Part shown: positions 1-36,129 of the stretch, one piece after another | Layout of the letters: each line of letters starts with the position of its first letter | How positions within the stretch are numbered: position 1 is the first letter of the stretch | Virus genome (UHGV): UHGV-0276305 | Reading direction: 5' to 3' (one strand) | Origin: a virus | Length of the DNA: 36,129 bases | Notes under the pieces: model-generated | Database searches by the model: none | Seen by the model: the letters and a program-made list of their open reading frames with translations, nothing else | What the model was told of the DNA's origin: nothing | Made by a program: the position numbers and the translations under genes

Positions 1-889
1 CCATTGCAGGTCTTTCCGATAAACCACCACCTGATTCATAGGTCAATCTGTGGTTATGAGCACCAGCAGAACTTGTTGACCCACTACCAACATGGTTATG
101 GTTACCAGTTGTGTTAGTGGTCTTAGTTCCATAGTCAAAAGAGTTGGTAGTCTTAGTTCCATAGTCAAAAGCTGAAATTGACACAGTTGCATTATGAGCA
201 TGACCACCACCACTAAGAGACACGGAGTGTGAATGTTGAGGCATGTTATTAACTGACAAAGTAACAGTTGAAGCACCAAATACAGAACCTGCTGGTCTTG
301 TGTCAGAGTCATAACCAACCAATGCTCTACCTTTTGAAACTAACTCCCAAGTTCCTCCACAAATTAAGTATGTAGAAGGATTTGCAGAGTTCATAGAAAG
401 ATGGATAGTACCTACTGGATAAGAAGCCTGAACAGCCTTGTACAAGTTATTTACTGCTCTTGCTGTAGCATACTTATCTGCATCTTCGTTATAAAGGTTC
501 GATGTTGTCCAGTTCTGGACATTGCTCAACCCTACCTGTGCCTTAGTTGTATTGTGTGGGTTGCTCTTGTCCTGAATATGCTGTTGAACAAGGTTATTAA
601 CCTCTTCTGAAGACATAATCTGTAGATTTGCTCTTGCCTCAGCTACATTAACAACATCTGATAAGTTATTTGCAGCAACTAACTGAAGAGCATTAATAAC
701 ATTATCTAAACCAATTTGTGTTTTAGTAACACCATGAGGGTTATTTCTTAGGCTTGAGTGTGGAGCAAGTAATTGCTCAAGAGTACATCTCTTATCCTCA
801 ATACCCTGCTTAAGATGGAAGATATCACTAAGGTCAATTGGTAAGGCTGCTTGAGGCAAGGCACTAATTTGAATTTCACCTACCGCCAT
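1..889 (-). CDS. tail fibre / receptor-binding protein, N-terminal 296 codons only (gene runs off window start)
   Basis: ATG at 889-887 two nt after the upstream stop; frame open to position 1 (verified by hand over several stretches); translation has fibre-repeat-like motifs (TKTQIGLDNV, TKAQVGLSNV), a tail-collar-like block (PVGTIHLS..YLICGGTWELVSKGRALVG..LSVNNMPQHSHS) and tandem SFDYGTKTTN x2; not in ORF track because it is incomplete. Confidence 0.75.
   Translation of the reverse strand, partial: MAVGEIQISALPQAALPIDLSDIFHLKQGIEDKRCTLEQLLAPHSSLRNNPHGVTKTQIGLDNVINALQLVAANNLSDVVNVAEARANLQIMSSEEVNNLVQQHIQDKSNPHNTTKAQVGLSNVQNWTTSNLYNEDADKYATARAVNNLYKAVQASYPVGTIHLSMNSANPSTYLICGGTWELVSKGRALVGYDSDTRPAGSVFGASTVTLSVNNMPQHSHSVSLSGGGHAHNATVSISAFDYGTKTTNSFDYGTKTTNTTGNHNHVGSGSTSSAGAHNHRLTYESGGGLSERPAM
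118..177 (-). repeat. 30-bp tandem duplication inside tail fibre gene
   Basis: gtggtcttagttccatagtcaaaagagttg / gtagtcttagttccatagtcaaaagctgaa, encoding SFDYGTKTTN twice. Confidence 0.8.
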
Positions 890-891
890 TA

Positions 892-8910
<8,019 letters not shown>

Positions 8911-8911
<1 letters not shown>

Positions 8912-9150
8912 TACATTTTTCCTGCTCTTCTAAGTTCGTTGTAAGCAATTTCCTCTTTATACGACCTCTGAATTTCAAGAAATTGTCTCAATGATAATAA
9001 ATCAGAGAATGTCATAGCAAAGAGTTGGTCAAGTGTTTCTTTACACCCTTCCATACCATAAATAGCAAGCACAAATTTCATCTCGTCTGCTTCTTCATAG
9101 GTTGCCTCTACAGCAGCATCAGTTAGTGGTGTCTGTAGAGTGTTACCCAT
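8911..9150 (-). CDS. tail assembly chaperone, frameshift-extension ORF (GT-like C-terminal part)
   Basis: 79-aa ORF in the -1 frame relative to the upstream chaperone; frame stays open upstream across the chaperone stop. Confidence 0.6.
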
Positions 9151-9152
9151 GT

Positions 9153-9551
9153 TTACTGAGAAGTTAGGCTTTTGAAAATGCTTGCTTCGAAAAAACTTCC
9201 GAAGTTTGCCTCCAGCGCAAATGCTAAGTAATCAATAAATTCACCATAGTTTGCTTGGAAGTATGTATCAATATTAAGTGGGAAGTCATCAACAGTTGCC
9301 CCTTGAAATAATAAGGTAGCCATCTCTTCAAGGTTAATTTCTTCAATTCTGTCAAAACAAGCTTCAACAAGTTCTTTAAATGGAACCATTGGAGCTTCTT
9401 TCTTACCCTTGTCAGTCAGACTTGACAGCATCTGTGCAAAAGTTGGAACAACAATTTTACCCAACTTCATAGACATCTTAATACCATCTCTTGCCCCAAG
9501 CAGAATGATATTCACTTTCTTACCGTTAATTACTCTAGATTCTGTTTTCAT
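9153..9551 (-). CDS. tail assembly chaperone (G-like)
   Basis: 132-aa ORF between tube and tape measure genes; contains slippery U_UUU_UUC about 40 nt before its stop. Confidence 0.6.
   Translation of the reverse strand: MKTESRVINGKKVNIILLGARDGIKMSMKLGKIVVPTFAQMLSSLTDKGKKEAPMVPFKELVEACFDRIEEINLEEMATLLFQGATVDDFPLNIDTYFQANYGEFIDYLAFALEANFGSFFEASIFKSLTSQ
9189..9195 (-). other. candidate -1 programmed ribosomal frameshift slippery heptamer (U_UUU_UUC)
   Basis: plus-strand gaaaaaa = minus-strand UUUUUUC, in-frame as U UUU UUC in the 132-aa chaperone; a -1 slip reads FFRSKHFQKPNFSVN then continues into the 79-aa ORF. Confidence 0.55.
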
Positions 9552-9577
9552 TGTGATTCCTTAATACTTTTAAAAGA

Positions 9578-9613
9578 AACAAAAAAGGGGAAGACCTTTT
9601 AAAGTCTCCCCCT
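9578..9613 (-). terminator. intrinsic terminator between tube and chaperone genes
   Basis: minus-strand RNA forms a 9-10 bp GC-rich stem (GGGGGAGAC / GUCUUCCCC) followed by UUUUUUGUUUCUUUU. Confidence 0.6.
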
Positions 9614-9624
9614 TATAGGATTTA

Positions 9625-10071
9625 TTAAACACTTGACGCTGGAATTGTAGAAGTGTAGTCTAGCTTCTCACAACCAAAAATCCAAGTTTTAGAGTTCTGG
9701 TCACGACCAAGTTCAATCTGTGGTAATTCCTGCAACCAAGCATTAATACCAGTTGCCAGAACAGAGCCTGATGGGTCGTAGATTACGAAGTTAGAAGAGA
9801 TATCTTCTTCAAGTTCCATATTGTCTTGTTTAGCTTGAATTGCAGAAAGCATCTGGTTAGAGAGAGAAGTCTGCATTAACTCAATCTCAATAGTACCTGT
9901 CTTGTCTGCATTTCTTGTCAGAGCAACCTGACCACCTGCACCAACAACTGGTGTCACAAGTGGTGATGTTCTCTGTAGACGCAAGAATGAGTCTGGAGCA
10001 AAGCCTTCAATGGCAATACCATTCCAGCTACATACAACGTCTTTAGGGGAATATTGCTGATACATAGCCAT
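9625..10071 (-). CDS. tail tube protein
   Basis: 148-aa ORF immediately downstream of sheath gene; positional and size-based. Confidence 0.6.
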   Translation of the reverse strand: MAMYQQYSPKDVVCSWNGIAIEGFAPDSFLRLQRTSPLVTPVVGAGGQVALTRNADKTGTIEIELMQTSLSNQMLSAIQAKQDNMELEEDISSNFVIYDPSGSVLATGINAWLQELPQIELGRDQNSKTWIFGCEKLDYTSTIPASSV

Positions 10072-10086
10072 TCCAATTTACCTCTA

Positions 10087-11439
10087 TTATTCGTAAGCCA
10101 CTGTACCTTTCAAGTCAACATCCAAGATAGCCCCTGCTAAGATACCTGCGAAGGTAACGTCTTTCAGGATACGTGCTTTCTTGTCTGCTAAAGCAACTTG
10201 AGAGGCTTTAGGAACATTAACTGTGTAAGATGACAGGAAGTTTCTGTTGACTGCTCTTTGCAGAGAGGTTTCAATGACTTGACGAATACGGGTAATACCA
10301 GTATCATCATAAGTAATCTTACCACCCTTCTGGTTAATTAGCAAGTCTCTCAGAGAAGTTTTCAGGTCTGATTCTAACCAGTCAACACCACGGACGATAT
10401 CAATCCATTCCCCACCAGAAGTAATCCCTCTACGAACCACTGGAACACCACCATCAAGGTCAATAAAGTTACAGTGACGTACATCTAAAGCAGACTTCTG
10501 AATACTTGTCAGAGGTCTCTGATTAGATGGTTGTAGAGAAGCTGCTACACCAGTTAGCTGAGCATTACCCCAAGCAATTGAACCTGCATCATATGGAGCG
10601 CCATAAGCAATGTATGCCATCTCTGGATAGTCTTCTGCTGCTGCGTGATGCCACAAGCAAACTGTACGAGTGTACATATTCTTAGCAAGCTGTGCTGGAA
10701 CATCATTTGCACTGGCTAATTCTGTACCTTGCAGGGCTGTTACATCGGAGTTAGCTGTAAAGAAGATTTTCTTGCGAGCCTGAATCTCAGAAGCCATTGC
10801 TAAGACAAACTGTTGAGTTCTGTCTTCTGCTGCAATGAAATACCAGTCAGTAGAGTAAGCTTCGATAGCTGCTAGAGCAGTTGATGCTGTATCGGCAGTT
10901 GTACTTGCAATATATACAGTCTGTGCTGTGGTTGTTACTTTCACAAAGTCATTATCACCAGCTTTGGTAATAATCATTGTGGCAGAGCCATTGCTACCAG
11001 TTACATTCACAGAAACCTTATCTTTGATTGTTGGGTCAGCTTCAATCTGTGTTTTAAACTGTTGCAACACTACTTCAGCAGTGTCTGAGTCTTGCGCTGT
11101 ATACTGGTATGGTTGAGAAATTCCACCGCCAGCAGCTACAGTAATCGAGTAGTCTGTACTTTCAGTAACGGCATCAGGAATTGATACAGTGTACTGCATA
11201 GCACGTCTACCAATATAAAGCTGAGTTACTTTAGGAGTCTGACTCCAAAGTTGTTTAGCAGCCTTATATGCAGCAGAGTTTTCATCGAAATCTTCAGCAA
11301 CTTCAGTTAAGGAAGTGTAACCACGGACTCTTTCTTCAAAGTTATCTGTTGAAGCTAAGAATAGTGGCAAACCAAAACCTTCTCTTGTAGTTCCTGCGGT
11401 GTTCAATGTAATATCTACATTAACAATTGGATTCCACAT
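10087..11439 (-). CDS. tail sheath protein
   Basis: 450-aa ORF immediately upstream of tube gene; positional and size-based. Confidence 0.6.
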   Translation of the reverse strand: MWNPIVNVDITLNTAGTTREGFGLPLFLASTDNFEERVRGYTSLTEVAEDFDENSAAYKAAKQLWSQTPKVTQLYIGRRAMQYTVSIPDAVTESTDYSITVAAGGGISQPYQYTAQDSDTAEVVLQQFKTQIEADPTIKDKVSVNVTGSNGSATMIITKAGDNDFVKVTTTAQTVYIASTTADTASTALAAIEAYSTDWYFIAAEDRTQQFVLAMASEIQARKKIFFTANSDVTALQGTELASANDVPAQLAKNMYTRTVCLWHHAAAEDYPEMAYIAYGAPYDAGSIAWGNAQLTGVAASLQPSNQRPLTSIQKSALDVRHCNFIDLDGGVPVVRRGITSGGEWIDIVRGVDWLESDLKTSLRDLLINQKGGKITYDDTGITRIRQVIETSLQRAVNRNFLSSYTVNVPKASQVALADKKARILKDVTFAGILAGAILDVDLKGTVAYE

Positions 11440-12039
11440 TTATTTTACCCCTTTGGAGTCTACATCTAGATGGATAGTATATTCTGGTGGCTCTTGTCCT
11501 TCTTCATAAACCAACTCACCATCAACAATGACACGCTCAATAATACTTCCACGTTCATCTTTCAGGACTGAGTTTTTTACAAGAGTTACAACAAGAGGTG
11601 CAGAATTTTCGAAATCTGTATTGAGATAAGTGTAATTATTTGGGATTGCTCCAGTGTCCAGTACTGTAGCTCCTGTTTCTTCAAGGATTAAATCTCTGAC
11701 TGAACTCATCTCTAATCTTTGTTTAAGCTCAAGCATAATACTGTGAGCACCTTTGCCATTTACCGTAATTAATACTGGAATCTGAAAAGCAATTCTGTAG
11801 CAAACTACATCATCCTCAACAAACTTATCAAGAACCCAACCATAAGGTGTTGCGGCATCTTGACAATATACGGTAATAAATGGCTGGTCAGGTTTTAAAC
11901 CTTTGTCATTTGAGTTATCAGAAGGGTAAGCTCTAATTACGTTTGGTCTATTATTTTTATCACGAGCTAGTCTGTGACCAATAACATCCACTAAGGTTCT
12001 AACTAGACCTTTTTCAAGTTCTGCTGTTTCTAACTGCAT
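11440..12039 (-). CDS. hypothetical protein (tail completion / head-tail joining region)
   Basis: 199-aa ORF. Confidence 0.45.
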   Translation of the reverse strand: MQLETAELEKGLVRTLVDVIGHRLARDKNNRPNVIRAYPSDNSNDKGLKPDQPFITVYCQDAATPYGWVLDKFVEDDVVCYRIAFQIPVLITVNGKGAHSIMLELKQRLEMSSVRDLILEETGATVLDTGAIPNNYTYLNTDFENSAPLVVTLVKNSVLKDERGSIIERVIVDGELVYEEGQEPPEYTIHLDVDSKGVK

Positions 12040-12415
12040 TCATTTTATCCCTTCTAATAATGATATATTCATAATGGGACGTATGGGCTAATTGCTGTGA
12101 CCAATCCATAGTCATAAATACTTCATACTCATGACCATCAATCATAACAATATCAGACTCATTCCACTCTACATCATCTGAAGTTCTAAGTTTATATGTG
12201 GTATACAGGATTCTTGTATCGGTAAGTCTAATACCTTCCGGTAAAGCAATCTGTGTACCATTCTTTACAGAACCTTTGATATATGGCTGGATATTACCTT
12301 TACAGTTAACCTCCACAATATCTTGTGAAGATACCCAATCACCATCATCGTTATAATAACCGTCTTCAGAGACTTTGCGCTTTACTACAAAGCTGTGTCT
12401 GTTTAAGAGTCTCAT
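12014..12415 (-). CDS. hypothetical protein (head-tail joining region)
   Basis: 133-aa ORF. Confidence 0.45.
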   Translation of the reverse strand: MRLLNRHSFVVKRKVSEDGYYNDDGDWVSSQDIVEVNCKGNIQPYIKGSVKNGTQIALPEGIRLTDTRILYTTYKLRTSDDVEWNESDIVMIDGHEYEVFMTMDWSQQLAHTSHYEYIIIRRDKMNAVRNSRT

Positions 12416-12894
12416 TTCTTAATACCCTTCTTAGTAGAAATTTTATAAGCAAGGTTATCTCTTAAGTCACCTGTCTCAACAAGAGGTGCGTTAAAGCCTT
12501 TTTTCTTGACTGTGGAAGGTGCGTTAGGAGGGAGGATAGCAGAATTACCAAAACCTCTTTTAATTGCCTTTTGAGCATTCTTTGCAAATGCTTCTAAGGT
12601 ATTTGAAGGGTCTGTGTTGAGACTGCTAAGTTGCTTATATAGATTCTTCTTAGTCTGCTCTAACAAGGTCTGTTTGTTTAGCATCATAGTGATTTCAAAC
12701 AACCTACGATATACTTTACCAGAAGCTGAAGGAACCCCAATAACTTCTTGTAAATACATTAAAGCAGGATAAGAAAAACCAGAGCTATGTTGACCTTGTT
12801 CTTGAAAATACCCAACTTGAGCATTAGCCGTTTGCAAGTTCTTCATAGCCCCGACTAATTTTGCTCTAGCGGGGTGAATAACCCTTTTAACCAT
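12412..12894 (-). CDS. hypothetical protein (head-tail joining region)
   Basis: 160-aa ORF. Confidence 0.45.
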   Translation of the reverse strand: MVKRVIHPARAKLVGAMKNLQTANAQVGYFQEQGQHSSGFSYPALMYLQEVIGVPSASGKVYRRLFEITMMLNKQTLLEQTKKNLYKQLSSLNTDPSNTLEAFAKNAQKAIKRGFGNSAILPPNAPSTVKKKGFNAPLVETGDLRDNLAYKISTKKGIKK

Positions 12895-13343
12895 TATTCA
12901 TCTCGCTCGATAATAAATACGCCATTAACACGGTTGCAGTAATCTCTGCCTTCGTATCTGGCAGCATCACCATATTCTGTGTATTTCTTGACAGAGCAAG
13001 GATTATGACGACGCATGTCAATATCACACTGATTAATACCACCTGCATAGGGTAGTCCTGAAACAGAGCTTTTAACAAGGTCGTCATAAACAGCTTTCAG
13101 AGATTTGAATCTGGAAGAGTTACGTAAGTAAACACCACCAACTTTCTCATCTCCCATCTTGGCTACTTGAAAGAGTAAATATTTAAGAGCTTTGATGGCT
13201 GCTTTCTTTTCATCCTTTCCAGATTCTAGGTAGAACCACTCTAGCACAGACTGTTCAATAAGAATTTCGTCATTATTGGTGTCTGTGCAGAGGATTCTTA
13301 CTCTATCAAGAGGGTTATTGGCTGGGTCGCCTGTATAACACAT
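12894..13343 (-). CDS. hypothetical protein (head-tail connector region)
   Basis: 149-aa ORF downstream of capsid gene. Confidence 0.45.
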   Translation of the reverse strand: MCYTGDPANNPLDRVRILCTDTNNDEILIEQSVLEWFYLESGKDEKKAAIKALKYLLFQVAKMGDEKVGGVYLRNSSRFKSLKAVYDDLVKSSVSGLPYAGGINQCDIDMRRHNPCSVKKYTEYGDAARYEGRDYCNRVNGVFIIERDE

Positions 13344-13364
13344 TCATAACCCTCCTTAAGAATA

Positions 13365-14474
13365 TTAGTCTTTAGCGTCAGAACGAACATCTACCAGCAA
13401 CTGAGGACGAGTACAGTATGGCAGCATGTAAGAGTGAGCTTCAAAGTCGATACCTTCGTCACGGTCTTTTTCGTATTCGAATACGTATAGTTCCTGACCA
13501 AGTGTATTCGCATAACCCATCTTAGGACATGGGCCATATGCCACTTCGAAGATGTTGTTTGCTTCACCCAGCATAGAAACGTTAGGGAAAGCATGTCCTA
13601 CACCTACAGTTCCATCCTGAGTAACACCATCAATGCTAACCAGAGTGTGAACTTTACCACGCTTGTCTTTGAACTTACCGTTGTACTGGACAAACTTAAC
13701 ACCACCGTAGTAGAAGGTGTTCATATGAGCCTGAACGCCGTCAGCACCACCAGTTCTCAGAGAACCAGTAATCTGTTGCCAAGCCAGTGGAGTCTGCTGT
13801 GCAAGATAAGCGTCACGAATCTTAGGATGCTTAACCAGTTTGCTGAAGAATACACGGTCAACAACTACGTGAATCTCTTCACCGTTGATTACAGTGCCAG
13901 TCTTAGCTTCATCTTCCATGTGCATACGCAGTTCTTCAATAGAAGCGTCGATATCAGCATTAGGATTGTCAAGGTCGAAGTAAATAGTCTTCTTCTCAAC
14001 GTCGAACTGCTTGTACAGGTCAGCGTACAGAGTACCACGAGCATCAACAACTTTACCCTTCAGAGCTTGCATAAACAGGAACTCACGAGTAATATCGAAC
14101 TTGGTACGAATCTTCATCAGCTTCTTAGCACGTACTACAGCTTCAGTAGTCAGTTCGTTTGCAGTGCCTGGCTGACGTACACCCTGAATCTCATCAGGAG
14201 TAATGCTTTCAACTTCTTTGAAGTACATCATTGGGAAGCTGATTTGACGAACACGCTCAGGTGCGCTAGTCTCTGCTTTACGGCTATCACGGTCTACCGC
14301 GTCAAGCAAGCTAACATCCCAATCAGTCAAGTCCATAAGGAAAGTAGTTTGGGTGATTGGTGCTGAACGGAATAGACCTAAGTTGGAAATATACCCATAA
14401 GTATTTGGGATAGACTGGACTTCACCAGTCAGGTCAGCAAGGAAAAATCTGCTTTTTTCAGAATTAGTCAACAT
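13365..14474 (-). CDS. major capsid protein (possibly lambda gpE-like family)
   Basis: 369-aa ORF after protease and decoration genes; GGAG Shine-Dalgarno; noticeably GC-richer third positions than neighbours (high-expression bias). Confidence 0.7.
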   Translation of the reverse strand: MLTNSEKSRFFLADLTGEVQSIPNTYGYISNLGLFRSAPITQTTFLMDLTDWDVSLLDAVDRDSRKAETSAPERVRQISFPMMYFKEVESITPDEIQGVRQPGTANELTTEAVVRAKKLMKIRTKFDITREFLFMQALKGKVVDARGTLYADLYKQFDVEKKTIYFDLDNPNADIDASIEELRMHMEDEAKTGTVINGEEIHVVVDRVFFSKLVKHPKIRDAYLAQQTPLAWQQITGSLRTGGADGVQAHMNTFYYGGVKFVQYNGKFKDKRGKVHTLVSIDGVTQDGTVGVGHAFPNVSMLGEANNIFEVAYGPCPKMGYANTLGQELYVFEYEKDRDEGIDFEAHSYMLPYCTRPQLLVDVRSDAKD

Positions 14475-14507
14475 TGTAAAATTCTCCAGAATGTCTTATT
14501 ATTGTTA

Positions 14508-14885
14508 TTACAGGCCAGTTGGTACGAAATCAATACCTTTAGCAGCCAGAGCTGTCTTGACTGCATCAGCATCAACACCTGATTCAAGAGTAAGCAGGTC
14601 TTTTAGTTCTGCGTCACGGTAAATACCAACAACTTTCAACTGACCGTGGTAAGACAGTTGTAGGTCTGCGTAAAAGTTAACGATACATACAGAATCAGCC
14701 TGAGCTTCTTCCCCTGCTGCAACTTTAGTACCATCTGCTTTCAGGACTTCACCTACACGGTATTCTGTTGAAGCAACTGGAGTGTACTCTTTGCGAGAGT
14801 GACCTGTTGGGGTAACCTGTTCCCAAAGAATGATATCATTCAGAGGTTCTCTTTTACCTAAGTGAGTAAAACCTTCATATGCCAT
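14508..14885 (-). CDS. head decoration protein (lambda gpD-like)
   Basis: 125-aa ORF directly upstream of capsid gene; N-terminal EGFTH resembles lambda gpD N-terminus (recollection). Confidence 0.5.
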   Translation of the reverse strand: MAYEGFTHLGKREPLNDIILWEQVTPTGHSRKEYTPVASTEYRVGEVLKADGTKVAAGEEAQADSVCIVNFYADLQLSYHGQLKVVGIYRDAELKDLLTLESGVDADAVKTALAAKGIDFVPTGL

Positions 14886-14896
14886 TATTGTGTTCC

Positions 14897-16243
14897 TTAT
14901 TTGATAAGAGATTTTAGAGCATTCTGGAGAGCCAGTTTGCGTTGTTCAGCGGTGTCTTCGGAAGCATTCTTAGCTGGTTCTTTTTCTTCTTCAACCAAAT
15001 CAGCTTCGCCGTCATTACCCATTTCTTCCATAGCATTAGAATGTTCAAGAACAGCACCAGCAGTTTCTTTCAGCTTGGTAATTTCTGATTCTTTTTCTTC
15101 CATTGCAGAAGCATGGGACGCGATAGTTTCATTAAGTTTCTGGTTAGCACCTTCCATAGCATTCATAAACAGAACGCTCAGAGGGTTATCAAGACCAGCA
15201 CCTAAAATAGTCGTTGCAGCTTCTTTTGCATCAAACCCAAAAGCTTCAGCAGAAGCAGAAATCTTATTAGTCAAATCTGACAAAGCAGCTTCCTGTTCTT
15301 TAGCTTTCATTTGAGCAACCTGAAGACGCAAAGCTTCTAGTTCTTGCTTTTCTTGTTCAGTCATTTCTTCACCTGAATTGTTAACGTTTAAACTTACAGG
15401 AGCCTCTTCAGAACCTTGTAAGTAATTTAAGAAATCATCTTGAGACATGATTGAGTTAATTAAACCAAGTTCAAGAGCTTCCTGAGCAGAATAAACATTC
15501 GCCTCAGTATTCTTTACAGCTTCTTCAGAGAGATTACGAGATTCAGCTACAAAGCCTGTAAAGGTTGCGTAGGTATCATTAATTCTCTTTTGAAGTCTTT
15601 CTTTGCTTTCTTCTGAAAGTGCTTGGAATGGTGAACCCATACCTTTAAACTCACCAGCTTTGATGACGTTAATTGTTACGCCATTCTTTTCAAATGCCTT
15701 AGTTAATTCCTGATGAACCATGATTACACCGATAGAACCAACATCTGCATCTGGTGATGCAATAATTTCTTCAGCAGAAGATGCAAGAGCATATGCAGCG
15801 GAACAAGCGAACTCATCTACATAAGCAATAATTTTCTTTTGGCCTCTTGAAGCCATGATATGACGTGCTAATTCAAAGCAACCTGAAGCTTCACCACCAC
15901 CAGAATCAATATGCAGAACAATAGTCTTAATTGACTCATCTGCTAAAGCTTCGTCAAAGCCTCTACGTAAACCTTCATAAGAGCTTAAACCACCAGTACA
16001 CATTGCATCAATGAATGTCATACGATGAGTTAAACCACCCATAATAGGGATAATAGCAATATCATCTTTTACTTTTAAAAGACTTCTTGCTTCGCCTTTG
16101 GGTTTATCAAAGTTTACTGCTGCTTGGACATCACCCAGCAATCTGTTATTCACATAAGTTGCTGCTGAGTGAGCTAATGATTCAGTGGCTAGTAAAGGTT
16201 GGTTGAATAATCTATCAGCAAGTCTGAAGATATTCGAACTCAT
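14897..16243 (-). CDS. prohead protease (S49/ClpP-like) fused to scaffold-like coiled-coil domain
   Basis: 448-aa ORF; HIDSGGGEASG and CSAAYALAS blocks typical of ClpP/SppA-type serine peptidases; Glu/Ala/Lys-rich helical C-terminus. Confidence 0.8.
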   Translation of the reverse strand: MSSNIFRLADRLFNQPLLATESLAHSAATYVNNRLLGDVQAAVNFDKPKGEARSLLKVKDDIAIIPIMGGLTHRMTFIDAMCTGGLSSYEGLRRGFDEALADESIKTIVLHIDSGGGEASGCFELARHIMASRGQKKIIAYVDEFACSAAYALASSAEEIIASPDADVGSIGVIMVHQELTKAFEKNGVTINVIKAGEFKGMGSPFQALSEESKERLQKRINDTYATFTGFVAESRNLSEEAVKNTEANVYSAQEALELGLINSIMSQDDFLNYLQGSEEAPVSLNVNNSGEEMTEQEKQELEALRLQVAQMKAKEQEAALSDLTNKISASAEAFGFDAKEAATTILGAGLDNPLSVLFMNAMEGANQKLNETIASHASAMEEKESEITKLKETAGAVLEHSNAMEEMGNDGEADLVEEEKEPAKNASEDTAEQRKLALQNALKSLIK

Positions 16244-16254
16244 TTTTACTCACC

Positions 16255-16587
16255 CTATTTGTTTAAATCTACAGAGACTGAAGAGATAACATAGATACCT
16301 TCTTCAGCAAAGAATTGAGGTTTGCTAAGAGCACCAGTTGCCACGCATTTATCGTTAGCATCCCACAAGCTATAGTGTGAGACCGTTGCAGAAGCTGGAA
16401 CAGTAATATTAACTGTATCTTCTGAGGCAATTAAGCCATTATCCGGTTCAGAAAAATAAATAGCCACTGGCTGAGTAACCTTATTTGCTGTAGGGTCTGC
16501 CGTTGGGTCTACATTGTGTAAAATAATAGTCGTTGGGGTTAGCGTGGCGAGGATTTTATTCTTACCATCAATAGTTAATGTTCCCAT
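16255..16587 (-). CDS. hypothetical protein
   Basis: 110-aa ORF between portal and protease. Confidence 0.45.
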   Translation of the reverse strand: MGTLTIDGKNKILATLTPTTIILHNVDPTADPTANKVTQPVAIYFSEPDNGLIASEDTVNITVPASATVSHYSLWDANDKCVATGALSKPQFFAEEGIYVISSVSVDLNK

Positions 16588-17087
16588 TAATTAAACCTTA
16601 CTTTTTGTTTAAGGACTGTTGAATGGTTACCAGATTCATCTACCACATTTACAATCATATTATATACTTTACCTTTGACAAGTACTTTGTAATCATTTTG
16701 TGAAAAAATGTACTCAAGTCTGTTTGTTTCTTTATTAACTGTCATTGGAGATTGAAATGCAGTGTCGAGGGTAATGAAAGCGGCTTCAATGCTATTAACA
16801 TTGATACGTTTATTCTCGCAGTTATATAACTTTACACCCAAAAGGCATGAACTGTCAAATGGAATTTTAACAATTTCACTACAATTTCCTAAAATAAACG
16901 GTTTTCCACTCATTGGTGCATCAAGTAACCTGCAAATAGTGAAAACGTCAGAGGTTCCACCATCACTTACATAACCTGAAAGGCTGACCCTTGAGCCAGC
17001 CTCTACAGATAATTTGTCAGTGATAATAAGAACACCTCTATACGAATGCACTCGTGTAGCATTTGAAATAGAGATAACTTCAGCCAT
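16587..17087 (-). CDS. hypothetical protein
   Basis: 166-aa ORF, start overlaps portal stop. Confidence 0.45.
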   Translation of the reverse strand: MAEVISISNATRVHSYRGVLIITDKLSVEAGSRVSLSGYVSDGGTSDVFTICRLLDAPMSGKPFILGNCSEIVKIPFDSSCLLGVKLYNCENKRINVNSIEAAFITLDTAFQSPMTVNKETNRLEYIFSQNDYKVLVKGKVYNMIVNVVDESGNHSTVLKQKVRFN

Positions 17088-18562
17088 TATTTATTTGCCT
17101 TATTTGCTGTGCTTGGGTCTTTCGCTGAAGGTGTCTTTGCAGTACCTTCTCCAGCGGTCTTATAACCATCTCCTGAGCGGCTTTGGCTATTTGGAGAAAG
17201 CTTTTCAGATACTGGCTGAGACTCATCAGCAGGAGGGAGACCAATATGCTCTCTAAGTTTGTTAGATAGCTCTTTGTCAACTTCCAAAGCACCTACTGCA
17301 ACAGTCTTCTGAATATAAGAACCAATTGCTTCAAGGTCTGGAGTTTCGATATCATCATATGTGATTTGTACATGTTCTTCATCATCCCACATATTAAGAG
17401 CATAAGTCTGTGCAACTAAATCACGGTTAATTACGTTCTTAATTTGCTTCAGCAGAATATCTACTGACATTGCTAGTAAACTCGTCTTAGAATCTGCAAG
17501 AGAGAATGAACCATATTTTGACTGACCCATAGCAAGAACATCTGACATAAATGCCATCATAATCTGCTTGGAATATCTGTCAATAATAGAACCTGTATCG
17601 TATGCTTTAGCACCCTGTCTAGAAACTAATGAGAACTCAAAAATATCCTCTTTAGTATCTGGGTCGATATATCTAGGCCAGATTAAACCTGCTCTATCAT
17701 TAGCAATCATATCGTTAACAACAGTTTTGCAGTATTGTACGAAAGCTTTCTTTTCAGGTTCTGCATTTTCATCTAGATAGTCTGGTGGTAAACCAATCTT
17801 TGGCATACCTACTAAGTCTCTTGAAACGCCAACAGCCTCATACTCTTCAATCTGTACTTTATATTTCCACGGTACATAAGCATTAAGTAGTGGTGAACGA
17901 CCTTCTGGGTTTCCATATTCATCGTCATACTTAAACAGCATGAATTTAGCTCGTGGAAGTTTTCTTGTTAGCGGTCTTTCTCCAAGATTAATTGCTCCAG
18001 CAATATGTGAAACATTTCTCAGATTCTGTCTAACACCAGTAACTTTTCTAAAGTCTTCGTCAAAATACCACTTATCAAGTGTTGATTGGTTTCTGATTGG
18101 TAATTTAGCCCATCCAATTAGACCATCATCAAATTTTGACTGGTACTTTCCTTTTTTACCCTGTCGCTTCTTATAAACTTTCTCGTTAACACAGAACCCA
18201 TAAGTGCAGAATGACATTACAGAGTTAATAAAATCTGCCCAATCATGCTCCATGTCATCCATTAAAGAATTAAAGAAGTCTGCTCTCTCAAGCATTTTAG
18301 GGTCTTGCTCTTTTCCCTTTGGAGGTACGAATCTCCAGTTGACTTTTCTGACAAACATCTTAATAATATTTACAGATGCTGCTACAGCAGGGTCACGCAT
18401 CATTAATTGGAAAGTTTTAATACTTTCAGGGAACCTTAGTGCCTGACGAGGTTCTTCATAGATTCTTCCATTCTTAACCTTCAGACCCAAAGAACCTACT
18501 TCACCCATTCTAAATGGTGGTAAGCTTTCTTGTGTTTCTGTAATATCTGCCATTCTTCTCAC
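17087..18562 (-). CDS. portal protein
   Basis: 491-aa ORF immediately downstream of terminase large subunit; positional and size-based. Confidence 0.6.
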   Translation of the reverse strand: MRRMADITETQESLPPFRMGEVGSLGLKVKNGRIYEEPRQALRFPESIKTFQLMMRDPAVAASVNIIKMFVRKVNWRFVPPKGKEQDPKMLERADFFNSLMDDMEHDWADFINSVMSFCTYGFCVNEKVYKKRQGKKGKYQSKFDDGLIGWAKLPIRNQSTLDKWYFDEDFRKVTGVRQNLRNVSHIAGAINLGERPLTRKLPRAKFMLFKYDDEYGNPEGRSPLLNAYVPWKYKVQIEEYEAVGVSRDLVGMPKIGLPPDYLDENAEPEKKAFVQYCKTVVNDMIANDRAGLIWPRYIDPDTKEDIFEFSLVSRQGAKAYDTGSIIDRYSKQIMMAFMSDVLAMGQSKYGSFSLADSKTSLLAMSVDILLKQIKNVINRDLVAQTYALNMWDDEEHVQITYDDIETPDLEAIGSYIQKTVAVGALEVDKELSNKLREHIGLPPADESQPVSEKLSPNSQSRSGDGYKTAGEGTAKTPSAKDPSTANKANK

Positions 18563-18569
18563 CTAGCTA

Positions 18570-20186
18570 TCAACGTCTAAGCCCCTCATATGGGTTTCCT
18601 CTCACTAAGTCTGTGTGAGCACCCATTGATGGTGGCTTGAATAATTTAACTTCGTTCAGACTGTTGAAAGCATCACTGGTAGCATCCACTTGGTCATCTT
18701 TAGTTTTACCATCACCACAAAAGCCTTCAAGCTCTTGGAAGTAAGCTTCATTCCAACTACCTCTCAAGACTTTTACAAGTCCAGCTTCAGAAGCAGCAGA
18801 AAACCCCGCAAATCGGGTAACTTTATCTTTATTTGTTGGTTTAGCTCTTGCACGATAGCCTTTCTCGGCAAGTTTCCTGATGAGGGATGTTGCGTAGGAT
18901 TTACCAGCAGCGCCTGGGTCTTGAGGGATAAAAATACCAGTTCGCTTACCGTCACTTTCAGCAGTCAAATTAATTTGTGTTTCGACTCCAGAGGGTCTAT
19001 CTCTAAATCTTACTACATCAATGATATAATAGCAACCGTCTTTTTTAGATTTACCCATCTTAACACCTGCTGTCCAGTCTGGATTAGGGTTAATCTCAGA
19101 TGGTAAAGTTGCTGCTAAGTCCCATGCTCTGACATCAAACACATCTTCTGGGAGTGAATCAACAATCTCACACCATTGTCTTTGCCAATAGTTTGAACCT
19201 TCTGCACGAGCCTTCCAGTTACCGAAACGAAGTCTTGCAACGTTTACAGGGGTGTTGTTTTCCAACTTACCACGGTACTTAGGTTCTAAGAAGTCAAGGA
19301 TTGGGTTATCATCAATCGTACCAGAAATAAAGGTGTATGTTTGAGGAATCTCAAGAGGAAACATTTCAAGAATCTTGTCTCTCTCCCAATCAGAAACCAT
19401 CACACCATCGTTCATAACATACCAACGAATACGACCACACTTTTCAGGGTCTGGATAACCTTCTTCATCTAAGAATGGCTCTACCCAATCGTAAATAAAG
19501 TGGTCTCTGTCTGGGTTCATGGAAATCTTCATGTATGAATCACCTTCAGCACCAGAACGGAGACGGGTTTGTAGGTATGAAATCTGTGAAGCAGAGAAGT
19601 GTGTACCTTCATCAAAGTAAATAGCTGAGTATTCAATACCCTGATGACCTTCAGCGTGCTTTTCAAGTTCTAGGTAGGTAAACTTGATAGTTGCCCCAGA
19701 AGGGAATGTGATAGTCATTTTCTGCTCGTGAGGAATCCCACCAAACTTACCAAATAGTTTCTTTGCAGCAGGCCATAAACCACCCTGTAACTGTGTTGTG
19801 TTTCGACGGAAATACACAGCATTATAGTTAGGGTCTTCAATAAATCTTAAAGAGTCCATTAACAATGCAGCAGTCTTACCAGCACCAGCAGCACCACCAT
19901 AGAGTACCAAGTCAGCATTAGTATTTAAAAAGACCTCTTGAGAACCCGGCTGAGGGGCTACATAGTTCTTATCAGTCATCAATTTGAAGATAAGTCTAAC
20001 TTGGTCTGGTGTGTATCTTAATAAAGTCAGAATTTGAGTTGGAAGGAATTTAGAGGGGTCTTTACCGAACGATTTGATAATTTCTTTTACTTCATCAGAA
20101 AGCCCCAACTCTCCAGCTAGGACTTTCCTAACATCTTCCACTCGCTTCTGCTTAACAGCATTTAAGTCCATTAAGCACCTCCGCAA
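18570..20186 (-). CDS. terminase large subunit
   Basis: 538-aa ORF with Walker A VLYGGAAGAGKT near N-terminus; first large gene of the late operon. Confidence 0.85.
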   Translation of the reverse strand: MRRCLMDLNAVKQKRVEDVRKVLAGELGLSDEVKEIIKSFGKDPSKFLPTQILTLLRYTPDQVRLIFKLMTDKNYVAPQPGSQEVFLNTNADLVLYGGAAGAGKTAALLMDSLRFIEDPNYNAVYFRRNTTQLQGGLWPAAKKLFGKFGGIPHEQKMTITFPSGATIKFTYLELEKHAEGHQGIEYSAIYFDEGTHFSASQISYLQTRLRSGAEGDSYMKISMNPDRDHFIYDWVEPFLDEEGYPDPEKCGRIRWYVMNDGVMVSDWERDKILEMFPLEIPQTYTFISGTIDDNPILDFLEPKYRGKLENNTPVNVARLRFGNWKARAEGSNYWQRQWCEIVDSLPEDVFDVRAWDLAATLPSEINPNPDWTAGVKMGKSKKDGCYYIIDVVRFRDRPSGVETQINLTAESDGKRTGIFIPQDPGAAGKSYATSLIRKLAEKGYRARAKPTNKDKVTRFAGFSAASEAGLVKVLRGSWNEAYFQELEGFCGDGKTKDDQVDATSDAFNSLNEVKLFKPPSMGAHTDLVRGNPYEGLRR

Positions 20187-20192
20187 ATAGAA

Positions 20193-20393
20193 TTATTCAG
20201 AGTCTGTAGCAGTCTCTTCTTTCTTAACTTCGAACTTTGCATCAACAGCATCAAGAAGTGCATCCATAGATGCTTCTTTAATATCAATACCTGTTGCTAC
20301 AGACAATCTGTCTGCAATTGCCATGATAGTATTCTGCATAAATTCTAGCTTCTTGTTAGCTTCATAAAGTTCTTTATAAACGGTCTCGCTCAT
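20193..20393 (-). CDS. small hypothetical protein upstream of terminase
   Basis: 66-aa ORF with GGAG Shine-Dalgarno 8 nt upstream of ATG. Confidence 0.5.
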   Translation of the reverse strand: MSETVYKELYEANKKLEFMQNTIMAIADRLSVATGIDIKEASMDALLDAVDAKFEVKKEETATDSE

Positions 20394-20429
20394 TATGTTT
20401 TCTCCAAATAATTAACCATGTTTCCCCTT

Positions 20430-20453
20430 AAAAAAGACGGCACAGAGACCGTC
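20430..20453 (-). terminator. intrinsic terminator candidate downstream of tRNA cluster
   Basis: minus-strand GACGG-UCUCUGUG-CCGUC hairpin followed by UUUUUU. Confidence 0.45.
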
Positions 20454-20518
20454 AAGGAGAAACCACAATGTACGTCAGAGACATACTGTATAAGTCTTCT
20501 TATAAAGTATAGCTCTGT

Positions 20519-20578
20519 AAAAAAGCCCTGTCTAAAAATACTCTTCGGTAGCGAAAGGAAGAATACTTATAGCAGGGC
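20519..20578 (-). terminator. intrinsic terminator candidate downstream of tRNA-Cys
   Basis: minus-strand GCCCUG...CAGGGC stem with nested CUUC/GAAG pairing, followed by UUUUUU. Confidence 0.45.
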
Positions 20579-20615
20579 ATTATTATTATTTTAATTGAGA
20601 GAGAGTAAAATAACT

Positions 20616-20691
20616 TGGAGAATCCGAAGGGACTCGAACCCTTATAAACCTGTTTTGCAGACAGGCACATAGCCATTTCTGTCACGGATTC
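20616..20691 (-). tRNA. tRNA-Cys (GCA)
   Basis: hand-folded: 7-bp acceptor GAATCCG/CGGATTC, anticodon arm CCTGT-CTGCAAA-ACAGG, T-arm AAGGG-TTCGAGT-CCCTT, CCA encoded. Confidence 0.8.
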
Positions 20692-20695
20692 AAAT

Positions 20696-20788
20696 TGGAG
20701 GAAGATACCAGACTTGAACTGGTACACCGATTTCTCAGCTACTGGCAGTTTAGCAAACTGCTCCCTTACCTTTTAGGGTTAATCTTCC
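20696..20788 (-). tRNA. tRNA-Ser (GCU), long variable arm
   Basis: 93 nt; acceptor GGAAGAT/ATCTTCC, anticodon arm GCAGT-TTGCTAA-ACTGC, T-arm ACCAG-TTCAAGT-CTGGT, CCA encoded. Confidence 0.75.
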
Positions 20789-20789
20789 A

Positions 20790-21533
20790 TTATTTCTGTA
20801 ATGCGTTCTTCATTTCTGGTGTTGCAATAGTGTCAATCACACCAGTTTTACAAGCATCATCAAACCAGTCTGGTAAGATACCTGCTAAGAACCCATTGAT
20901 ATTCGTTTTAAGGTACTCTGCAATAAGAGCAGCTTCTTCTTCAATCATCTGCACAACTTCATCTGCATAAGCTGTAATCTTCGAAATACCTTCATTAATC
21001 TTACTAACAGCTTGGTTAGCTAAATCAGAAATAGTATCAAGACCTTTGTCAATAGCATCTTGTAAGTCACTTAATACACCATTAACACTATCTAGTGTAC
21101 TGTTCATCATGTCAATAGCTTTTTGACCATACTCTGTAGCAACACCCATGATACCACTGAATGGTGTACAACCAACTTGTTCTCCTGCTGCACCCATAAC
21201 ATTGGAATACCCCTTTGCTACCTGCATACGTGATGAAAACTCATCAATAGACTTTTGACCGTAGTCTGTCAGAGTTTTAGTAGTTGCTGTAGTGCTTGTA
21301 AGGCTTGTTGTAAAGCTGTTTAGAAGGACTGTTGTAAGTCCAGCAGCAACAAGTTTCTCCTTCATTGTAGGGTCTGTTACAGAACTAATAGAGCTTACAA
21401 GTGATGTAGAAGCAGCTACGGTTCCACCGAGAACTGCTGCACCAGTAATAAGCGGGTTAGAGAACCCTTTACCGGTTTTTAAGAGATTAAAAATCTCCTT
21501 ACCTTGTTCTGTCATCTCTTTCATTAAGCACCT
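20790..21533 (-). CDS. hypothetical protein embedded at edge of tRNA cluster
   Basis: ORF track gives 20790..21587, but the first 18 codons overlap a tRNA-like gene; start more likely the MKEM Met at 21533; hydrophobic N-terminal segment then Ala/Thr-rich and helical regions. Confidence 0.5.
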   Translation of the reverse strand, partial: RCLMKEMTEQGKEIFNLLKTGKGFSNPLITGAAVLGGTVAASTSLVSSISSVTDPTMKEKLVAAGLTTVLLNSFTTSLTSTTATTKTLTDYGQKSIDEFSSRMQVAKGYSNVMGAAGEQVGCTPFSGIMGVATEYGQKAIDMMNSTLDSVNGVLSDLQDAIDKGLDTISDLANQAVSKINEGISKITAYADEVVQMIEEEAALIAEYLKTNINGFLAGILPDWFDDACKTGVIDTIATPEMKNALQK

Positions 21534-21540
21534 TTGAAAT

Positions 21541-21617
21541 TGGTAGTCCAGTGGGATTTGAACCCTCTTCTCATGTTTTTCAGACACGCGCTTTAACCAT
21601 ATAAGCTACTTGGACTA
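21541..21617 (-). tRNA. atypical tRNA-like gene, anticodon GAA (Phe-like)
   Basis: perfect 7-bp acceptor TAGTCCA/TGGACTA, D-stem GCTT/AAGC, anticodon arm CGTGT-CTGAAAA-ACATG, T-loop TTCAAAT; but 2 extra nt between acceptor and U8 and an A-A mismatch in T-stem. Confidence 0.35.
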
Positions 21618-21622
21618 TAAAT

Positions 21623-21698
21623 TGGGGTGACCTACGGGATTTGAACCCGTATAGACCATGTTCACAGCATGGGTCATTACCATTTATGATAAGGCCAC
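21623..21698 (-). tRNA. tRNA-His (GUG)
   Basis: acceptor GTGGCCT/AGGTCAC, D-stem TCAT/ATGA, anticodon arm CCATG-CTGTGAA-CATGG, T-arm ACGGG-TTCAAAT-CCCGT, CCA encoded. Confidence 0.8.
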
Positions 21699-21704
21699 AT
21701 TTAA

Positions 21705-21724
21705 GGACTCTCGTAAGAACCCTT
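21705..21724 (-). promoter_or_regulatory. conserved ~20-nt motif (plus-strand GGACTCTCGTAAGAACCCTT) just upstream of tRNA-His
   Basis: near-identical copies at 25261-25281 and a diverged copy at 24326-24347, each a few nt upstream (in the transcription direction) of an RNA gene. Confidence 0.3.
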
Positions 21725-21729
21725 AGAAG

Positions 21730-21805
21730 TGGCAGCGGCATAAGGATTTGAACCTTAATAGGACAGCTTCAGAGACTGTTGCATTGCCAGTTATGCTATA
21801 CCGCT
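21730..21805 (-). tRNA. tRNA-Gln (CUG)
   Basis: acceptor AGCGGTA/TGCCGCT, D-stem GCAT/ATGC, anticodon arm ACAGT-CTCTGAA-GCTGT, T-arm TAAGG-TTCAAAT-CCTTA, CCA encoded. Confidence 0.75.
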
Positions 21806-21810
21806 AAATT

Positions 21811-21889
21811 TGGTACTCCATATCGGATTCGAACCGATACATAACACAGATTTTAAGTCTGGCCTCTCTGCCAATTGGAGTAATGGAGC
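21811..21889 (-). tRNA. tRNA with anticodon UAA (Leu by anticodon; short variable loop)
   Basis: 79 nt; acceptor GCTCCAT/ATGGAGT, D-loop AATTGGCAGAG (Leu-like), anticodon loop CTTAAAA, T-arm ATCGG-TTCGAAT-CCGAT, A73, CCA encoded; variable loop only about 7 nt. Confidence 0.6.
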
Positions 21890-21891
21890 AT

Positions 21892-21967
21892 TGGCGGGGG
21901 ATGTTGGAATTGAACCAACTTCTTCGATTTCAAAGACCGAGGTTTTAACCTTGTAAACTAATCCCCT
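21892..21967 (-). tRNA. tRNA-Gln (UUG)
   Basis: acceptor with 1:72 A-C mismatch, D-stem GTTT/AAAC, anticodon arm TCGGT-CTTTGAA-ATCGA, T-arm GTTGG-TTCAATT-CCAAC, CCA encoded. Confidence 0.7.
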
Positions 21968-21975
21968 TTAAATCT

Positions 21976-22533
21976 TTACTTTCTCAGTGGATGAATAAAG
22001 AATGCCAACATAACTCTTTCCCTTGAGAATGCTCTTTCTTCTGGGACAACACTTTTTAGTTTCCATCCAATATAAATTCTCCAGTAAAACTGTTTACCAA
22101 AGACTTTGATTGATGGGATAAAAGCGAATAATCCCCAAGCATTACTGTTCCACATTAGGAGATAACCAGTCTGATTATCTTCAGGGTTAGAACTTACGTT
22201 GATATTACCTTTCCACTTAGTAACATCTTTTACATCTCTTCCTAATACATGGTAAGAGAAGTTATAAGCTTTGTTTCTCCAGAGCCATCCAACTCTCTGC
22301 ATGTAGACACCAAGCTTACCAATCTTTCTAATCTTAGCCCATCTCTCAACGTGGCCTTTGTCACCATCAATAGGGTTGTCATAGGTCTCCATCCATCTGA
22401 ATCCAAAAGGTAGATGCCCTTTCTTCTCACTGTAGAATGGAACTACGAAAGGTGCTAAGATGACTGCTAGGGTTGCTGCAAATGGTTCTAACAAAGCTAA
22501 GAAAACCCATGAAGCATACTTCAAATATCTCAT
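21976..22533 (-). CDS. hypothetical membrane-anchored protein inside tRNA cluster
   Basis: 185-aa ORF between tRNA genes; hydrophobic N-terminus (WVFLALLEPFAATLAVILAPFVVPF), Trp/Lys-rich remainder. Confidence 0.55.
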   Translation of the reverse strand: MRYLKYASWVFLALLEPFAATLAVILAPFVVPFYSEKKGHLPFGFRWMETYDNPIDGDKGHVERWAKIRKIGKLGVYMQRVGWLWRNKAYNFSYHVLGRDVKDVTKWKGNINVSSNPEDNQTGYLLMWNSNAWGLFAFIPSIKVFGKQFYWRIYIGWKLKSVVPEERAFSRERVMLAFFIHPLRK

Positions 22534-22552
22534 CTAAATAGCCTCTTTAAAT

Positions 22553-22628
22553 TGGCGCAGGATAAGGGATTCGAACCCCTATTAACAGCTTCGTAGACTG
22601 TTGCTCTATCCATTTGAACTAATCCTGC
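22553..22628 (-). tRNA. tRNA-Arg (ACG)
   Basis: acceptor GCAGGAT/ATCCTGC, anticodon arm ACAGT-CTACGAA-GCTGT, T-arm AGGGG-TTCGAAT-CCCTT, CCA encoded. Confidence 0.8.
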
Positions 22629-22633
22629 AAAAT

Positions 22634-22711
22634 TGGTGTTCCAAGACGGATTCGAACCGTCACTAGTACAAGGTTTGAGCTTGCATCCTCTGCCAATTGG
22701 GATACTGGAAC
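22634..22711 (-). tRNA. tRNA with anticodon CAA (Leu by anticodon; short variable loop)
   Basis: 78 nt; acceptor GTTCCAG/TTGGAAC, D-loop AATTGGCAGAG, anticodon arm GCAAG-CTCAAAC-CTTGT, T-arm GACGG-TTCGAAT-CCGTC, A73, CCA encoded; variable loop about 6 nt. Confidence 0.6.
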
Positions 22712-22712
22712 A

Positions 22713-22787
22713 TGGTACTCACTAAAGGACTTGAACCTTTTTCTTCATCTTGTAAGGGTGATGTTTTACCATATAAACTAAGCGAGT
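22713..22787 (-). tRNA. tRNA-Val (UAC)
   Basis: acceptor ACTCGCT/AGTGAGT, D-stem GTTT/AAAC, anticodon loop CTTACAA, T-arm AAAGG-TTCAAGT-CCTTT, CCA encoded. Confidence 0.75.
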
Positions 22788-22790
22788 GTG

Positions 22791-22878
22791 AAAGAGGTCT
22801 GAAGTTGTGCCGCTAACTCAACTCCGTGGAATTTGTTACGGTCTTCAGTTGACACCAGCGGTCTTTCACTTGACCTCT
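22791..22878. ncRNA. structured spacer: ~88-nt extended hairpin between tRNA-Val and tRNA-Thr
   Basis: outer 7-bp pairing agaggtc (22793-22799) with gacctct (22872-22878), inner tgaag/cttca pairing; no canonical T-loop so not callable as tRNA. Confidence 0.3.
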
Positions 22879-22882
22879 GAAT

Positions 22883-22958
22883 TGGTGCTCCCACAAGGAT
22901 TCGAACCCTGATAAGTTGCTTACAAGGCAACCGTAATAGCCAATTATACGATAGGAGC
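22883..22958 (-). tRNA. tRNA-Thr (UGU)
   Basis: acceptor GCTCCTA/TGGGAGC, anticodon arm GTTGC-CTTGTAA-GCAAC, T-arm CAGGG-TTCGAAT-CCTTG, CCA encoded. Confidence 0.8.
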
Positions 22959-22965
22959 ATTAATT

Positions 22966-23040
22966 TGGAGCATCCAGAGGGAATCGAACCCTCAACCTCA
23001 GTTTGGAAGACTGTAATTTTCCCGTTTAAACTATGGATGC
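22966..23040 (-). tRNA. tRNA-Gly (UCC)
   Basis: acceptor GCATCCA/TGGATGC, D-stem GTTT/AAAT, anticodon loop CTTCCAA, T-arm GAGGG-TTCGATT-CCCTC, CCA encoded. Confidence 0.75.
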
Positions 23041-23046
23041 ACTAAT

Positions 23047-23122
23047 TGGTGGAGAAGCAGGGGATTGAACCCTGTACTTAAGTTTGCAAAACTTATGTTT
23101 TAACCATGTAAACTACATCCCC
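23047..23122 (-). tRNA. tRNA-Ala (UGC)
   Basis: acceptor GGGGATG with G3-U70 wobble, D-stem GTTT/AAAC, anticodon arm TAAGT-TTTGCAA-ACTTA, T-arm CAGGG-TTCAATC-CCCTG, A73, CCA encoded. Confidence 0.75.
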
Positions 23123-23128
23123 AATGTT

Positions 23129-23204
23129 TGGTACAGGTGGAGGGAATTGAACCCATCGTCTTACTGATTAAGAGTCAGCCGCATAACCATTTTGCTACAC
23201 CTGC
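23129..23204 (-). tRNA. tRNA-Lys (CUU)
   Basis: acceptor GCAGGTG/CACCTGT, anticodon arm GCTGA-CTCTTAA-TCAGT, T-loop TTCAATT with imperfect T-stem (ATGGG/CCCTC), CCA encoded. Confidence 0.65.
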
Positions 23205-23211
23205 ATTAATT

Positions 23212-23289
23212 TGGTAGGAGACAAGGGATTCGAACCCTCAAACACCAACTTCTAAGGATGGTAGGTTTACCAATTACCGTCAATCTCCC
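23212..23289 (-). tRNA. tRNA with anticodon UAG (Leu by anticodon; short variable loop)
   Basis: 78 nt; acceptor GGGAGAT/GTCTCCT, D-loop contains TAATTGGTAAA, anticodon loop CTTAGAA (stem has one T-T mismatch), T-arm GAGGG-TTCGAAT-CCCTT, A73, CCA encoded. Confidence 0.5.
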
Positions 23290-23364
23290 ATTAAATCTTT
23301 TTAGAGAACTTCTAAGAACCTAAGCAACAAGGTTCCACAACAAGCTGTAATAACCTTAGAAGCC

Positions 23365-23390
23365 CTCTAAAAAGACCTAAAAAGGTCTTT
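23365..23390 (-). terminator. terminator-like hairpin inside tRNA cluster
   Basis: minus-strand AAAGACC-UUUUUA-GGUCUUU then UUAGAG; U-tract partly within stem. Confidence 0.35.
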
Positions 23391-23547
23391 GCATAGTCTT
23401 GTTTAATCCGGTGACTAGAACCTTTGGAGAGCTTGATATTATCTCTTCTCCGTGACACCTACTAGGTGTTTTATCTGTGTGTACGACAATACACGAGGGA
23501 TAAACCGAAAATGCGAGCAAGCATGGACGGTGTAAAATCTTATTAGG

Positions 23548-23635
23548 CGGTAAGTAAAGGAGTCGAACCCTCACCGTATCTCTACAGTGGCAACTGTTTT
23601 CAAGACAGTTTGGCTACCATTAGCCGCTACCTACC
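23548..23635 (-). tRNA. tRNA-Ser (UGA), long variable arm
   Basis: 88 nt; acceptor GGTAGGT/ACTTACC, anticodon arm ACTGT-CTTGAAA-ACAGT, about 20-nt variable arm, T-arm GAGGG-TTCGACT-CCTTT; CCA not encoded. Confidence 0.7.
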
Positions 23636-23648
23636 CCTAATAAGACTT

Positions 23649-23731
23649 TGGCATGGGACGGAGGAGTTGAACCACTTTGAAACGGTTTTGGAGGCCGTTG
23701 CTCATGCCTTAGAGTCTTAACATCGTCCCAC
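23649..23731 (-). tRNA. atypical tRNA-like gene, anticodon CCA (Trp-like)
   Basis: 83 nt; acceptor GTGGGAC/GTCCCAT, anticodon loop CTCCAAA on ACGGC/ACCGT stem, CCA encoded; D region about 7 nt too long and T-stem AGTGG/CCTCC has 2 mismatches. Confidence 0.4.
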
Positions 23732-23868
23732 ACTATAATTCGAAGCTTACCGTATTATCTCAACACTGTAAAGCCCCTTCTCAGATTATTTACATGTTCT
23801 GGAAAACATGAGATACAGACCACCTCCTTACACGGAGACCCGATAAGGTCGTCTAAGCAATCTGCTAA

Positions 23869-24216
23869 CTAATACTTTGCATGTCTTACCCTATGGCAAT
23901 TTGAACATAGCAAAACACATTTGTCAAGTTCATCTTTTAGTTCTTGAGAGAACTTCAGACTTTTTCTATGACCAATGTTAAAATCTTTCTCTGAAGGATT
24001 CAAATGATGGAAGTCATACACTGCTGGATGATACCTTTTACCACAATCATGACAAACCCCACCTTTGTACTCAATAGCTGAAAGTTTAAGTGCTCTTTGT
24101 CTTTCTATGGTTTGCTCATTAACACACTTTTTACAGTATGAATGAGTTCTCTTACCATCTTTCATGTAGAAATCATTTTCATCCTTGCTAAGTTTGCACC
24201 TAATACAAGTTTTCAT
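23869..24216 (-). CDS. HNH homing-endonuclease-like protein
   Basis: about 116 aa from MKTCIRCK (ORF-track N-terminal extension overlaps a tRNA-like gene); CxxC..CxxC zinc-finger-like N-terminus and HNH core (YDFHHLNP ... N ... LLCSNCHRVRH). Confidence 0.8.
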   Translation of the reverse strand: MKTCIRCKLSKDENDFYMKDGKRTHSYCKKCVNEQTIERQRALKLSAIEYKGGVCHDCGKRYHPAVYDFHHLNPSEKDFNIGHRKSLKFSQELKDELDKCVLLCSNCHRVRHAKY

Positions 24217-24230
24217 GATTTCTCCAAAAT

Positions 24231-24312
24231 TGGTCGAGGCGGCAGGACTCGAACCCGCATACTCCACTTACTCGGTTAACGGCGGTTTAGAAGACCGCTG
24301 AGATACGCCCCG
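24231..24312 (-). tRNA. atypical tRNA-like gene, anticodon UCU (Arg-like)
   Basis: 82 nt; acceptor CGGGGCG/CGCCTCG, canonical T-arm GCGGG-TTCGAGT-CCTGC, CCA encoded, perfect anticodon arm GCGGT-CTTCTAA-ACCGC; no recognisable D-arm and an extra 23-nt segment before the T-arm. Confidence 0.4.
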
Positions 24313-24325
24313 TAATTATCTTTAA

Positions 24326-24347
24326 AGACTCTCTTAGAAAGCCCTTA
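24326..24347 (-). promoter_or_regulatory. diverged copy of the conserved ~20-nt motif, just upstream of the Arg-like tRNA
   Basis: plus-strand agactctcttagaaagccctta versus ggactctcgtaagaaccctta at 21705. Confidence 0.25.
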
Positions 24348-24649
24348 AAGATGCCCACTTTATTAATCATACCGTGGGCTAGTACGCCAAATTCTTTGAT
24401 GAGGGATTGGAAGACCTCACTGGTGTTTAGCCTATCAAGCTACTGCCAGAAAAACATTGTCGTTTGCATTTATTTTAAATTTGCAAAATAGACGCTACGC
24501 AACGAAAACTATTCAGAATATGTACAACAAATTTCCCCACATTGTGTTACGTCTAACGCTCATGTATTGGTGTTTGAATTATACATATTATGAAGTATTT
24601 TAGTTACTATAAAGTGGTCACATCTCAATGTCAACAACTTTATTGAAAT

Positions 24650-24725
24650 TGGTACTGGTAGGTGGAATCGAACCACCGATGTTCCCTTATCAGGGGAGTG
24701 TTATAACCTTCTTAACTATACCAGC
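24650..24725 (-). tRNA. tRNA-Ile (GAU)
   Basis: acceptor GCTGGTA/TACCAGT, D-stem GTTA/TAAC, anticodon loop CTGATAA, T-arm GGTGG-TTCGATT-CCACC, CCA encoded. Confidence 0.75.
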
Positions 24726-24726
24726 T

Positions 24727-24803
24727 TGGAGGTTCAGATGGGAATCGAACCCACATTCATAGGGCTTATGAGACCCTTGCATTACCTTATCTGCGACTGA
24801 ACC
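24727..24803 (-). tRNA. tRNA-Met (CAU)
   Basis: acceptor GGTTCAG/CTGAACC, anticodon arm AGGGT-CTCATAA-GCCCT, T-arm GTGGG-TTCGATT-CCCAT, CCA encoded. Confidence 0.75.
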
Positions 24804-24807
24804 ATTT

Positions 24808-24883
24808 TGGTAGAAGTGGAGGGATTCGAACCCATCGCCTGTCAGATTAAAAGTCTGCCGCATCACCATTCTGCTACACTTCC
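24808..24883 (-). tRNA. tRNA-Lys (UUU)
   Basis: acceptor GGAAGTG/CACTTCT, anticodon loop CTTTTAA, T-loop TTCGAAT with same imperfect T-stem as tRNA-Lys(CUU), CCA encoded. Confidence 0.65.
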
Positions 24884-24887
24884 ATTA

Positions 24888-25031
24888 AATTATCTTTGTA
24901 GATAAGCTACCCAGACTTGCTTAAGGTCTGTAGCGATGTGCCTTTTTGGGTTTAAATCTAGAATTTACCCTTTCACCCTTTGTGGTCGCATACTCACAGG
25001 TAAGCTTAATAACTTATCTACAAAGATAATT
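24888..25031. repeat. 19-bp perfect inverted repeat flanking a ~106-bp core (long-stem structured element)
   Basis: 24888-24906 (aattatctttgtagataag) is the exact reverse complement of 25013-25031; core contains further short hairpins. Confidence 0.6.
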
Positions 25032-25032
25032 A

Positions 25033-25163
25033 CCAGACCGTTGTTTATCATCTTAAGTGCTACCATTACACCAACTCGACATCTGCCGAGTGAAGGAATC
25101 GAACCTTCGCCTTTTCTTTACCGAGAAATAGATTGTTTAAGTTTTGCTGTAAACGGTCTTCTG
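25033..25163. repeat. repeated spacer element copy A (ccagacc ... gtttgctg-N-ggtcttctg), contains a tRNA 3' fragment
   Basis: shares 5' ccagacc and 3' ttgctgNaaNggtcttctg with three other copies. Confidence 0.5.
25084..25108 (-). pseudogene. tRNA 3' fragment (T-arm plus acceptor 3' strand), no matching 5' half found
   Basis: GAAGG-TTCGATT-CCTTC T-arm followed by ACTCGGC; no complementary GCCGAGT within 100 nt upstream. Confidence 0.35.
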
Positions 25164-25176
25164 TAAATTTGTTGAG

Positions 25177-25250
25177 CCAGACCAAGTTTTAAATTTTTCA
25201 AAATTAAATTGGCTTGAAATTTTAAGTAACTTGCTGTATTTGGTCTTCTG
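25177..25250. repeat. repeated spacer element copy D
   Basis: ccagacc at 25177-25183 ... cttgctgtatttggtcttctg ending 25250. Confidence 0.5.
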
Positions 25251-25260
25251 CTCCTTTAAA

Positions 25261-25281
25261 GGATACTCGTAAGAACCCTTT
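25261..25281 (-). promoter_or_regulatory. second copy of the conserved ~20-nt motif (plus-strand GGATACTCGTAAGAACCCTTT)
   Basis: matches 21705-21724 at 18 of 20 positions; lies just upstream (in the transcription direction) of spacer copy D. Confidence 0.3.
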
Positions 25282-25311
25282 AAGGGAGGGGCTAAATAGC
25301 CCTCTCAAAAT

Positions 25312-25389
25312 TGGCGGTTACGAAGGGATTTGAACCCTCATCATCTCCCGTGACAGGGGAGTATTTTAACCAAATTAAACTACATAACC
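25312..25389 (-). tRNA. tRNA-Asp (GUC)
   Basis: acceptor GGTTATG/CGTAACC, D-stem GTTT/AAAT, anticodon arm CTCCC-CTGTCAC-GGGAG, T-arm GAGGG-TTCAAAT-CCCTT, CCA encoded. Confidence 0.8.
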
Positions 25390-25394
25390 TTTAT

Positions 25395-25482
25395 TGGTGT
25401 GCCGTGTAGGAGTCGAACCTACCGAGTCTCAATGACAAGGGATTTACAGTCCCCACCGCTACCATCTACGGGATAACGACAC
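25395..25482 (-). tRNA. tRNA-Tyr (GUA), long variable arm
   Basis: 88 nt; acceptor GTGTCGT/ACGGCAC, anticodon arm GGGGA-CTGTAAA-TCCCT, about 15-nt variable arm, T-arm GTAGG-TTCGACT-CCTAC, CCA encoded. Confidence 0.75.
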
Positions 25483-25551
25483 ATTTAATTTCTATTCAGG
25501 CTAAGGACTTGCACCTTACAAATCGGTGAGCAATTGCTTCTCTCCTAAATT

Positions 25552-25628
25552 TGGCGGTTAGTCAGGGATTCGAACCCTGTGCCATTCGCTTAACAGGCGA
25601 CCGCACATACCTTATGTGCTTCCTAACC
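25552..25628 (-). tRNA. tRNA-Asn (GUU)
   Basis: acceptor GGTTAGG/ACTAACC (one mismatch), D-stem GCAC/GTGC, anticodon loop CTGTTAA, T-arm CAGGG-TTCGAAT-CCCTG, CCA encoded. Confidence 0.75.
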
Positions 25629-25639
25629 TTAATACATTG

Positions 25640-25699
25640 CCAGACCGTGTTTTTTCTTTTATCCGCAAAAAGTAGTTTGTTGCTGAATACGGTCTTCTG
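25640..25699. repeat. repeated spacer element copy B
   Basis: ccagacc at 25640-25646 ... gtttgttgctgaatacggtcttctg ending 25699; directly abuts the 3' end of the next tRNA. Confidence 0.5.
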
Positions 25700-25705
25700 C
25701 AAAAT

Positions 25706-25782
25706 TGGAGGCGGGTGCAGGAGTCGAACCTACCGATACCATGCTAATGAGACATGTGAGACGCCCTTTCTCTATACCCGCA
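25706..25782 (-). tRNA. tRNA with anticodon CAU (Met, initiator or Ile2; unresolved)
   Basis: anticodon arm CATGT-CTCATTA-GCATG, T-arm GTAGG-TTCGACT-CCTGC, CCA encoded; position 1:72 unpaired (T-C) and 3 nt between acceptor and D-stem. Confidence 0.6.
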
Positions 25783-25793
25783 ATTCTTAATGA

Positions 25794-25866
25794 CCAGACC
25801 AAATCTCTTCTTTGTCCGATTTCGTGTCAGATGAATAAGATTAAGTTTGCTGCAATTGGTCTTCTG
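25794..25866. repeat. repeated spacer element copy C
   Basis: ccagacc at 25794-25800 ... gtttgctgcaattggtcttctg ending 25866. Confidence 0.5.
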
Positions 25867-25873
25867 TCAAAAC

Positions 25874-25951
25874 TGGCGTTCCAGAAGGGATTTGAACCCT
25901 CAAATATCCACTTTGAAAGAGTGGTGACTTTACCGTTTTGTCTACTGGAAC
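25874..25951 (-). tRNA. tRNA-Glu (UUC)
   Basis: acceptor GTTCCAG/CTGGAAC, anticodon arm CCACT-CTTTCAA-AGTGG, T-arm GAGGG-TTCAAAT-CCCTT, CCA encoded. Confidence 0.8.
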
Positions 25952-25958
25952 ATTAATT

Positions 25959-26035
25959 TGGTCTCTGTTGGAGGACTTGAACCTCCGGCCTTACCGCCCC
26001 AAACGGAACGCTCTACCAAGCTGAGCTAAACAGAG
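25959..26035 (-). tRNA. tRNA-Pro (UGG)
   Basis: acceptor CTCTGTT/AACAGAG, D-arm GCTC-AGCTTGGTA-GAGC, anticodon loop TTTGGGG, T-arm GGAGG-TTCAAGT-CCTCC, CCA encoded. Confidence 0.8.
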
Positions 26036-26160
26036 ATAAACTTTTCAAACTCTATGTAACCACTTTAACATTATTTTTTAGTGGTTGTCAAGAACTTTTT
26101 TAAAATATTTTTCAGTATCTTAGAAAAGCTCTCATTTCGTTTCTATGTAGAACATATTAA

Positions 26161-26193
26161 AGGGTATTAAACACATTGTCAATACCCTTTTTA
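26161..26193. terminator. hairpin with flanking T-runs between vWA gene and tRNA cluster
   Basis: 8-bp stem agggtatt / aataccct with 12-nt loop; TTTTT follows on plus strand, AAAAAG precedes it (weaker U-run on minus strand). Confidence 0.35.
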
Positions 26194-26200
26194 AAACTTT

Positions 26201-27616
26201 TTACCAGATATAACGGTCAATCATTACTGCTTTGAGCATTACACTAATTGGGTCAAACTTCTCACCACCAAGCAGAGCTTTTAAAGTGGCTGGAGAGAAA
26301 CCAGATACCATTGCTACACCGTTATCCTTAACAGATACTTCGCAAGTGCCATTACGGTTTGCTAAGTACCAGAATACCAGTTGTGGCATCTCATATCCAG
26401 CTTTTTTGTACTTACTCTGAATTGCTTCAAAGTTTGTACGACCGTTAGCTCCATCAACCTGATTGAACTCCATATCAGAGAAGATGATAAGCTTACTTGG
26501 CATATCTTTCTGAGTCAAGTTATTTCTCTTACCTGTCTCAAGAATGCGGTCAAAAGCTGCTTGTAAGTTAGTTGAACCGTATTCAACATGACGCATTACC
26601 TGACGATGACGGTTTCGTAAATCACCACTCAGTTCAATGAAGTGAGGGTTTGTTGAATAAACCATCAACTCATTCTTAAAGCAACCTGTATTACGTTCTG
26701 CTACATACAATGCAAGTGAAACACCAATATCAAGAGCAGTAATTGAACCAAAATTCACCCAAGACATTGAACTTGAAACATCAGACATACATAGAATGTT
26801 TTCACCCTCTGCCATCCAGTTTGGTAGTGCTTTCCACTGCTCATTAGCAACATCTGCATTACCATACTTAACAGATTTAATCACATCGTATGGGTAAACA
26901 GCACCAGCATTAATCTTAGTCTCACCCTTTGATAAGGACTCGATGTAAGCTTTGTAGCGTTCTCCATCTTTACGGTTAAACAGTTTTTGGTAACGTGCAG
27001 CAGCAAGTGAAGGAATCTTACTGTAGTCAATCTTACCAAACTCATTAGCAGAGATTTTTTGCTCAACTGTATCAGATAGTGCAGACAACAGTGTGCGGTA
27101 CTCTTTCTCACTCAAGTTGGCAAACTTACAGAAACGTTTTACAAACTGTTTGTGACGTGGTTTTACTCGTGGTAACCACTTAGCTGCTAAACCTGCTGTT
27201 GCAGGGTCTAGTAAAGCTGCTTCTAAATGTTTGAAGGCATCTGTCTCGAAACGAGTACCTACAAAGATTTTGAAGTCATCAAAGCGACCAAGCTCTGCAA
27301 TCTTATCCATAATGCGAAGAACCTGCGTAGGCTCTAAAACTTTATCTTCAATCGCTTGAAGTAAAACAGTTCGGAAAGCTTTACGCTCACCCATACCTTC
27401 TCGTACATCTCGCATATGCAGTAAAATACGAACTGCAACATCAGCATCCTCATGCAAAGCTTTGTAGAACAAGTCTGGTAAGATTTCTACATTGCTACGG
27501 CTAGAACCAGCAGCTTTGTAAAAGTCTACAAGAGCAGACATTGATGAAGTATGGTTTACAGCACCATTTTCAGTTCGACCTGCATGAAGGTGCGCATGTT
27601 TAAATAATTCGCTCAT
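26201..27616 (-). CDS. vWA-domain protein with N-terminal helical domain (candidate Ro60/TROVE-like RNA-binding protein)
   Basis: 471-aa ORF; C-terminal half has MIDAS-type DxSxS (MSDVSSSMS) and downstream T and D positions (GSTNL, LIIFSDMEFN) typical of vWA folds; N-terminal about 250 aa predicted helical; Ro60 relationship is inference from architecture and genomic context. Confidence 0.6.
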   Translation of the reverse strand: MSELFKHAHLHAGRTENGAVNHTSSMSALVDFYKAAGSSRSNVEILPDLFYKALHEDADVAVRILLHMRDVREGMGERKAFRTVLLQAIEDKVLEPTQVLRIMDKIAELGRFDDFKIFVGTRFETDAFKHLEAALLDPATAGLAAKWLPRVKPRHKQFVKRFCKFANLSEKEYRTLLSALSDTVEQKISANEFGKIDYSKIPSLAAARYQKLFNRKDGERYKAYIESLSKGETKINAGAVYPYDVIKSVKYGNADVANEQWKALPNWMAEGENILCMSDVSSSMSWVNFGSITALDIGVSLALYVAERNTGCFKNELMVYSTNPHFIELSGDLRNRHRQVMRHVEYGSTNLQAAFDRILETGKRNNLTQKDMPSKLIIFSDMEFNQVDGANGRTNFEAIQSKYKKAGYEMPQLVFWYLANRNGTCEVSVKDNGVAMVSGFSPATLKALLGGEKFDPISVMLKAVMIDRYIW

Positions 27617-27650
27617 ACTTTACTCTCTTCTCTCATTTGTTGTTTGATGT

Positions 27651-27684
27651 GACAGACTTTAGAGCAACTTTATAGAGTCTGTCA
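27651..27684. other. palindromic hairpin between two minus-strand genes
   Basis: gacagac ... gtctgtc inverted repeat with partially paired extension; T-rich run on plus strand. Confidence 0.3.
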
Positions 27685-27697
27685 ACACCTTTTAAAA

Positions 27698-28069
27698 TTA
27701 TTTTTTAAGAGTCGCTACAGCAGAGAACGTTGGTTTGTTATCTGTCTGTGGTTGACCACCATTATCAGGAGTCTTCTTAGTGTCTGCTGCAAGTGCTTTC
27801 ATCTCACCTGCTGAGTGAGTAAAGATAGTTTTACCGACCTCAATCATACTCTTGATGGTTACATCATCTGTGTTTAACCCGAACTCTGCAAGCTTAGCAG
27901 CGTCCCTTGTAACAATCGCCTCAAACAACTTTGCAGCAAACTCAGCAGAATTATCAATGGTCAGTTGAGCTTTTACAAGTGAGCTTTTGTTGCGAGAGCC
28001 TTTTGGTCTTCCAGATGGGTTTCCAGATTGGCCTTTTTTAAACTGGCCTTTGTTTGTTCTGTTTTTCAT
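27698..28069 (-). CDS. hypothetical protein with Gly/Pro/Lys-rich N-terminal motif (KGQSGNPSGRPKGSRNK)
   Basis: 123-aa ORF; motif recalled from a family of small phage proteins of unknown function. Confidence 0.55.
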   Translation of the reverse strand: MKNRTNKGQFKKGQSGNPSGRPKGSRNKSSLVKAQLTIDNSAEFAAKLFEAIVTRDAAKLAEFGLNTDDVTIKSMIEVGKTIFTHSAGEMKALAADTKKTPDNGGQPQTDNKPTFSAVATLKK

Positions 28070-28318
28070 TGGTATGCCTCTTATAAGACCTCTTAAAAGG
28101 CTTTTAAGATAAAAGATAGATATCCAGAAAGATATCTGTTTAAATAGCCTTTTTAGAGGAACCTTTTAAGTTATCTTCTAAGTATTTATAAGCCTATACC
28201 TTGTCAAGTACTTTGTCAACAACTTTTTTAACTTGCAATAGTTCTTGACTTGTTGTATGGATTACTGTACCATCTTACTTAAAGCTGTAGGTCTGCCTTG
28301 TTCTACAAAGGAGACTTA

Positions 28319-28480
28319 ATGAGAAAATCAAATAAACCGAAGAAAGGTAAGAATACCAATCACTGTAAGGAATCAAAAAGGGTAGAGTTAATCTACTATT
28401 CATCCTCTGAAATTGGTCTGTACCTGTTCTTTCAAAATTACAGAAGACAAGAGGATTATCTATGTGTAGTTCCCAATTAG
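28319..28480 (+). CDS. small basic hypothetical protein
   Basis: ORF track starts at 28298, but AAAGGAGAC Shine-Dalgarno sits before the ATG at 28319; Lys-rich N-terminus. Confidence 0.4.
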   Translation: MRKSNKPKKGKNTNHCKESKRVELIYYSSSEIGLYLFFQNYRRQEDYLCVVPN

Positions 28481-28695
28481 AAATCGCAGATATTATAGAT
28501 TTATATCAAACTGCAAAGAGTCATGGCTATATAACCTCAATTGGAAAGAATAGTCACTATGATGCTTTGACTGGAATGTATTTCAGGGCAATGGCTCAAT
28601 CTAGTGAACAACACTTAATGGTTTCTTCCAGTGAGTTTACTTCGTTTCTCTATTGCAGCAAAATTATAAATCGCAGGAGAACTGAAAAATGTTAA
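28462..28695 (+). CDS. hypothetical protein
   Basis: 77-aa ORF overlapping neighbours by a few codons. Confidence 0.4.
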   Translation: MCSSQLEIADIIDLYQTAKSHGYITSIGKNSHYDALTGMYFRAMAQSSEQHLMVSSSEFTSFLYCSKIINRRRTEKC

Positions 28696-29279
28696 CAGTA
28701 AGTTTTAATTACAATAGTGATGGCTCTGTATCAATTAATTCACCATATGCAAATGACCTACTTAAAGAGCTAGTCAATCAGTGTGATAGAGGTCTTCACT
28801 ATGTTCAAAATTCTTTTAAACAGAAGACTATTGCTAATAACTTGATGCGTGTAACAGTGACGGCATCGAATCCAAATTATGACTTTGATAGTGAAAGTCC
28901 GTACTCATTAGTTGCGCTTGGAGAGAGCAGCCAATTCAAACTTGTTTGTCACGACTCAGAAACATTTCTTAAGGTATTTTCAAACCTTATCCATAATAAT
29001 AAGTACAGCTACGTTGATGGTAGTGTAAACTTCTATCCAGCAAACTATACATGTTTGTTGGTTGATAATATGAGAAAAAGTAAACAAGAGCCTACAGAAA
29101 TTTCATTTGATGTGAACTCTAGTCCAGACGCAGAAACAAGTAAGAACTTTGATATGAGTTACGCATTGTCACTCAGTAAGAAATCCGAGTTCATTGATTA
29201 TGTCAATGGATTTGGTTTTAAGTTTGATGAGAGTATGAATCTTAAAAAACTTAAAAACCTACTTAAGACCAAAGCTTAA
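28689..29279 (+). CDS. hypothetical protein
   Basis: 196-aa ORF. Confidence 0.55.
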   Translation: MLTVSFNYNSDGSVSINSPYANDLLKELVNQCDRGLHYVQNSFKQKTIANNLMRVTVTASNPNYDFDSESPYSLVALGESSQFKLVCHDSETFLKVFSNLIHNNKYSYVDGSVNFYPANYTCLLVDNMRKSKQEPTEISFDVNSSPDAETSKNFDMSYALSLSKKSEFIDYVNGFGFKFDESMNLKKLKNLLKTKA

Positions 29280-29326
29280 GTGTGAATAGGGGCATCAGCC
29301 CCTTTAACTATTTATAAGGATATTTA

Positions 29327-29698
29327 ATGAAAGCTAAGAGTGCAAAAGACTTTTATTGCTTCCTACAATCCTATATCAATTCCGTGCAAAATGGTGAAAG
29401 GTACAACCTTAATGATGTTATTCCAACACCTTTGACATGGAGACTCAGTAAATGGCCTGAAGAAGATATTACACCAACAAGAGAACAACGCACCTACAAA
29501 CCTGAAATCAATATTCCAGACTCTGAGAATCTATTATATCCAATGTTCCATATTGTTGGTCTTGGAAGATTCCTTATGGATATCCAGTATGTAATTGGTA
29601 AAGGTTATAAGGTTAAAGGTATTGTTGTTGGTGATGTATCTCCGCATCACAAAGGCTATTTTAGACTAAACGCACATTTAGAGGCTAAAAAGAAATGA
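29327..29698 (+). CDS. hypothetical protein, paralogous to N-terminal domain of the downstream Ig-like protein
   Basis: 123-aa ORF; shares RY..WPE.DI..YKP..LLY..F.MD.QY.I.GK pattern with residues 1-110 of the next gene; ATGA overlap with it. Confidence 0.6.
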   Translation: MKAKSAKDFYCFLQSYINSVQNGERYNLNDVIPTPLTWRLSKWPEEDITPTREQRTYKPEINIPDSENLLYPMFHIVGLGRFLMDIQYVIGKGYKVKGIVVGDVSPHHKGYFRLNAHLEAKKK

Positions 29699-30828
29699 TT
29701 AAAGCAAAGACTTACCCAGACTTCAAAGAGTTTGTGAAGGGTTTCATTGCAAATGTAAAGGCTGGTAAGAGATATGATTTTAGAACATATCAAGAGGCTA
29801 TTTTACCACTTACCTATAGTTCATATTGGCCTGAAGCTGATATTGCAGAAGTTGAGAAGTTTGACTACAAACCAGACTACAAAGTTCCATTTAGTGATGA
29901 ATTGCTTTACAGTGTTGGTGCACAGATGAGAACTGCTGATTTCTTCATGGATTTGCAGTATGCAATCATCAATGGTAAAGATGTTGACACAATTTACTGT
30001 GAATGGTTGGCAAGAGTTAAGCCGTTCTCAATGTTGAATGCTAAGTTGAAGGATGCTATTAAGCCACCAGCAATTACTCAGCAACCAACAGGTCAAACAG
30101 TCAATGAGGGTGGCACACTTACTCTAAGCATTCTAGCAACTAACGCCACTGGATATCAGTGGAAGAAGGATGGTGAGGACATCCCTAGTGCCAATTCTGC
30201 AACTTACACAAAACAGTCAGTAGCACCTTCTGACGCTGGTTCATACACTTGTGTTGTATCTGGAGAGGGTGGAACAAGTGTTACCTCAGATGCAGCAACG
30301 GTTACTGTGAACGCACTTCCTGTGATTACCAAGCAACCTTCTAACCAGACTATTAATGAAGGTGGAAACATCAACTTATCAGTTACTGCAACTGGTGCAA
30401 CTGGTTACCAATGGAAGAAAGATGGCTCTGACATTCCTTCAGCGACAAATGCTACCTATAGCAAGTCTGGTGCTCTGCCAGCAGATGCAGGTTCATACAC
30501 TTGCGTTGTAACAGGTGCAGGTGGTTCTGTCACTTCTAGCCCTGCAACGGTTACTGTTAACGCACTTCCGGTAATCACTCAACAGCCAACCAATCAAGAA
30601 ATCACTGAAGGTGAGACTTTAACACTGAATGTTGTGGCAACAGGTGCAACAGGTTACCAGTGGAAGAAAGGTGAGGAAGACATCCTCGATGCAACTACTG
30701 CAACTTACACCAAAGAAGGTGCAACCGCTGCTGATACAGGAAGCTACACCTGTGTAGTTACTGGCGCAGGTGGCTCTGTAACATCTAATGCGGCAACAGT
30801 TACAGTTAACCCAGCAGGGGAGGCATAA
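29695..30828 (+). CDS. protein with N-terminal paralogous domain and three tandem Ig-like domains
   Basis: 377-aa ORF; three about 83-aa repeats of pattern ITxQPxNQTIxEGxxLTLxVxATGATGYQWKKDGxDIxSATxATYxKxxAxxADxGSYTCVVTGAGGSVTSxxATVTVN. Confidence 0.75.
   Translation: MIKAKTYPDFKEFVKGFIANVKAGKRYDFRTYQEAILPLTYSSYWPEADIAEVEKFDYKPDYKVPFSDELLYSVGAQMRTADFFMDLQYAIINGKDVDTIYCEWLARVKPFSMLNAKLKDAIKPPAITQQPTGQTVNEGGTLTLSILATNATGYQWKKDGEDIPSANSATYTKQSVAPSDAGSYTCVVSGEGGTSVTSDAATVTVNALPVITKQPSNQTINEGGNINLSVTATGATGYQWKKDGSDIPSATNATYSKSGALPADAGSYTCVVTGAGGSVTSSPATVTVNALPVITQQPTNQEITEGETLTLNVVATGATGYQWKKGEEDILDATTATYTKEGATAADTGSYTCVVTGAGGSVTSNAATVTVNPAGEA
30067..30815 (+). repeat. three tandem ~249-bp coding repeats (Ig-like domains)
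   Basis: near-identical nucleotide blocks within the 377-aa ORF. Confidence 0.7.
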
Positions 30829-31292
30829 TGCAACTCTCAAGAAAAGGTTTAGAAGCTATTAAGTTCTTTGAAGGTCTGAAGTTAGAGGCTTACAAAGATT
30901 CTGCTGGAATCCCCACAATTGGGTATGGGACAATTCGTATTGGTGGGAAGCCTGTTAAGATGGGTATGAAGATTACCGCTGAACAAGCTGAACAGTATCT
31001 TCTCGCAGATGTTGAAAAGTTCGTTGCAGCAGTGAACAAAGCCATCAAGGTTCCAACTTCTCAGAATGAGTTTGATGCACTTGTAAGTGAAACATACAAC
31101 ATTGGTATCACAGCTATGCAGGACTCTACATTTATCAAGCGCCACAACGCTGGTAATAAGGTAGGTTGTGCAGAAGCTATGCAGTGGTGGAACAAGGTTA
31201 CAGTCAAAGGTCAGAAGGTCACTTCAAACGGCCTGAAAAACAGACGTAGAATGGAAGCTGACATTTATCTTGACAGTGTATACCCAAAGTAA
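30828..31292 (+). CDS. endolysin, T4-type lysozyme (GH24)
   Basis: 154-aa ORF with hallmark FEGLKLEAYKDSAGIPTIGYGT block (catalytic Glu/Asp/Thr triad context); start overlaps upstream stop (TAATG). Confidence 0.9.
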   Translation: MQLSRKGLEAIKFFEGLKLEAYKDSAGIPTIGYGTIRIGGKPVKMGMKITAEQAEQYLLADVEKFVAAVNKAIKVPTSQNEFDALVSETYNIGITAMQDSTFIKRHNAGNKVGCAEAMQWWNKVTVKGQKVTSNGLKNRRRMEADIYLDSVYPK

Positions 31293-31302
31293 TATCTTCA
31301 TA

Positions 31303-31329
31303 GGCTCCTTCGGGAGCCTTTTTTATTTT
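31303..31329 (+). terminator. intrinsic terminator after endolysin
   Basis: AGGCTCC-TTCG-GGAGCCT stem-tetraloop followed by TTTTTTATTTT. Confidence 0.8.
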
Positions 31330-31343
31330 CTAAGGAGAAAACT

Positions 31344-31742
31344 ATGAAGCTTTGGGCTAGTGACTTTGGAACTTTTAAGTACACTCGTAATGGCTCGCTT
31401 GTACGCATTGTCGGAAACAATGTGGTTTCAAGAGGTGACAAGGTATATACACGGTTTACTGTAGAGCTTGTTGAGCTGTCGCCTATTGAGTCTGTGAACA
31501 ATGGACTCTTCAAGTTTGAGACTTACAATGTCAATGAACATGGACAATTCAACCCTCTTGGTGAAAGTGGACTTGATATTATTTCAGAACACCCATTGAC
31601 AAAAGAGCAACTTGCAAGTTATTATAAAACTGTTCTTGAAAGGCAGTTAGCAACACATGAACAAGAAGCTAACTATCATTTACAACATTGTGAAGCTTTA
31701 AGAGCAAAAATCGAACAAGCAGAGAGAGGTTTTTATGAATAA
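31344..31742 (+). CDS. hypothetical protein
   Basis: 132-aa ORF with strong TAAGGAGA Shine-Dalgarno. Confidence 0.6.
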   Translation: MKLWASDFGTFKYTRNGSLVRIVGNNVVSRGDKVYTRFTVELVELSPIESVNNGLFKFETYNVNEHGQFNPLGESGLDIISEHPLTKEQLASYYKTVLERQLATHEQEANYHLQHCEALRAKIEQAERGFYE

Positions 31743-32130
31743 TAGCAGTCATATCCACGTTAAAGTTGATGTCAGTCGTTACAGTGAAAATGAAGAATTA
31801 GACCTGCAAGATGCTCTTCTCTTTGAGAAGAATGGCAATCTGCATTTGCATTTTGAAGGTACAAACACATATCTCCACAGATGCCGAGATGATGCCGATG
31901 GTTGTCCTGTTTTTGCTTGGTACAATTTAGAGTTTCCTCTTTATGCAATCCATTATCCAGATGGTGGAGAAGACTGGACAACTCAATCAATCTTTGATGA
32001 GCTTAATGGTGTTCCAGTTGAGCAAGAAGAGCGAGAGCCTGTTGAACTTACCTTCACCTTTATCAAAGAAGAGAAAGTAGGTGACTTGTCAGTAACTGAA
32101 GCAATTCAAGTCTCACAGGTGATTCGTTAA
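31735..32130 (+). CDS. hypothetical protein
   Basis: 131-aa ORF, overlapping start. Confidence 0.55.
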   Translation: MNNSSHIHVKVDVSRYSENEELDLQDALLFEKNGNLHLHFEGTNTYLHRCRDDADGCPVFAWYNLEFPLYAIHYPDGGEDWTTQSIFDELNGVPVEQEEREPVELTFTFIKEEKVGDLSVTEAIQVSQVIR

Positions 32131-32423
32131 TGAGTAAAGTACAGGTTATTTTCCCTATTTGTGACTTCTCACTAGAGCGTGAACTTGACCTGTACGAAGA
32201 AATTACTGACGAAATCATCTGGTCTGTTGTAGAAGAGGCTATCAAGAAACTGTATGGTGGCCTCTTAAATCCATCAAGTAAAAAGCTCACTACTAAGCAA
32301 GTAGCTGATACGTACACTTCATATGATGCCTACAACAAGCCTTTTGAGAACACCTGCTTTGACCTTATGGTAGGTAATAATAAAGTCAACTATTTCTTCG
32401 TCAGAGAGTTTAACGATGAGTAA
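32130..32423 (+). CDS. hypothetical protein
   Basis: 97-aa ORF, ATGA-type overlap. Confidence 0.55.
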   Translation: MSKVQVIFPICDFSLERELDLYEEITDEIIWSVVEEAIKKLYGGLLNPSSKKLTTKQVADTYTSYDAYNKPFENTCFDLMVGNNKVNYFFVREFNDE

Positions 32424-32760
32424 GCTCCATGTCACAGTTTACAAAAACTTCTCAGATATTAAAGAGTCTTTAACAAATAAGCTTGACATGCAACGGAAAA
32501 GACTCTTTTTAATGTACGATATTGACAACTACGACCATCCTAAAGAGTTTAACTACAAAGATGGTACAAAGGTTGTTGAATTTGAAGATTCTGTAACGGT
32601 GTATGTCAAGTATGACTTACCAGCGAAGTATATAGGGATGTTAGAGTACTATATATTCAAACATACAGGTATGCGTGGTGAATCTGTCAAGATATCTTCT
32701 ATAGAGGTTTTTGAGAAACCTAACACACAACTTAAAAAGTATTTAATGAGGAAACTGTAA
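32416..32760 (+). CDS. hypothetical protein
   Basis: 114-aa ORF. Confidence 0.55.
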   Translation: MSKLHVTVYKNFSDIKESLTNKLDMQRKRLFLMYDIDNYDHPKEFNYKDGTKVVEFEDSVTVYVKYDLPAKYIGMLEYYIFKHTGMRGESVKISSIEVFEKPNTQLKKYLMRKL

Positions 32761-33350
32761 TGTCCGAAGAGCAACAGAATATTACCCCACAAGTAACACT
32801 AGTCCAACATTTTGGGAACATTGAAGGTTGTGTTGCACTTTTTCAACCAAGTATCAATTCTCCTGCAAAAGTCTGTAAGTTGACTATGAATGTCAACAAT
32901 ATCAGTGTTTGCCTTGTTGATGAAGTACAATACTTCAAATTCAATGACAGAGAAGTTGATGCTGCACTATTGAAGTATCGAGCAAGCCTCGAAAAAGACA
33001 TTGACCATAAAGAGCTTGTCACACTGTTTGGTGACCTACACAAGCTTCTTGAAAAGGTTATTAAGCGTACATACTACATGAACAATGGTTCAATCATCAC
33101 AACTTTGATTTCTCCATGTATATCAGAGCCAATTCTGACTGATGAAGGTGGATACTACGTAGTGGCATCAGCAGATTCTGATTGGTGGATGAAAAATACA
33201 GCACTTAAGACGGTTATTGAGGCTATTCGTGAGCATATCCCTTCATTCAGCCCGTGGAAAGGTAAAGGTGATGACTTTATCGCACTATTGAGTGAAGAAA
33301 GTAGCAAACGCAGTGCATTAATGCCTAAGAAGTACTCTTGCCGAGTATAA
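32760..33350 (+). CDS. hypothetical protein
   Basis: 196-aa ORF. Confidence 0.55.
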   Translation: MSEEQQNITPQVTLVQHFGNIEGCVALFQPSINSPAKVCKLTMNVNNISVCLVDEVQYFKFNDREVDAALLKYRASLEKDIDHKELVTLFGDLHKLLEKVIKRTYYMNNGSIITTLISPCISEPILTDEGGYYVVASADSDWWMKNTALKTVIEAIREHIPSFSPWKGKGDDFIALLSEESSKRSALMPKKYSCRV

Positions 33351-33422
33351 AATATTGACTATAATGGGAGCTATCGAGAGGTAGTTCCCTTTTTAGCTTC
33401 TTAAGAAGATGCGTGGTGAAAA

Positions 33423-33641
33423 ATGAAAAAACTAACTACAGTTGAAGATTACTACAAACTGTCCTTGTTAGAGCAGTATCGTAGGAGCCAGAATATCAGA
33501 AAATGCTATGGTAAACACGCTGAAGGTGACTTTTACCGTTGCTACGATGCAGATTTAAAAGGTGTAACACCTAGAGGGAAAGTCCTGCAAAGACTTGTTG
33601 ACCTTGAGTGGAACAAACGATTGAGAGGGGTTGGGAAATGA
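33423..33641 (+). CDS. hypothetical protein
   Basis: 72-aa ORF. Confidence 0.45.
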   Translation: MKKLTTVEDYYKLSLLEQYRRSQNIRKCYGKHAEGDFYRCYDADLKGVTPRGKVLQRLVDLEWNKRLRGVGK

Positions 33642-34141
33642 TTTACGAAGAAAGATACAAGATAGATTATCAGAAGACTGGTCATCACACTTCACTAAGA
33701 GTAACCAAACCAAATGGGGATACTGGTATCATAGCACATTTTGGTGGTGATTATTGGTACGGTACAGGTTGCTTTGAGGGCTACAGTCAAGAATACTTGA
33801 AAGCCTTCTACAGAGACTTTACAAACGACTACAACAGGGTTGTTGACGAAAAGAATAAGTGCATTAAGCATGAATATCATGCCAGAGGTTGTCTAAATAT
33901 TGTTATGATACTAGTGTTCTTCTTAGCAACATTACTAGCTGTATCAGCAATCAGCTACATAGCTCAAGACTTGACCATTACACAGATTACTGCAAAATTG
34001 CATGATGTCTGGTACTTGTATATTGTTCCTTTAGCTGGTATCATCATCTCACTAATGAGGTTCAGAGTTCATAAAAAACGACTTAAGGACTCTGAGGTTA
34101 AACTTGAAGAGGTAAGTAAAGAATGCAACCTACAATTATAG
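33638..34141 (+). CDS. hypothetical membrane protein (two predicted TM helices)
   Basis: ORF track start 33608; the ATG at 33638 has a GAGAGGGG Shine-Dalgarno and overlaps the upstream stop; C-terminal hydrophobic segments IVMILVFFLATLLAVSAISYIA and VWYLYIVPLAGIIISL. Confidence 0.55.
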   Translation: MIYEERYKIDYQKTGHHTSLRVTKPNGDTGIIAHFGGDYWYGTGCFEGYSQEYLKAFYRDFTNDYNRVVDEKNKCIKHEYHARGCLNIVMILVFFLATLLAVSAISYIAQDLTITQITAKLHDVWYLYIVPLAGIIISLMRFRVHKKRLKDSEVKLEEVSKECNLQL

Positions 34142-34217
34142 CTGTATGTGTTCGTTTTGCAATCGCTGAAATGATTAACAAGGCAATCTTAAAAGATGCC
34201 TATGGAGAAACTAAGTA

Positions 34218-34442
34218 ATGATTAAGACACCTGTACCAATTTTTGGATTTCCTTCTATAGAAGAGTTCAAAGTTTATCTTGACAAAAACTTCTACAACGA
34301 GCAGCCTGTTACTTTGCTGAAGAGCGACTTATCAGAACTTCTTGATATGGTTATTAAGGCAACTTCTGAGAAGGAACCTGAGCAGAAAGCTGAGAAGAAG
34401 ACTAGTAAGAAATCCGATAAGAAGGCTGAAAAGTCTGAGTAA
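34218..34442 (+). CDS. hypothetical protein with Lys/Glu-rich tail
   Basis: 74-aa ORF. Confidence 0.45.
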   Translation: MIKTPVPIFGFPSIEEFKVYLDKNFYNEQPVTLLKSDLSELLDMVIKATSEKEPEQKAEKKTSKKSDKKAEKSE

Positions 34443-34494
34443 TAACTTAGGGGTTACTTGATAGCCCCTTTGTAGAAACTTAGAAGGTAGCGAA

Positions 34495-34923
34495 ATGAAA
34501 GAGCATGTAGGTAAAGAGCTTGACATTGTAGATGCAAAGACACAGAGTTATATAGCTACTGTTAAGTTTCTTGGAATTAGTGATATGAGTGATTTTTATC
34601 CTCTCAACTGCATAGTGCTAGACAAATTTAAGGTTTGTGGTATTAATTTTAATGAGGATAACTTTATAAGCTTTGATAAGGACGGTTTCTGGCGTGGTAA
34701 GAACCATCCTCAAGCAAATGAGTTTGATATGCGTCTAGTGATACCACAAAAAGGTAATCCACAAAACGTAAAAGATATCCTCGTAGAAGCCTATGAAGAA
34801 GGTATAATTGATATTGTGCATGATGTTGAAAAAGCTTTAAAGCTTGTTATGCCGCATTTAGAATCTGGAAAGCTGACTTTAGAGATGCTTAATAGGGTTA
34901 TTCGGAGAGCTTATGAAAATTAA
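34495..34923 (+). CDS. hypothetical protein
   Basis: 142-aa ORF. Confidence 0.55.
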   Translation: MKEHVGKELDIVDAKTQSYIATVKFLGISDMSDFYPLNCIVLDKFKVCGINFNEDNFISFDKDGFWRGKNHPQANEFDMRLVIPQKGNPQNVKDILVEAYEEGIIDIVHDVEKALKLVMPHLESGKLTLEMLNRVIRRAYEN

Positions 34924-35377
34924 AGAAGTAGTGCAAAGAGCAATGCTTGACAATTCTACTAAAGATGAGATGTACACAGAAATTTGTGAAAAGTTGAACT
35001 GTTCAAGACATGCTGCTAAGATTCTTGTACATTGTTTTATTTGGGAATGCTCAGAAGCCTATATGCAATATGTAGCGTTTGAAAGTTCTCACTTGCTAGG
35101 TGATGTAGAAGTTGGTGAGAAACTAAAAGAACCTGAGATGAAAACAGTCCCTAAAGTTGGTAATGTATACCCTCTTAAAGATTTCAAGACTGGAAAGATT
35201 GTTGCAAAAGGTGTAGTAGAATCTGTTTATCACGATGGTAAATACTTACTTAAAGTATTTGAGTATGATAGCCACTACACACACTTGTGTGGGATTACAT
35301 TCTTAGTAACAGAAGAAGACCTCATTAAGAACAACGGCAACAAGTTTGCAGTTCCAGCTTATCAAGTTTTACGATAA
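34913..35377 (+). CDS. hypothetical protein
   Basis: 154-aa ORF. Confidence 0.55.
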   Translation: MKIKEVVQRAMLDNSTKDEMYTEICEKLNCSRHAAKILVHCFIWECSEAYMQYVAFESSHLLGDVEVGEKLKEPEMKTVPKVGNVYPLKDFKTGKIVAKGVVESVYHDGKYLLKVFEYDSHYTHLCGITFLVTEEDLIKNNGNKFAVPAYQVLR

Positions 35378-35939
35378 TGGTGTGATAGATATGGAAAAAG
35401 ATAACTTAAAAGAGGTTGAAGGCAACTACCTAGTCCTTGACTGGAATGATATTCGGGAAGCACTATCCGAAGAAAATCTTGACTGGTTCCAACAAATTAT
35501 CTTTGCAGTACGGCATAACAGAGAAGTTGAAAATGGTAAAGAGCCACTTGAAGGAATCTTTGTAGAAAGGTCTTACCCGTTCTATGAAGACACTTTACAG
35601 AAAGTTAAGATGTACTTTAGACAGAAGAACCGTAAAGTGGTTACTATGGTATCTCTTGGTGGACAGAGTATGTCTGTGATGGAAGATATCAACCCTAAGA
35701 GACCGAGTAAAGGTGTTTGTATAAAAATCACAGGTCACGAAGAGTATATCTCAGTGGATGACTTTAGAGCATTCTGTAGTGGTTCTTGTGTCTTTAATGG
35801 TTTTCACTATGATATCCGAGTTTACCCAATCAAGGGGGATGATATCATGATGCAGGTATTTGATAACAACAATGGATTTACTCATTTTTATCAGACAACT
35901 AAGTCATCATTAAAAACAGTTCTGGAAACACTGATTTAA
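35346..35939 (+). CDS. hypothetical protein
   Basis: 197-aa ORF; true start may be the internal ATG at 35392. Confidence 0.5.
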   Translation: MQFQLIKFYDNGVIDMEKDNLKEVEGNYLVLDWNDIREALSEENLDWFQQIIFAVRHNREVENGKEPLEGIFVERSYPFYEDTLQKVKMYFRQKNRKVVTMVSLGGQSMSVMEDINPKRPSKGVCIKITGHEEYISVDDFRAFCSGSCVFNGFHYDIRVYPIKGDDIMMQVFDNNNGFTHFYQTTKSSLKTVLETLI

Positions 35940-35949
35940 AATATCTTAA

Positions 35950-35978
35950 GAGCCTCCTTAATTGGGGGCTTTTTTATT
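35950..35978 (+). terminator. intrinsic terminator after last plus-strand gene
   Basis: AGCCUCC-UUAAUU-GGGGGCU stem (one G-U pair) followed by UUUUUUAUU. Confidence 0.7.
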
Positions 35979-36100
35979 GAGTAAAATTTACGAAATTTAT
36001 ATTTTTTATAAAAATTTTATCGGTTGTCCCAACCTCTGGGTCACCATCATATGTGAATAAAATATCTATCCTTCTTAACAACCTTCTTAATCTTACTCTC

Positions 36101-36129
36101 TATATAGTTATATAGTACTATATAGTATC
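36101..36129. repeat. short tandem AT-rich repeats (tatagtNNta x3) at window end
   Basis: tatatagtta tatagtacta tatagtatc; also cttcttaa twice just upstream. Confidence 0.5.

Follow-up and report, generated by a model that had tools for sequence, protein, structure and literature searches.

Comparative evidence for a programmed -1 frameshift of the G/GT type between the two tail assembly chaperone ORFs of a Felix O1-like myophage

Two small ORFs, here called G and T, lie between the tail tube-type gene and the tape measure gene of the virus genome UHGV-0276305, and the question is whether they are two separate genes or whether T is expressed as an extension of G through a programmed -1 ribosomal frameshift. 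The analysis covered a stretch of 36,129 nucleotides, hereafter the window, which judged by its sequence is a Felixounavirus genome; a 1.4-kb region shows 99% nucleotide identity to Escherichia coli Felix O1-like myophages and has matches in 295 phage records. As listed in Table 1, the genes follow each other on the minus strand in the order sheath, tube, G, T and tape measure, so that the chaperone pair occupies the tube/tape measure interval that is the position of the G/GT class. G was assigned to PF21822 with an E value of 2.8e-19 and 70.3 bits (cut-off 22), the match covering profile positions 1-124 of 127, and to phrog_1613 with an E value of 2.6e-48. The terminator-like hairpin that separates tube and G has a counterpart in some relatives, where a terminator is annotated at the equivalent place, and it may lead to the chaperone and tape measure genes being transcribed less than sheath and tube. 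Elsewhere in the window, the ORFs 17087-18562 and 18570-20186 (minus strand) are mechanically listed with GTG and TTG starts that show no Shine-Dalgarno (SD) complementarity, and their true starts probably lie elsewhere.

Table 1. Coordinates of the genes and sequence elements discussed in the text
Feature	Position	Strand	Particulars
Tail sheath gene, 450 aa	10087..11439	-	phrog_205 tail sheath, E 8.8e-123
Tail tube-type gene, 148 aa	9625..10071	-	directly 5' of G; PF11681 (Phage_Tube_PhiTE), phrog_280
Terminator-like hairpin and T run	9585..9614	-	13-bp stem; interval between tube stop (9625) and G start (9551)
G, tail assembly chaperone ORF, 132 aa	9153..9551	-	ATG 9551, TAA 9155-9153; PF21822 Phage_TAC_15, phrog_1613
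Overlap zone, zero and -1 frames both open	9153..9231	-	79 nt, 26 codons; limits the position of the shift
GGAGG, internal Shine-Dalgarno-like element	9209..9213	-	13 nt 5' of the heptamer; candidate 5' stimulator
Slippery heptamer T_TTT_TTC (U_UUU_UUC)	9189..9195	-	X_XXY_YYZ register; Phe codons 120-121
T segment, -1 frame after the predicted slip	8911..9189	-	92 codons, CGA 9189-9187 to TAA 8913-8911
79-aa ORF (T)	8911..9150	-	ATG 9150; phrog_4963 tail assembly chaperone, E 2.8e-55, full length
Tape measure gene, 742 aa	6683..8911	-	PF20155 TMP_3; phrog_4036, E 0

An earlier note on this DNA had placed a U_UUU_UUC heptamer at 9189-9195 of the minus strand, in the zero frame of the 132-aa chaperone and about 40 nt before its stop, with the -1 frame open from there into the 79-aa ORF. 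Coordinates and register proved correct. The zero frame near the end of G reads GCA AAC TTC GGA AGT TTT TTC GAA GCA (A N F G S F F E A); the heptamer stands at offset 356 in G, and since 356 mod 3 is 2, the Ser codon ends with its first T, while TTT and TTC are codons 120 and 121. The distance from the start of the heptamer to the first base of the stop codon of G (TAA, 9155-9153) is 40 nt. On its 5' side the -1 frame is bounded by a TGA at 9234-9232; from 9231 it stays open as far as the TAA at 8913-8911, and the +1 frame is closed (6 codons). As in the conserved G/GT class (Xu et al. 2004), a slippery heptamer is thus found in zero-frame register inside the overlap of the two frames. In E. 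coli, motifs of the H_HH.U_UU.Y form count among the efficient ones for -1 shifts; U_UU.U_UU.C itself yields more than 0.1% frameshifting there with no stimulator present, is under-represented in the genes of this bacterium and serves as a shift site in IS elements (PMC4066793).

A slip at this site predicts a GT coding sequence, complement(join(8911..9189, 9189..9551)), that encodes 213 aa and reads ...ANFGSFF|RSKHFQKPNF... around the junction; the junction peptide quoted by the earlier note, FFRSKHFQKPNFSVNMGNTLQ, was recovered exactly. Further stretches of the predicted junction are ANFGSFFRSKHF and ANFGSFFRSKHFQKPNF, and the post-slip reading is FF-RSKHFQKPNFSVNMGNTLQ. The stop codon of T overlaps the ATG of the tape measure gene (TAATG, 8913-8909). 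At another place on the minus strand, the window carries a cluster of 25 phage tRNA genes (20616-26035), which includes a tRNA-Phe(GAA) at 21541-21616, the decoder of both codons of U_UUU_UUC.

Taken in one genome, the heptamer has no statistical significance: the ORFs of the window contain 36 in-register X_XXY_YYZ heptamers in 9849 codons, and about 0.095 would be expected by chance in an overlap of 26 codons. Only one of the 36, the present one, has a long -1 ORF after it (92 codons, the next longest being 35).

We therefore turn to the comparative evidence, which on the sequences aligned is strong and is decisive over that of the single genome. The loci compared comprised, within the Ounavirinae, Felix O1, Mushroom, UAB_Phi87 and radambza (Felixounavirus), Mijalis (Mooglevirus), mistaenkt (Suspvirus) and phiEa21-4 (Kolesnikvirus), together with Yersinia phage P778, Alteromonas phage PT11-V22, rV5 and phiTE (Vequintavirinae), Pseudoalteromonas phage H101 and three metagenomic contigs, L014 to L016, the first two of which encode an identical G protein. 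The heptamer was present in the same register in all 11 lineages sampled, with G identity to the window falling as low as 26-31%, and in every one of these loci the -1 frame is open from the heptamer to the tape measure gene. Conservation therefore spans four Ounavirinae genera, the Vequintavirinae, two marine myophages and three metagenomic phage contigs. The seventh base is C in 9 of the 11 lineages, the two marine phages having TTTTTTT (T7) instead. In the contig L016 a TAG lies directly 5' of the heptamer, which is the exact point where the -1 frame opens, and in P778 this frame opens one codon 5' of the heptamer, so that the 5' limit of the shift is pinned to the heptamer. When blastn was run against the Erwinia (Kolesnikvirus) phages, the sole match of the query was a 41-nt block, 9206-9166, centred on the heptamer. 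The families, the gene order and the heptamer kept throughout the 11 lineages all bear out what the earlier note had said of this locus, namely its likeness to the conserved G/GT chaperone frameshift between tube and tape measure genes.

Part of this conservation belongs to the protein. Residues F120-F121 of G are invariant in the relatives compared, and the T run is partly explained in this way. The codon 5' of the heptamer is AGT (Ser), TGT (Cys) or GGT (Gly), with its final T always kept. With the amino acids held fixed as [S/C/G]-F-F, the probability of obtaining the heptamer from synonymous codon usage was 0.14-0.34 per lineage; the product over the 11 lineages is 1e-7, or about 1e-4 if they are collapsed to about 7 independent lineages. 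The base immediately 5' of the heptamer (9196, minus strand) is G in 11 of 11 lineages despite the varying amino acid, which may reflect an E-site context effect or shared ancestry.

The exception to the conservation of the site is a prophage of Buttiauxella noackiae (locus L013, 1501-2486 of JPRU01000001.1), which lacks the slippery heptamer. A 126-aa G is followed there by a separate ORF of 201 aa, which holds G-like and T-like parts in one uninterrupted frame and aligns with residues 81-208 of the predicted fusion, unbroken over the junction, with an E value of 5e-13 (NFGVFLSFVVKPFVKPDF against NFGSFFRSKHFQKPNF). A natural fused homologue of GT therefore exists, and by its sequence the prophage looks like a case in which a second gene, encoding the already fused form, stands in place of the frameshift. 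No sheath or tube gene was seen directly upstream at this locus.

The reading that competes most directly with a frameshift takes G and T as two genes, the 79-aa ORF being translated from its ATG at 9150 by termination-reinitiation, the heptamer being a by-product of Phe-Phe and no fusion being made. It agrees with the annotation of separate ORFs in most GenBank records, with the invariance of F120-F121 in G and with the spacing of only 2 nt between the G stop and the ATG in the T frame of Felixounavirus (TAAACATG), but it accounts poorly for what is found in and around T. The ATG at 9150 has no SD (+0.7 kcal/mol, against a median of -6.0), being the weakest of the 24 starts of the structural module, and it is not conserved as a T start in the relatives. 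In phiEa21-4, Alteromonas phage PT11-V22 and phiTE, no ATG, GTG or TTG occurs in the first 57-65 codons of the T frame, which make up most of its conserved length, and no gene is annotated or called in the T frame of phiEa21-4 or L016. Homology in T begins 5' of the ATG, at the first post-slip codon: from that residue on, T aligns with phiEa21-4 at 51% identity (E 3e-30), where G reaches only 41%, and with the T frame of L016 at 34% identity (E 9e-13). A Phe-Phe by-product likewise fits badly with the third-position T that persists whether the codon stands for Ser, Cys or Gly, and two genes without a fusion fit badly with the single ORF of Buttiauxella that spans the junction. The second ORF is in sum -1, overlapping and without a dependable start of its own, as in the G/GT class, and the 79-aa ORF is probably not initiated independently. 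Some free 79-aa T could arise by termination-reinitiation in Felixounavirus; with no SD, start-less T frames, T homology that begins at the slip and a fused homologue, this cannot be the conserved route, and we consider two genes without a fusion highly unlikely. A hairpin at 9151-9096 (minus strand, z -2.4), whose basal stem takes in the ATG of the 79-aa ORF, could further suppress independent initiation of T.

If G and T are joined, the join might still be made in another manner or at another site. RNA polymerase could add one U at the T6 run, and the U7 transcripts would then yield the same 213-aa GT, the nascent-RNA hairpin at 9215-9199 possibly acting as a helper. The sequence itself dictates that a one-base insertion in the run gives an identical product; in addition, a pattern scan flagged this hairpin and the T run, which it adjoins, as terminator-like (6 pairs, -6.5 kcal/mol, ending 3 nt 5' of the U6 run and overlapping GGAGG), and two distant relatives have T7. 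The run in the window is nevertheless 6 nt long, as against the approximately 9 nt at which selection against slippage-prone A/T runs becomes evident in bacterial genes, the productive cases being 9A or 9T (PMC1088944), and it has not been maximised, C being kept at position 7 in 9 of 11 lineages; the ribosomal hierarchy in E. coli places U_UUC above U_UUU (PMC4066793). The 5' hairpin is moreover weak and not conserved: similar small hairpins occur in most relatives, not in all, at -1.5 to -8.1 kcal/mol and with z-scores that are mostly non-significant. As both routes would give the same protein, mass spectrometry of the fusion peptide cannot separate ribosomal from transcriptional slippage. 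We give the latter a very slim chance. A slip of a single tRNA at 9177-9174, on the tetramer U_UUC (AUU UUC), would give ...FFEASIF|QKPNF... and is the least probable of these rival explanations. The tetramer lies inside the overlap, 12 nt after the heptamer, and U_UU.C ranks second among the shift-prone tetramers of E. coli, but tetramers hardly shift at all unless a strong 3' stimulator accompanies them (PMC4066793), and none is present here. It is conserved (9174-9177, minus strand) in Felixouna-, Moogle-, Susp- and Kolesnikvirus and not in more distant lineages, being absent in L014, L016, rV5, phiTE and H101, where the heptamer is kept.

Based on these observations, we hold it very probable that a programmed -1 ribosomal frameshift of the G/GT type takes place at the heptamer in this Felix O1-like myophage. 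The majority of ribosomes would make the 132-aa G and terminate at 9155-9153. In a minority, tRNA-Phe on UUU in the P site and on UUC in the A site would slip back by one base and re-pair with UUU UUU, after which 92 further codons would be read in the -1 frame, giving a 213-aa GT whose reading would stop one base into the start codon of the tape measure gene. That the slippage is ribosomal is what we infer from the above, and the efficiency of GT production is probably a few percent. By analogy with lambda, many copies of G and few of GT would coat the tape measure protein, binding to it by their G domains; tube subunits would be recruited by the T extension, and both G and GT would be absent from the virion. 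The roles thus assigned to the G and T domains follow that analogy. A PDB sequence search with the fusion gave no meaningful match, and when the Mushroom fusion was modelled with AlphaFold from its single sequence, the pLDDT was 32 and the model unusable. In the searchable literature, no experimental detection of GT was found for any Felix O1-like phage.

As for elements that might stimulate the shift, the earlier note had suggested looking for a structure downstream of the heptamer, and here the outcome was negative. The 59 nt 3' of the heptamer fold at -3.4 kcal/mol (z +1.2), no better than shuffles; RNAalifold gave no consensus pairs 3' of the heptamer in an alignment of 7 relatives; and an Rfam scan of 8800-9700 returned no frameshift element, with two sub-threshold chance matches. 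There is accordingly no stable stem-loop or pseudoknot 5-9 nt after the heptamer of the kind that marks E. coli dnaX and the IS cassettes. The hairpin at 9151-9096 was rejected as a 3' stimulator, because at 38 nt from the heptamer its start is too distant for a canonical one; the small hairpin at 9215-9199, being weak and variable among the relatives, was likewise rejected as a stimulator of slippage.

On the 5' side, the internal GGAGG may be a stimulator. Its pairing with the anti-SD is worth -9.3 kcal/mol, a value of -9 or lower being reached by 0.6% of coding 25-mers of the structural module, and its spacing of 13 nt falls inside the 9-14 nt range of SD-like stimulators of -1 shifts (PMC5009743). 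An SD-like element at or below -8.8 kcal/mol was found in 6 of 11 lineages and is absent in phiEa21-4, phiTE and P778. It overlaps conserved Leu-Glu-Ala codons, and synonymous resampling revealed no significant enrichment (P 0.06-1.0 per lineage; combined P 0.09). We regard it as unlikely that the frameshift is set here by 5' or trans factors, either GGAGG-16S rRNA pairing of the dnaX kind or the phage tRNA-Phe(GAA), and not by 3' RNA structure; were this true, the phage tRNA-Phe(GAA) could tune the GT:G ratio during infection. To our knowledge, neither control of the GGAGG type nor control by a phage tRNA-Phe has been described for phage tail chaperone frameshifts.

Among known systems, one parallel is gpG/gpGT of lambda, whose slippery heptamer is G_GGA_AAG and whose -1 frameshift was reportedly worked out by Levin and colleagues in 1993 and by Xu, Hendrix and Duda in 2004, 2013 and 2014. 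The 1993 work is also said to have found that the lambda G/GT frameshift needs no 3' structure. The window resembles lambda in the position between tube-type and tape measure genes, in a slip near the 3' end of G and in a -1 extension of about 90 codons that runs to the tape measure gene; it differs in that its phage is contractile-tailed and that its G matched PF21822 Phage_TAC_15 alone in Pfam. Phage P2, whose slippery sequence is of the T6G type, offers a second parallel: Christie and colleagues reportedly described in 2002 the E / E+E' frameshift of this myophage, in the tube/tape measure interval and on a U-rich slippery run, and the window shares with P2 the myophage type, the location and the U-rich run. 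In lambda, the fusion is made at a low level, with a G:GT ratio of about 30:1, and the two proteins have chaperone roles; the P2 frameshift is 2-3 times as efficient as that of lambda (PMC5009743). With E. coli dnaX and the IS cassettes the window may be compared for its GGAGG, a candidate stimulator whose 13-nt distance from the heptamer falls between 9 and 14 nt, whereas the 3' hairpin is wanting in the window and the SD-like element is missing in phiEa21-4, phiTE and P778.

The junction is already known as a prediction, in the form of a joined CDS in the records of Mushroom, Moogle, Mijalis and Michonne. In GenBank, Salmonella phage Mushroom and Citrobacter phage Mijalis each have a CDS joined from two pieces over the exact region. 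The fusion derived from our slip model for Mushroom is, letter for letter, AJF40599.1/YP_009600435.1, and that for Moogle/Mijalis is, again letter for letter, AIW03804.1/ARB06563.1/YP_009145710.1; the annotated fusion of Michonne is also present in the protein collection. With reference to Xu et al. 2004, the genome papers of Moogle and Michonne state that the tape measure chaperone involves a -1 translational frameshift (PMC4319497, PMC4591319). At the site region, the window shares 97.5% nucleotide identity with Mushroom and about 81% with Mijalis, with the same genes, heptamer and junction; it differs from the annotated Felix O1-like fusions by sequence variants only; its exact 213-aa sequence is not deposited, and the annotations are themselves predictions. 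In contrast to these records, Felix O1, the RefSeq entry of UAB_Phi87 and most others list two separate ORFs. A search for homologous proteins with the fusion returned only G proteins of 124-136 aa, because gene callers do not produce fusions; it was by look-up of the exact sequences that the annotated fusions came to light.

Overall, the finding is an ordinary one and opens no new question. Its value lies in part in annotation, as most of the approximately 300 Felix O1-like records list two small ORFs and not G plus a joined 213-aa GT; in the window, the annotation should be complement(join(8911..9189, 9189..9551)). The prophage with the fused form provides a natural control. For the tailed phages, the locus is a further well-supported instance of near-universal G/GT recoding, with U_UUU_UUY as its slippery sequence across Ounavirinae, Vequintavirinae and marine myophages.

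Follow-up and report, generated by a model that had tools for sequence, protein, structure and literature searches.

The window analysed here, a 36,129-nucleotide stretch of viral DNA (UHGV-0276305), carries a block of tRNA genes on its minus strand, which raises the question of whether the phage encodes decoders for all 20 amino acids and why such a set would be kept. The window belongs to a Felixounavirus (95-97% identity to Felix O1, SP22 and KEP1), and the same tRNA gene order recurs at 95-97% identity in Felix O1, in SP22 and in hundreds of further records, with the genes annotated. The cluster as such is not new: publications describe it in Felixounaviruses from 2009-2010 onward, and its genes are annotated in hundreds of genomes. 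A block of about 25 tRNA genes is ordinary for the Felix O1-like group, which infects E. coli and Salmonella. A preliminary description of the locus was right about the reality of the genes, the amino acid coverage and the codon mismatch with the host, but not in calling a near-complete set unusual. Three little-described RNAs lie within the block: a tRNA-Arg short of one arm, an odd tRNA-Trp and a fragment resembling tmRNA, the RNA that rescues bacterial ribosomes. Very probably, the region is a Felix O1-like tRNA operon that gives the phage a nearly complete decoding set of its own, with the atypical Arg and Trp genes as likely decoders.

The 25 tRNA genes identified by ARAGORN all lie on the minus strand and run from 26035, where the first starts, to 20616, where the last ends. 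These are exactly the limits previously proposed, and the rest of the 36 kb window yielded no further tRNA genes. These genes are cleanly separated from noise, because they score 100.6-122.6 whereas extra calls at an 80% threshold all score 88.6 or less. The Rfam model RF00005 gave 24 matches over its gathering score, omitting the tRNA-Tyr and second CAU genes and adding 24234-24312 (31.7 bits), which is not among the 25. The union of 26 genes, with a 27th backed by covariation, matches the 24 canonical and three atypical genes folded by hand. The anticodons also agree: Cys, two Ser, His, two Gln, three Leu, Arg (ACG), Val, Thr, Gly, Ala, two Lys, Ile, two CAU, Asp, Tyr, Asn, Glu and Pro. As the predictors essentially recovered the hand-folded set, neither substantially fewer genes nor other anticodons, which would have spoken against it, were found. 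The tRNA-Phe gene is mildly atypical: both programs detect it, and it departs from the canonical form by one acceptor mismatch (A.C at pair 7:66) and a 3-bp T stem. Standard predictions account for 19 amino acids, and a conserved atypical gene for the twentieth, Trp. Spacers between the cluster's tRNA genes are 1-8 nt, and CCA is encoded in 24 of the 25 ARAGORN genes (Table 1). In the Felix O1 record, tRNA-Tyr (GUA) carries a "pseudo" flag.

Table 1. Features of the tRNA cluster and its surroundings, in order along the minus strand, on which all of them lie.
Feature	Coordinates	Evidence and remarks
Ro60/TROVE-like gene, predicted RNA-binding	26201..27616	DUF2828+DUF7788, phrog_850; immediately upstream of cluster
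Promoter-like site (candidate), TTGACA-18-TAAAGT	26062..26091	TG extension; 27 nt upstream of tRNA-Pro
tRNA-Pro (UGG), first gene	25959..26035	ARAGORN, Rfam; C1-G72, A73, encoded CCA
tRNA-Glu (UUC)	25874..25951	ARAGORN, Rfam
CAU-anticodon tRNA no. 2	25706..25782	ARAGORN; below Rfam threshold
tRNA-Asn (GUU)	25552..25628	ARAGORN, Rfam
tRNA-Tyr (GUA), class II	25395..25482	ARAGORN; missed by RF00005; long variable arm
tRNA-Asp (GUC)	25312..25389	ARAGORN, Rfam
tRNA-Lys (UUU)	24808..24883	ARAGORN, Rfam
CAU-anticodon tRNA no. 1	24727..24803	ARAGORN, Rfam; elongator Met or Ile2 type, U73
tRNA-Ile (GAU)	24650..24725	ARAGORN, Rfam
Internal sigma-70-type promoter, TTGACA-17-TATAGT	24606..24634	11/12 matches; top in 20300-28400
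tmRNA-like coding module	24353..24510	Tag frame, helix-5-like hairpin, two pseudoknots
tRNA-Arg(UCU)-like gene without D arm	24231..24312	Rfam, covariation
HNH homing-endonuclease ORF, 115 aa	23869..24216	Variably present among sister phages
Atypical tRNA-Trp-like gene (CCA)	23649..23731	Conservation, covariation
tRNA-Ser (UGA), class II	23546..23635	ARAGORN, Rfam; sole gene without encoded CCA (ends GCC-T)
tRNA-Leu (UAG)	23212..23289	ARAGORN, Rfam; short variable region
tRNA-Lys (CUU)	23129..23204	ARAGORN, Rfam
tRNA-Ala (UGC)	23047..23122	ARAGORN, Rfam; G3.U70, A73
tRNA-Gly (UCC)	22966..23040	ARAGORN, Rfam
tRNA-Thr (UGU)	22883..22958	ARAGORN, Rfam
tRNA-Val (UAC)	22713..22787	ARAGORN, Rfam
tRNA-Leu (CAA)	22634..22711	ARAGORN, Rfam; short variable region
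tRNA-Arg (ACG)	22553..22628	ARAGORN, Rfam
DUF7338/phrog_2143 ORF, uncharacterised	21976..22533	
tRNA-Gln (UUG)	21892..21967	ARAGORN, Rfam
tRNA-Leu (UAA)	21811..21889	ARAGORN, Rfam; short variable region, Leu-type D arm
tRNA-Gln (CUG)	21730..21805	ARAGORN, Rfam
tRNA-His (GUG)	21623..21698	ARAGORN, Rfam; C73, no encoded G-1
tRNA-Phe (GAA), mildly atypical	21541..21616	ARAGORN 107.9; Rfam 45 bits
DUF7217/phrog_2114 ORF, uncharacterised	20790..21524	
tRNA-Ser (GCU), class II	20696..20788	ARAGORN, Rfam
tRNA-Cys (GCA), last gene	20616..20691	ARAGORN, Rfam; U73
Terminator-like hairpin and T run	20436..20453	Downstream of last tRNA

Transcription from the candidate promoter upstream of tRNA-Pro and from at least one strong internal promoter would yield polycistronic transcripts, which host RNase P and 3' nucleases would probably cut into about 27 small RNAs; the 25 bacterial-type tRNAs would then be charged by host aminoacyl-tRNA synthetases. 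By textbook E. coli identity rules, the discriminator base is the expected one in 22 of the 25 genes, the non-cognate ones being the two CAU tRNAs and tRNA-Ser (GCU). Further matches are G3.U70 in Ala, C1-G72 in Pro, G1-C72 and C2-G71 in Thr, and in Gln G73 together with a weak 1:72 pair. The second CAU tRNA has an initiator-like acceptor stem (U1xC72 mismatch, G2-C71, C3-G70), but its anticodon stem is without the three G-C pairs, and position 37 is U. The free-standing HNH endonuclease genes and small ORFs amid the tRNA genes are probably mobile insertions. The homing-endonuclease and other ORFs, the tmRNA-like module and the adjacent Ro60-like gene were absent from the preliminary description.

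The second Arg gene, rightly set apart as atypical and matched by Rfam only, is a member of a virus-restricted tRNA-Arg(UCU)-like family without a D arm. The RNA forms acceptor, anticodon and T helices; UAUCUCA, a 7-nt connector, stands where the D arm would be, and a conserved 23-nt segment leads from the anticodon stem to the T stem. G3.U70, A73 and CCA are present. Across 23 distinct family members the three helices are kept (99.2% of cells paired), with compensatory change at 12 of 17 pairs and a covariation of 0.771; shuffles gave 0.225 (0/500 as high), and sliding the partners gave no more than 0.164. Of 21 Ounavirinae loci, 13 carry the atypical gene and eight a canonical tRNA-Arg, none both and none neither, and in sister phages the canonical gene occupies the atypical gene's site. 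No D-arm-less tRNA is known to function on bacterial ribosomes. A 2024 paper describes every known bacterial tRNA as a cloverleaf (PMC11551756).

Neither program scores the tRNA-Trp-like gene above its threshold (ARAGORN 80.5; Sec model, 21 bits), yet compensatory changes in relatives preserve its four helices (six compensatory pairs versus 1.4 in shuffles and none when slid). It is conserved and bears the Trp identity set, with a CCA anticodon, G1.U72 (A1-U72 in relatives) and G73; it also has a CCA end. Its D stem has 3 bp with extra bases before it, and its anticodon stem is closed by a C.A pair. In two relatives this site holds a canonical tRNA-Trp instead. Both atypical genes are structurally non-canonical versions whose sites are occupied by canonical genes in sister phages, and their roles are most likely those of the canonical genes.

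Codon use fits a supply role for the cluster. Relative to reference codon frequencies for E. coli, the window ORFs are enriched in AGA (approximately 10.8-fold), ACA (4.1-fold), AAG (2.9-fold), CTA (2.8-fold) and TCA (2.6-fold), and the proposed mismatch is strong at codons having cognate phage tRNAs. AGA reaches 22.6 per 1000 codons, and AGA and AGG make up 62.6% of Arg codons, AGA being the larger share. Simple wobble lets the tRNA set read 71.6% of the window's 9600 codons, or 75.3% with the two atypical genes added, rising to 91.4% if six U34 four-box tRNAs also take NNU; GGU and GGC (52.9 per 1000) have no phage tRNA, and the phage still relies on the host tRNA pool. In this 39% G+C genome the set favours codons that end in A or U, and it would keep late protein synthesis supplied where the host pool is poor (above all for AGA), missing or depleted. 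The window's tRNA-Ser (UGA) is the counterpart of the Felixounavirus tRNA-Ser (UGA) that permits phage growth on a host without that tRNA, as when Felixounaviruses REP5-12 infect Syn61d3 (PMC12269064, PMC13596443). Because the tRNA genes of the related phage Bas63 are mostly non-essential on four laboratory strains, any benefit is conditional.

It is possible, though doubtful, that the main selected function is instead counter-defence, the phage tRNAs replacing host tRNAs cleaved or depleted by anticodon nucleases or host shut-off, and their odd sequences or structures letting them escape the nuclease. A set for 19-20 amino acids exceeds the needs of codon bias, many covered codons are not rare in the host (GAA, AAA and TTC have phage/host ratios of about 1.1-1.2), canonical and atypical Arg(UCU) and Trp alleles alternate among close relatives as in an arms race, and the D-arm-less family is virus-restricted. 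Phage tRNAs are reported to evade tRNA-targeting defences (PMC10264068), and the Ro60-like gene beside the cluster acts against the Ppl defence system in Bas63. However, no nuclease that attacks tRNA-Arg(UCU) or tRNA-Trp through the D arm was identified in this analysis, and the greatest host mismatch, AGA, falls on an atypical gene, which supply explains equally well. For the related phage Sf14, a computational study excludes escape from anticodon nucleases and favours late-infection supply (PMC12482277).

Decay of the atypical elements into pseudogenes, or their spread by gene conversion as passengers of mobile homing-endonuclease cassettes, in either case with no decoding function, is unlikely. 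The window's Arg-like gene does lie directly upstream of the HNH ORF, unrelated phages (jumbo phages and 145-kb phages) have 84-90% identical copies, both elements score under tRNA-finder thresholds or only just reach them, and the T stem of the window's Trp-like copy contains an extra U.U mismatch that relatives lack. Yet several Felixounaviruses have the atypical Arg gene with no HNH gene beside it, the many independent compensatory changes across 23 variants maintain its helices, its anticodon loop (CUUCUAA), connector and CCA end are kept, no surveyed genome is without both Arg(UCU) forms, and the Trp-like gene retains its identity set. Some of these RNAs might alternatively be Y-RNA-like ligands, forming with the Ro60-like protein a complex for RNA quality control or counter-defence, as the authors of the Bas63 work also suggested. 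The neighbouring ORF is a structural homologue of Ro60 (model pLDDT 86; top 12 PDB matches all Ro60, E 3e-8 to 8e-7, TM 0.51-0.65) and abuts the cluster in all Ounavirinae examined, and bacterial Y RNAs mimic tRNAs (PMC4201824). This too seems improbable, as no Rfam Y-RNA model matches (the best, YrlA, gives 17.3 bits against a gathering score of 69), the atypical RNAs, unlike YrlA, have anticodon stem-loops that are intact and present Arg and Trp anticodons, and the D-arm-less family is spread over many contigs.

Between the Arg-like and tRNA-Ile genes lies a tmRNA-like coding module of a kind widespread in enterobacterial phages and lambdoid prophages. Its resume codon is GCA at 24467, and its tag frame (24467-24438) encodes ANDNVFLAVA followed by TGA TAG, with the stop codons within the helix-5-like hairpin and the pseudoknots thereafter. 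Chance resemblance, or a functionless remnant of a captured ssrA gene, is very unlikely to account for it. A tRNA-like domain was looked for at the module and none was found, and every Rfam tmRNA match to it is below the gathering score. In the permuted tmRNA that ARAGORN calls in Mordin, the 5' tRNA domain is made from part of tRNA-Lys. Against these two readings, the module occurs in more than 120 viral stretches, and in all 34 distinct variants the frame is free of indels and consists of exactly ten codons and a stop (tag consensus AN[DE]xxx[L][AM][VA]A). Pairing reaches 99.2% over four helices, two pseudoknot stems among them, with compensatory change at 10 of 19 pairs and a covariation of 0.350 versus 0.147 in shuffles (0/500 as high). 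The near-consensus internal promoter sits just upstream of the module, whose conservation spans four Ounavirinae genera, Ackermannviridae, Schitoviridae, Chaseviridae and lambdoid prophages.

The segment 20000-27000 of the window matched 408 of 50,697 phage records by megablast, 230 of which cover at least 80% of the query. The best matches, at 95-97% identity, were Escherichia phage SP22, KEP1, Salmonella phage Felix O1, mio and Alf5, and the window therefore derives from a Felixounavirus (Ounavirinae). The same series of tRNA genes is annotated in Felix O1 and SP22 between an 'RNA-binding protein' gene and the large terminase gene, and the window shares with the type phages this position (between a Ro60-like, DUF2828 gene and the large terminase gene), the gene order and the high identity. 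The clusters of Felix O1, wV8 and other Ounavirinae (PMC3185647, PMC2674420, PMC12482277) are alike in gene order, anticodons, 95-97% identity, interspersed HNH genes and the odd flags on Tyr and His; Felix O1 has two HNH insertions absent from the window genome, and there is otherwise no essential difference. The cluster as such is already known: it has been published as characteristic of Felix O1-like phages, a group in wide use for the typing and biocontrol of Salmonella and E. coli. Three genes carried by the window genome, those of tRNA-Ser(GCU), tRNA-Ser(UGA) and a second CAU tRNA, were overlooked in the 2010 annotation of Felix O1 (PMC3185647).

ARAGORN identified 25 four-armed tRNA genes. 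All of them lie in the cluster, between 26035 and 20616 on the minus strand, and the rest of the window has none. Their scores are 100.6-122.6, whereas lowering the threshold to 80% adds 26 calls on both strands, all at 88.6 or less; thus, the cluster is far beyond chance. The Rfam tRNA model (RF00005) gave 24 matches above its gathering score (at least 29 bits), missing Tyr and the second CAU gene and adding 24234-24312, an Arg-UCU-like element that is marginal as a cloverleaf (31.7 bits, no D arm). The count of 24 canonical and three atypical genes hand-folded in the preliminary description was thereby reproduced, as was its list of anticodons. Among its atypical genes, Phe was called by both programs and the second Arg (UCU) by Rfam alone, but Trp stayed below threshold in both.

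Features of the tRNA cluster, its neighbours and related loci
Feature	Coordinates	Strand	Description
tRNA-His	21623-21698	-	
Leu-anticodon tRNA genes	21811-21889; 22634-22711; 23212-23289	-	short variable region
tRNA-Ser(UGA)	23546-23635	-	
tRNA gene, anticodon CAU	25706-25782	-	initiator-type acceptor end
Trp-like RNA	23731-23649	-	7-bp acceptor stem; G1.U72 (A1-U72 in most relatives); G73; CCA; loop CUCCAAA
Arg-UCU-like RNA	24312-24231	-	7-bp acceptor stem; connector UAUCUCA replacing D arm; 5-bp anticodon stem; loop CUUCUAA; 23-nt segment CGUUAACCGAGUAAGUGGAGUAU; normal T arm; A73; CCA
tmRNA-like coding module	24353-24510	-	promoter 24606-24634; also in comparison loci L003:1501-1596 (Salmonella phage Vi01), L005:4001-4129 and L162:3501-3679
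Promoter-like site	26091-26062	-	27 nt upstream of tRNA-Pro
Promoter-like site	24634-24606	-	best match in region
DUF7217 ORF	20790-21524		between tRNA blocks
DUF7338 ORF	21976-22533		between tRNA blocks
HNH endonuclease ORF	23869-24216		115 aa; between tRNA blocks; phrog_2255, 1e-39
Ro60/TROVE-like ORF	26201-27616	-	flanks cluster; DUF2828+DUF7788; phrog_850 'RNA-binding protein'
Hairpin upstream of tRNA-Leu(UAG)	23290-23400	-	
Module-leader block	24504-24585	-	80 nt
Gene-free stretch	24884-25311	-	428 nt
T-arm-like hairpin in gene-free stretch	~25091-25107	-	GAAGGTTCGATTCCTTC
Vi01 tRNA-like RNA	L003:1803-1925		unannotated; ~290 nt downstream of Vi01 module

Adjacent tRNA genes are separated by spacers of 1-8 nt, and a terminator-like hairpin lies downstream of the last of them. 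CCA is encoded in 24 of the 25 genes, the exception being tRNA-Ser(UGA) (GCC, then T). The anticodon loop has 7 nt, U33 and purine 37 in both atypical genes and in all but one of the 25, the CAU gene with the initiator-type acceptor end, which has U37. This gene has the acceptor end of an initiator tRNA-fMet (U1xC72, G2-C71, C3-G70) and an anticodon stem (CAUGU/GCAUG) without the initiator-type triple G-C run. The discriminator base fits the identity rules of E. coli (textbook rules) in 22 of the 25 genes; Ser(GCU) and both CAU genes instead have U73. Further identity elements are G3.U70 and A73 in Ala, C1-G72 and A73 in Pro, G1-C72 and C2-G71 in Thr, U73 in Cys and Gly, and G73 with a weak or absent 1:72 pair in both Gln genes. 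tRNA-His has C73 yet no encoded G-1 (T at -1). In the three genes with Leu anticodons, a variable region of about 5-8 nt replaces the stem-loop, more than 10 nt in length, that forms the long variable arm of class II tRNA-Leu; the genes keep A73 and a Leu-type D arm (3-bp stem, 11-nt loop), and may function like tRNA-Leu. The same short form is found in Mordin, phiSUSP1 and phiEa104.

By simple wobble, the 24 anticodon species read 71.6% of the 9600 codons in 42 ORFs of the window, or 75.3% once the two atypical genes are included; reading of NNU by the six U34 tRNAs of four-codon boxes, as by their cmo5U-modified counterparts in E. coli, would raise coverage to 91.4%. GGU and GGC (52.9 per 1000 codons together) are without a phage tRNA. 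AGA occurs at 22.6 per 1000 codons, versus about 2.1 per 1000 in E. coli K-12, and AGA and AGG make up 62.6% of Arg codons. Relative to K-12 frequencies, the most enriched codons that have a cognate tRNA are AGA, ACA, AAG, CTA and TCA. The codon-usage mismatch proposed in the preliminary description is supported by this match between codons and tRNAs; its view of the set as unusual does not hold for this group of phages, in which the cluster had already been published. The codon statistics agree with the 2010 Felix O1 paper, whose authors commented that an AGA tRNA 'might have been expected' (PMC3185647), a remark that arose because the atypical Arg gene escaped tRNAscan. The expected AGA tRNA appears to be present as the Arg-UCU-like gene, which standard finders miss because it has no D arm. 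Such programs undercount the set, overlooking both the tRNA for its most host-mismatched codon and the Trp gene, and published codon and tRNA analyses of Felix O1-like phages therefore rest on an incomplete list.

The Arg-UCU-like RNA belongs to a family of D-arm-less elements. Viral contigs were scanned with an 18-nt pattern (17 specified bases) taken from its 23-nt segment, which gave 39 stretches on contigs of 8-360 kb; with the loci already in the comparison set, these comprise 23 distinct variants in a gapless alignment, in which the invariance of the 23-nt segment is partly ascertainment because members were chosen by it. Across the three helices, 99.2% of helix cells are paired and both sides have changed in 12 of 17 pairs; the covariation score is 0.771, compared with 0.225 after shuffling (none of 500 shuffles as high) and at most 0.164 with slid partners. 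Single-sequence folding of the two atypical RNAs is uninformative (z = 0.2 and -1.25); the evidence for their structure is comparative. Under a covariance model of the family, true members exceed 100 bits and ordinary tRNAs reach 40 bits at most, and a search of 82 loci with it found only Arg-type elements above 100 bits, with no D-arm-less relatives bearing other anticodons. In one genome for each of 185,579 prokaryotic species, the scan pattern has 11 matches, and only two are the full element, both on contigs of metagenome-assembled genomes (36-41 kb) with tRNA neighbours. The other nine are chance matches without the flanking helices, which is why the 17-mer was rejected as a deeply conserved bacterial motif. 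The family is confined to bacterial viruses. The atypical Arg gene is present in 13 of 21 Ounavirinae loci and a canonical tRNA-Arg(UCU), with the same offset, in eight; no locus has both or neither, and some loci have the atypical gene without the adjoining HNH gene.

No description of such an Arg(UCU)-like family was found in the searchable literature, and a 2020 review of non-canonical tRNAs mentions no phage (PMC7609411). The mitochondrial tRNAs that lack a D arm, such as metazoan tRNA-Ser(AGY) and those of nematodes, share with the phage family the acceptor, anticodon and T helices and a short connector in place of the D arm (PMC7609411); the phage family differs in that it encodes CCA and has an additional, invariant segment of 23 nt separating the anticodon stem from the T stem, and, if functional, it would require bacterial EF-Tu and ribosomes. 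If it decodes AGA, it would be the first known non-cloverleaf elongator tRNA working in a bacterial system, would challenge the view that all tRNAs on bacterial ribosomes are cloverleafs, and would offer a natural scaffold for orthogonal translation. Loss of the D arm may have been selected for escape from a host factor that recognises it.

The Trp-like RNA has the Trp identity set of E. coli, namely G73, the 1:72 pair and the CCA anticodon. Ten nucleotides precede its 3-bp D stem, and its T stem is imperfect. Four helices are kept in the seven distinct variants found in Felixounavirus and Mooglevirus, a small sample in which there are six compensatory pairs, compared with 1.4 after shuffling and none with slid partners. 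A canonical 71-nt tRNA-Trp replaces the gene at the same site in two Felixounavirus contigs, and Erwinia phage phiEa104 also has a canonical tRNA-Trp. The alternation of canonical and atypical alleles is an argument for a shared function of the two forms; an arms race with a host factor that targets tRNAs would also lead to such alternation.

The cluster, in which the genes, structures, identity elements, synteny and codon match were observed, is most likely a tRNA operon yielding a nearly self-sufficient decoding set, tuned to A/U codons and chargeable by host synthetases. For this operon we infer the division into transcription units, the processing and charging of the RNAs, and a decoding role for the Arg- and Trp-like ones. 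Supply of tRNAs and defence against their depletion by the host are compatible explanations, and sequence alone does not rank them. Syn61d3, a recoded host without tRNA-Ser(UGA), is infected by Felixounaviruses REP5-12 with the support of the viral form of this tRNA (PMC12269064, PMC13596443), so that Felix O1-like phages have overcome this host by means of their own tRNA-Ser. A computational study of the relative Sf14 favours supply late in infection (PMC12482277). The tRNAs of Bas63 were mostly non-essential in four laboratory strains (bioRxiv 10.1101/2024.10.10.617714).

The 1-kb gap between tRNA-Ile and tRNA-Ser(UGA) holds a block, absent from the preliminary description, that BLAST matched in unrelated phages, where it is always unannotated: Vi01-like Ackermannviridae, Klebsiella siphoviruses, the N4-like St11Ph5 and Erwinia phiEa104. 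In the window, this module has a near-consensus promoter of its own and reads UAAAU-GCA AAC GAC AAU GUU UUU CUG GCA GUA GCU UGA UAG, or ANDNVFLAVA; the SsrA tag of E. coli is ANDENYALAA. A pattern scan of viral contigs found the module in at least 120 stretches, with ANDDVVLMAA, ANDNVFLAVA, ANDDLMLMAA, ANEEMYLAVA, ANDEQFLAVA and others as tags among the stretches listed, and its spread includes Ounavirinae, Ackermannviridae, Schitoviridae, Chaseviridae and lambdoid prophages. All 34 distinct variants begin with GCA without a start codon and keep ten codons and a stop without a frame indel, indels being frequent just downstream; the tags have the form AN[DE]..L[AM][VA]A. Codons 1-3 are near-invariant at all three positions, and codon 10 varies at the third position only. 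The stop codons lie in the loop of a helix-5-like stem, followed by two covarying H-type pseudoknots; a conserved upstream PK1 was not established. The helices are 99.2% paired, with 10 of 19 pairs compensatory and a covariation score of 0.350, against 0.147 after shuffling (none of 500 as high) and at most 0.132 with slid partners. One variant is present, unannotated, in 137 of 5426 complete E. coli genomes; in O26:H11 strain 11368, the one genome inspected, it is located in a lambdoid prophage between the Q antiterminator gene and the holin gene.

The module thus shares with tmRNA (SsrA; PMC4131195, PMC11915505) a GCA resume codon after A-rich UAAAU, a ten-codon tag with a hydrophobic-Ala end, stop codons in a hairpin and downstream pseudoknots. 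ARAGORN recognised its resume consensus, and the Rfam tmRNA matches stay below the gathering score of 47 bits (at best 16.3 bits with RF00023 in the window and 31 bits with RF04321 in L008, another comparison locus), the agreement lying in the resume and tag part of the permuted model. An ordinary small ORF starting from the AUG inside AUAAAUGCA was rejected because its +1-frame peptides are unconserved while the GCA frame is conserved, as judged by eye. Neither in the window nor in 10 loci did ARAGORN or Rfam reveal a contiguous or permuted tRNA-like domain (G3.U70 acceptor stem, T arm and CCA), and ARAGORN at default settings made no tmRNA call in the window. A two-piece permuted tmRNA with three intervening tRNAs, as called by ARAGORN in Mordin, was rejected because it takes part of tRNA-Lys(UUU) as its 5' tRNA domain; CCA is also missing from the T-arm-like element upstream of the module in the window. 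Genome announcements report an ARAGORN 'ssrA' in Moogle and Felix O1, and these reports rest on a call with a spurious tRNA domain. A one-piece tmRNA in the lambdoid prophages was suggested by 'AGCUCCAC' motifs 250 nt downstream of the module; these are part of a distinct element closed by its own hairpin, and an acceptor strand on the 5' side could not be located.

The adjoining Arg-UCU-like RNA was attractive as an alanine-accepting tRNA-like domain, since the copy in the window has G3.U70 and A73. However, G3.U70 is found in just six of the 23 family members and is therefore not a trait of the family, which also occurs in phages without the module (for example SHEFM2K), as the module does without the family; in sister Felixounaviruses, the module adjoins a canonical tRNA-Arg. 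With no tRNA-like domain, no default ARAGORN tmRNA and a spurious domain in Mordin, the module is therefore not classified as a tmRNA. In the 2014 census of tmRNA, the only phage ssrA genes are those of mycobacteriophages and Bacillus phage G, along with a gene in mycobacteriophage DS6A that consists of the tRNA-like domain only (PMC4131195); the module, a coding part without that domain, is the mirror image of the DS6A gene. It may work like the coding half of a tmRNA, or mimic it, as a piece of a split system or as a decoy, and could redirect or jam trans-translation in the host: it might pair with a separate acceptor RNA to place a phage-specified tag on rescued proteins, or titrate SmpB and ribosomes. 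It could then represent an unrecognised phage interference with ribosome rescue. The D-arm-less Arg RNA and the module without a tRNA-like domain both appear to be undescribed classes of RNA, and we offer tentatively, with the odds against it, the combined reading that the former is a tRNA-Arg(UCU) decoding AGA and the latter redirects or jams trans-translation.

Free-standing homing endonucleases are also found in the tRNA regions of T4 (SegB) and T5 (F-Tfl enzymes), which resemble the window cluster in their co-transcribed, clustered tRNAs, intervening endonuclease genes and presence/absence polymorphism among relatives, although T4 has only 8 tRNAs. The Pfam HNH match of the 115-aa ORF is 16.7 bits, below the cut-off of 21.4. 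Some relatives have the HNH gene at the same site and others lack it, and Felix O1 and SP22 have additional or different HNH insertions at other sites, a pattern characteristic of free-standing homing endonucleases; by domain and polymorphism, the ORF is probably one of these.

The ORF flanking the cluster has no PDB match by sequence alone (phmmer), and Pfam gives DUF2828+DUF7788. Its AlphaFold model (30 homologues; pLDDT 86.2, pTM 0.87) shows the HEAT-repeat ring and vWA domain of the Ro60/TROVE fold, and the top 12 PDB matches by Foldseek are all Ro60/TROVE proteins (E 3e-8 to 8e-7, TM 0.51-0.65), including that of Thermus phage phiLo. The relationship to Ro60 thus appears to be visible at the level of the predicted fold only. 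It was already noted in a 2024 preprint, in which the Bas63 homologue gp130 is described as Ro60-like and counters the Ppl defence system, and some 'tRNAs' of Bas63 are considered perhaps to be Y RNAs (bioRxiv 10.1101/2024.10.10.617714). Ro60/Rsr-YrlA, phiLo Ro60 (PMC12135203) and gp130 (bioRxiv 10.1101/2024.10.10.617714) have the same TROVE ring and vWA fold and neighbouring tRNA-like RNAs. Unlike Ro60-Y RNA modules, the window has no match to a Y-RNA model, the best YrlA match being 17.3 bits against a gathering score of 69, and the atypical RNAs keep their anticodon arms.

Several further elements surround the cluster and the module. The 428-nt gene-free stretch is conserved across Ounavirinae and contains direct repeats (ACAGAAGACCnnnTACAGCAA) and the T-arm-like hairpin, which has no CCA end; its Mooglevirus homologue is an acceptor/T-arm minihelix with a GCCA end. 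The hairpin just upstream of tRNA-Leu(UAG) is long and near-perfect (-37.6 kcal/mol, z = -4.7, equalled by none of 200 shuffles), and is preceded by a terminator-like AAAGACC...GGTCTTTTT, where SP22 has an inserted ORF. The module-leader block is common to the Chaseviridae flopper and Bp10 and absent in Mooglevirus and Suspvirus; the stem of its GACG-loop hairpin has changed on both strands in flopper, the one homologue compared. In four late leaders of lambdoid prophages (L013, L016, L019 and L024), examined at offsets of -130 to +330 around the module, copies of a lambda-type hairpin, CACAAC-AGGTAAGAGCATT...AGTGCTCTTTCC-GTTGTG, bracket the module, and their CA-rich CACAAC motifs are similar to targets of the sRNA GcvB. 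The loop of the bracketing hairpin is itself tRNA-like in some prophages, with acceptor-like, D-like and T arms and neither an anticodon arm nor CCA. The tRNA-like RNA of Vi01 combines an acceptor stem of 6 bp with a T arm and a UCCA end, and its anticodon arm is replaced by an 8-bp helix. It also contains an internal motif, CGAGUAAGCAGAGG, similar to the CGAGUAAnUGGAG that is conserved in the D-arm-less Arg family.

Follow-up and report, generated by a model that had tools for sequence, protein, structure and literature searches.

The three tRNA-like genes found in the analysed window, a 36,129-nucleotide stretch of DNA identified as a Felixounavirus (Felix O1-type phage), are probably all phage tRNA genes, two of them with a non-standard architecture kept by selection, a reading to which we assign a probability of about 0.6. 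They lie within a tRNA array (Table 1) in which ARAGORN called 25 tRNAs covering 19 amino acids, with neither a Trp nor an Arg-UCU tRNA among the calls; the tRNAs of Sf14 have likewise been reported to cover 19 amino acids (PMC12482277). The Trp(CCA)-like gene is the only gene of the array with a Trp anticodon and supplies the twentieth amino acid. All three objects described in the initial annotation were found on the minus strand where it had placed them, and the anticodon loops that it quoted, CTGAAAA (Phe), CTCCAAA (Trp) and CTTCTAA (Arg), proved correct. The Trp-like and Arg-like objects are not mere chance matches, because their stems covary in relatives. Judged from this conservation, both appear to be non-standard tRNAs rather than decaying copies, and they are best read as functional non-canonical tRNAs.

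Table 1. Positions of the tRNA-like genes, their structural elements and neighbouring features in the window.
Feature	Position	Strand	Basis
tRNA array holding the Phe, Trp-like and Arg-like genes	20616-26035	-	ARAGORN
tRNA-Phe(GAA), mildly irregular	21541-21617	-	ARAGORN, Rfam tRNA, annotation in relatives
Putative Trp(CCA)-like non-canonical tRNA gene, 83 nt	23649-23731	-	Alignment of Ounavirinae variants
Trp-like anticodon	23689-23691	-	Alignment of Ounavirinae variants
Trp-like 7-nt insert TGTTAAG, invariant	23716-23722	-	Alignment of Ounavirinae variants
Trp-like U.U mismatch of the window's allele	23674/23662	-	Alignment
HNH-like endonuclease ORF, 115 aa	23872-24216	-	Weak Pfam HNH, annotation in relatives
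Putative Arg(UCU)-like non-canonical tRNA gene, 82 nt	24231-24312	-	Rfam tRNA, covariation
Arg-like acceptor stem	24306-24312 / 24235-24241	-	
Arg-like 3-bp helix	24300-24302 / 24271-24273	-	
Arg-like anticodon arm (anticodon)	24282-24298 (24289-24291)	-	
Arg-like bulge CGTTAACC	24274-24281	-	
Arg-like D-loop-like segment TAAGTGGAGTAT	24259-24270	-	
Arg-like T-arm; ACCA	24242-24258; 24231-24234	-	
Y-RNA-like element, beside Ro60-like gene	25033-25163		

The Phe(GAA) gene is an ordinary, slightly irregular tRNA, annotated as tRNA-Phe in relatives. Its anticodon arm is canonical (5-bp stem, 7-nt loop with U33 and purine 37), and its irregularities comprise one or two extra nucleotides between the acceptor and D stems, or else an A7.C66 mismatch, and one A.A mismatch in the T-stem. 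The 2-nt insertion after the acceptor stem proposed earlier depends on the register chosen: the 7-bp helix TAGTCCA/TGGACTA on which it relies is real, and one variant (L042) shows a compensatory change in the acceptor stem, but in this register the four nucleotides AGTA, not two, precede the D-stem, no discriminator base is left before CCA, and the automated tools choose shifted boundaries. ARAGORN places the gene at 21541-21616, with the A7.C66 mismatch and a 3-nt spacer, and the Rfam tRNA model at 21545-21615, with two acceptor positions unpaired and a score of 45 bits, above the RF00005 gathering threshold of 29 bits. With one mismatch, or in a shifted register, the gene has a 7-bp acceptor stem with discriminator and CCA, a 5-bp T-stem and a TPsiC-type 7-nt loop, and its D hairpin is present 3-4 nt after the acceptor stem, compared to the canonical two. 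The recovery of a cloverleaf at shifted boundaries by automated tools, named in advance as the outcome that would speak against an aberrant gene, occurred for Phe only, and that cloverleaf is near-standard. The supposed overlap with a protein-gene start holds for the mechanically derived longest ORF (GTG at 21587) but not for the annotated start, which relatives place at ATG 21525, 15 nt downstream of the tRNA.

The Trp(CCA)-like gene, 83 nt long, appears to be a tRNA-Trp specific to Ounavirinae, in which the D-stem is preceded by a fixed insert of 7 nt and position 31.39 is unpaired. It was missed by ARAGORN even with relaxed scoring, gave no RF00005 match at E ≤ 10, and was matched in Rfam by the tRNA-Sec model only, at 21 bits and below the threshold of 47. 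The over-long D region seen previously corresponds to the invariant insert TGTTAAG, which sits between position 9 and the 3-bp D-stem; the D hairpin is kept, but it begins 9 nt after the acceptor stem. The mismatched T-stem was borne out as well: it consists of four pairs and an A.C mismatch present in every relative, to which the window's allele adds a U.U shared with one other contig, the remaining variants having G.U at this place. Moreover, C31.A39 is never paired in any variant, so that the anticodon stem is effectively shifted by one pair. Across the eight variants on which the covariation rests, 99.3% of cells were paired and eight pairs had changes on both sides, with compensation in the acceptor stem. 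The gene is conserved across Ounavirinae and has A1-U72, G73 and the loop CUCCAAA.

The Arg(UCU)-like gene was not called by ARAGORN and scored 31.7 bits with the Rfam tRNA model (threshold 29), in an alignment that omits the D-arm and inserts 20 nt ahead of the T-arm. This alignment agrees with the earlier description of a gene without D-arm and with extra nucleotides before the T-arm, except that the D-arm is replaced and not simply lost: in place of the D hairpin stands a helix spanning the anticodon arm, formed between a trinucleotide just 5' of the anticodon stem and a second one lying 8 nt 3' of that stem. This 3-bp helix was not predicted by RNAalifold on energy grounds, and the MFE z-scores were unremarkable. 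After it comes the D-loop-like motif TAAnYGGAGTAT, of which the segment AAnUGGAGUA plus U runs straight into the T-stem. The motif matches the D-loop AATTGGATA of canonical phage tRNA-Arg(TCT), and a divergent family member (L035) has exactly AATTGGATA after the anticodon arm. The suggestion that the genes are tRNAs carrying small insertions hence fits Phe and Trp but understates Arg, with its covarying helix enclosing the anticodon arm and its D-loop-like segment.

The best explanation would be that the Arg-like family derives from a tRNA-Arg(UCU) whose D hairpin is gone. A canonical tRNA-Arg(UCU) is encoded by a 77-nt gene in the same slot of phage CL1; E. coli argU and T4 tRNA-Arg are further examples. 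The Arg-like gene has in common with the canonical form the loop CUUCUAA, the 7-bp acceptor, the A/G discriminator, the encoded CCA, a D-loop-type sequence AAUUGGA..A and a similar T-arm (GCRGG UUCGART CCYGY as compared to ACAGG UUCGAAU CCUGU in CL1). It differs in having no D hairpin between acceptor and anticodon stems, a D-stem-like helix across the anticodon arm, the D-loop-like segment on the 3' side of this arm, a bulge of 8 nt (CRUUAANN) and a length of 82 nt.

The Arg-like family is widespread, phage-restricted and mostly unannotated. In GenBank, 263 phage records from unrelated groups contain the 82-nt sequence at identities of 82-100%; these groups are Felixounavirus, Sugarlandvirus, Justusliebigvirus, jumbo phages, Klebsiella phages and Streptomyces phages. 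A set of 151 distinct variants came from 216 viral and metagenome loci, and a single match was found among 185,579 cellular genomes. Much of this set was gathered by sequence patterns fixing parts of the molecule, though no part was fixed in all of the searches; with an unconstrained anticodon arm, 17/17 new variants had CTTCTA[AC]. Covariation extends over the acceptor, anticodon and T stems: of the cells in 26 sequences, 98.7% were paired, and 14 of 20 pairs had changed on both sides, which was reached by none of 500 shuffles, and slid controls gave at most 45%. The 3-bp helix was paired in all 151 variants, in 13 combinations (slid controls at most 44%), the acceptor had 7 pairs in 139 and the T-stem, with loop TTCGART, 5 pairs in 143. 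The anticodon arm is canonical, with a covarying 5-bp stem and the loop [C/T]TTCTA[A/C], and one variant has a CCU anticodon, likewise decoding Arg. The discriminator is G or A in 144 variants, and 102 combine the 7-bp acceptor stem with a following N73-CCA. Encoded CCA tracks the neighbouring tRNAs (99 loci concordant, 19 discordant), which are nearby in 173/215 loci. Among arrays with at least ten tRNAs that hold the element, ARAGORN called a UCU tRNA in 3/53, and in five loci a canonical Arg(UCU) accompanies the element. Eleven members without CCA sit on a 12-15-bp leader-trailer helix, their neighbour tRNAs being ordinary; a helix of this kind without CCA is unusual for a tRNA gene.

These data bear on the proposal that the genes are decaying pseudogenes left by tRNA gene turnover in the array, which we regard as highly improbable. 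Decay could account for two of the three genes being missed by standard tRNA finders, for several mismatches, including the one T-stem mismatch by which the window's Trp allele exceeds most relatives, and for the pseudogene flag that Felix O1 tRNA-His carries in RefSeq. However, 99% of pairs are kept by compensatory changes in both families, the anticodon loops are invariant, the genes are the sole ones of their anticodon in their genomes, conservation of the Arg-like family reaches from coliphages to Streptomyces phages, and none of 18 Ounavirinae loci is without both the non-canonical and the canonical form. Neither uncompensated stem decay nor anticodon drift was seen in the Arg-like and Trp-like families (98.7% and 99.3% paired, 14 and 8 doubly changed pairs), and covariation has largely refuted this proposal already.

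In the same 18 loci, the Trp-like and Arg-like genes alternate with canonical tRNA-Trp and tRNA-Arg(TCT) at the same slot, with exactly one Arg type (Arg-like in 9, canonical in 9) and exactly one Trp type (Trp-like in 15, canonical in 3) per genome. AGA, a rare codon in the host, is the commonest Arg codon of the window (54% of Arg codons, 22.7 per 1000 codons). This alternation, AGA usage and the identity nucleotides would be indirect evidence of aminoacylation and of decoding on the ribosome. The tRNAs of Bas63 have been reported to be mostly non-essential on laboratory hosts.

As noted before, the Arg-like gene adjoins an HNH gene: an HNH-like ORF starts with ATG 24216, 14 nt downstream, and is outside the Arg-like RNA. 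Its Pfam HNH score of 16.7 bits is weak and below cutoff; it is annotated as HNH in relatives, and other Felixounaviruses have the identical 82-nt gene with no such ORF behind it, a presence/absence polymorphism. HNH-type ORFs follow the Arg-like element by 8-70 nt in Felixounavirus, Sugarland, PHA46 and the L016 locus, the canonical Trp allele is accompanied by an HNH-like ORF, Sf16 has a canonical Arg and then an HNH gene in the same slot, and homing endonucleases are known in T4 and T5 tRNA clusters (PMC2330249). These observations would suit alleles selected at the DNA level, that is, cleavage-resistant versions of tRNA-Arg and tRNA-Trp riding with HNH cassettes, with dispensable RNA products. 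This is improbable, as the HNH genes come from several families and many identical elements have none beside them, most Arg-like loci are without a nearby HNH gene, and covarying stems with fixed loops and linkers are the signature of selection on RNA structure and not on a DNA target site. We propose that the neighbouring HNH genes are independent mobile insertions, through which phages probably come to exchange alternative tRNA alleles.

With regard to the preferred reading as tRNA genes, we tentatively suggest that the 82-nt RNA may be a fully functional, aminoacylated tRNA-Arg with a topologically rewired core. In such an RNA the chain would go from the acceptor stem directly into the strand for D-stem positions 22-25, pass through the anticodon arm and only then form the 10-13 strand and the D-loop, from which it would enter the T-stem; the L-shape and tertiary contacts would be preserved by this different chain path. 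We infer a match to the tRNA tertiary core in which U8.A14, A15.U48, G18G19 with the T-loop, and A20 would be kept with the strand order changed. Following this, the RNA would be excised from the array transcript as its neighbours are, charged by host ArgRS (A20-like A, C35, U36 and A/G73 are all present) and would read AGA. If this is true, ordinary bacterial ArgRS, EF-Tu and ribosomes would accept a third tRNA architecture, whose spread among phages could be due to its escaping tRNA-directed nucleases of the host, or homing endonucleases, that recognise the canonical gene or RNA.

Mitochondrial tRNAs lacking the D-arm, such as tRNA-Ser(AGY), and armless nematode and mite mt-tRNAs resemble the Arg-like gene in having no conventional D hairpin and in being missed by standard gene finders. 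These mt-tRNAs are shortened and work with co-evolved mitochondrial factors (PMC1636415, PMC12221289), whereas the Arg-like RNA exceeds the normal length, retains D-loop-like nucleotides and would need to work with the ordinary bacterial translation apparatus. Allo-tRNAs and the 8/4 or 9/3 tRNAs of bacteria and their phages, which only dedicated searches brought to light (Mukai et al., 2017, PMC5389517), are a precedent for non-canonical bacterial and phage cloverleaves; they have an altered acceptor/T-stem split and keep the D-arm, whereas the Arg-like gene has the normal 7/5 split and a rebuilt D region.

The gene directly upstream of the array codes for a DUF2828/DUF7788 protein (PHROG 850, 'RNA-binding protein'), whose homologue Bas63 gp130 has been reported to be structurally Ro60-like in a preprint that also raises the possibility of Y RNAs among the Felixounavirus 'tRNAs' (PMC11482910). 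The Trp-like and Arg-like RNAs might then be tRNA mimics and not decoders, either Y-RNA-like partners of the phage Ro60-like protein or decoys for host nucleases or toxins aimed at tRNA-Arg(UCU) and tRNA-Trp. The genes might also be tRNA-derived regulatory RNAs, as was proposed earlier. In favor of this, Ro60-like homologues occur near the Arg-like element in five or six unrelated loci, the eleven variants without CCA have a long terminal helix, and bacterial Y RNAs (YrlA; Yrn1) are tRNA-like RNAs beside Ro60-type genes, phages included, Yrn1 of D. radiodurans combining a T-arm and an anticodon-like arm with D-loop features while lacking a complete D-arm (PMC4201824). We nevertheless consider mimicry unlikely. 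Y RNA/YrlA have a long stem of the 5' and 3' ends and the motif GNCGAAN0-1G near the 5' end, and the tRNA-like domain of YrlA runs in the order V-T-acceptor hairpin-D (PMC4201824), whereas the three genes have their arms in normal 5'-to-3' tRNA order, a 7-bp acceptor with CCA and true 7-nt anticodon loops; the Rfam YrlA model (RF02553) had no match over any of them, and inspection by eye showed no such motif. Furthermore, the N73-CCA end in 102/151 variants, the conserved Arg identity nucleotides and Arg-only anticodon, and the strict alternation with canonical tRNAs at the same slot all argue against mimicry. The extension helices of the Arg-like variants are not conserved in sequence, which implies that there is no shared Ro-binding motif. 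Around 97% of Arg-like loci have no Ro60-like gene in the sequence stretch examined, and Ounavirinae with the canonical Arg allele also keep this gene. The Y-RNA-like element beside the Ro60-like gene (Table 1) is a much better candidate for a regulatory or Y RNA than the three tRNA-like genes.

The window derives from a Felix O1-like phage (Felixounavirus), and the 3.3-kb stretch around the finding matched 323 phage records, with identities of 95-99% in 237. All three tRNA-like genes described in the initial annotation were found in the window (see the table). ARAGORN called neither a Trp tRNA nor an Arg(UCU) tRNA in the array, and both the Trp-like and the Arg-like gene were missed even with relaxed scoring. 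AGA accounts for 54% of the Arg codons in the window ORFs (22.7 per 1000 codons); in E. coli it is among the rarest codons. We read the Trp-like and Arg-like genes as conserved non-canonical tRNAs, the D-arm of the latter being rebuilt around the anticodon arm.

Features in and around the tRNA array of the window
Feature	Coordinates	Strand	Remarks
tRNA array	20616-26035	minus	25 tRNAs, 19 amino acids (ARAGORN)
tRNA-Phe(GAA) gene	21541-21617	minus	called at 21541-21616 by ARAGORN
Strongly folding spacer	22788-22882	minus	95 nt, tRNA-Val to tRNA-Thr
Long hairpin	23290-23385	minus	just downstream of tRNA-Leu(UAG)
Trp(CCA)-like gene	23649-23731	minus	83 nt
HNH-like ORF	23872-24216		follows the Arg-like gene
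Arg(UCU)-like gene	24231-24312	minus	82 nt
Y-RNA/YrlA-like RNA candidate	25033-25163	minus	~131 nt, between tRNA-Lys(UUU) and tRNA-Asp
Repeat copies	25144-25163, 25231-25250, 25680-25699, 25847-25866	minus	four exact copies
Upstream protein gene	26201-27616	minus	471 aa; Pfam DUF2828 and DUF7788; PHROG 850 'RNA-binding protein'

The Phe(GAA) gene scored 45 bits with the Rfam tRNA model and is labelled tRNA-Phe in every annotated relative. Extra nucleotides had been noted after its acceptor stem, and these are present in the register chosen there, which gives a perfect 7-bp helix with a 4-nt spacer and no discriminator before CCA; the other tools prefer shifted registers, with an A7.C66 mismatch and a 3-nt spacer (ARAGORN) or two unpaired acceptor positions (Rfam). 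In a Felixounavirus variant (L042) the acceptor stem is altered by compensatory changes and the same irregularity is retained. The claimed overlap with a protein-gene start applies to the longest-ORF GTG at 21587 only, the annotated ATG at 21525 being located 15 nt past the tRNA.

For the Trp-like gene, Rfam returned only a sub-threshold match to tRNA-Sec. The gene was found in 236 records, all of Ounavirinae type and with a lowest identity of 75% (Pectobacterium phage Arno18), and pattern scans outside the Ounavirinae gave chance matches only. Across eight variants, 99.3% of the cells were paired, and the eight compensated pairs involve all four stems (acceptor, D, anticodon, T); the sole unpaired cell is the T-stem U.U of the window, which is also present in contig L163. 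An insert TGTTAAG, a C31.A39-type mismatch and an A49.C65 mismatch are fixed. Most variants have A1-U72; together with G73 and the loop CUCCAAA, this agrees with E. coli tRNA-Trp and the identity elements known for it. Only about 23 related records contain a canonical 71-nt tRNA-Trp; it occupies the slot of the Trp-like gene together with an HNH-like ORF, and in a set of 18 Ounavirinae loci the Trp-like gene was present in 15 and the canonical one in three, with no locus having both or neither. UGA readthrough as described for a tRNA-Trp with a 4-bp anticodon stem concerns the top pair 27-43 (PMC13092985) and is not directly applicable, since the open position in the Trp-like gene is at the bottom of the stem, 31.39.

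The Arg-like gene had been described as lacking a D-arm and carrying extra nucleotides before the T-arm, which is borne out by the Rfam tRNA model: it aligns at 31.7 bits, just over the threshold of 29, leaving out the D-arm and accommodating 20 additional nt ahead of the T-arm. A BLAST search with the 82 nt returned 263 phage records. Beyond the Felixounaviruses, full-length copies at 82-90% identity were detected in Sugarlandvirus (T5-like), Justusliebigvirus, Klebsiella myoviruses, jumbo phages of 310-383 kb, a Serratia phage and Streptomyces phages, and nearly all GenBank records listed lack a tRNA annotation for it. IMG/VR was scanned with three patterns and metagenomes with one, different parts of the molecule being left free each time; pooled, the scans yielded at least 151 distinct variants in at least 216 loci. 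By comparison, a scan of 185,579 bacterial and archaeal genomes, one per species, gave a single match on a MAG contig; as far as these data go, the family is restricted to phages. A metagenomic phage array (L035) encodes a family member with the anticodon CCU, which also reads Arg (12999-13080), and a divergent UCU relative at about 13346-13429, whose post-anticodon segment TAATTGGATAGAACAT includes the exact canonical D-loop AAUUGGAUA; because of this divergent member, the family must be wider than the search patterns. ARAGORN calls of 91-96-nt 'tRNA-Arg(tct)' on some relatives were dismissed as forced fits, since they recruit flanking sequence and leave a poor acceptor stem.

The Arg-like sequences align over 82 columns with one indel. 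From 5' to 3', the molecule consists of the acceptor 5' strand (7 nt), a linker UAU, a helix 5' strand CNN, a single nucleotide N, the 5-bp anticodon stem with the loop [C/U]UUCUA[A/C], a bulge C-R-U-U-A-A-N-N, the helix 3' strand NNG, a D-loop-like segment U-A-A-(N)-Y-G-G-A-G-U-A-U, a T-arm with a 5-bp stem and the loop UUCGARU, the acceptor 3' strand (7 nt), a G/A discriminator and a 3' end that is usually CCA. In 26 sequences, 98.7% of the cells were standard pairs and both sides had changed in 14 of 20 pairs; none of 500 shuffles performed as well, and pairing fell to at most 45% when the partners were slid. The CNN/NNG helix around the anticodon arm was paired in all 151 variants in 13 combinations (CTC/GAG 77, CGC/GCG 24, CAC/GTG 18, CGG/CCG 8 and others), slid registers reaching at most 44%. 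RNAalifold independently recovered the three long helices; the short CNN/NNG helix is absent from its prediction. With the T-arm unconstrained in the search, covariation was seen in the T-stem and the segment YGGAGUAU was invariant; with the anticodon arm unconstrained, UCU was found in 17 of 17 new variants. The view that the odd genes are decaying pseudogenes, raised in the initial annotation, is contradicted by this covariation of stems in relatives. Pairing of a 5' linker TCA with the TGG of the D-loop-like motif was considered as well and discarded: it is not possible in the CGCC group, while CNN/NNG is paired in every variant. A search for a true D-arm upstream of the gene found none.

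Several features are in line with a tRNA-Arg. The AAnUGGAGUA that follows the short helix matches the D-loop of canonical phage tRNA-Arg(TCT), and the T-arms are similar too. E. coli ArgRS recognizes its tRNA by A20, C35, U36 and A/G73, and counterparts of all four are present, with G or A as discriminator in 144 of 151 variants. The element has tRNA neighbours in 173 of 215 loci, and its encoded CCA tracks theirs (76 + 23 loci concordant, 19 discordant). Canonical Arg(UCU) is absent from arrays of 15-28 tRNAs that carry the element; among 53 arrays with at least ten tRNAs, 'tct' was called in three only, and at other loci of the set some of the 'tct' calls are the element itself in a forced fit. 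Across 18 Ounavirinae loci spanning the Ile-to-Ser interval, nine have the 82-nt gene and nine the canonical tRNA-Arg(TCT), none having both or neither. A subgroup of eleven CCA-less variants (L018, L053, L057, L061, L190, L205, L245, L247, L250, L271 and L304) stands apart: here leader and trailer lengthen the acceptor stem by 12-15 further bp (6 in L304), the extensions differ in sequence between lineages, and the neighbouring tRNAs are ordinary, with encoded CCA and without such a helix. In L061 a canonical tRNA-Arg(TCT) is present besides the CCA-less member.

In the canonical fold, strand 22-25 of the D-stem leads without a break into the anticodon stem, and strand 10-13 continues the helix after residue 44. 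We propose that in the Arg-like RNA the CNN strand would take the place of 23-25, entered directly from U8-A9, and NNG-U that of 10-13, reached from the anticodon stem via the 8-nt bulge, followed by the D-loop (A14, A15, G18 G19, A20, A21) and a U serving as residue 48 beside the T-stem. Three connections would change (9 to 22, 44/45 to 10 and 21 to 48). Each of them bridges residues that lie next to each other in the established tRNA fold, which makes it plausible, judged from sequence and textbook structure, that the RNA adopts an L-shape in which U8.A14, A15.U48 and the contact between G18G19 and the T-loop are retained.

Few features in biology are as conserved as the shape of tRNA, and to our knowledge there are few accepted deviations from it outside mitochondria. 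No description of the rewired tRNA-Arg architecture was found in the incomplete full-text collection searched; the closest precedents are mitochondrial D-armless tRNAs, allo-tRNAs (PMC5389517) and Yrn1, a bacterial tRNA-like RNA (PMC4201824). If the rewired tRNA works on E. coli or Salmonella ribosomes, it would show the real freedom of the tRNA core, and a direct test is possible in easily grown phages (Felix O1, Bas63-type, T5-like, rV5-like). Because the Arg-like gene is unannotated in nearly all records listed, Arg(UCU) and Trp are undercounted in studies of codon usage or 'tRNA complement' in these phages; for instance, tRNAs for 19 amino acids were reported for the Moogle-like phage Sf14 (PMC12482277), to which a Trp-like gene of the window type would add the twentieth. 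The odd genes are also relevant to current studies of how phage tRNAs counter immune systems that cleave tRNAs.

An HNH gene had been noted beside the Arg-like gene: the following ORF has a weak HNH match (PF01844) and is called HNH in relatives. It is missing after the identical 82-nt gene in other Felixounaviruses, and in Sugarland and PHA46 the element is followed by HNH genes of a different family, HNH_3; a dedicated cassette of tRNA-like RNA and nuclease was therefore rejected. The pattern fits homing endonucleases of the free-standing kind, which reside in phage tRNA clusters and favour the inheritance of the DNA that flanks them; this was shown for T4 SegB and has been proposed for the T5 F-Tfl enzymes (PMC2330249). 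Such an effect could be a source of the alternative tRNA alleles. The Ile-to-Ser interval seems to be a preferred site of cassette exchange. A weak HNH-like ORF also adjoins the canonical tRNA-Trp in VpaE1_ev78 (L003, 2750-3154), and in Sf16 (L051, 992-1339) an annotated 'HNH homing endonuclease' without a match in the Pfam search follows the canonical tRNA-Arg(TCT).

That the odd genes act as tRNA mimics or Y RNAs deserves weight because the DUF2828/DUF7788 protein is encoded directly upstream of the array. Its positional counterpart in phage Bas63, gp130, was reported in a preprint to be structurally Ro60-like, with Y RNAs suggested among the tRNA genes (PMC11482910). Unrelated metagenomic phage contigs (L053, L067, L196, L236 and L215) encode homologues with 24-44% identity beside their tRNA arrays; a PDB sequence search with the 471-aa protein gave no match. 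However, in all three genes the arms follow each other as in a tRNA, and each has a 7-bp acceptor stem with CCA and a genuine anticodon loop; no protein of this type was found nearby in about 97% of the Arg-like loci, and a far better Y-RNA-like candidate is located elsewhere in the array. Its elements are, in order, an outer stem (AGACCG/CGGTCT), a variable hairpin (TTTCT/AGAAA), a T-arm (GAAGG-TTCGATT-CCTTC), an acceptor-like hairpin that is closed (ACTCGGC-AGAT-GTCGAGT) and a D-arm (GTGT-AATGGTA-GCAC), so that the two halves of a tRNA appear in swapped order, 3' before 5'. The acceptor-like hairpin covaries, being ACCCTTC/GAAGGGT with the loop GCCAAACA in Moogle-type and ACACG/CGTGT in Sf16-type phages. 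The Rfam YrlA search was without a match, and membership in YrlA or tmRNA was rejected for want of significant Rfam matches.

The motif CAGAAGACC-N5-CAGCAA occurs in four exact copies, where 0.1 would be expected by chance, each with GGTCTGG, able to pair with AGACC, 35-110 nt downstream. These repeats look like a family of four stem-closed small RNAs or processing elements within the array, and one of them encloses the Y-RNA-like domain. Two further structured segments were observed in the array: the near-perfect hairpin behind tRNA-Leu(UAG), with a sub-threshold Rfam match to MIR473 (32.7 bits), and the spacer between tRNA-Val and tRNA-Thr, which folds at -30.7 kcal/mol.

Follow-up and report, generated by a model that had tools for sequence, protein, structure and literature searches.

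To our knowledge, textbooks give it as a rule that every leucine tRNA has a long extra arm. Bacterial LeuRS recognises its tRNA without reading the anticodon, and the long arm is required by SerRS and reportedly also by bacterial TyrRS. A described exception is the tRNALeu(CAA) of Streptomyces coelicolor, which has a 5-nt variable loop and shares its cell, and one LeuRS, with type II tRNALeu (Fan et al. 2019, NAR 47:6369, PMC6614811). The Streptomyces type I tRNALeu is the sole bacterial exception studied biochemically and is presented as rare; the minimum for leucylation was a 5-nt loop including nucleotide 48, and the E. coli enzyme (EcLeuRS), described as one "which only charges type II tRNALeu", was unable to leucylate this S. 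coelicolor tRNA (Fan et al. 2019, PMC6614811). The animal mitochondrial tRNALeu(UUR/CUN) are also without the long arm and have A73 and A14 as identity elements (PMC9976931). E. coli LeuRS can do without the long arm and depends instead on A73, A15-U48, and G18G19 (PMC9976931). Work with engineered arm-deleted E. coli tRNALeu showed that LeuRS still accepts the tRNA after the arm has been lost or altered if A73 and the tertiary contacts between the D and T arms are kept (Asahara 1993 and 1998, Tocchini-Valentini 2000, and Larkin 2002, summarised in PMC9976931).

The DNA analysed here (the window, a stretch of 36,129 nt) belongs to a Felixounavirus approximately 96% identical to SP22 and Felix O1. 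It contains 25 tRNA genes, each on the minus strand and each with an encoded CCA, and ORFs of unknown function (DUF7217 and DUF7338) are scattered between them. Felix O1 has an equivalent tRNA array, as have about 400 related records. Three genes of the array have leucine anticodons, and these are listed in Table 1 with the tRNA-Ser and tRNA-Tyr genes used as comparators.

Table 1. Positions in the window of the tRNA array, the three leucine-anticodon genes, and the long-arm comparators
Feature	Position	Strand	Basis
tRNA array including the three Leu genes	20616..26035	-	25 genes
tRNA-Ser(GCU), comparator, 21-nt variable arm	20696..20788	-	ARAGORN
Type I tRNA-Leu(UAA), 79 nt with encoded CCA	21811..21889	-	ARAGORN; Rfam RF00005, 47.5 bits
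Type I tRNA-Leu(CAA), 78 nt with encoded CCA	22634..22711	-	ARAGORN; Rfam RF00005, 43.6 bits
Type I tRNA-Leu(UAG), 78 nt with encoded CCA	23212..23289	-	ARAGORN; Rfam RF00005, 40.0 bits
tRNA-Ser(UGA), comparator, 20-nt variable arm	23546..23635	-	ARAGORN
tRNA-Tyr(GUA), comparator, 15-nt variable arm	25395..25482	-	ARAGORN

Both ARAGORN and the Rfam tRNA model (RF00005) gave a cloverleaf with a short variable loop for each of the three leucine-anticodon genes, and the two agreed on the anticodon positions. All three genes scored above the RF00005 gathering score of 29 with full-length matches (1–71), at values below those of most neighbouring tRNAs. In the RF00005 alignment, the anticodons UAA, CAA, and UAG occupied the canonical positions of their loops (CUUAAAA, CUCAAAC, and CUUAGAA, respectively), and just 5–7 nt separated the anticodon region from the start of the T stem. 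The original prediction, that three tRNAs with leucine anticodons are without the long variable arm, was thus borne out by both programs (7, 6, and 5 nt); its coordinates and its lengths of 78–79 nt coincide exactly with those of ARAGORN, and the covariance-model check that it proposed uncovered neither a hidden long arm nor a shifted anticodon. The tRNA-Ser and tRNA-Tyr genes of the cluster indeed have long arms as it had claimed (21, 20, and 15 nt), and the variable loops of the remaining array tRNAs are 4–6 nt long. In a class II tRNALeu, the variable region exceeds about 10 nt and folds into a stem-loop, and no stem was found in the 7, 6, and 5 nt of the phage genes. Their features are those of a type I tRNALeu: the leucine anticodon at positions 34–36 in a 7-nt loop, and an unpaired variable loop with nucleotide 48 among its five or more residues.

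The three genes differ in detail. Leu(UAA) has G1.U72, A73, a 3-bp D stem, an 11-nt D loop (CAAUUGGCAGA), and a variable loop of 7 nt (GUUAUGU) with U48 as its last base, together with a C27.U43 mismatch. Leu(CAA) has G1-C72, A73, a D arm identical to that of Leu(UAA), including the D loop CAAUUGGCAGA, and a 6-nt variable loop (ACUAGU) whose last base is again U48. Leu(UAG) has G1.U72, A73, and a 5-nt variable loop ending in U48; its D arm contains one additional nucleotide, an extra U in the D loop, and its anticodon stem contains a U30.U40 mismatch that is common to three phage families. The Rfam alignment absorbed the additional nucleotide by shifting the acceptor register of Leu(UAG) by one base. 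We rejected this register because that of ARAGORN yields A73 and CCA, as in all other tRNAs of the array.

The Leu-like D loops and A73, both of which had been predicted, were found in the sequence, and A73 is followed by CCA in all three genes. U8, A14, A15, and U48 are likewise present in all three, and these columns are invariant in an alignment with the E. coli genes. In addition, G18G19 lies in a Leu-type D loop, and the T loop, UUCGAAU in every case, contains U54, U55, C56, and A58. The U8:A14 pair and the A15-U48 Levitt pair would therefore be expected to form in the three tRNAs, and G18G19 would probably dock on the T loop. E. coli possesses type II tRNAs with the same three anticodons, leuZ (UAA), leuX (CAA), and leuW (UAG), which share with the phage genes the 3-bp D stem, the 11-nt D loop xAAUyGGyAkA, U48, and A73; the G1.U72 pair is found in the UAA species of both. 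The E. coli tRNAs are 85–87 nt long with a stem-loop variable arm, where the phage tRNAs are 8–10 nt shorter, and this gap in the variable region is essentially the sole difference in the alignment. The phage tRNAs share the design of the arm-deleted E. coli constructs, but they are natural and conserved genes and not laboratory constructs.

From these features and the comparisons described below, we consider that the three genes very probably encode working leucine tRNAs of type I architecture, in which the variable loop is short and the extra arm is missing. Such an architecture would be workable because bacterial LeuRS ignores the anticodon and, according to the work on E. coli, needs no long arm and reads A73 and the tertiary core, all of which are retained. 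Type I tRNALeu is a known but rarely noted kind, found in animal mitochondria and as the S. coelicolor tRNALeu(CAA), and the phage trio are new members of it. Actinobacterial relatives found in this analysis have the D loop CAAUUGGCAGA, as do the phage UAA and CAA genes. On the other hand, the S. coelicolor tRNA is chromosomal and essential and has C48, whereas the Felixounavirus tRNAs are phage genes and have U48. The former is charged by the actinobacterial LeuRS, for which the LSD domain is reportedly required, whereas the latter would use the enterobacterial LeuRS; the replacement of U48 with C48 may explain the failure of EcLeuRS on the S. coelicolor tRNA. The mitochondrial tRNALeu differ further, being weak, AT-rich, partly unfolded, and served by a dedicated mitochondrial LeuRS, whereas the phage tRNAs have a canonical elbow with G18G19 and the T loop GTTCGAATC. 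Counted against function were the failure of EcLeuRS on the S. coelicolor tRNA, the irregular D arm and U.U mismatch in Leu(UAG), the C.U mismatch in Leu(UAA), and the lower scores of all three genes with the general model.

The tRNAs would be transcribed as part of the phage array, with the 3' end supplied by the genome-encoded CCA that is seen in the sequence, and would then be charged with leucine by the host LeuRS, as reported for a homologue. The UAA species would decode UUA and UUG, the CAA species UUG, and the UAG species CUA and CUG, perhaps with further CUN codons. These codons are probably used heavily by the AT-rich phage, whereas E. coli mainly uses CUG; among the 767 leucine codons in the ORFs of the window, UUA accounts for 29.3%, CUU for 28.6%, CUA for 13.2%, and CUG for 11.3%. 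As for the loss of the arm, it would be dispensable in tRNA-Leu and could shrink to the 5-nt floor. The phage tRNA-Ser and tRNA-Tyr probably keep their arms because SerRS and, reportedly, bacterial TyrRS need them.

Short-arm tRNALeu are not limited to this phage. Phages of the T5-like, Vequintavirinae, Vibrio, Aeromonas, and Lactobacillus groups also have them, and 146 distinct sequences were collected from 102 viral loci. A scan of genome contigs with the short-arm pattern was noisy, as 76 of the 120 matches contained no short-arm tRNA-Leu according to ARAGORN, the majority of those looked at being tRNA-Lys in a shifted register; only the ARAGORN-confirmed Leu matches were kept. According to a pattern-limited estimate for viruses, 24–29% of the sampled viral loci with a tRNA-Leu carry the short-arm form, so that the premise of the original prediction, that phage tRNA-Leu are normally class II, holds only in part. 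In the same loci, 138 tRNA-Leu were short and 152 long, whereas long arms were found in 114 of 115 tRNA-Ser and 46 of 50 tRNA-Tyr. A73 is present in 139 of the 146 short-arm tRNALeu and the final base of the variable loop is U in all 146, neither of which was set by the search pattern; A14 is invariant, A15 is conserved in at least 90%, and the D loop is 11 nt long in 119. With regard to a single origin versus repeated loss, nearest neighbours and identity were compared, and the core identity of phage tRNALeu was 0.58–0.60 between short forms and 0.54–0.59 between short and long forms, an approximately equal divergence. The T5 tRNALeu(UAG) has the same anticodon as the copies of slur09 and OSYSP and occupies the same slot beside tRNA-Ala as in these T5-like phages. 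It is a normal 85-nt type II tRNA, unlike their type I copies, so that a single phage genus contains both architectures. Apart from one sentence on a mycobacterial tRNA cluster (PMC6582537), our full-text literature search turned up no account of short-arm tRNALeu in phages, although such papers may exist.

It is conceivable, but in our judgement rather unlikely, that the long arm was lost as a selected counter-defence or portability trait and not by neutral shrinkage. If so, type I tRNALeu would be invisible to those nucleases and toxins of hosts or competitors that recognise long-arm (type II) tRNAs, and could be mistaken for neither tRNASer nor tRNATyr, whatever the host. The phages would thereby have defence-proof, host-independent leucine decoders for the UUA and CUA codons on which they depend. 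Such selection would explain the frequency of the short form in tRNA-rich phages of unrelated families, the replacement of a type II copy by a type I copy in one slot within the T5 genus, and the fact that a phage-derived tRNALeu outperformed cellular tRNAs in an engineered genetic firewall. A stronger proposal, that the tRNAs act mainly as decoys or replacements against host tRNA-directed defence nucleases or toxins with translation as a secondary role, appears improbable. It would agree with the evolution of phage tRNAs to evade host defence RNases, as stated with references in PMC13596443, with the reported preference of the toxin MenT3 for tRNA-Ser, and with the U30.U40 mismatch of Leu(UAG) shared by three phage families. 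However, the anticodon set fits the codon usage of the phage itself, and the elements that specify charging are conserved, although a pure decoy could do without them. It also counts against a decoy function that no nuclease known to us from enterobacteria targets tRNALeu or long-arm tRNAs specifically.

The homologue in OSYSP, a T5-like phage whose genome has just two tRNA-Leu genes, both 77 nt long and of type I, bears on the amino acid that is attached. An anticodon-swapped tRNALeu(CGA) from GenBank MF402939.1 (OSYSP) is stated to decode "TCG codons as leucine" in E. coli (PMC13596443), and the swapped genetic code of Nyerges et al. 2023 is described in a later summary by its authors as using tRNALeu(YGA) from OSYSP (Hu et al. 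2026, PMC13596443). No mention of the type I architecture was found in the passages of PMC13596443 that were searched. Unlike the native Felixounavirus genes, the OSYSP tRNALeu(YGA) had an altered anticodon and was expressed from the chromosome. Leu(UAG) of the window is approximately 84% identical to the Leu(UAG) of OSYSP and slur09. We regard it as very improbable that the three tRNAs are charged with another amino acid, so that the phage recodes or mistranslates leucine codons, even though LeuRS, SerRS, and AlaRS ignore the anticodon and identity swaps on leucine anticodons occur in nature (reviewed in PMC7609411), and even though there is one type I tRNALeu that EcLeuRS did not charge (PMC6614811). 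The 3:70 pair is U-A, U-A, and G-C in the UAA, CAA, and UAG genes, respectively, and not the G3:U70 that marks tRNA-Ala; the marks of tRNA-Ser, G73 and the long arm, are absent as well, the discriminator being A. Alanine and serine identities were rejected for the absence of these marks, and a synthetase that recognises its tRNA through the anticodon would refuse UAA, CAA, and UAG. Moreover, the full leucine identity set is kept across the 146 relatives, the homologous OSYSP scaffold reportedly inserts leucine in E. coli, and the host type II tRNALeu would read the same codons simultaneously, so that another identity would entail ambiguous decoding in hundreds of phage lineages. The original prediction had left a choice between class-I-like leucine tRNAs and a different identity; the identity set, the alignment with E. 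coli, and the OSYSP result favour the former, and the lack of alanine and serine marks speaks against the latter.

Type I leucine tRNAs have three natural representatives in this classic enterobacterial phage. If they are substrates of the enterobacterial LeuRS, as would follow from the OSYSP experiment, the stated limit of EcLeuRS needs revision, and the statement that tRNALeu is always type II needs a footnote for phages and Actinomycetota. In that case, the phage tRNAs would also be compact, naturally orthogonal-looking scaffolds useful in genetic-code engineering. Isotype-scoring tools may flag type I tRNALeu as odd or as pseudogenes.

The conservation of the genes agrees with the functional type I reading. 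Among the 264 matching phage records, 216 carry Leu(UAA) with an identity of at least 99%, whereas the 5.6-kb region around it shows only about 95–97% identity among the 30 best-matching records, and its form is therefore not due to chance. In Felix O1 and its relatives, the anticodon stem of Leu(UAG) is altered at four pairs, three of them on both sides, and is fully paired, U30.U40 being replaced with C30-G40. Covariation was examined over 147 distinct short-arm tRNALeu, comprising those of viral contigs, three isolate phages, and the window. In total, 97.4% of the cells pair and double changes were found at all 20 pairs, whereas slid registers, used as a control, pair in just 36–47%. The suggestion that the genes are decaying, non-functional tRNA-Leu pseudogenes that have lost the arm, to which the Rfam scores below those of the neighbours and the stem mismatches in two of the genes might point, is hardly credible and was rejected from this conservation and covariation, as Leu(UAA) is nearly unchanged against 3–5% divergence of the array among the best-matching records, the pairing of the stems is preserved by compensatory changes in Felixounavirus as well as over the 147 sequences, and the invariant tertiary positions and the encoded CCA are kept.

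As a separate observation on the tRNA genes of the window, a D-armless tRNA-like gene with UCU lies at 24231–24312. Folding of the single sequence was uninformative for this gene (z = 0.04), and informative covariation was observed across its relatives.

A BLAST search with the 5.6-kb tRNA region matched 409 phage records, the closest being Escherichia phage SP22 (96.8%) and Salmonella phage Felix O1 (95.5%); these best matches identify the window, by similarity, as a segment of a Felixounavirus (Ounavirinae) genome. ARAGORN found 25 tRNA genes in the region, all on the minus strand and each ending in an encoded CCA. The three leucine genes, whose ARAGORN coordinates agreed exactly with those of the original prediction, were drawn as ordinary cloverleafs with short variable loops. 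The variable region, measured identically across all array tRNAs, was 7, 6, and 5 nt long in Leu(UAA), Leu(CAA), and Leu(UAG), respectively, 21 and 20 nt in the two tRNA-Ser, 15 nt in tRNA-Tyr, and 4–6 nt in all the others, which bears out the earlier claim that the leucine tRNAs lack a long arm and the neighboring Ser and Tyr tRNAs possess one.

Coordinates of the tRNA genes and associated features in the window and in the comparison loci
Feature	Sequence	Coordinates	Strand	Source
tRNA array	window	20616-26035	-	ARAGORN
tRNA-Leu(UAA)	window	21811-21889	-	ARAGORN
tRNA-Leu(CAA)	window	22634-22711	-	ARAGORN
tRNA-Leu(UAG)	window	23212-23289	-	ARAGORN
tRNA-like gene	window	24231-24312	-	Rfam
tRNA-Tyr(GUA)	window	25395-25482	-	ARAGORN
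tRNA-Met(CAU)	window	25706-25782	-	ARAGORN
471-aa ORF	window	26201-27616	-	
Type II tRNA-Leu(UAG)	T5 (L004)	9625-9709		
Type I tRNA-Leu(UAG)	slur09 (L338)	7997-8073		
Type I tRNA-Leu(UAG)	OSYSP (L339)	11997-12073		
tRNA-Leu(UAG)	GEC_vB_MG (L337)	6001-6077		
Long-arm tRNA-Ile(UAU), examples	L003	3296-3387		
	L028	4203-4294		
	L032	264-354		
	L070	4722-4815		
	L100	7585-7680		
	L187	4811-4905		
Type I tRNALeu of Actinomycetota	L214, L216, L225, L231, L233, L240, L245, L252, L253, L259, L264, L267, L271, L280, L288, L291, others			

The Rfam tRNA covariance model scored the UAA, CAA, and UAG genes at 47.5, 43.6, and 40.0 bits (threshold, 29) and aligned these triplets at the anticodon position with 5–7 nt ahead of the T stem, revealing neither a hidden long arm nor a displaced anticodon. 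For Leu(UAG), the acceptor register of the Rfam alignment was moved by one base, absorbing an extra D-arm nucleotide; we consider this register less plausible than that of ARAGORN, which gives G1.U72, A73, and CCA as in the neighboring genes. The three genes, annotated in GenBank already as tRNA-Leu, have the structure that defines type I tRNALeu (a short variable loop without an extra arm) and lack the long variable arm that defines type II.

The genes were aligned with the type II leuZ (UAA), leuX (CAA), and leuW (UAG) of E. coli MG1655. Common to all were U8, a 3-bp D stem, the D loop xAAUyGGyAkA with invariant A14, A15, G18, and G19, the T loop, U48 directly before the T stem, A73, and CCA. 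The sole substantive difference was the 8–10 nt missing from the phage variable region; even the G1.U72 of two phage genes occurs in leuZ. Besides LeuRS, two other synthetases, those for Ala and Ser, ignore the anticodon. Position 3:70 is U-A, U-A, and G-C in the UAA, CAA, and UAG genes, so the Ala mark is absent, and with A as the discriminator and no long arm the Ser mark is absent as well. The different identity that the original prediction had allowed for is thus unsupported, and its other alternative, a class-I-like Leu tRNA, is supported by Leu identity elements combined with short variable loops. What E. coli LeuRS needs, according to a 2023 identity review, is A73, the A15-U48 pair, G18G19, A20a, and the D/T contacts, and it can do without the anticodon and the long arm (PMC9976931). 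We conclude that the three genes very probably encode functional leucine-accepting tRNAs.

A homolog offers a view of charging. The many T5-like phages in which BLAST with Leu(UAG) found 73-nt copies of approximately 84% identity include OSYSP (MF402939.1), whose entire genome contains only two tRNA-Leu genes by ARAGORN (UAA and UAG), both 77 nt including CCA and with 5-nt variable loops. Hu et al. 2026 (PMC13596443) describe a "bacteriophage-derived (GenBank ID MF402939.1) tRNALeu(CGA)" with which TCG is decoded as leucine in E. coli. Since OSYSP has only type I tRNA-Leu and the anticodon-swapped tRNALeu(CGA) derived from it gives leucine, a phage type I scaffold is, judging from this homolog of the window's genes, charged with leucine in vivo by the E. 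coli machinery. By contrast, the type I tRNALeu(CAA) of Streptomyces coelicolor, in which the minimal variable loop is 5 nt and nucleotide 48 is indispensable, was not leucylated by E. coli LeuRS, which was termed an enzyme charging only type II tRNALeu (Fan et al. 2019, PMC6614811). The phage tRNAs thus bear on a published claim about this enzyme. The Streptomyces tRNA has C48, whereas the phage tRNAs have U48 together with A15, the pair reportedly needed by E. coli LeuRS (PMC9976931), and this difference may reconcile the two outcomes. The window's tRNA genes are also matched by the 85–87-kb phages REP6 (OQ174505), REP10 (OQ174509), and REP11 (OQ174510); Leu(UAA) of REP6 and REP10 is identical to that of the window, and Leu(UAG) of REP11 is 89.7% identical. 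According to PMC13596443, recoded E. coli was the host used to isolate the REP-series phages, and they infect it via an expressed viral tRNA-Ser(UGA); the expression of such arrays and their importance for infection have thus already been demonstrated.

The short form is widespread in phages. The same three anticodons, all on short tRNAs, occur in the unrelated Aeromonas phage AhP_Mru1 (Demerecviridae) and Lactobacillus phage LpeD (Herelleviridae), and BLAST on isolate genomes found the short form in Tequintavirus slur09, OSYSP, and many relatives, T5-like phages of Providencia and Proteus, Vequintavirinae (4MG, GAP31, KB57, SSE121, and GEC_vB_MG), several Vibrio phages, and Xanthomonas phage X1. 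IMG/VR was scanned with a D-loop/anticodon-loop/T-loop pattern restricted to short variable regions (at least 120 matches). Among the matches listed, ARAGORN confirmed at least 146 distinct short-arm tRNALeu at at least 102 loci; A73 was present in 139 of the 146, U as the last variable-loop base in all 146, an 11-nt D loop in 119, and G1.U72 in 60, and the variable loop was 5 nt in 131 of 156 genes, duplicates included. In a 148-sequence alignment, 97.4% of the cells of the short-arm cloverleaf were paired (36–47% in slid registers), and all 20 pairs showed two-sided changes.

A second scan accepted either arm length (at least 120 matches); among the matches listed, 35 loci were shared with the short-only scan and 85 were long-only. 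When the count was restricted to Leu genes confirmed by ARAGORN, a short tRNA-Leu was present at 27 of 111 loci (24%), an estimate limited by the pattern and drawn from the matches listed. Short-arm loci were richer in tRNAs (median 9 per ~9 kb locus, versus 3 in long-only loci, among the matches listed). At the same viral loci, again among the matches listed, a long arm was found in 114 of 115 tRNA-Ser and 46 of 50 tRNA-Tyr, and the tRNA-Leu divided into 138 short, 14 intermediate, and 152 long. The arm loss is specific to Leu.

In the simplest reading, LeuRS would have no use for the long arm, deletions would therefore be tolerated, and the variable loop would shrink to a floor of 5 nt; the Ser and Tyr arms would be kept because their synthetases need them. 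Loop lengths among the matches listed form a continuum (5 nt, 131 genes; 6 nt, 15; 7 nt, 8; 8–12 nt, 15; then longer), on which the 7- and 6-nt loops of the window lie. It seems unlikely that the loss is adaptive, serving evasion of factors that recognize the long arm or robustness across hosts.

Of the 264 phage records that match Leu(UAA), 216 have a copy of at least 99% identity, and over the whole array the divergence among the 30 best-matching records is 3–5%. Leu(UAG) varies more: the Felix O1 copy is 88.5% identical, with the differences clustered in the anticodon stem. This stem is CCAUC/GUUGG with a U30.U40 mismatch in the window, the fully paired UCUCG/CGAGA in Felix O1 (also found in tootiki and FSL SP-010), and CCUCG/CGAGG in GEC_vB_B1. 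Four pairs differ between the window and Felix O1, three of them by two-sided changes, and U30.U40 is replaced by C30-G40; the D arm of FSL SP-010 has a U-to-C change matched by an A-to-G change on the facing side. Such compensatory changes are the signature of selection on the folded RNA. The U30.U40 mismatch is common to the window, slur09, OSYSP, and the Vequintavirinae phage GEC_vB_MG, suggesting that coliphage families have exchanged the gene or its anticodon arm; the mismatch possibly has a function of its own. Both architectures occur in the genus Tequintavirus: at the slot after tRNA-Ala, T5 has an 85-nt type II Leu(UAG), whereas slur09 and OSYSP have a 77-nt type I gene. The two forms are too unlike outside the arm for a simple deletion, and the difference therefore looks like gene replacement.

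The window has 39% G+C, and its 767 Leu codons comprise UUA (29.3%), CUU (28.6%), CUA (13.2%), CUG (11.3%), UUG (11.1%), and CUC (6.5%). In E. coli, CUG makes up about half of the Leu codons and CUA is rare. The array tRNAs include the Leu anticodons UAA, CAA, and UAG and no CAG, which is the pattern expected of decoders for the phage's own codon usage.

Type I tRNALeu is a known kind in animal mitochondria. It is also known in S. coelicolor (PMC6614811). Full-text literature searches found no paper on short-arm tRNALeu in phages, the one exception being a sentence about a mycobacterial tRNA cluster (PMC6582537), and the word "phage" does not occur in a review of non-canonical tRNAs (PMC7609411) or in Fan et al. 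(PMC6614811). The window's genes are additional type I tRNALeu, a type far commoner in phages than one would expect from the literature. Many Actinomycetota (Nocardia, Rhodococcus, Mycobacterium, Gordonia, Corynebacterium, Bifidobacterium, Amycolatopsis, Pseudonocardia, Arthrobacter relatives, and Herbiconiux) also carry solitary type I tRNALeu genes on the chromosome, with the anticodon UAA, CAA, or UAG, a variable loop of 5 nt, and the D loop CAAUUGGCAGA. These genes are near-identical between genera, with compensatory acceptor-stem changes, and share flanking proteins within each anticodon group; the actinobacterial short form thus has the look of a housekeeping feature that is inherited vertically and extends well beyond the lone S. 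coelicolor CAA case. Short tRNALeu also occur in Acidobacteriota arrays (L222, 29 tRNAs; L242, 25) and an Asanoa array (L235, 17).

Other unusual tRNAs were encountered. An 82-nt tRNA-like gene of the window was detected by Rfam only (31.7 bits); ARAGORN missed it, and it lacks annotation in nearly all relatives. Its acceptor stem has 7 bp, and a T arm, A73, and an encoded CCA are also present. The D arm is absent, with the invariant 7-nt linker UAUCUCA in its place; the anticodon loop is CUUCUAA (UCU, reading Arg AGA), and the 23-nt variable region is nearly invariant. By BLAST, the gene is present in 263 phage records that span unrelated groups (Felixounavirus, Klebsiella T5-like and jumbo phages, E. 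coli jumbo phages, phi92-like phages, Pectobacterium phage POP12, and Streptomyces and Campylobacter phages). Across seven diverse copies, 97.5% of cells were paired and 10 pairs showed two-sided changes. AGA accounts for 53% of the window's Arg codons, and a canonical tRNA-Arg(UCU) is absent from the phage; the gene may encode a functional, structurally aberrant tRNA-Arg. Immediately upstream of the array, the 471-aa ORF matches Pfam DUF2828 and DUF7788 and is annotated as "RNA-binding protein" in Felix O1 and FG1m; the adjoining tRNA and tRNA-like genes suggest an RNA-related role. The tRNA-Tyr and one tRNA-Met called by ARAGORN fall below the Rfam gathering score; the Felix O1 RefSeq record marks this tRNA-Tyr as a pseudogene, and in the LMP phages it is labeled "tRNA-Pseudo-GTA". 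Scattered long-arm calls for Asn, Cys, Thr, Trp, His, and Val were seen in viral loci, and some calls outside Leu, Ser, and Tyr may be ARAGORN artefacts. The Ile(UAU) group is recurrent, however: approximately 17 viral loci carry 90–96-nt tRNAs with this anticodon and a long variable arm, a type II shape on a non-Leu/Ser/Tyr anticodon, in which the arm loop motif CAGAU(U/A)A is conserved.

Follow-up and report, generated by a model that had tools for sequence, protein, structure and literature searches.

A probable homing-type HNH endonuclease gene adjoins a conserved tRNA-Arg(UCU) gene with a predicted permuted D domain in a Felix O1-like phage

Among the described counterparts of the locus analysed here are free-standing endonuclease genes in the tRNA clusters of phages T4 and T5. 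SegB is encoded in the T4 tRNA cluster and recognises a site with a T-arm motif, and it is inherited at nearly 100%, with the neighbouring tRNA genes travelling along with it (PMC2330249). [quoted passage not shown] The HNH gene found in our window (the whole stretch of viral DNA that was analysed, 36,129 nucleotides, UHGV-0276305) resembles these genes in being a free-standing endonuclease reading frame between tRNA genes, in being missing from close relatives and in having its expression tied, as it appears, to tRNA-operon transcripts. In contrast to the window protein, SegB belongs to the GIY-YIG family, and its activity, site and homing have been demonstrated, whereas those of the HNH protein are deduced here. 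A direct relative exists in Felix O1, where ORF45 (NP_944866, 'HNH endonuclease') is the same gene at 97% amino-acid identity, at the same site and with the same leader; ORF44 and ORF47 of that phage are paralogous HNH genes of the tRNA region, with 35-46% identity, and also lie just past a tRNA. The Felix O1 genome paper counted six HNH copies without analysis (PMC3185647), and in searchable texts we found nothing published on the mobility or target of ORF45 or on a tie to the neighbouring RNA. Taken alone, the HNH gene is routine and of an ordinary kind, and it is already known through its annotation in Felix O1; the interesting object is the neighbouring RNA, which from its sequence is a conserved, internally permuted tRNA-Arg. 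We consider it rather probable that the locus combines two separate things, a homing cassette and, beside it, a functional tRNA-Arg(UCU) that would not fold as a cloverleaf.

The 1.35 kb around the HNH ORF shares 94-98% identity with Felix O1-like phages (Ounavirinae, Felixounavirus), and 266 GenBank records matching the locus served as the set of relatives. ARAGORN places 25 tRNA genes on the minus strand at 20616-26035, and the HNH ORF lies inside this cluster. The initial annotation had described a small zinc-finger and HNH nuclease gene amid the tRNA genes, and this description holds: the ORF occupies 23869-24216 on the minus strand (ATG at 24216, stop codon TAG at 23871-23869) and encodes 115 amino acids with a zinc ribbon and an HNH motif. 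A longer reading initiated at GTG would begin inside the neighbouring tRNA gene, as does the public annotation of Felix O1 ORF45 (130 amino acids); the 115-aa start is favoured because homologues begin at MK.C. A Shine-Dalgarno sequence, GGAG, lies 5 nt 5' of the ATG (24222-24225, minus strand), in a leader that is kept in Felix O1 and in Mooglevirus Sf16.

The protein consists of an N-terminal Cys4 zinc ribbon followed by an HNH domain of the form CxxC...HH...N...CxxCH..H. In an alignment of 37 homologues, the ribbon cysteines C4, C7, C28 and C31 are invariant, as are the two CxxC pairs C55/C58 and C104/C107 that make up a structural zinc site; F69-H70-H71, H108 and H112 are also invariant, and N106 is present in at least 90%. 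The catalytic His, the Asn and the metal-binding His thus stand in the HH...N...H arrangement of the HNH superfamily, and the protein has the features of the beta-beta-alpha-metal fold. The ORF matches PHROG 2255 'HNH endonuclease' at E 1e-39; with Pfam PF01844 (HNH) it scores 16.7 bits, under the gathering score of 21.4, and the best sequence match in the PDB is to McrA, in its HNH domain (E 0.0023). A Foldseek search of the PDB with the protein gave no significant matches. By its sequence and predicted fold, the ORF product is an intact zinc-ribbon and HNH nuclease.

The initial annotation had called for a comparison with relatives lacking the HNH gene. When run, it revealed an exact empty site with an unchanged flanking tRNA. 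The gene belongs to a probably mobile cassette of approximately 357 bp (23871-24227, minus strand), a leader with its ribosome-binding site plus the ORF, which is absent from most relatives: among the approximately 266 related GenBank records it is found in 26 (24 different phages) at 95.8-100% identity, and the rest are cleanly without it. Two Mooglevirus records also carry it, at 84% identity. In the alignment the cassette is present in the window, Felix O1, VpaE1_ev78 and SP22 and missing from VSe11. The empty site reads ...ACCA-ATT(T)/AGTTAGCAG, with the slash at the junction; the right-junction anchor AGTTAGCAG (23862-23870, minus strand) is common to filled and empty sites. In 18 Felix-type loci, 3-4 nt (11 HNH-minus loci) or 360-361 nt (7 HNH-plus loci) separate the tRNA CCA from AGTTAGCAG, giving an insert of approximately 357 bp, with boundaries that are ambiguous by 1-3 nt inside T/A runs. 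The insert contains only a 14-nt leader with the ribosome-binding site and the ORF, the final AG of the stop codon being supplied by the target. Such sporadic presence at one precise site among close relatives is the pattern expected of a homing gene.

Two downstream flank haplotypes, which differ from 10 bp past the junction, are each seen with and without the cassette, and one of them, hapB, is enriched among HNH-plus loci (4/6 vs 1/11, in related samples). This pattern fits movement of the cassette between backgrounds with short co-conversion tracts, and we take it as only a hint, given that the samples are related. Repeated loss or ordinary recombination could also give the presence/absence pattern. 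We weighed whether the HNH gene is an old resident that is being lost, inactive as a homing element and maybe domesticated as a nuclease with another role. The HNH copies diverge as their flanks do (95.8-100% within the genus, 84% against Mooglevirus), which gives no indication of a recent sweep. This similarity, together with the restriction of all Felixounavirus copies to one tRNA allele and the presence of an ortholog at this site in the sister genus, is what such a resident would leave. However, the empty site is precise to the single base in 11 loci, the cassette is reduced to a ribosome-binding site and an ORF, it occurs on both downstream haplotypes, and all catalytic residues and zinc ligands have been kept. 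In addition, the protein family is confined to tRNA spacers across phages, which is typical of site-specific invaders. We regard the old-resident explanation as unlikely.

The placement of the wider family bears this out. In Sf16, the ortholog (87% amino-acid identity) occupies the syntenic position, beginning 15 nt past a canonical tRNA-Arg(TCT). Three metagenomic homologues with 51-66% identity begin 14-22 nt past the CCA of a tRNA in phage tRNA clusters, one of which (contig L012) also follows a canonical tRNA-Arg(tct), and paralogues with 35-48% identity (Felix O1 ORF47 and ORF44 and an extra coding sequence in VpaE1_ev78) have the same placement. All of the homologues and paralogues examined begin 12-22 nt past a tRNA CCA; in the window, 14 nt separate the CCA end of the tRNA from the ATG of the HNH gene. 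Given the clean presence or absence of the cassette and this constant placement just 3' of tRNAs, its identification as a free-standing homing-type HNH gene is well supported by the comparison of genomes.

A sigma-70-type promoter (TTGACA-17-TATAGT, 11 of 12 matches, conserved in Sf16) is located at 24606-24634 on the minus strand. It is the nearest one upstream of a tag RNA (discussed below), the tRNA and the HNH gene, and no terminator-like site was found between it and the HNH ORF. Because a strong promoter lies upstream and no terminator-like site precedes the ORF, the HNH mRNA is probably part of the tRNA-operon transcript that starts there. We propose that the cassette, sitting in the spacer 3' of the tRNA-Arg(UCU) gene and transcribed with the tRNA operon, would act during co-infection: the nuclease would nick or cut the empty site, or DNA nearby, in an HNH-less relative, and recombinational repair would then copy the cassette into the cut genome. 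Self-protection would most likely come from the insertion itself, which splits the site CCAATT/TAGTTAGCAG. What the analysis shows directly is the ORF with its motifs, the presence/absence polymorphism, the helices and conservation of the neighbouring RNA and its allelism with a canonical tRNA-Arg; the nuclease activity with its target, the homing of the cassette, and the aminoacylation and decoding discussed below for the neighbouring RNA, are properties that we infer.

The RNA gene next to the cassette occupies 24231-24312 on the minus strand. It is 82 nt long, with an encoded CCA and discriminator A, and is best described as a non-canonical tRNA-Arg(UCU) whose D domain is rewired. The initial annotation had pointed out that this tRNA lacks a D-arm, and the observation proved correct. 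The stretch from the acceptor stem to the anticodon arm has only 7 nt and contains no D hairpin, and the Rfam tRNA model scores 31.7 bits (gathering score 29) with an alignment that skips the D-arm. ARAGORN makes no call for the gene. The other parts of a canonical cloverleaf are all present, namely the acceptor stem (7 bp), the anticodon stem (5 bp, 7-nt loop), the T arm (UUCRA loop) and an encoded ACCA; only the D stem-loop between position 9 and the anticodon arm is missing from its usual place. The anticodon UCU (24289-24291, minus strand) lies in the loop CUUCUAA, in which U33 and A37 are present.

It had been suggested that the abnormality of this tRNA reflects damage by the insertion, and in its full form this explanation holds that the D-arm was lost when the HNH gene inserted and that the gene is now a pseudogene. 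The gene does abut the cassette, ARAGORN is silent on it, and it is not among the 22 tRNAs listed in the tRNA table of the Felix O1 paper (PMC3185647). A pseudogene would be expected to have its defect limited to the genomes with the insertion and to decay without compensation, and neither is seen. The rewired tRNA is base-for-base identical in HNH-plus and HNH-minus phages, the insertion lies 3' of the CCA and not at the D region, and the same RNA type occurs in unrelated phages under strong structural selection, with massive compensatory covariation and covariance-model scores far from those of canonical tRNAs. The comparison with HNH-minus relatives and the covariation refute the damage reading, and we find the pseudogene explanation scarcely credible.

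This family spans well over 100 viral contigs and a broad range of phages, including Felixounavirus, phi92-like, approximately 110-kb and jumbo phages, as well as many uncultured viruses. The E. coli phage SD2 (phi92-like) encodes the same RNA type with its own promoter; in Klebsiella phage Roth50 (109 kb) the gene is annotated 'tRNA-OTHER', with a different HNH gene 9 nt beyond it; further carriers are Klebsiella phages of approximately 140 kb, a 310-kb Salmonella phage and a Vibrio phage. A first search pattern, a 17-nt core, returned 54 IMG/VR loci, 53 of them true members, and part of the invariant core in this first set was imposed by the pattern. The 31 distinct 82-nt members align without gaps; the paired fraction of cells in their acceptor, anticodon and T helices is 99.2%, vs 38-49% in slid controls, and 14 of the 17 pairs show a compensatory change. 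With a covariance model, members reach 96-105 bits, whereas no canonical tRNA in 460 kb exceeds 38 bits; two intermediate variants come out at 55-56 bits. When bacterial genomes were scanned with a loose pattern, none of the 80 checked loci, among the matches listed, passed the covariance model at E <= 1e-7, and these bacterial matches were set aside as chance.

The missing D elements appear to have been moved rather than lost. In a second search with the pattern CTTCTAA...TAATTGGA...GTTCGA, at least 120 loci were found, giving 109 distinct RNAs among the matches listed. In all of these 109 listed RNAs, the two bases immediately preceding UAAUUGGA are the pairing partners of nt 11 and nt 12, and nt 13 is paired in 79%. 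The pair types at nt 11 are CG (89), UA (12), GC (7) and AU (1), and those at nt 12 are GC (51), UA (26), AU (19) and CG (13), again among the matches listed; for nt 12, shuffling gave a mean paired fraction of 0.43 and a maximum of 0.60. At least 17 helix variants occur, among them CGG/CCG, CUC/GAG, CAC/GUG, CCC/GGG, CAG/CUG, CGA/UCG and CAU/AUG. Within the length class of the window RNA, pair 12-41 is UA, AU or GC and pair 13-40 is CG, GC or UA, and none is unpaired. This covariation of nt 11-13 with nt 40-42 indicates that a D stem exists and that it encloses the anticodon arm, with its two strands flanking the arm. In the window, the 5' strand (nt 11-13, CUC) is at 24300-24302 and the 3' strand (nt 40-42, GAG), past the anticodon arm, is at 24271-24273, both on the minus strand; the stem is only 3 bp long. 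The variant sequences give no support to alternative core pairings of nt 8-14 with nt 47-54 or of CUC with a second GAG.

Directly after the 3' strand comes a displaced D-loop motif, UAAGUGGA (24263-24270, minus strand), which in most family members reads UAAUUGGA; family-wide, the motif 3' of the anticodon arm is UAAKUGGA. The same motif is the D-loop sequence of canonical phage tRNA-Arg, as in the Felixounavirus UAB_Phi87, where it is found as GUUC-AAUUGGAUA-GAGC. The order of the family is therefore acceptor strand, U8-A9-N, the first strand of the D stem, N, anticodon arm, a spacer of 6-13 nt, the second strand, D loop, 4-9 nt and T arm; the two intermediates keep this layout and differ in the 'linker' and in the segment after the anticodon arm. 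As predicted from the covariation, the layout is the canonical order with block 10-48 circularly permuted at the 21/22 junction. The D stem of nt 11-13 and 40-42 would enclose the anticodon arm and the D loop would then lead into the T arm, so that the series of D 3'-strand equivalent, residue 26, anticodon arm, spacer, D 5'-strand equivalent and D loop would amount to an internal circular permutation. In the canonical L-shape, residues 8, 14, 21, 22 and 48 are mutually adjacent and residue 10 is adjacent to residues 44-45. Because of this adjacency the new joins look sterically easy, and by our own reasoning from the canonical L-shape the permuted wiring looks plausible in three dimensions.

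Departures from the cloverleaf are known elsewhere. Like the window RNA, metazoan mitochondrial tRNA-Ser(AGY/N) and the minimal tRNAs of nematodes and mites have no D hairpin before the anticodon arm, and mitochondrial tRNAs lacking the D-arm are functional adaptors (PMC2797822; PMC12221289). These mitochondrial tRNAs no longer possess a D-arm and depend on adapted partners, whereas the phage RNA keeps the D elements in a different order; its T arm and elbow elements are canonical, and it would need the ordinary bacterial ArgRS, EF-Tu and ribosomes. In the circularly permuted and split tRNA genes of the red alga Cyanidioschyzon and of Archaea the order of segments also departs from the cloverleaf (PMC3218864), but in these cases the permutation point is at the gene ends and processing restores a canonical mature tRNA. 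In contrast, the phage RNA has normal 5' and 3' ends, and its internal permutation would persist in the mature RNA.

Several features point to an arginine tRNA. The anticodons of the family are Arg anticodons only, UCU nearly always and CCU and ACG once each, the ACG belonging to one of the two intermediate variants; the second search pattern imposed UCU and the first did not. The identity set of bacterial ArgRS comprises A20, C35, U/G36 and A/G73 (PMC9976931). At the level of sequence elements the rewired tRNA has this set, as GGA in the displaced D loop, C35, U36 and mostly A/G73 are retained across the family, with A as the discriminator in the window. The displaced motif would supply the equivalents of G18-G19-A20.

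The rewired gene also behaves as an allele of an ordinary tRNA gene. In UAB_Phi87, a canonical tRNA-Arg(UCU) without an HNH gene lies between the same upstream hairpin and AGTTAGCAG, and in Sf16 a canonical tRNA-Arg(TCT) and the HNH ortholog occupy the same site. GenBank records at a coverage of at least 80% include approximately 113 with the canonical allele and at least 102 with the rewired allele, so roughly half of the relatives have a canonical tRNA-Arg(UCU) where the others have the rewired one. The canonical versions (in UAB_Phi87, Sf16 and Erwinia phage Omen) share the genomic site, the anticodon loop CUUCUAA, the D-loop sequence AAUUGGA, the T loop UUCGA and the encoded CCA; the difference is that they are 74-77 nt long with a D hairpin 5' of the anticodon arm, whereas the window RNA is 82 nt long with a D stem enclosing the arm. 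ARAGORN finds no canonical tRNA-Arg(UCU) in the window, where AGA makes up 170 of the 322 Arg codons (52.8%) in the 25 long ORFs, and most large tRNA clusters with the rewired gene have no canonical Arg(UCU). We propose that the E. coli or Salmonella ArgRS would charge the rewired RNA, that the RNA would read the frequent AGA codons and that it would replace the canonical phage tRNA-Arg(UCU) found at the same site in other relatives.

A role outside translation has to be set against this proposal. The RNA might be a tRNA-Arg mimic, a decoy for an anticodon nuclease or other defence, or the ligand of a DUF2828/DUF7788 'RNA-binding' protein, and a putative RNA-binding protein gene does flank the tRNA cluster. 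According to a 2024 paper, every known bacterial tRNA has the cloverleaf fold (PMC11551756), and EF-Tu or the ribosome might accept a non-cloverleaf core only poorly; the strict conservation of the anticodon loop is also what a decoy would need. In contig L040, moreover, canonical and rewired tRNA-Arg(UCU) genes lie side by side, which shows that the two are not strictly interchangeable. On the other hand, the RNA keeps the full ArgRS identity set, the GG and T-loop elements of the elbow, the 7-bp acceptor stem and the CCA; roughly half of the relatives have it in the place of the canonical tRNA-Arg(UCU); large tRNA sets with the rewired gene are usually devoid of a canonical Arg(UCU); and AGA is the main Arg codon of the phage. 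A function outside translation seems to us unlikely. What we put forward tentatively, as a real possibility rather than an expectation, is that the rewired RNA would be arginylated and ribosome-competent as an elongator tRNA with a permuted D stem-loop, that it constitutes an alternative allele in Felixounavirus and that homing endonucleases have repeatedly landed beside it.

The relation between the HNH gene and the rewired tRNA was the second point on which the initial annotation had ventured an interpretation. Its homing-type reading of the gene stands, on the strength of the clean indel, the two haplotypes and the placement next to tRNAs; of its two explanations of the tRNA, damage is refuted and cleavage resistance is not supported. 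The two tRNA types, rewired and canonical, are each found both with the HNH gene and in its absence, so that all four combinations occur, which indicates that the tRNA type is neither caused by the insertion nor needed for it. Resistance to cleavage finds no support in the comparisons: the same HNH lineage also follows a canonical tRNA-Arg(UCU) in Sf16 and L012, both tRNA types occur without the HNH gene and no tRNA polymorphism separates HNH-plus from HNH-minus genomes.

A stronger version would make the rewired tRNA a cleavage-immune allele, with the HNH nuclease cutting the canonical tRNA-Arg(UCU) of competitors and spreading the rewired allele by co-conversion. SegB, which targets a tRNA sequence and co-converts tRNA genes, provides a precedent (PMC2330249), and all 26 Felixounavirus HNH copies (26/26) sit on the rewired allele, with none on the canonical one. 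This exclusive linkage could reflect a single origin; it may be a matter of descent or of co-conversion. A further point in favour is that at least three other kinds of endonuclease begin within 40 nt past the rewired RNA in other phages. However, orthologs and homologues of the HNH gene lie directly past a canonical tRNA-Arg(UCU) in Sf16 and L012, and rewired alleles without the HNH gene are approximately three times commoner than those with it, and we judge the immune-allele explanation distinctly improbable. Endonuclease-like ORFs are found within 40 nt past the rewired RNA in at least five other lineages, and they are assigned to Pfam HNH_3 (Roth50, L042 and L049), are RAP/PD-(D/E)XK-like (L044) or are unassigned (L026). 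Counted in this way, with no baseline comparison, they suggest that the conserved rewired-tRNA gene is a favoured landing place for endonucleases.

The phage family, large and strongly covarying, keeps every element of an arginine tRNA, re-orders the D stem and loop and fills the normal slot of tRNA-Arg(UCU) in phages that use AGA as their commonest Arg codon. If the RNA is charged and decodes, it would show how much of the topology of the tRNA core the bacterial translation machinery requires, and it would offer a natural scaffold for engineered orthogonal tRNAs. It would also raise the question of which pressure (tRNA-cleaving defences, modification enzymes or phage nucleases) favours the rewired core, which is possibly kept because it escapes tRNA-directed host defence. 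As gene finders miss or mislabel the rewired genes (no call, or 'tRNA-OTHER'), phage tRNA repertoires are under-counted; some records annotate the RNA just as 'tRNA' or as 'tRNA-OTHER'.

A tmRNA-like tag RNA (ANDNVFLAVA followed by a stop) lies directly upstream of the rewired tRNA. Within an incomplete library of papers, we found neither element described in work on D-arm-less or non-canonical phage tRNAs or on phage tmRNA-like RNAs. The rewired tRNA was considered as the alanine-type tRNA-like domain of a tmRNA, since the window copy has G3:U70, A73 and the upstream tag. This assignment was rejected: G3:U70 is not conserved (G3-C70 in SD2), all anticodons are those of Arg, and the tRNA-like gene is complete in itself; in other phages it is found without the tag RNA, the two occurring independently of each other. 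The Rfam tmRNA models score 16-20 bits, vs a gathering score of 47. A tmRNA has been reported for Felix O1 (PMC4392139); ARAGORN 1.2.41 at default settings finds none in the window or anywhere in Felix O1, and the reported tmRNA could therefore not be located. Only a relaxed ARAGORN run proposes a permuted tmRNA call that re-uses upstream tRNAs.

Adjoining the rewired tRNA (the non-canonical tRNA-Arg(UCU) with a permuted D domain) on its upstream side is a conserved, non-coding, tmRNA-like tag RNA (24313-24600, minus strand), which may be of greater novelty than the HNH gene and the rewired tRNA that form our main finding. Within it lies a putative tag frame, ANDNVFLAVA* (24467-24435, minus strand), which reads ...AAAAUAAAU GCA AAC GAC AAU GUU UUU CUG GCA GUA GCU UGA; judged from sequence, both the resume context and the tag frame resemble those of tmRNA. 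The Rfam tmRNA models scored 16-20 bits against the tag RNA, short of the gathering score of 47. No conserved start codon for the tag frame was present among the compared tag RNA sequences, and a search of the tag RNA for an alanine-type tRNA-like domain did not find one. By our reading of the compared homologue sequences, a 4-bp hairpin holds the tag stop codon in its loop, and covariation is seen in the hairpins farther downstream.

Homologues of the tag RNA are found in Mooglevirus, Erwinia phage Omen, Agtrevirus SKML-39 and the Klebsiella siphophage KpV2811, as well as in 339 E. coli genomes and on 786 plasmids of ~110 kb. The one E. coli locus that we examined belongs to a lambdoid prophage, in which the tag RNA is situated between Q and the holin gene. 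The tags of the homologues are ANDNAYLAVA, ANEEMYLAVA and ANDAQFLAVA, and the last four tag codons vary only synonymously among the homologues compared.

In the window, Felix O1, VSe11 and SP22, an AU-rich segment of ~77 nt (24513-24590, minus strand) separates the promoter from the conserved 5' end of the tag RNA (UAGUUUUCGU). VpaE1_ev78, Sf16 and several relatives from IMG/VR lack this segment, and in them the promoter adjoins the tag RNA. Immediately 5' of the rewired tRNA is a hairpin, AUCUUUAA...UUAAAGAU (24318-24352, minus strand; equivalent positions in L002/L006 and L190); in Felix O1 and Sf16, its place is taken by a longer hairpin that differs from it in sequence, covaries between these two phages (AAAGGGUA/UACCCUUU versus AAAGAGCA/UGCUCUUU) and is similar to the tag RNA's terminal stem in the prophage and siphophage copies.

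Another tRNA-like gene of non-canonical build occupies 23649-23731 on the minus strand, directly downstream of a promoter-like site (23763-23735, minus strand); its anticodon, CCA (Trp), lies in a 9-nt loop (CCUCCAAAA). Its D stem, CUC/GAG, is preceded by extra bases, and its sole match in an Rfam search was tRNA-Sec, at only 21 bits. The gene is retained in the Mooglevirus Sf16 with compensatory changes in its stems, the D stem changing from CUC/GAG in the window to CAC/GUG and the anticodon stem from AACGG/CCGUU to GUAAG/CUUAC. In VpaE1_ev78, a canonical tRNA-Trp and an HNH paralogue stand at this position.

An isolated 3' half-tRNA, comprising the T arm and acceptor strand (GGCGAAGGUUCGAUUCCUUCACUCGGCA; ~25085-25115, minus strand), lies in a 430-bp gap between tRNA-Lys and tRNA-Asp and is apparently a tRNA remnant; the promoter and terminator scan also picked up its stem, on the plus strand, as a terminator-like site.

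Two further protein genes accompany the tRNA cluster. Immediately upstream is the gene of a 471-aa protein with Pfam domains DUF2828 and DUF7788 (26201-27616, minus strand), whose Felix O1 counterpart, ORF42, is labelled 'RNA-binding protein' in RefSeq; a PDB sequence search with the 471-aa protein returned no relative. Embedded inside the cluster is the gene of a 185-aa DUF7338 protein (21976-22533, minus strand), and this family is also represented beside an HNH homologue in L015, a metagenomic tRNA cluster.

For the HNH gene itself, the public gene calls give 130 aa (L006 26003-26395, Felix O1 ORF45; protein clusters P0001-P0003) and start within the gene of the rewired tRNA. The start that the homologues have in common is the one that gives 115 aa and is preceded by the GGAG ribosome-binding site.

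Follow-up and report, generated by a model that had tools for sequence, protein, structure and literature searches.

Organization of the locus

The window, which is the whole stretch of viral DNA analysed (UHGV virus genome UHGV-0276305, 36,129 nt), comes from a Felixounavirus (Felix O1-type phage). On its minus strand, a gene encoding a 471-aa protein lies directly upstream of a cluster of 25 tRNA genes that starts with tRNA-Pro (25959-26035), an arrangement already described in an earlier reading of the sequence alone (hereafter, the sequence-only reading). The part of the tRNA operon nearest to this gene is preceded by the promoter-like sites TTGACA-17-TAATAT (26182-26154) and TTGACA-18-TAAAGT (26091-26062), both of them consensus matches only, and contains four small Y-like RNAs, Y1 to Y4, on the same strand and 0.33-1.2 kb downstream of the protein gene (Table 1). 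Y1 and Y2 start 3-4 nt past the 3' end of one tRNA and stop 8 nt short of the next. On the other side, a DUF5681 gene adjoins the protein gene in Felixounavirus, Mooglevirus, and Suspvirus, and also in Yersinia phage P778.

Table 1. Features of the locus, in order of transcription.
Feature	Position	Strand	Size	Remarks
DUF5681 protein	27698..28069	minus	123 aa	Conserved upstream neighbour of the Ro60-like gene
Ro60-like protein	26201..27616	minus	471 aa	Predicted helical TROVE-like N-terminal ring and C-terminal vWA domain with MIDAS
Two tandem sigma-70-like promoter sites	26054..26182	minus		Ahead of the tRNA/Y-RNA operon; consensus matches only
tRNA operon, part holding the Y-like RNAs	24650..26035	minus		tRNA-Pro, Glu, Met, Asn, Tyr, Asp, Lys, Met, Ile
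Y1	25791-25869	minus	79 nt	Between tRNA-Glu and tRNA-Met
Y2	25637-25702	minus	66 nt	Between tRNA-Met and tRNA-Asn; fold z -2.3
Y3	25174-25253	minus	80 nt	Fold z -2.3
Y4	25030-25166	minus	137 nt	YrlA-like member; fold -33.4 kcal/mol, z -2.2
V hairpin in Y4	~25110-25131	minus
T-arm in Y4	25092-25108	minus		GAAGGTTCGATTCCTTC; 3' acceptor strand beside it
Closed acceptor-like stem in Y4	25074-25091	minus	7 bp
D-arm in Y4	25056-25072	minus
Long-stem structured RNA	24888..25031	minus	~145 nt	Inverted repeat between Y4 and tRNA-Lys

A Ro60-like fold in a DUF2828/DUF7788 protein

As judged by sequence profiles, the 471-aa protein is a member of Pfam DUF2828 (8e-30) and DUF7788 (2e-43), not of TROVE, and it belongs to PHROG 850, labelled 'RNA-binding protein'. 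None of 40 family members matched the Pfam TROVE profile at E values up to 10, seven of them matched the vWA_Ro60 profile weakly (best 4.7e-4), and a PDB sequence search with either the single sequence or the family profile found no match to the protein. The kinship with Ro60 is visible mainly in the structure. The AF2 model (pLDDT 89.5) has an all-helical N-terminal half, with helices to approximately residue 263, and an alpha/beta C-terminal half, with strands and helices in residues 274-455, and the best 12 Foldseek matches of this model in the PDB were all Ro60/TROVE chains aligned over their full length (E 4e-8 to 4e-6), the predicted Ro60 fold spanning the vWA domain as well as the helical ring. 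At the fold level, the model shows a Ro60-like helical-repeat ring closed by a vWA/MIDAS domain. The MIDAS residues (D279-x-S281-x-S283, T349, and D381) do not vary across the 40 members, and the helical half carries many basic residues that are invariant in the same comparison, including R40, R69, R72, R78, R111, and K146. Ro60 proteins bind Y RNA on the outside of the ring and the ends of misfolded RNA in its central hole; for such binding by the DUF2828/DUF7788 protein, these residues are indirect evidence only. The sequence-only reading had proposed a helical N-terminal half followed by a vWA domain with a MIDAS motif, and the comparison of the predicted structure with Ro60 structures agrees with it in both halves; its assignment to the Ro60/TROVE family holds for the fold, but not for TROVE membership by sequence.

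Four Y-like RNAs within the tRNA operon

Y1 to Y4 all adopt the same fold, which consists of a 4-bp outer stem, a 3x1 internal loop (AGA/G), a 7-8-bp helix (AGACCnn/nnGGUCU), three nucleotides, and CAGCAA. The outer stem is UGAC/GUCA in Y1, UUGC/GCAA in Y2, GAGC/GCUC in Y3, and UUAC/GUAA in Y4, and the helix is AGACCAA/UUGGUCU in Y1 and Y3, AGACCGU/ACGGUCU in Y2, and AGACCGUU/AACGGUCU in Y4, followed by UUG (Y1), AUU (Y2), AUA (Y3), or UA (Y4) before CAGCAA. Both the outer stem and the extension of the helix (CAA:UUG versus CGU:ACG) covary among the paralogues, and the RNA structure is shown by this covariation. The signature AGAAGACC-N5-CAGCAA occurs four times within 830 nt, always on the minus strand, where 0.46 copies are expected, and four copies were reached in none of 100 shuffles; the repeated structured spacers pointed out in the sequence-only reading correspond to these copies. 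A scan of 23200-26300 against curated RNA families at E<=10 returned only tRNAs and chance-level matches (Rfam 15 may hold no YrlA model), and Y1 to Y4 lack the GNCGAAN0-1G motif known from bacterial Y RNAs. No paper describing CAGCAA-helix RNAs was found in the literature.

Y4 carries a tRNA-like module within its long stem. The segment 25084-25108 had been taken for an orphan T-arm/acceptor fragment; the T-arm is genuine, but it is not orphan, since a closed acceptor-like stem and a D-arm follow, and the equivalents of U8, A14, G18G19, A21, and T54-psi55-C56/A58 are legible in the sequence. Mooglevirus and Suspvirus carry the same four RNAs, with A-U to G.U changes, and the sequence of their acceptor-like stem is wholly replaced; in the alignment of Y4 orthologues, this stem stays at 7 bp through compensatory changes in three pairs. 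In Yersinia phage P778, whose protein is 53% identical, GGACUG/CAGUCC and GGAUUC/GAAUCC helices are found at the same spacing to CAGCAA. Conservation of the outer stem is restricted to Ounavirinae and P778.

Distribution of the motif and alternative explanations

According to tblastn, the protein is present in 710 of 50,697 phage records. A strict descriptor (7-bp helix, N3, CAGCAA, up to 260 nt, and a 3' G), run on 82 distant DUF2828 loci, gave 103 matches on the gene strand versus four on the opposite strand; 58 loci were positive and the other 24 had no match. Eighty-two of the gene-strand matches lie less than 1 kb from the gene and 17 enclose a T-loop. Since helix pairs 1-6 were chosen for complementarity across the family, the pair count is partly circular; in a separate set of 69 instances picked on these pairs alone, the unselected pair 7 was canonical in 93% (null 42%) and pair 8 in 26%. 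The 3' G, which was not a criterion in an earlier selection, was found there in 77 of 93 instances. The 5' side reads (U/A)AA-AG-N5-N3-CAGCAA family-wide and (C)AGAAGACC-N5-CAGCAA in the window. Phages with the motif include Listeria LP-083-2, Staphylococcus 6ec, Bacillus Nate, Campylobacter CP81, and Mycobacterium LeBron, and the tRNA-like layout of V hairpin, T-arm, closed acceptor stem, and D-arm is also found in LeBron and in loci L081, L007, and L082-84. Apart from tRNAs and a single group I intron, a search of 11 distant loci against curated RNA families gave no match at the gathering score.

The motif could act as an operator in cis on an mRNA or precursor, bound by the protein or by another factor, with no stable small RNAs being formed. 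In five loci (L014, L019, L033, L035, and L008), copies of 33-45 nt stop directly 5' of the Shine-Dalgarno sequence that serves the DUF2828 gene (…CU-G-AAGGAG) and, in Vibrio phage ValKK3, a copy overlaps the start codon. However, the leader of the gene in the window holds no copy, and the copies present there lie downstream, between tRNAs and behind promoter-like sites of their own. Moreover, the tRNA-like elbow is often complete in one copy per locus, and its closed acceptor stem covaries. An operator has no need for such an elbow, and this explanation seems unlikely. Operator and small-RNA roles can coexist.

It is quite unlikely that the repeats serve the tRNA operon as spacer or processing hairpins (e.g., guides for RNase E, RNase III, or RNase P) unrelated to the protein. 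Copies do lie between tRNAs in the window, as they do in Bacillus phage Nate, Y1 and Y2 fill their spacers almost exactly, and the family-wide association could partly reflect a tendency of DUF2828 genes and tRNA clusters to occur together. Nevertheless, Staphylococcus phage 6ec and LeBron have three copies directly 3' of the protein gene with no tRNA between, the order in LeBron being protein gene, three RNAs (the middle one tRNA-like), and terminator, and several contigs have one short copy just 5' of the ribosome-binding site of the gene. In the window, most tRNA spacers lack the element, the four copies among 25 tRNAs being all within 1.2 kb of the gene.

Among the RNA elements near the gene, the sequence-only reading had put first the 19-bp perfect stem at 24888-25031, and a long terminal stem does exist there, with 22-nt arms (24888-24909 and 25010-25031) that are 95% complementary and 100 nt apart, in a very stable fold (-48.3 kcal/mol, z = -6.3) matched by none of 200 shuffles. 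This RNA lies on the same strand, 1.2 kb from the protein gene, and is conserved across three genera, since it is also found in Mooglevirus and Suspvirus, with seven base pairs preserved by two-sided changes. However, its sequence has neither the CAGCAA signature nor a tRNA-like module, no counterpart was seen past the last Y-like RNA of P778, where tRNA-Ala follows within ~12 nt, and it is the CAGCAA-helix motif, not the 19-bp stem, that tracks the protein family across phyla. It is therefore very unlikely that this element is the Y RNA and the repeats are incidental: 24888-25031 is a conserved structured RNA separate from the Y-like RNAs, and Y1 to Y4 are the likely RNA partners of the Ro60-like protein. 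The expectation of Y-RNA-like partners near the gene thus stands, with Y1 to Y4, their end-formed stem, and the module in YrlA order in place of the 19-bp stem.

It is hardly credible that Y4 is no more than two tRNA genes that have decayed or been wrongly assembled, and that the vWA protein has a function unconnected with RNA. tRNAscan-SE does call a 129-nt 'tRNA-Thr-GGT' over Y3/Y4 in phage ASO1B, and ARAGORN a permuted 'tmRNA*' over the orthologue in Mordin, but the order of T-arm, closed acceptor stem, and D-arm is kept, and compensatory changes have given Mordin, Sf16, and EcSzw-2 a closed stem of different sequence. LeBron and unrelated contigs share this layout, and the helical half of the protein, not the vWA domain alone, matches the Ro60 ring.

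Proposed ribonucleoprotein

Ro60 and its Y RNAs form a classic RNA-surveillance particle that is still poorly understood. A phage Ro60-like protein with adjacent Y-RNA-like partners, as suggested by the sequence-only reading, was supported by each computational test run, and the window probably encodes a phage ribonucleoprotein of the Ro60/Y-RNA type whose protein and RNA components both belong to divergent families. Y1 to Y4 would be transcribed with the tRNA operon from the promoters just downstream of the protein gene, and the enzymes that trim the flanking tRNAs could release them. The shared module, a 7-8-bp helix beginning A-U, G-C, with the internal loop (5' AGA/3' G) at its base and, three nucleotides past the helix, a single-stranded CAGCAA, may be what the protein binds, in the way that Ro60 binds the bulged stem of Y RNAs; this binding is deduced from the co-location of the genes. 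By analogy with YrlA, the elbow of Y4 (T-arm, closed acceptor stem, and D-arm) could let the particle attach to host enzymes that recognise tRNA or to exoribonucleases such as PNPase. During infection, the particle would probably deal with RNA that is structured or damaged, and the RNAs would serve as regulators or tethers.

DUF2828/DUF7788 proteins and CAGCAA-helix RNAs may well constitute a second, unrecognised branch of the Ro60/Y-RNA superfamily, present in hundreds of sequenced phages. If so, this branch would span phages of Gram-negative, Gram-positive, and actinobacterial hosts, including Felix O1-like, KVP40-like, Listeria LP-083-2-like (Pecentumvirus), Campylobacter CP81-like, and Mycobacterium LeBron-like (Bronvirus) phages. 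It would recognise RNA by a code of its own, would often include a paralogue that mimics tRNA, and would be used by phages against RNA damage or host defence. With a protein that looks unrelated in sequence and another RNA motif, it would allow RNA recognition by the ring to be compared between two natural systems. The CAGCAA-helix motif is a simple marker to annotate such RNAs, which have so far been overlooked in phage genomes or entered there as odd tRNAs or as small ORFs that are spurious.

Comparison with known Ro60 systems

Y RNAs are encoded no more than 4 kb from bacterial Ro60 genes, on the strand of the gene, and at least one of them has a tRNA-like domain ordered V-T-AS-D (Chen et al. 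2014, PMC4201824), and Ro60 (Rsr) with YrlA/YrlB is known from Salmonella, Mycobacterium smegmatis, and cluster C mycobacteriophages (PMC4201824). The locus described here resembles them in its ring protein with a vWA domain, in several small same-strand RNAs within a few kb whose 5' and 3' ends form a closing stem and, as with YrlA, in one RNA per locus with a variable hairpin, T-arm, closed acceptor stem, and D-arm. Listeria phage LP-083-2 even has an RtcB ligase neighbour, as in the Salmonella rsr-yrlBA-rtcBA operon, such neighbours being occasional. In contrast, the TROVE profile does not recognise the DUF2828/DUF7788 protein, the RNA motif is an AG-helix, N3, CAGCAA, and 3' G instead of GNCGAAN0-1G (bacteria) or GGUCCGA (metazoa), and the RNAs of this phage are embedded in a tRNA operon.

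The Ro60 of Thermus phage phiLo binds two adjacent Yrl RNAs, Yrl1 and Yrl2 (PMC12135203; PDB 9KOP, 9L5Y). It is likewise a phage-encoded Ro60-fold protein of ~460 aa with adjacent Y-like RNAs and a proposed use against host defence; however, it is labelled as a TROVE-domain protein in its PDB entry, its Yrl RNAs have a CGAA motif, and the DUF2828-family profile does not retrieve it by sequence.

Phage Bas63 (JohannRWettstein) encodes a direct orthologue, gp130 (bas63_0130), with the same locus, position, and length, and a 3.1-kb query with the protein gene is ~96% identical to Bas63 in nucleotides. In the PhageMaP preprint, gp130 was reported to be Ro60-like in structure and to counter the Ppl defence system, and it was suggested only that 'some tRNA genes are possibly Y RNAs' (PMC11482910); unlike in that suggestion, the Y-like RNAs found here are spacers, not annotated tRNAs. 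Since gp130 alone, from a plasmid or from T7 without the Y-like RNAs, restores growth on the Ppl strain (PMC11482910), the RNAs are not required for anti-Ppl activity. The phenotype of the Felix O1/Bas63 orthologue together with the proposed RNAs makes the mechanism testable in a tractable E. coli/Salmonella phage. In Bas63, the spacers are overlapped by two opposite-strand 'hypothetical protein' ORFs (bas63_0137 and bas63_0138).

In Yrn1, a Y RNA of Deinococcus radiodurans, the tRNA-like features are arranged differently from those of YrlA, and its system differs from the one described here in binding motif and protein family. Similarly unpermuted is an RNA of contig L060 (5753-5850), which has a D-arm, an anticodon-like arm, and a T-arm within the Y stem.

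The Ro60-like protein and its locus

Over the 3.1 kb that surround the finding, the sequence shares ~97% identity with phages of the Felix O1 type (Felixounavirus), namely LF82P9, VpaE1, finno, Bas63/JohannRWettstein, and Felix O1. The 471-aa ORF, its strand, and its place upstream of the tRNA cluster are as the sequence-only reading had described them. Likewise, the helical N-terminal half and the MIDAS-containing vWA domain proposed there agree with a confident AlphaFold model (pLDDT 89.5, pTM 0.88), which has helices to about residue 263 and an alpha/beta region at 274-455, and with the invariance of the MIDAS residues D279, S281, S283, T349, and D381 in 40 relatives. By sequence, the protein corresponds to Pfam DUF2828 plus DUF7788 and to PHROG 850 ('RNA-binding protein'); the Pfam TROVE profile is matched by none of 40 family members at E<=10, so the profile search places the family in DUF2828/DUF7788 and not in TROVE. 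The Ro60 vWA profile is matched weakly by 7/40 members in Pfam, and sequence searches of the PDB, with the single query and with a 40-sequence profile, both returned only noise. Structure comparison points to the relationship originally suggested, since the best 12 Foldseek matches in the PDB are all Ro60/TROVE chains with full-length alignment (E 4e-8 to 4e-6, TM 0.47-0.67), and isolated vWA domains rank only below them. As modelled, the protein clearly has the Ro60 fold.

Its orthologue in Bas63, gp130, has equal length and the same neighbours. A 2024 preprint (PMC11482910) describes gp130 as 'structurally similar to Ro60' and reports that it counteracts the Ppl defence and still works when moved alone into T7. 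Moreover, some GenBank records, including mycobacteriophage ones, label family members 'Ro-like RNA binding protein' or 'RNA-binding protein'. On the protein side, the finding is thus correct, but already known and not new.

Y-like RNAs among the tRNA genes

The elements initially noticed as repeated structured spacers are four minus-strand copies of AGAAGACC-N5-CAGCAA, against 0.46 expected in the window, and no shuffle gets four. They mark four paralogous Y-like RNAs, Y1-Y4, each of which starts with 5'-nnnC-AGA-AGACCnnn-nn-CAGCAA and closes 40-110 nt later with nnnGGUCU-G-Gnnn. One fold is common to all of them, comprising a 4-bp outer stem, an AGA/single-G internal loop, and a 7-8 bp helix, after which come three nucleotides and CAGCAA. 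Both the outer stems (UGAC/GUCA, UUGC/GCAA, GAGC/GCUC, and UUAC/GUAA) and the helix ends (CAA:UUG or CGU:ACG) covary between paralogues. The 5' ends of Y1 and Y2 lie 3-4 nt past the 3' end of the preceding tRNA and their 3' ends 8 nt short of the 5' end of the next one, which suggests release by tRNA-processing enzymes.

Genes and RNA elements of the Ro60-like locus, and minimal motif copies in distant contigs (coordinates local to each contig)
Feature	Coordinates	Strand	Remark
DUF5681 gene, 123 aa	27698-28069	minus	first in order
Ro60-like gene, 471 aa	26201-27616	minus	after DUF5681 gene
Two promoter-like sites		minus	between 471-aa gene and tRNA cluster
tRNA cluster, 25 genes		minus	after promoter-like sites
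Y1	25791-25869	minus	
Y2	25637-25702	minus	
Y3	25174-25253	minus	
Y4	25030-25166	minus	
T-arm of Y4	25092-25108		GAAGG-UUCGAUU-CCUUC
Minimal copy, L014	1756-1801		at Shine-Dalgarno or start codon
Minimal copy, L019	2856-2890		at Shine-Dalgarno or start codon
Minimal copy, L033	5947-5985		at Shine-Dalgarno or start codon
Minimal copy, L035	5900-5937		at Shine-Dalgarno or start codon
Minimal copy, L008	5951-5986		at Shine-Dalgarno or start codon
Minimal copy, L086	2461-2510		at Shine-Dalgarno or start codon

Enclosed by the stem of Y4 are first a small hairpin, next a T-arm, then a closed stem of 7 bp (ACUCGGC-AGAU-GUCGAGU), and finally, after UG, a D-arm whose loop reads AAUGGUA. This order of V, T, closed acceptor stem, and D is the one described for YrlA (PMC4201824). 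The T-arm/acceptor fragment first taken for an orphan contains a real T-arm and is the middle of the Y4 tRNA-like module. In GenBank records, the Y region is unannotated, or carries small 'hypothetical' wrong-strand ORFs (Bas63), or, in the record of phage ASO1B, a 129-nt tRNA-Thr-GGT called by tRNAscan-SE over parts of Y3 and Y4 (L092 149-277). Citrobacter phage Mordin has a spurious ARAGORN call over its Y4 orthologue (L082 6465-7214), namely a permuted tmRNA with a tag peptide. In both phages, the permuted tRNA-like module is misread by gene finders.

Mooglevirus (Mordin, Sf16) and Suspvirus (EcSzw-2), whose proteins are 85-89% identical, also have all four Y RNAs, with two A-U pairs changed to G.U. 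The closed acceptor-like stem has been rewritten in the orthologues of Y4 (ACUCGGC/GUCGAGU, ACCCUUC/GAAGGGU, and ACACGU/GCGUGU) and stays a perfect helix, with both-sided changes in three pairs. Yersinia phage P778 (protein 53% identical) has four elements in its tRNA cluster, one with a T-arm inside, in which ACA or AUA replaces AGA, the helices are GGACUG/CAGUCC, GGAUUC/GAAUCC, and GGACUC/GAGUCC, the spacing to CAGCAA is unchanged, and A stands instead of the 3' G. A metagenomic relative with 47% identity (L007) adds four more Y-like elements, one of them tRNA-like.

The long terminal stem at 24888-25031 (minus strand), with inverted-repeat arms at 24888-24909 and 25010-25031, had been put first as the Y-RNA partner. 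It is a real and conserved structured RNA: shuffled versions fold far less well than the 148-nt stretch (z -6.3), and seven base pairs are kept via double changes between Felixounavirus and Moogle-/Suspvirus. It has neither the Y signature nor a tRNA-like part, and no counterpart was seen in P778; we treat it as a separate RNA, unlikely to be the partner, that happens to sit after Y4.

Association with the protein gene across phages

The exact Felix-type motif (AGAAGACC...GGTCT) is absent from distant loci beyond Ounavirinae and, therefore, a structure-based descriptor was used. The comparison covered 80 loci from IMG/VR encoding relatives (39-98% identity) and named phages. The 5' signature consists of two A's among the 3 nt ahead of the helix, followed by AG or GG, N8, and CAGCAA; in 902 kb, it was counted 57 times on the strand that carries the protein gene and twice on the opposite one. 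With a looser signature, 93/137 sites pair over 6 bp or more with a 3' partner no further than 250 nt away, versus 19% in shuffled controls, and the base 3' of the partner, unused in the search, is G in 77/93. The seventh helix pair, on which the search placed no requirement, is canonical in 93% of 69 distinct instances (null 42%) and the eighth in 26%, so the helix is exactly 7 bp. At each of helix positions 3-7, the instances have 3-4 or more types of pair, with the caveat that pairs 1-6 had been selected by the search.

A sequence-free descriptor (any 7-bp helix, N3, CAGCAA, up to 260 nt, then G) returned 103 elements on the gene strand in 58/82 distant loci, versus four on the opposite strand. 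The elements have a median length of 65 nt, occur in 1-5 copies per locus, and contain a T-loop in 17 cases; 82/103 lie at most 1 kb from the protein gene, upstream or downstream, and the variable centre of the motif spans 33-254 nt. Pairing of the outer stem in distant loci (36-49%) equals the null and it is not conserved there; it was therefore dropped from the family definition and seems to be a local feature of Y RNAs embedded in tRNA operons. These elements form a structured RNA family with strong covariation, strictly associated on the same strand with a Ro60-fold protein in phages of four bacterial phyla, and a subset of them carries a tRNA-like module.

The arrangement varies among phages. 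Three motif copies lie just upstream of the gene in Listeria phage LP-083-2 and just downstream of it in Staphylococcus phage 6ec; in Bacillus phage Nate, copies lie between tRNAs, and the single copy of Campylobacter phage CP81 has a tRNA cluster on one side and the gene on the other. In Mycobacterium phage LeBron, the gene is followed by three RNAs and an intrinsic terminator, the middle RNA having a T-arm, a closed GCCACC/GGUGGU stem, and a canonical D-arm. The tRNA-like part of the copy in contig L081, UCUCCCG-CCCAAU-CGGGAGA-UA-GCUC-AGUCUGGUA-GAGC, is a textbook 5' half of a tRNA, linked to the 3' acceptor strand that belongs to it. In several contigs, motif copies of 33-45 nt stop at the Shine-Dalgarno of the DUF2828 gene (…CU-G-AAGGAG). 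Since such minimal copies abut the Shine-Dalgarno or overlap the start codon, they hint that the DUF2828 protein regulates its own translation.

Another Y-like RNA (L060 5753-5850) has an unpermuted tRNA body with D-arm, anticodon-like arm, and T-arm, in which the Y helix replaces the acceptor stem and CCGCAA stands instead of CAGCAA; this second mode of tRNA-motif fusion recalls the difference between YrlA and Yrn1. RNA- or DNA-end enzymes neighbour the Ro60-like gene in the Gram-positive phages, with an RtcB-like RNA ligase 1.3 kb downstream in LP-083-2 (L089 5315-6458) and an 'exonuclease' gene ~0.2 kb downstream in 6ec (L090 4183-5397) and ~0.6 kb downstream in Nate (L091 4488-5729).

Relation to Ro60/Y-RNA systems

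Every item listed in the sequence-only reading is present and its observation as a whole is confirmed; the Ro60/Y-RNA interpretation is supported, with the partner RNAs and the family assignment corrected. The system would work like Ro60/YrlA. However, it differs in that the TROVE sequence profile is unmatched, and in that the RNAs have no GNCGAA motif and match no Rfam model, since neither the window nor 11 distant loci gave an Rfam match on the Y-like elements. It is therefore best filed as a divergent Ro60/Y-RNA branch and not as a member.

The helix/CAGCAA module would be the binding site of the protein, the Y RNAs would be stable products of tRNA-operon processing, and the tRNA-like elbow could recruit tRNA-recognising factors. 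YrlA recruits PNPase and tRNA-modifying enzymes (PMC4201824), with a phage case in PMC12135203. Because gp130 alone counters Ppl in T7, the Y RNAs are more likely to be regulators or tethers than obligatory cofactors of the anti-Ppl activity. The Y-like RNAs and their breadth across phages appear to be new; no description of them turned up in the literature covered (two pertinent reviews and the Chen et al. 2014 supplementary tables lie outside it), and a few DUF2828 phages could be among the 22 phages listed by Chen et al.

Other elements of the window and of related loci

A weak Y-like descriptor match at 34158-34334 (minus strand; AGUCGCU...CAGCAA...AGCGAUU-G, one G.U pair) is located well away from the protein gene, where two plus-strand ORFs leave a gap of 350 nt, and is probably due to chance. 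Between tRNA-Asp and Y3, two short hairpins at 25256-25311 (minus strand), GAGAGGGCUAUUUAGCCCCUCCC and UUAAAGG...CCUUUAAAGG, could be a terminator, an attenuator, or a processing site. Two more long hairpins in the tRNA cluster, at 23291-23380 and 24501-24605 (26-nt arms, 85% complementary, and 27-nt arms, 78% complementary), give only chance-level microRNA-precursor matches in Rfam and may be further structured spacer RNAs or processing sites.

Rfam places a tRNA (31.7 bits), missed by ARAGORN, at 24234-24312 (minus strand), where relatives have an annotated tRNA-Arg(TCT). It overlaps the start of a 132-aa ORF (23869-24267, minus strand) matching HNH homing endonucleases (PHROG 2255, 6e-42), and in Shigella phage Sf16 an HNH gene likewise follows tRNA-Arg. 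In P778, a tRNA-like gene not called by ARAGORN (L085 9011-9150), with matching acceptor strands GCGGGUG...CACCUGC, a D-arm, a T-arm, and ~65 extra nt mid-gene, may be a tRNA enlarged by an intron or in some other way, and additional unassigned T-arms lie at 9357-9380 and 10236-10265 of the same locus. A distant DUF2828-encoding phage contig contains a group I intron (L024 11696-11922; Rfam, 71.5 bits).

Follow-up and report, generated by a model that had tools for sequence, protein, structure and literature searches.

What does a long inverted repeat directly beside a phage tRNA gene represent? The window analysed here, i.e. the whole 36,129-nucleotide stretch of virus genome UHGV-0276305, comes from a Felixounavirus and is 99.6% identical to Salmonella phage FSL SP-107. 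Its best long-range inverted repeat lies at 24888-25031. A first-pass annotation left three options for this element: a miniature inverted-repeat mobile element, a long-stem ncRNA, or a recombination or endonuclease target. We find that the repeat is probably (with a probability of about 0.6) the closing helix of an independently folding RNA domain of ~145 nt, which would be a structured leader of tRNA-Lys(UUU) or a stable ncRNA.

Position of the repeat in the tRNA operon

The perfect 19-bp inverted repeat with a ~106-bp core described in the first-pass annotation reappears at the same coordinates in our own scan. Specifically, its perfect 19-nt arms occupy 24888-24906 and 25013-25031, with 106 nt between them, and a repeat search returns arms of 22 nt (24888-24909 and 25010-25031) that are 95% complementary, include one non-Watson-Crick position and lie 100 nt apart. 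When the window is shuffled 200 times under a first-order Markov model and the arms may lie as far as 400 nt from each other, the longest inverted repeat has a mean length of 12.4 nt and a maximum of 16 nt, and none of the 200 reaches 19 nt.

The neighboring tRNA-Lys(UUU) gene (24808-24883, minus strand; ARAGORN, Rfam) is separated from the repeat by 4 bases (24884-24887), which agrees with the distance of 5 nt from its 5' end given earlier. It belongs to a cluster of 26 tRNA genes at 20616-26035, all on the minus strand, 25 of which are identified by ARAGORN and one by Rfam (24234-24312). Given this common minus-strand orientation of tRNA-Lys and its cluster, the element corresponds in RNA terms to a 5' leader; the orientation was not stated in the first-pass annotation. 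Two sigma70-like promoters head the operon, and no minus-strand terminator-like site was found between them (26062-26182) and the element. A minus-strand operon with strong upstream promoters and no intervening terminator is a transcription context that favors a leader RNA. The promoters and the parts of the element are as follows:

26182-26154 and 26091-26062, minus strand: two sigma70-like promoters heading the tRNA operon, TTGACA-17/18-TAATAT/TAAAGT
25010-25031, minus strand: 5' strand of helix P1 (RNA sense), AAUUAUCUUUGUAGAUAAGUUA, the first repeat arm, based on pairing and covariation
24910-25009, minus strand: branched core inside P1
24948-24970, minus strand: P3 hairpin, GGGUAAAUU-CUA-GAUUUAAACCC
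24912-24930, minus strand: P4 hairpin, CAGAC-CUUAAGCAA-GUCUG, adjoining the P1 3' strand
24888-24909, minus strand: 3' strand of P1, UAGCUUAUCUACAAAGAUAAUU, the second repeat arm, ending 4 nt before tRNA-Lys +1

The tRNA-Arg(UCU) gene at 24234-24312 (minus strand) has almost no D arm and a variable region of ~20 nt; it scores 31.7 bits with Rfam and is missed here by ARAGORN, which calls a normal tRNA-Arg(tct) at this place in relatives. The cluster also contains a 132-aa ORF with an HNH-type zinc-finger motif (23869-24267, minus strand), which has no Pfam match at E <=0.01 and is annotated as an HNH endonuclease in relatives. Other HNH insertions are located between tRNA-Asp and tRNA-Tyr in the relatives radambza and SPJ41.

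Fold, covariation and distribution of the element

The minimum-free-energy fold of the minus strand has -48.3 kcal/mol (z = -5.3), and that of the plus strand is about equal (-44.8 kcal/mol, z = -5.4). Given that both strands fold about equally well, we assign the strand from context and from the pattern of G·U pairs. Across 18 distinct type A and type B sequences (types are described below), 98.6% of cells are paired in helices P1, P3 (apical part) and P4, compared with 23–48% when helix partners are slid by 1–3 columns as a control. Taken singly, P1 (22 pairs) has 97.9% of its cells paired in these 18 sequences, and P3 (helix 2) has 100%, with an A-U to G·U change in 8 sequences.

Three pairs of P1 are changed on both sides (UA to CG twice, and GC to CG), a 1-nt deletion is paired on both P1 strands, and P4 shows a compensatory G-C to A-U change; this covariation comes mainly from two deep lineages (A vs. 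B) and so amounts to few independent events. RNAalifold, run without a supplied structure, predicts P1 with 24 pairs and also P4, and counts 5 pairs as compensatory. A-U to G·U changes are found at 6 pair positions, i.e. 4 in P1 and 1 each in P3 and P4, besides 2 invariant U·G pairs. As G·U pairs are legal only in the minus-sense RNA and become A·C mismatches on the plus strand, they point to selection on the minus-strand RNA. Among type A genomes, nucleotide diversity is 0.4–0.9% in the arms and 1.2% in the core, compared with 0.4% in tRNA-Lys and 10.8% in a nearby hairpin loop, and the low diversity of the element suggests purifying selection. The substitution pattern across the aligned genomes demonstrates that selection acting on the minus-strand RNA maintains the P1 helix and the P4 hairpin as well as the apical hairpin of P3. 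The first-pass annotation had stated that a fixed structural RNA would be favored if related phages carried the sequence at the same locus with arms that covary instead of being identical, and this is what the relatives show, in line with its long-stem ncRNA option.

The element occurs in four sequence types. Type A, searched as a 152-nt element, is present in 190 phage records at >=90% identity (193 places), with all but four matches at >=95% identity, and is always at the tRNA-Lys locus with essentially one match per record. Type B is found in ~60 further records, which have a Lys-Asp spacer of equal length and include Suspvirus, Mooglevirus and some Felixounavirus. This brings the total to ~250 phage genomes with the element at the same locus. 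Types A and B have common arms, the invariant apical P3 sequence AUUCUAGAUU, and the 3' hairpin, whereas the 5' halves of their cores (P2) are unrelated, and a convincing shared fold could not be defined for this half. Salmonella phage SPJ41 combines a type A neighboring module with a type B element, which indicates recombinational exchange of the two versions.

A third type, C, is picked up in the Pectobacterium phages Arno18 and Wc4-1 by a covariance model of types A and B (about 22.5 bits, E about 4e-5 in a small search). This type sits right before tRNA-Lys(UUU), its P1 of ~33 bp is unrelated in sequence to A and B, and its P4 reads CC(G/A)UC-CUUAAGCAA-GAUGG. Type D, from Yersinia phage P778, was identified through its fold and the loop it has in common with the other types, and was not detected by the A and B covariance model. 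It lies immediately before tRNA-Lys(UUU) (fold z = -3.2); its P1 (16+8 bp) differs in sequence from those of the other types, and its P4 reads AAAGUC-CCUUAGCAA-GACUUU. P1 measures 22–24 bp in type A, 21 bp in type B, and about 24–33 bp in types C and D. All four types have a closing helix of 21–33 bp, a branched core, and the YYUWAGCAA hairpin directly before tRNA-Lys(UUU), and the 9-nt P4 loop YYUWAGCAA is kept in each of them, with varying stem sequences. Despite differing upstream neighbors, tRNA-Lys(UUU) is the gene immediately downstream in every element-bearing lineage, and is the element's only constant partner across lineages. The tRNA-Lys(UUU) gene does exist without the element in Erwinia phage phiEa21-4, where the spacers hold no comparable structure (z about 0). 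In one Felixounavirus contig (L039 12679-12754; also L016), the downstream tRNA has the anticodon CUU instead of UUU, together with changes in the anticodon stem.

Public records often label the element a "hypothetical protein". For example, records of Bas63 (L038 4079-4189 and 4201-4353) and FelixO1 (AF320576) carry plus-strand CDSs named "hypothetical protein" or "unknown" over the element and the adjacent tRNA-like module, and these CDSs are in all likelihood spurious predictions made on non-coding RNA. On the minus strand, the sole ORF (33 aa) was rejected as coding: it loses an in-frame internal ATG in CHB7 and is thus not conserved, and it spans the 5' core half that is unrelated in type B. 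We also discarded a DnaA-box-like reading of the arms, which is not conserved in type B, and a kissing dimer via the palindromic CUUAAG of the P4 loop, for which type B has the non-palindromic CUUUAG.

Mobile DNA, DNA signals and RNA partners as alternative readings

Perfect 19-bp terminal repeats around a short non-coding core could be read as the ends of a miniature inverted-repeat transposable element (MITE) or other mobile DNA, the more so as two very different core "alleles" (A and B) swap independently of their flanks in SPJ41 and as the same arm sequence flanks other cargo (tRNA-Asn) in Arno18. MITEs are likewise short and non-coding with terminal inverted repeats, but they differ from the element, which is single-copy at a fixed locus (193 places in 190 records), lacks a target-site duplication, and has arms held by compensatory change. 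The checks for extra copies and for target-site duplications that the first-pass annotation proposed both speak against mobility: there is one full copy in the window and one per relative, always at the same locus, and no direct repeat is seen at the element's flanks, either in DNA (...GGTCTGGT, then the element, then TAATGG...) or in the RNA sense (...CGGUCUGGU, then AAUUAUC...GAUAAUU, then UAAUGG...). In addition, the element has no match in 5,426 E. coli genomes and no transposase near it, and changes in the arms are compensatory or G·U, such that pairing is kept rather than end identity. Where the element is absent, this arises via larger deletions between other repeats, and no precise presence/absence polymorphism was found. 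These results largely refute the mobile-element interpretation, which we reject as extremely improbable. A signal at the DNA level (a cruciform, a protein-binding palindrome, a replication or recombination site, or a homing-endonuclease target) would account for arms that are long, perfect and palindromic, and HNH endonuclease genes are indeed scattered across the tRNA cluster. We nonetheless regard such a signal as very improbable, given that G·U-only substitutions would leave one of the two hairpins of a DNA cruciform with A·C mismatches, that the arm sequence is fully replaced in types C and D with the fold kept, and that the core and the internal hairpin loop are conserved. The suggested recombination or endonuclease target likewise finds no support in the observed rearrangements, which use CAGAAGACC repeats, tRNA T-arms or a GATG match, and whose junctions never fall inside the arms:

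warpig: recombination between two CAGAAGACC repeats; tRNA-Asn, Tyr and Asp lost, element kept
ESCO45: short GATG match at the tRNA-Lys deletion junction, with the upstream junction not defined; element kept
SP116: T arm of the tRNA-like module recombined with that of tRNA-Lys, which removed both tRNA-Lys and the element (L052 12295-12560)

In ESCO45, the losses comprise tRNA-Asp, most of the tRNA-like module, and tRNA-Lys, Met and Ile, and the element remains. Since SP116 lacks both the element and tRNA-Lys, the element is dispensable in culture.

Upstream of the element, the window encodes what may be a protein partner for small RNAs, together with RNA features that resemble known ligands of such proteins:

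26201-27616, minus strand: gene for a Ro60-fold protein, the first gene upstream of the tRNA operon (Pfam DUF2828+DUF7788, PHROG 850)
25033-25163, minus strand: permuted tRNA-like (YrlA-like) module, 1 nt upstream of P1
25144-25163, 25231-25250, 25680-25699 and 25847-25866, minus strand: copies of the motif CAGAAGACC-N5-CAGCAA

The Ro60-fold gene lies ~1.2 kb upstream of the element on the same strand, and its product, a homologue of Bas63 gp130, falls in a PHROG labelled "RNA-binding protein". Its AlphaFold model (pLDDT 89.6) has full-length matches to Ro60/TROVE only (2i91, TM 0.67; phage phiLo Ro60 9kop and 9l5y; E about 1e-8), the top 12 Foldseek matches are all Ro60, and the fold corresponds to Ro60/TROVE+vWA. 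The protein is also 33% identical to a mycobacteriophage "Ro-like RNA binding protein". The Bas63 preprint notes the Ro60 likeness of gp130, reports an anti-Ppl role for it, and guesses that some "tRNAs" are Y RNAs. The YrlA-like module consists of a closing stem (CAGAAGACCG/CGGUCUGG), a V hairpin, a canonical T arm (25092-25108), a closed 7-bp acceptor hairpin (25074-25091), and a D arm (25057-25071), and bacterial YrlA Y RNAs are built in this same V-T-AS-D order (Chen et al. 2014, PMC4201824). The acceptor hairpin covaries across genera (ACUCGGC/GUCGAGU, ACACG/CGUGU and ACCCUUC/GAAGGGU). The motif CAGAAGACC-N5-CAGCAA has 4 copies in the operon vs. 0.1 expected, and every copy forms the 5' side of a hairpin that is closed by GGUCUGG. 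Hairpins of this stem-WWUACAGCAA kind cluster by the Ro60-like genes of three other phage records (L072, L075 and L076), with single copies near those of L074 and L077, and may be protein-binding sites. In two of these, the distant 143-kb phages L072 and L076, the Ro60-like gene is followed by at least two permuted tRNA-like modules and stem-WWUACAGCAA hairpins. As far as the modelled fold goes, the Ro60-fold gene and the YrlA-like mimic are a concrete candidate for a phage Ro60/Y-RNA particle, and the locus would supply RNA candidates for such a particle in the tractable E. coli phage Bas63.

Could the element itself be a second, Y-RNA-like subunit of this Ro60-like RNP, with its P4 loop as a miniature of the stem-WWUACAGCAA motif? 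We find this rather doubtful. It is true that a gene with a predicted Ro60 fold is present in the same phage, that the tRNA-like module ends 1 nt before P1, and that the P4 loop (...AGCAA) resembles CAGAAGACC-N5-CAGCAA, which is also found beside Ro60-like genes in distant phages; Bas63 gp130 is moreover reported to counter Ppl, with Y RNAs suspected among the Bas63 "tRNAs". The element also has the generic Y-RNA shape of a long 5'-3' stem round a large internal loop (PMC12135203): its P1 of 22–24 bp encloses ~100 nt, as Y RNAs and YrlA with Ro60 likewise have a long terminal stem and a large internal loop (PMC4201824; phiLo Yrl1/2, PMC12135203), although this shape is not specific to Y RNAs. 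Like Y RNAs, it is located near a Ro60 orthologue, in a phage with a Ro60-fold gene and directly beside a YrlA-like tRNA mimic. Unlike YrlA, however, it has no GNCGAA/CGAA motif and no tRNA-like domain of its own; specifically, the Ro60-binding motif GNCGAAN0-1G/CGAA, as defined from PMC4201824 and PMC12135203, is absent from P1 and the adjoining loop in types A to D. The element and Ro60-like genes also fail to co-occur: Arno18 (91.7 kb, whole genome checked) has a type C element but no Ro60-like gene, with no UACAGCAA motif in its tRNA cluster by pattern search, and L072 and L076 have a Ro60-like gene and tRNA-like modules but no such element. Judging from these genomes, the element is probably not an obligatory part of the Ro60-like system.

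The constant presence of tRNA-Lys(UUU), which is a target of the host anticodon-nuclease defences PrrC and PARIS, raises another prospect, namely that the element helps or guards this tRNA as a decoy or sensor for anticodon nucleases (PrrC, PARIS AriB) or as a cis-acting chaperone. The strict linkage in four lineages with different upstream neighbors agrees with this, as does the resemblance of the type A P4, CAGAC-CUUAAGCAA-GUCUG, to the tRNA-Lys anticodon arm, CAGA-CUUUUAA-UCUG. Such a role is nevertheless improbable, as the likeness to the anticodon stem is missing in types B, C and D, the P4 loop has 9 nt and no UUU anticodon, ESCO45 kept the element after losing tRNA-Lys, and phiEa21-4 has tRNA-Lys(UUU) and no element. 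Stated more broadly, a dedicated trans-acting RNA, either as partner of the Ro60-like protein (gp130, anti-Ppl) or as guard or decoy of tRNA-Lys(UUU), with YYUWAGCAA as its recognition surface, is a minority option that we consider possible but unlikely. The locus also offers a testable connection between a leader RNA and tRNA-Lys(UUU), which host defences often target. We give hardly any credence to the idea that the element forms an internal segment of a permuted (two-piece) tmRNA gene, even though ssrA is reported for Moogle (PMC4319497). In that phage (L058 12382-13130), ARAGORN makes a 749-nt "tmRNA*" call that extends from the tRNA-like module across the element and three tRNAs to a tag template for ANDNVFLAVA; the template is conserved with synonymous changes, and weak Rfam tmRNA matches exist below threshold. 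Against this, three tRNA genes and a strong promoter (24634-24606) stand between the tRNA-like module and the tag, the acceptor hairpin lacks the G3·U70 alanine identity pair, and ARAGORN makes no tmRNA call in the window. The element is also present in Arno18 and P778, where a pattern search of the loci did not find the tag template, and L072 and L076 have tRNA-like modules beside Ro60-like genes without any tag. On our reading, the 749-nt call in Moogle would be a concatenation of separate features.

The tag template is located as follows:

24432-24467 (within 24314-24503), minus strand: tmRNA-like tag template, ANDNVFLAVA followed by two stop codons

Its sequence is GCA AAC GAC AAU GUU UUU CUG GCA GUA GCU UGA UAG. 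The template has its own promoter (24634-24606) upstream and is followed by tRNA-Arg(UCU), and it is kept in Susp- and Mooglevirus and also in Erwinia phage phiEa21-4 (as ANDAQFLAVA).

A probable structured leader of tRNA-Lys(UUU) and its possible processing

As a structured leader of tRNA-Lys(UUU) or a stable ncRNA, the domain would be transcribed from the minus strand within the polycistronic tRNA precursor. RNase P cleavage at tRNA-Lys +1 would then make the 3' end of the element, 4 nt after P1. By analogy with known substrates, P1 (21–33 bp) would act as a processing and/or end-protecting stem, most likely as a substrate of RNase III; it does contain the continuous dsRNA of at least ~20 bp that RNase III substrates require. 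Cleavage of P1 would free pre-tRNA-Lys from the tRNA-like RNA upstream and liberate a core RNA of ~100–145 nt. The released core would probably persist as a small stable RNA, with the invariant loops (UUCUAGA in P3 and YYUWAGCAA in P4) as contact surfaces for a putative partner. We infer all of these processing steps from the fold and its context. The conserved 100-nt core and the invariant 9-nt loop imply that the element is more than a spacer or a mere processing stem.

Related leader hairpins with the same stem base, shorter or longer than P1, precede other tRNAs of the same operon, one of which was recovered by the element-derived covariance model with 26.3 bits:

23286-23387, minus strand: paralogous long leader hairpin, ...UCUUUUUAGAG.../...CUCUAAAAAGAUUUAAU, with its end immediately ahead of tRNA-Leu(UAG)

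Likewise, tRNA-Arg(UCU) is preceded by a hairpin of 16 bp whose stem base is AUCUUU.../...AAAGAU-AAUUA (24318-24352, minus strand), and the stem base UCUUU.../...AAAGAU plus AAUU is common to P1 and to the leader hairpins of tRNA-Leu(UAG) and tRNA-Arg(UCU). In Arno18, the arms AAUUAUCUUUGG/CCAAAGAUAAUU bracket a complete tRNA-Asn, with leader-trailer pairing that includes CCA (L071 3100-3212). The tRNA-Leu and tRNA-Arg hairpins and the Arno18 bracket fit a generic role as processing stems. From these parallels, P1 seems to represent a bracket or processing stem that recurs in these operons, here with an unusually large conserved cargo. The leader motif AAAGAUNWWUWA is not enriched (21 matches vs. 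15.3 expected). In Arno18, the tRNA-Asp that follows the bracketed tRNA-Asn has the same UUUAAU/GG junction as tRNA-Lys in the window.

The closest parallels for such a stem are the RNase III stems of rRNA operons and of the T7 early region, which likewise are helices of at least 20 bp that flank a unit in a polycistronic transcript. Those stems flank RNA of known role, whereas the cargo of the element is a 100-nt core and its cleavage is predicted only. That stable RNAs can be concealed in phage tRNA clusters is long established. Like the element, RNA species 1 and 2 of T4 (rnaC and rnaD) are structured RNAs inside a phage tRNA cluster, and they are annotated as small stable RNAs that are co-transcribed and processed with tRNAs. 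Species 1 is reportedly an RNase III substrate in vitro, as Paddock and colleagues are said to have found in 1976, and to our knowledge both RNAs have been unexplained for 50 years. We rejected rnaC and rnaD as counterparts of the element, given that they fold differently: rnaC folds like a tRNA, with a canonical T arm and expanded arms, whereas the element has no T arm, no D arm and no similarity to it, and is instead marked by its 21–33 bp closing helix and YYUWAGCAA loop.

In keeping with this, the T-arm motif GGUUCRANYCC is absent from 24888-25031, and searches of Rfam 15 left the element unmatched, both at the gathering threshold and with E relaxed to 10, including in a 436-nt search. In the literature on Felix O1 ncRNA or transcriptomes, nothing was found on the element. 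The element would thus be an undescribed variant of stable structured RNA inside a phage tRNA operon that is absent from Rfam, and a clean, covariation-backed case of such a hidden RNA in ~250 Felix O1-like phages of the therapeutic type.

Other structured RNAs are found close to the element in relatives. In Arno18 and P778, tRNA-like RNAs of normal order are located upstream of the elements (L006 544-843, minus strand, 5' part; L075 9970-10400), and these resemble T4 species 1 in having an acceptor stem, a T arm and large insertions. Susp- and Mooglevirus have a 79-nt insertion between tRNA-Lys and tRNA-Met (L003 378-456, minus strand; Michonne and Sf13), which forms a long hairpin before tRNA-Met (GCCCUU...GAAGAAC...GUUCUUC...AAGGGC).
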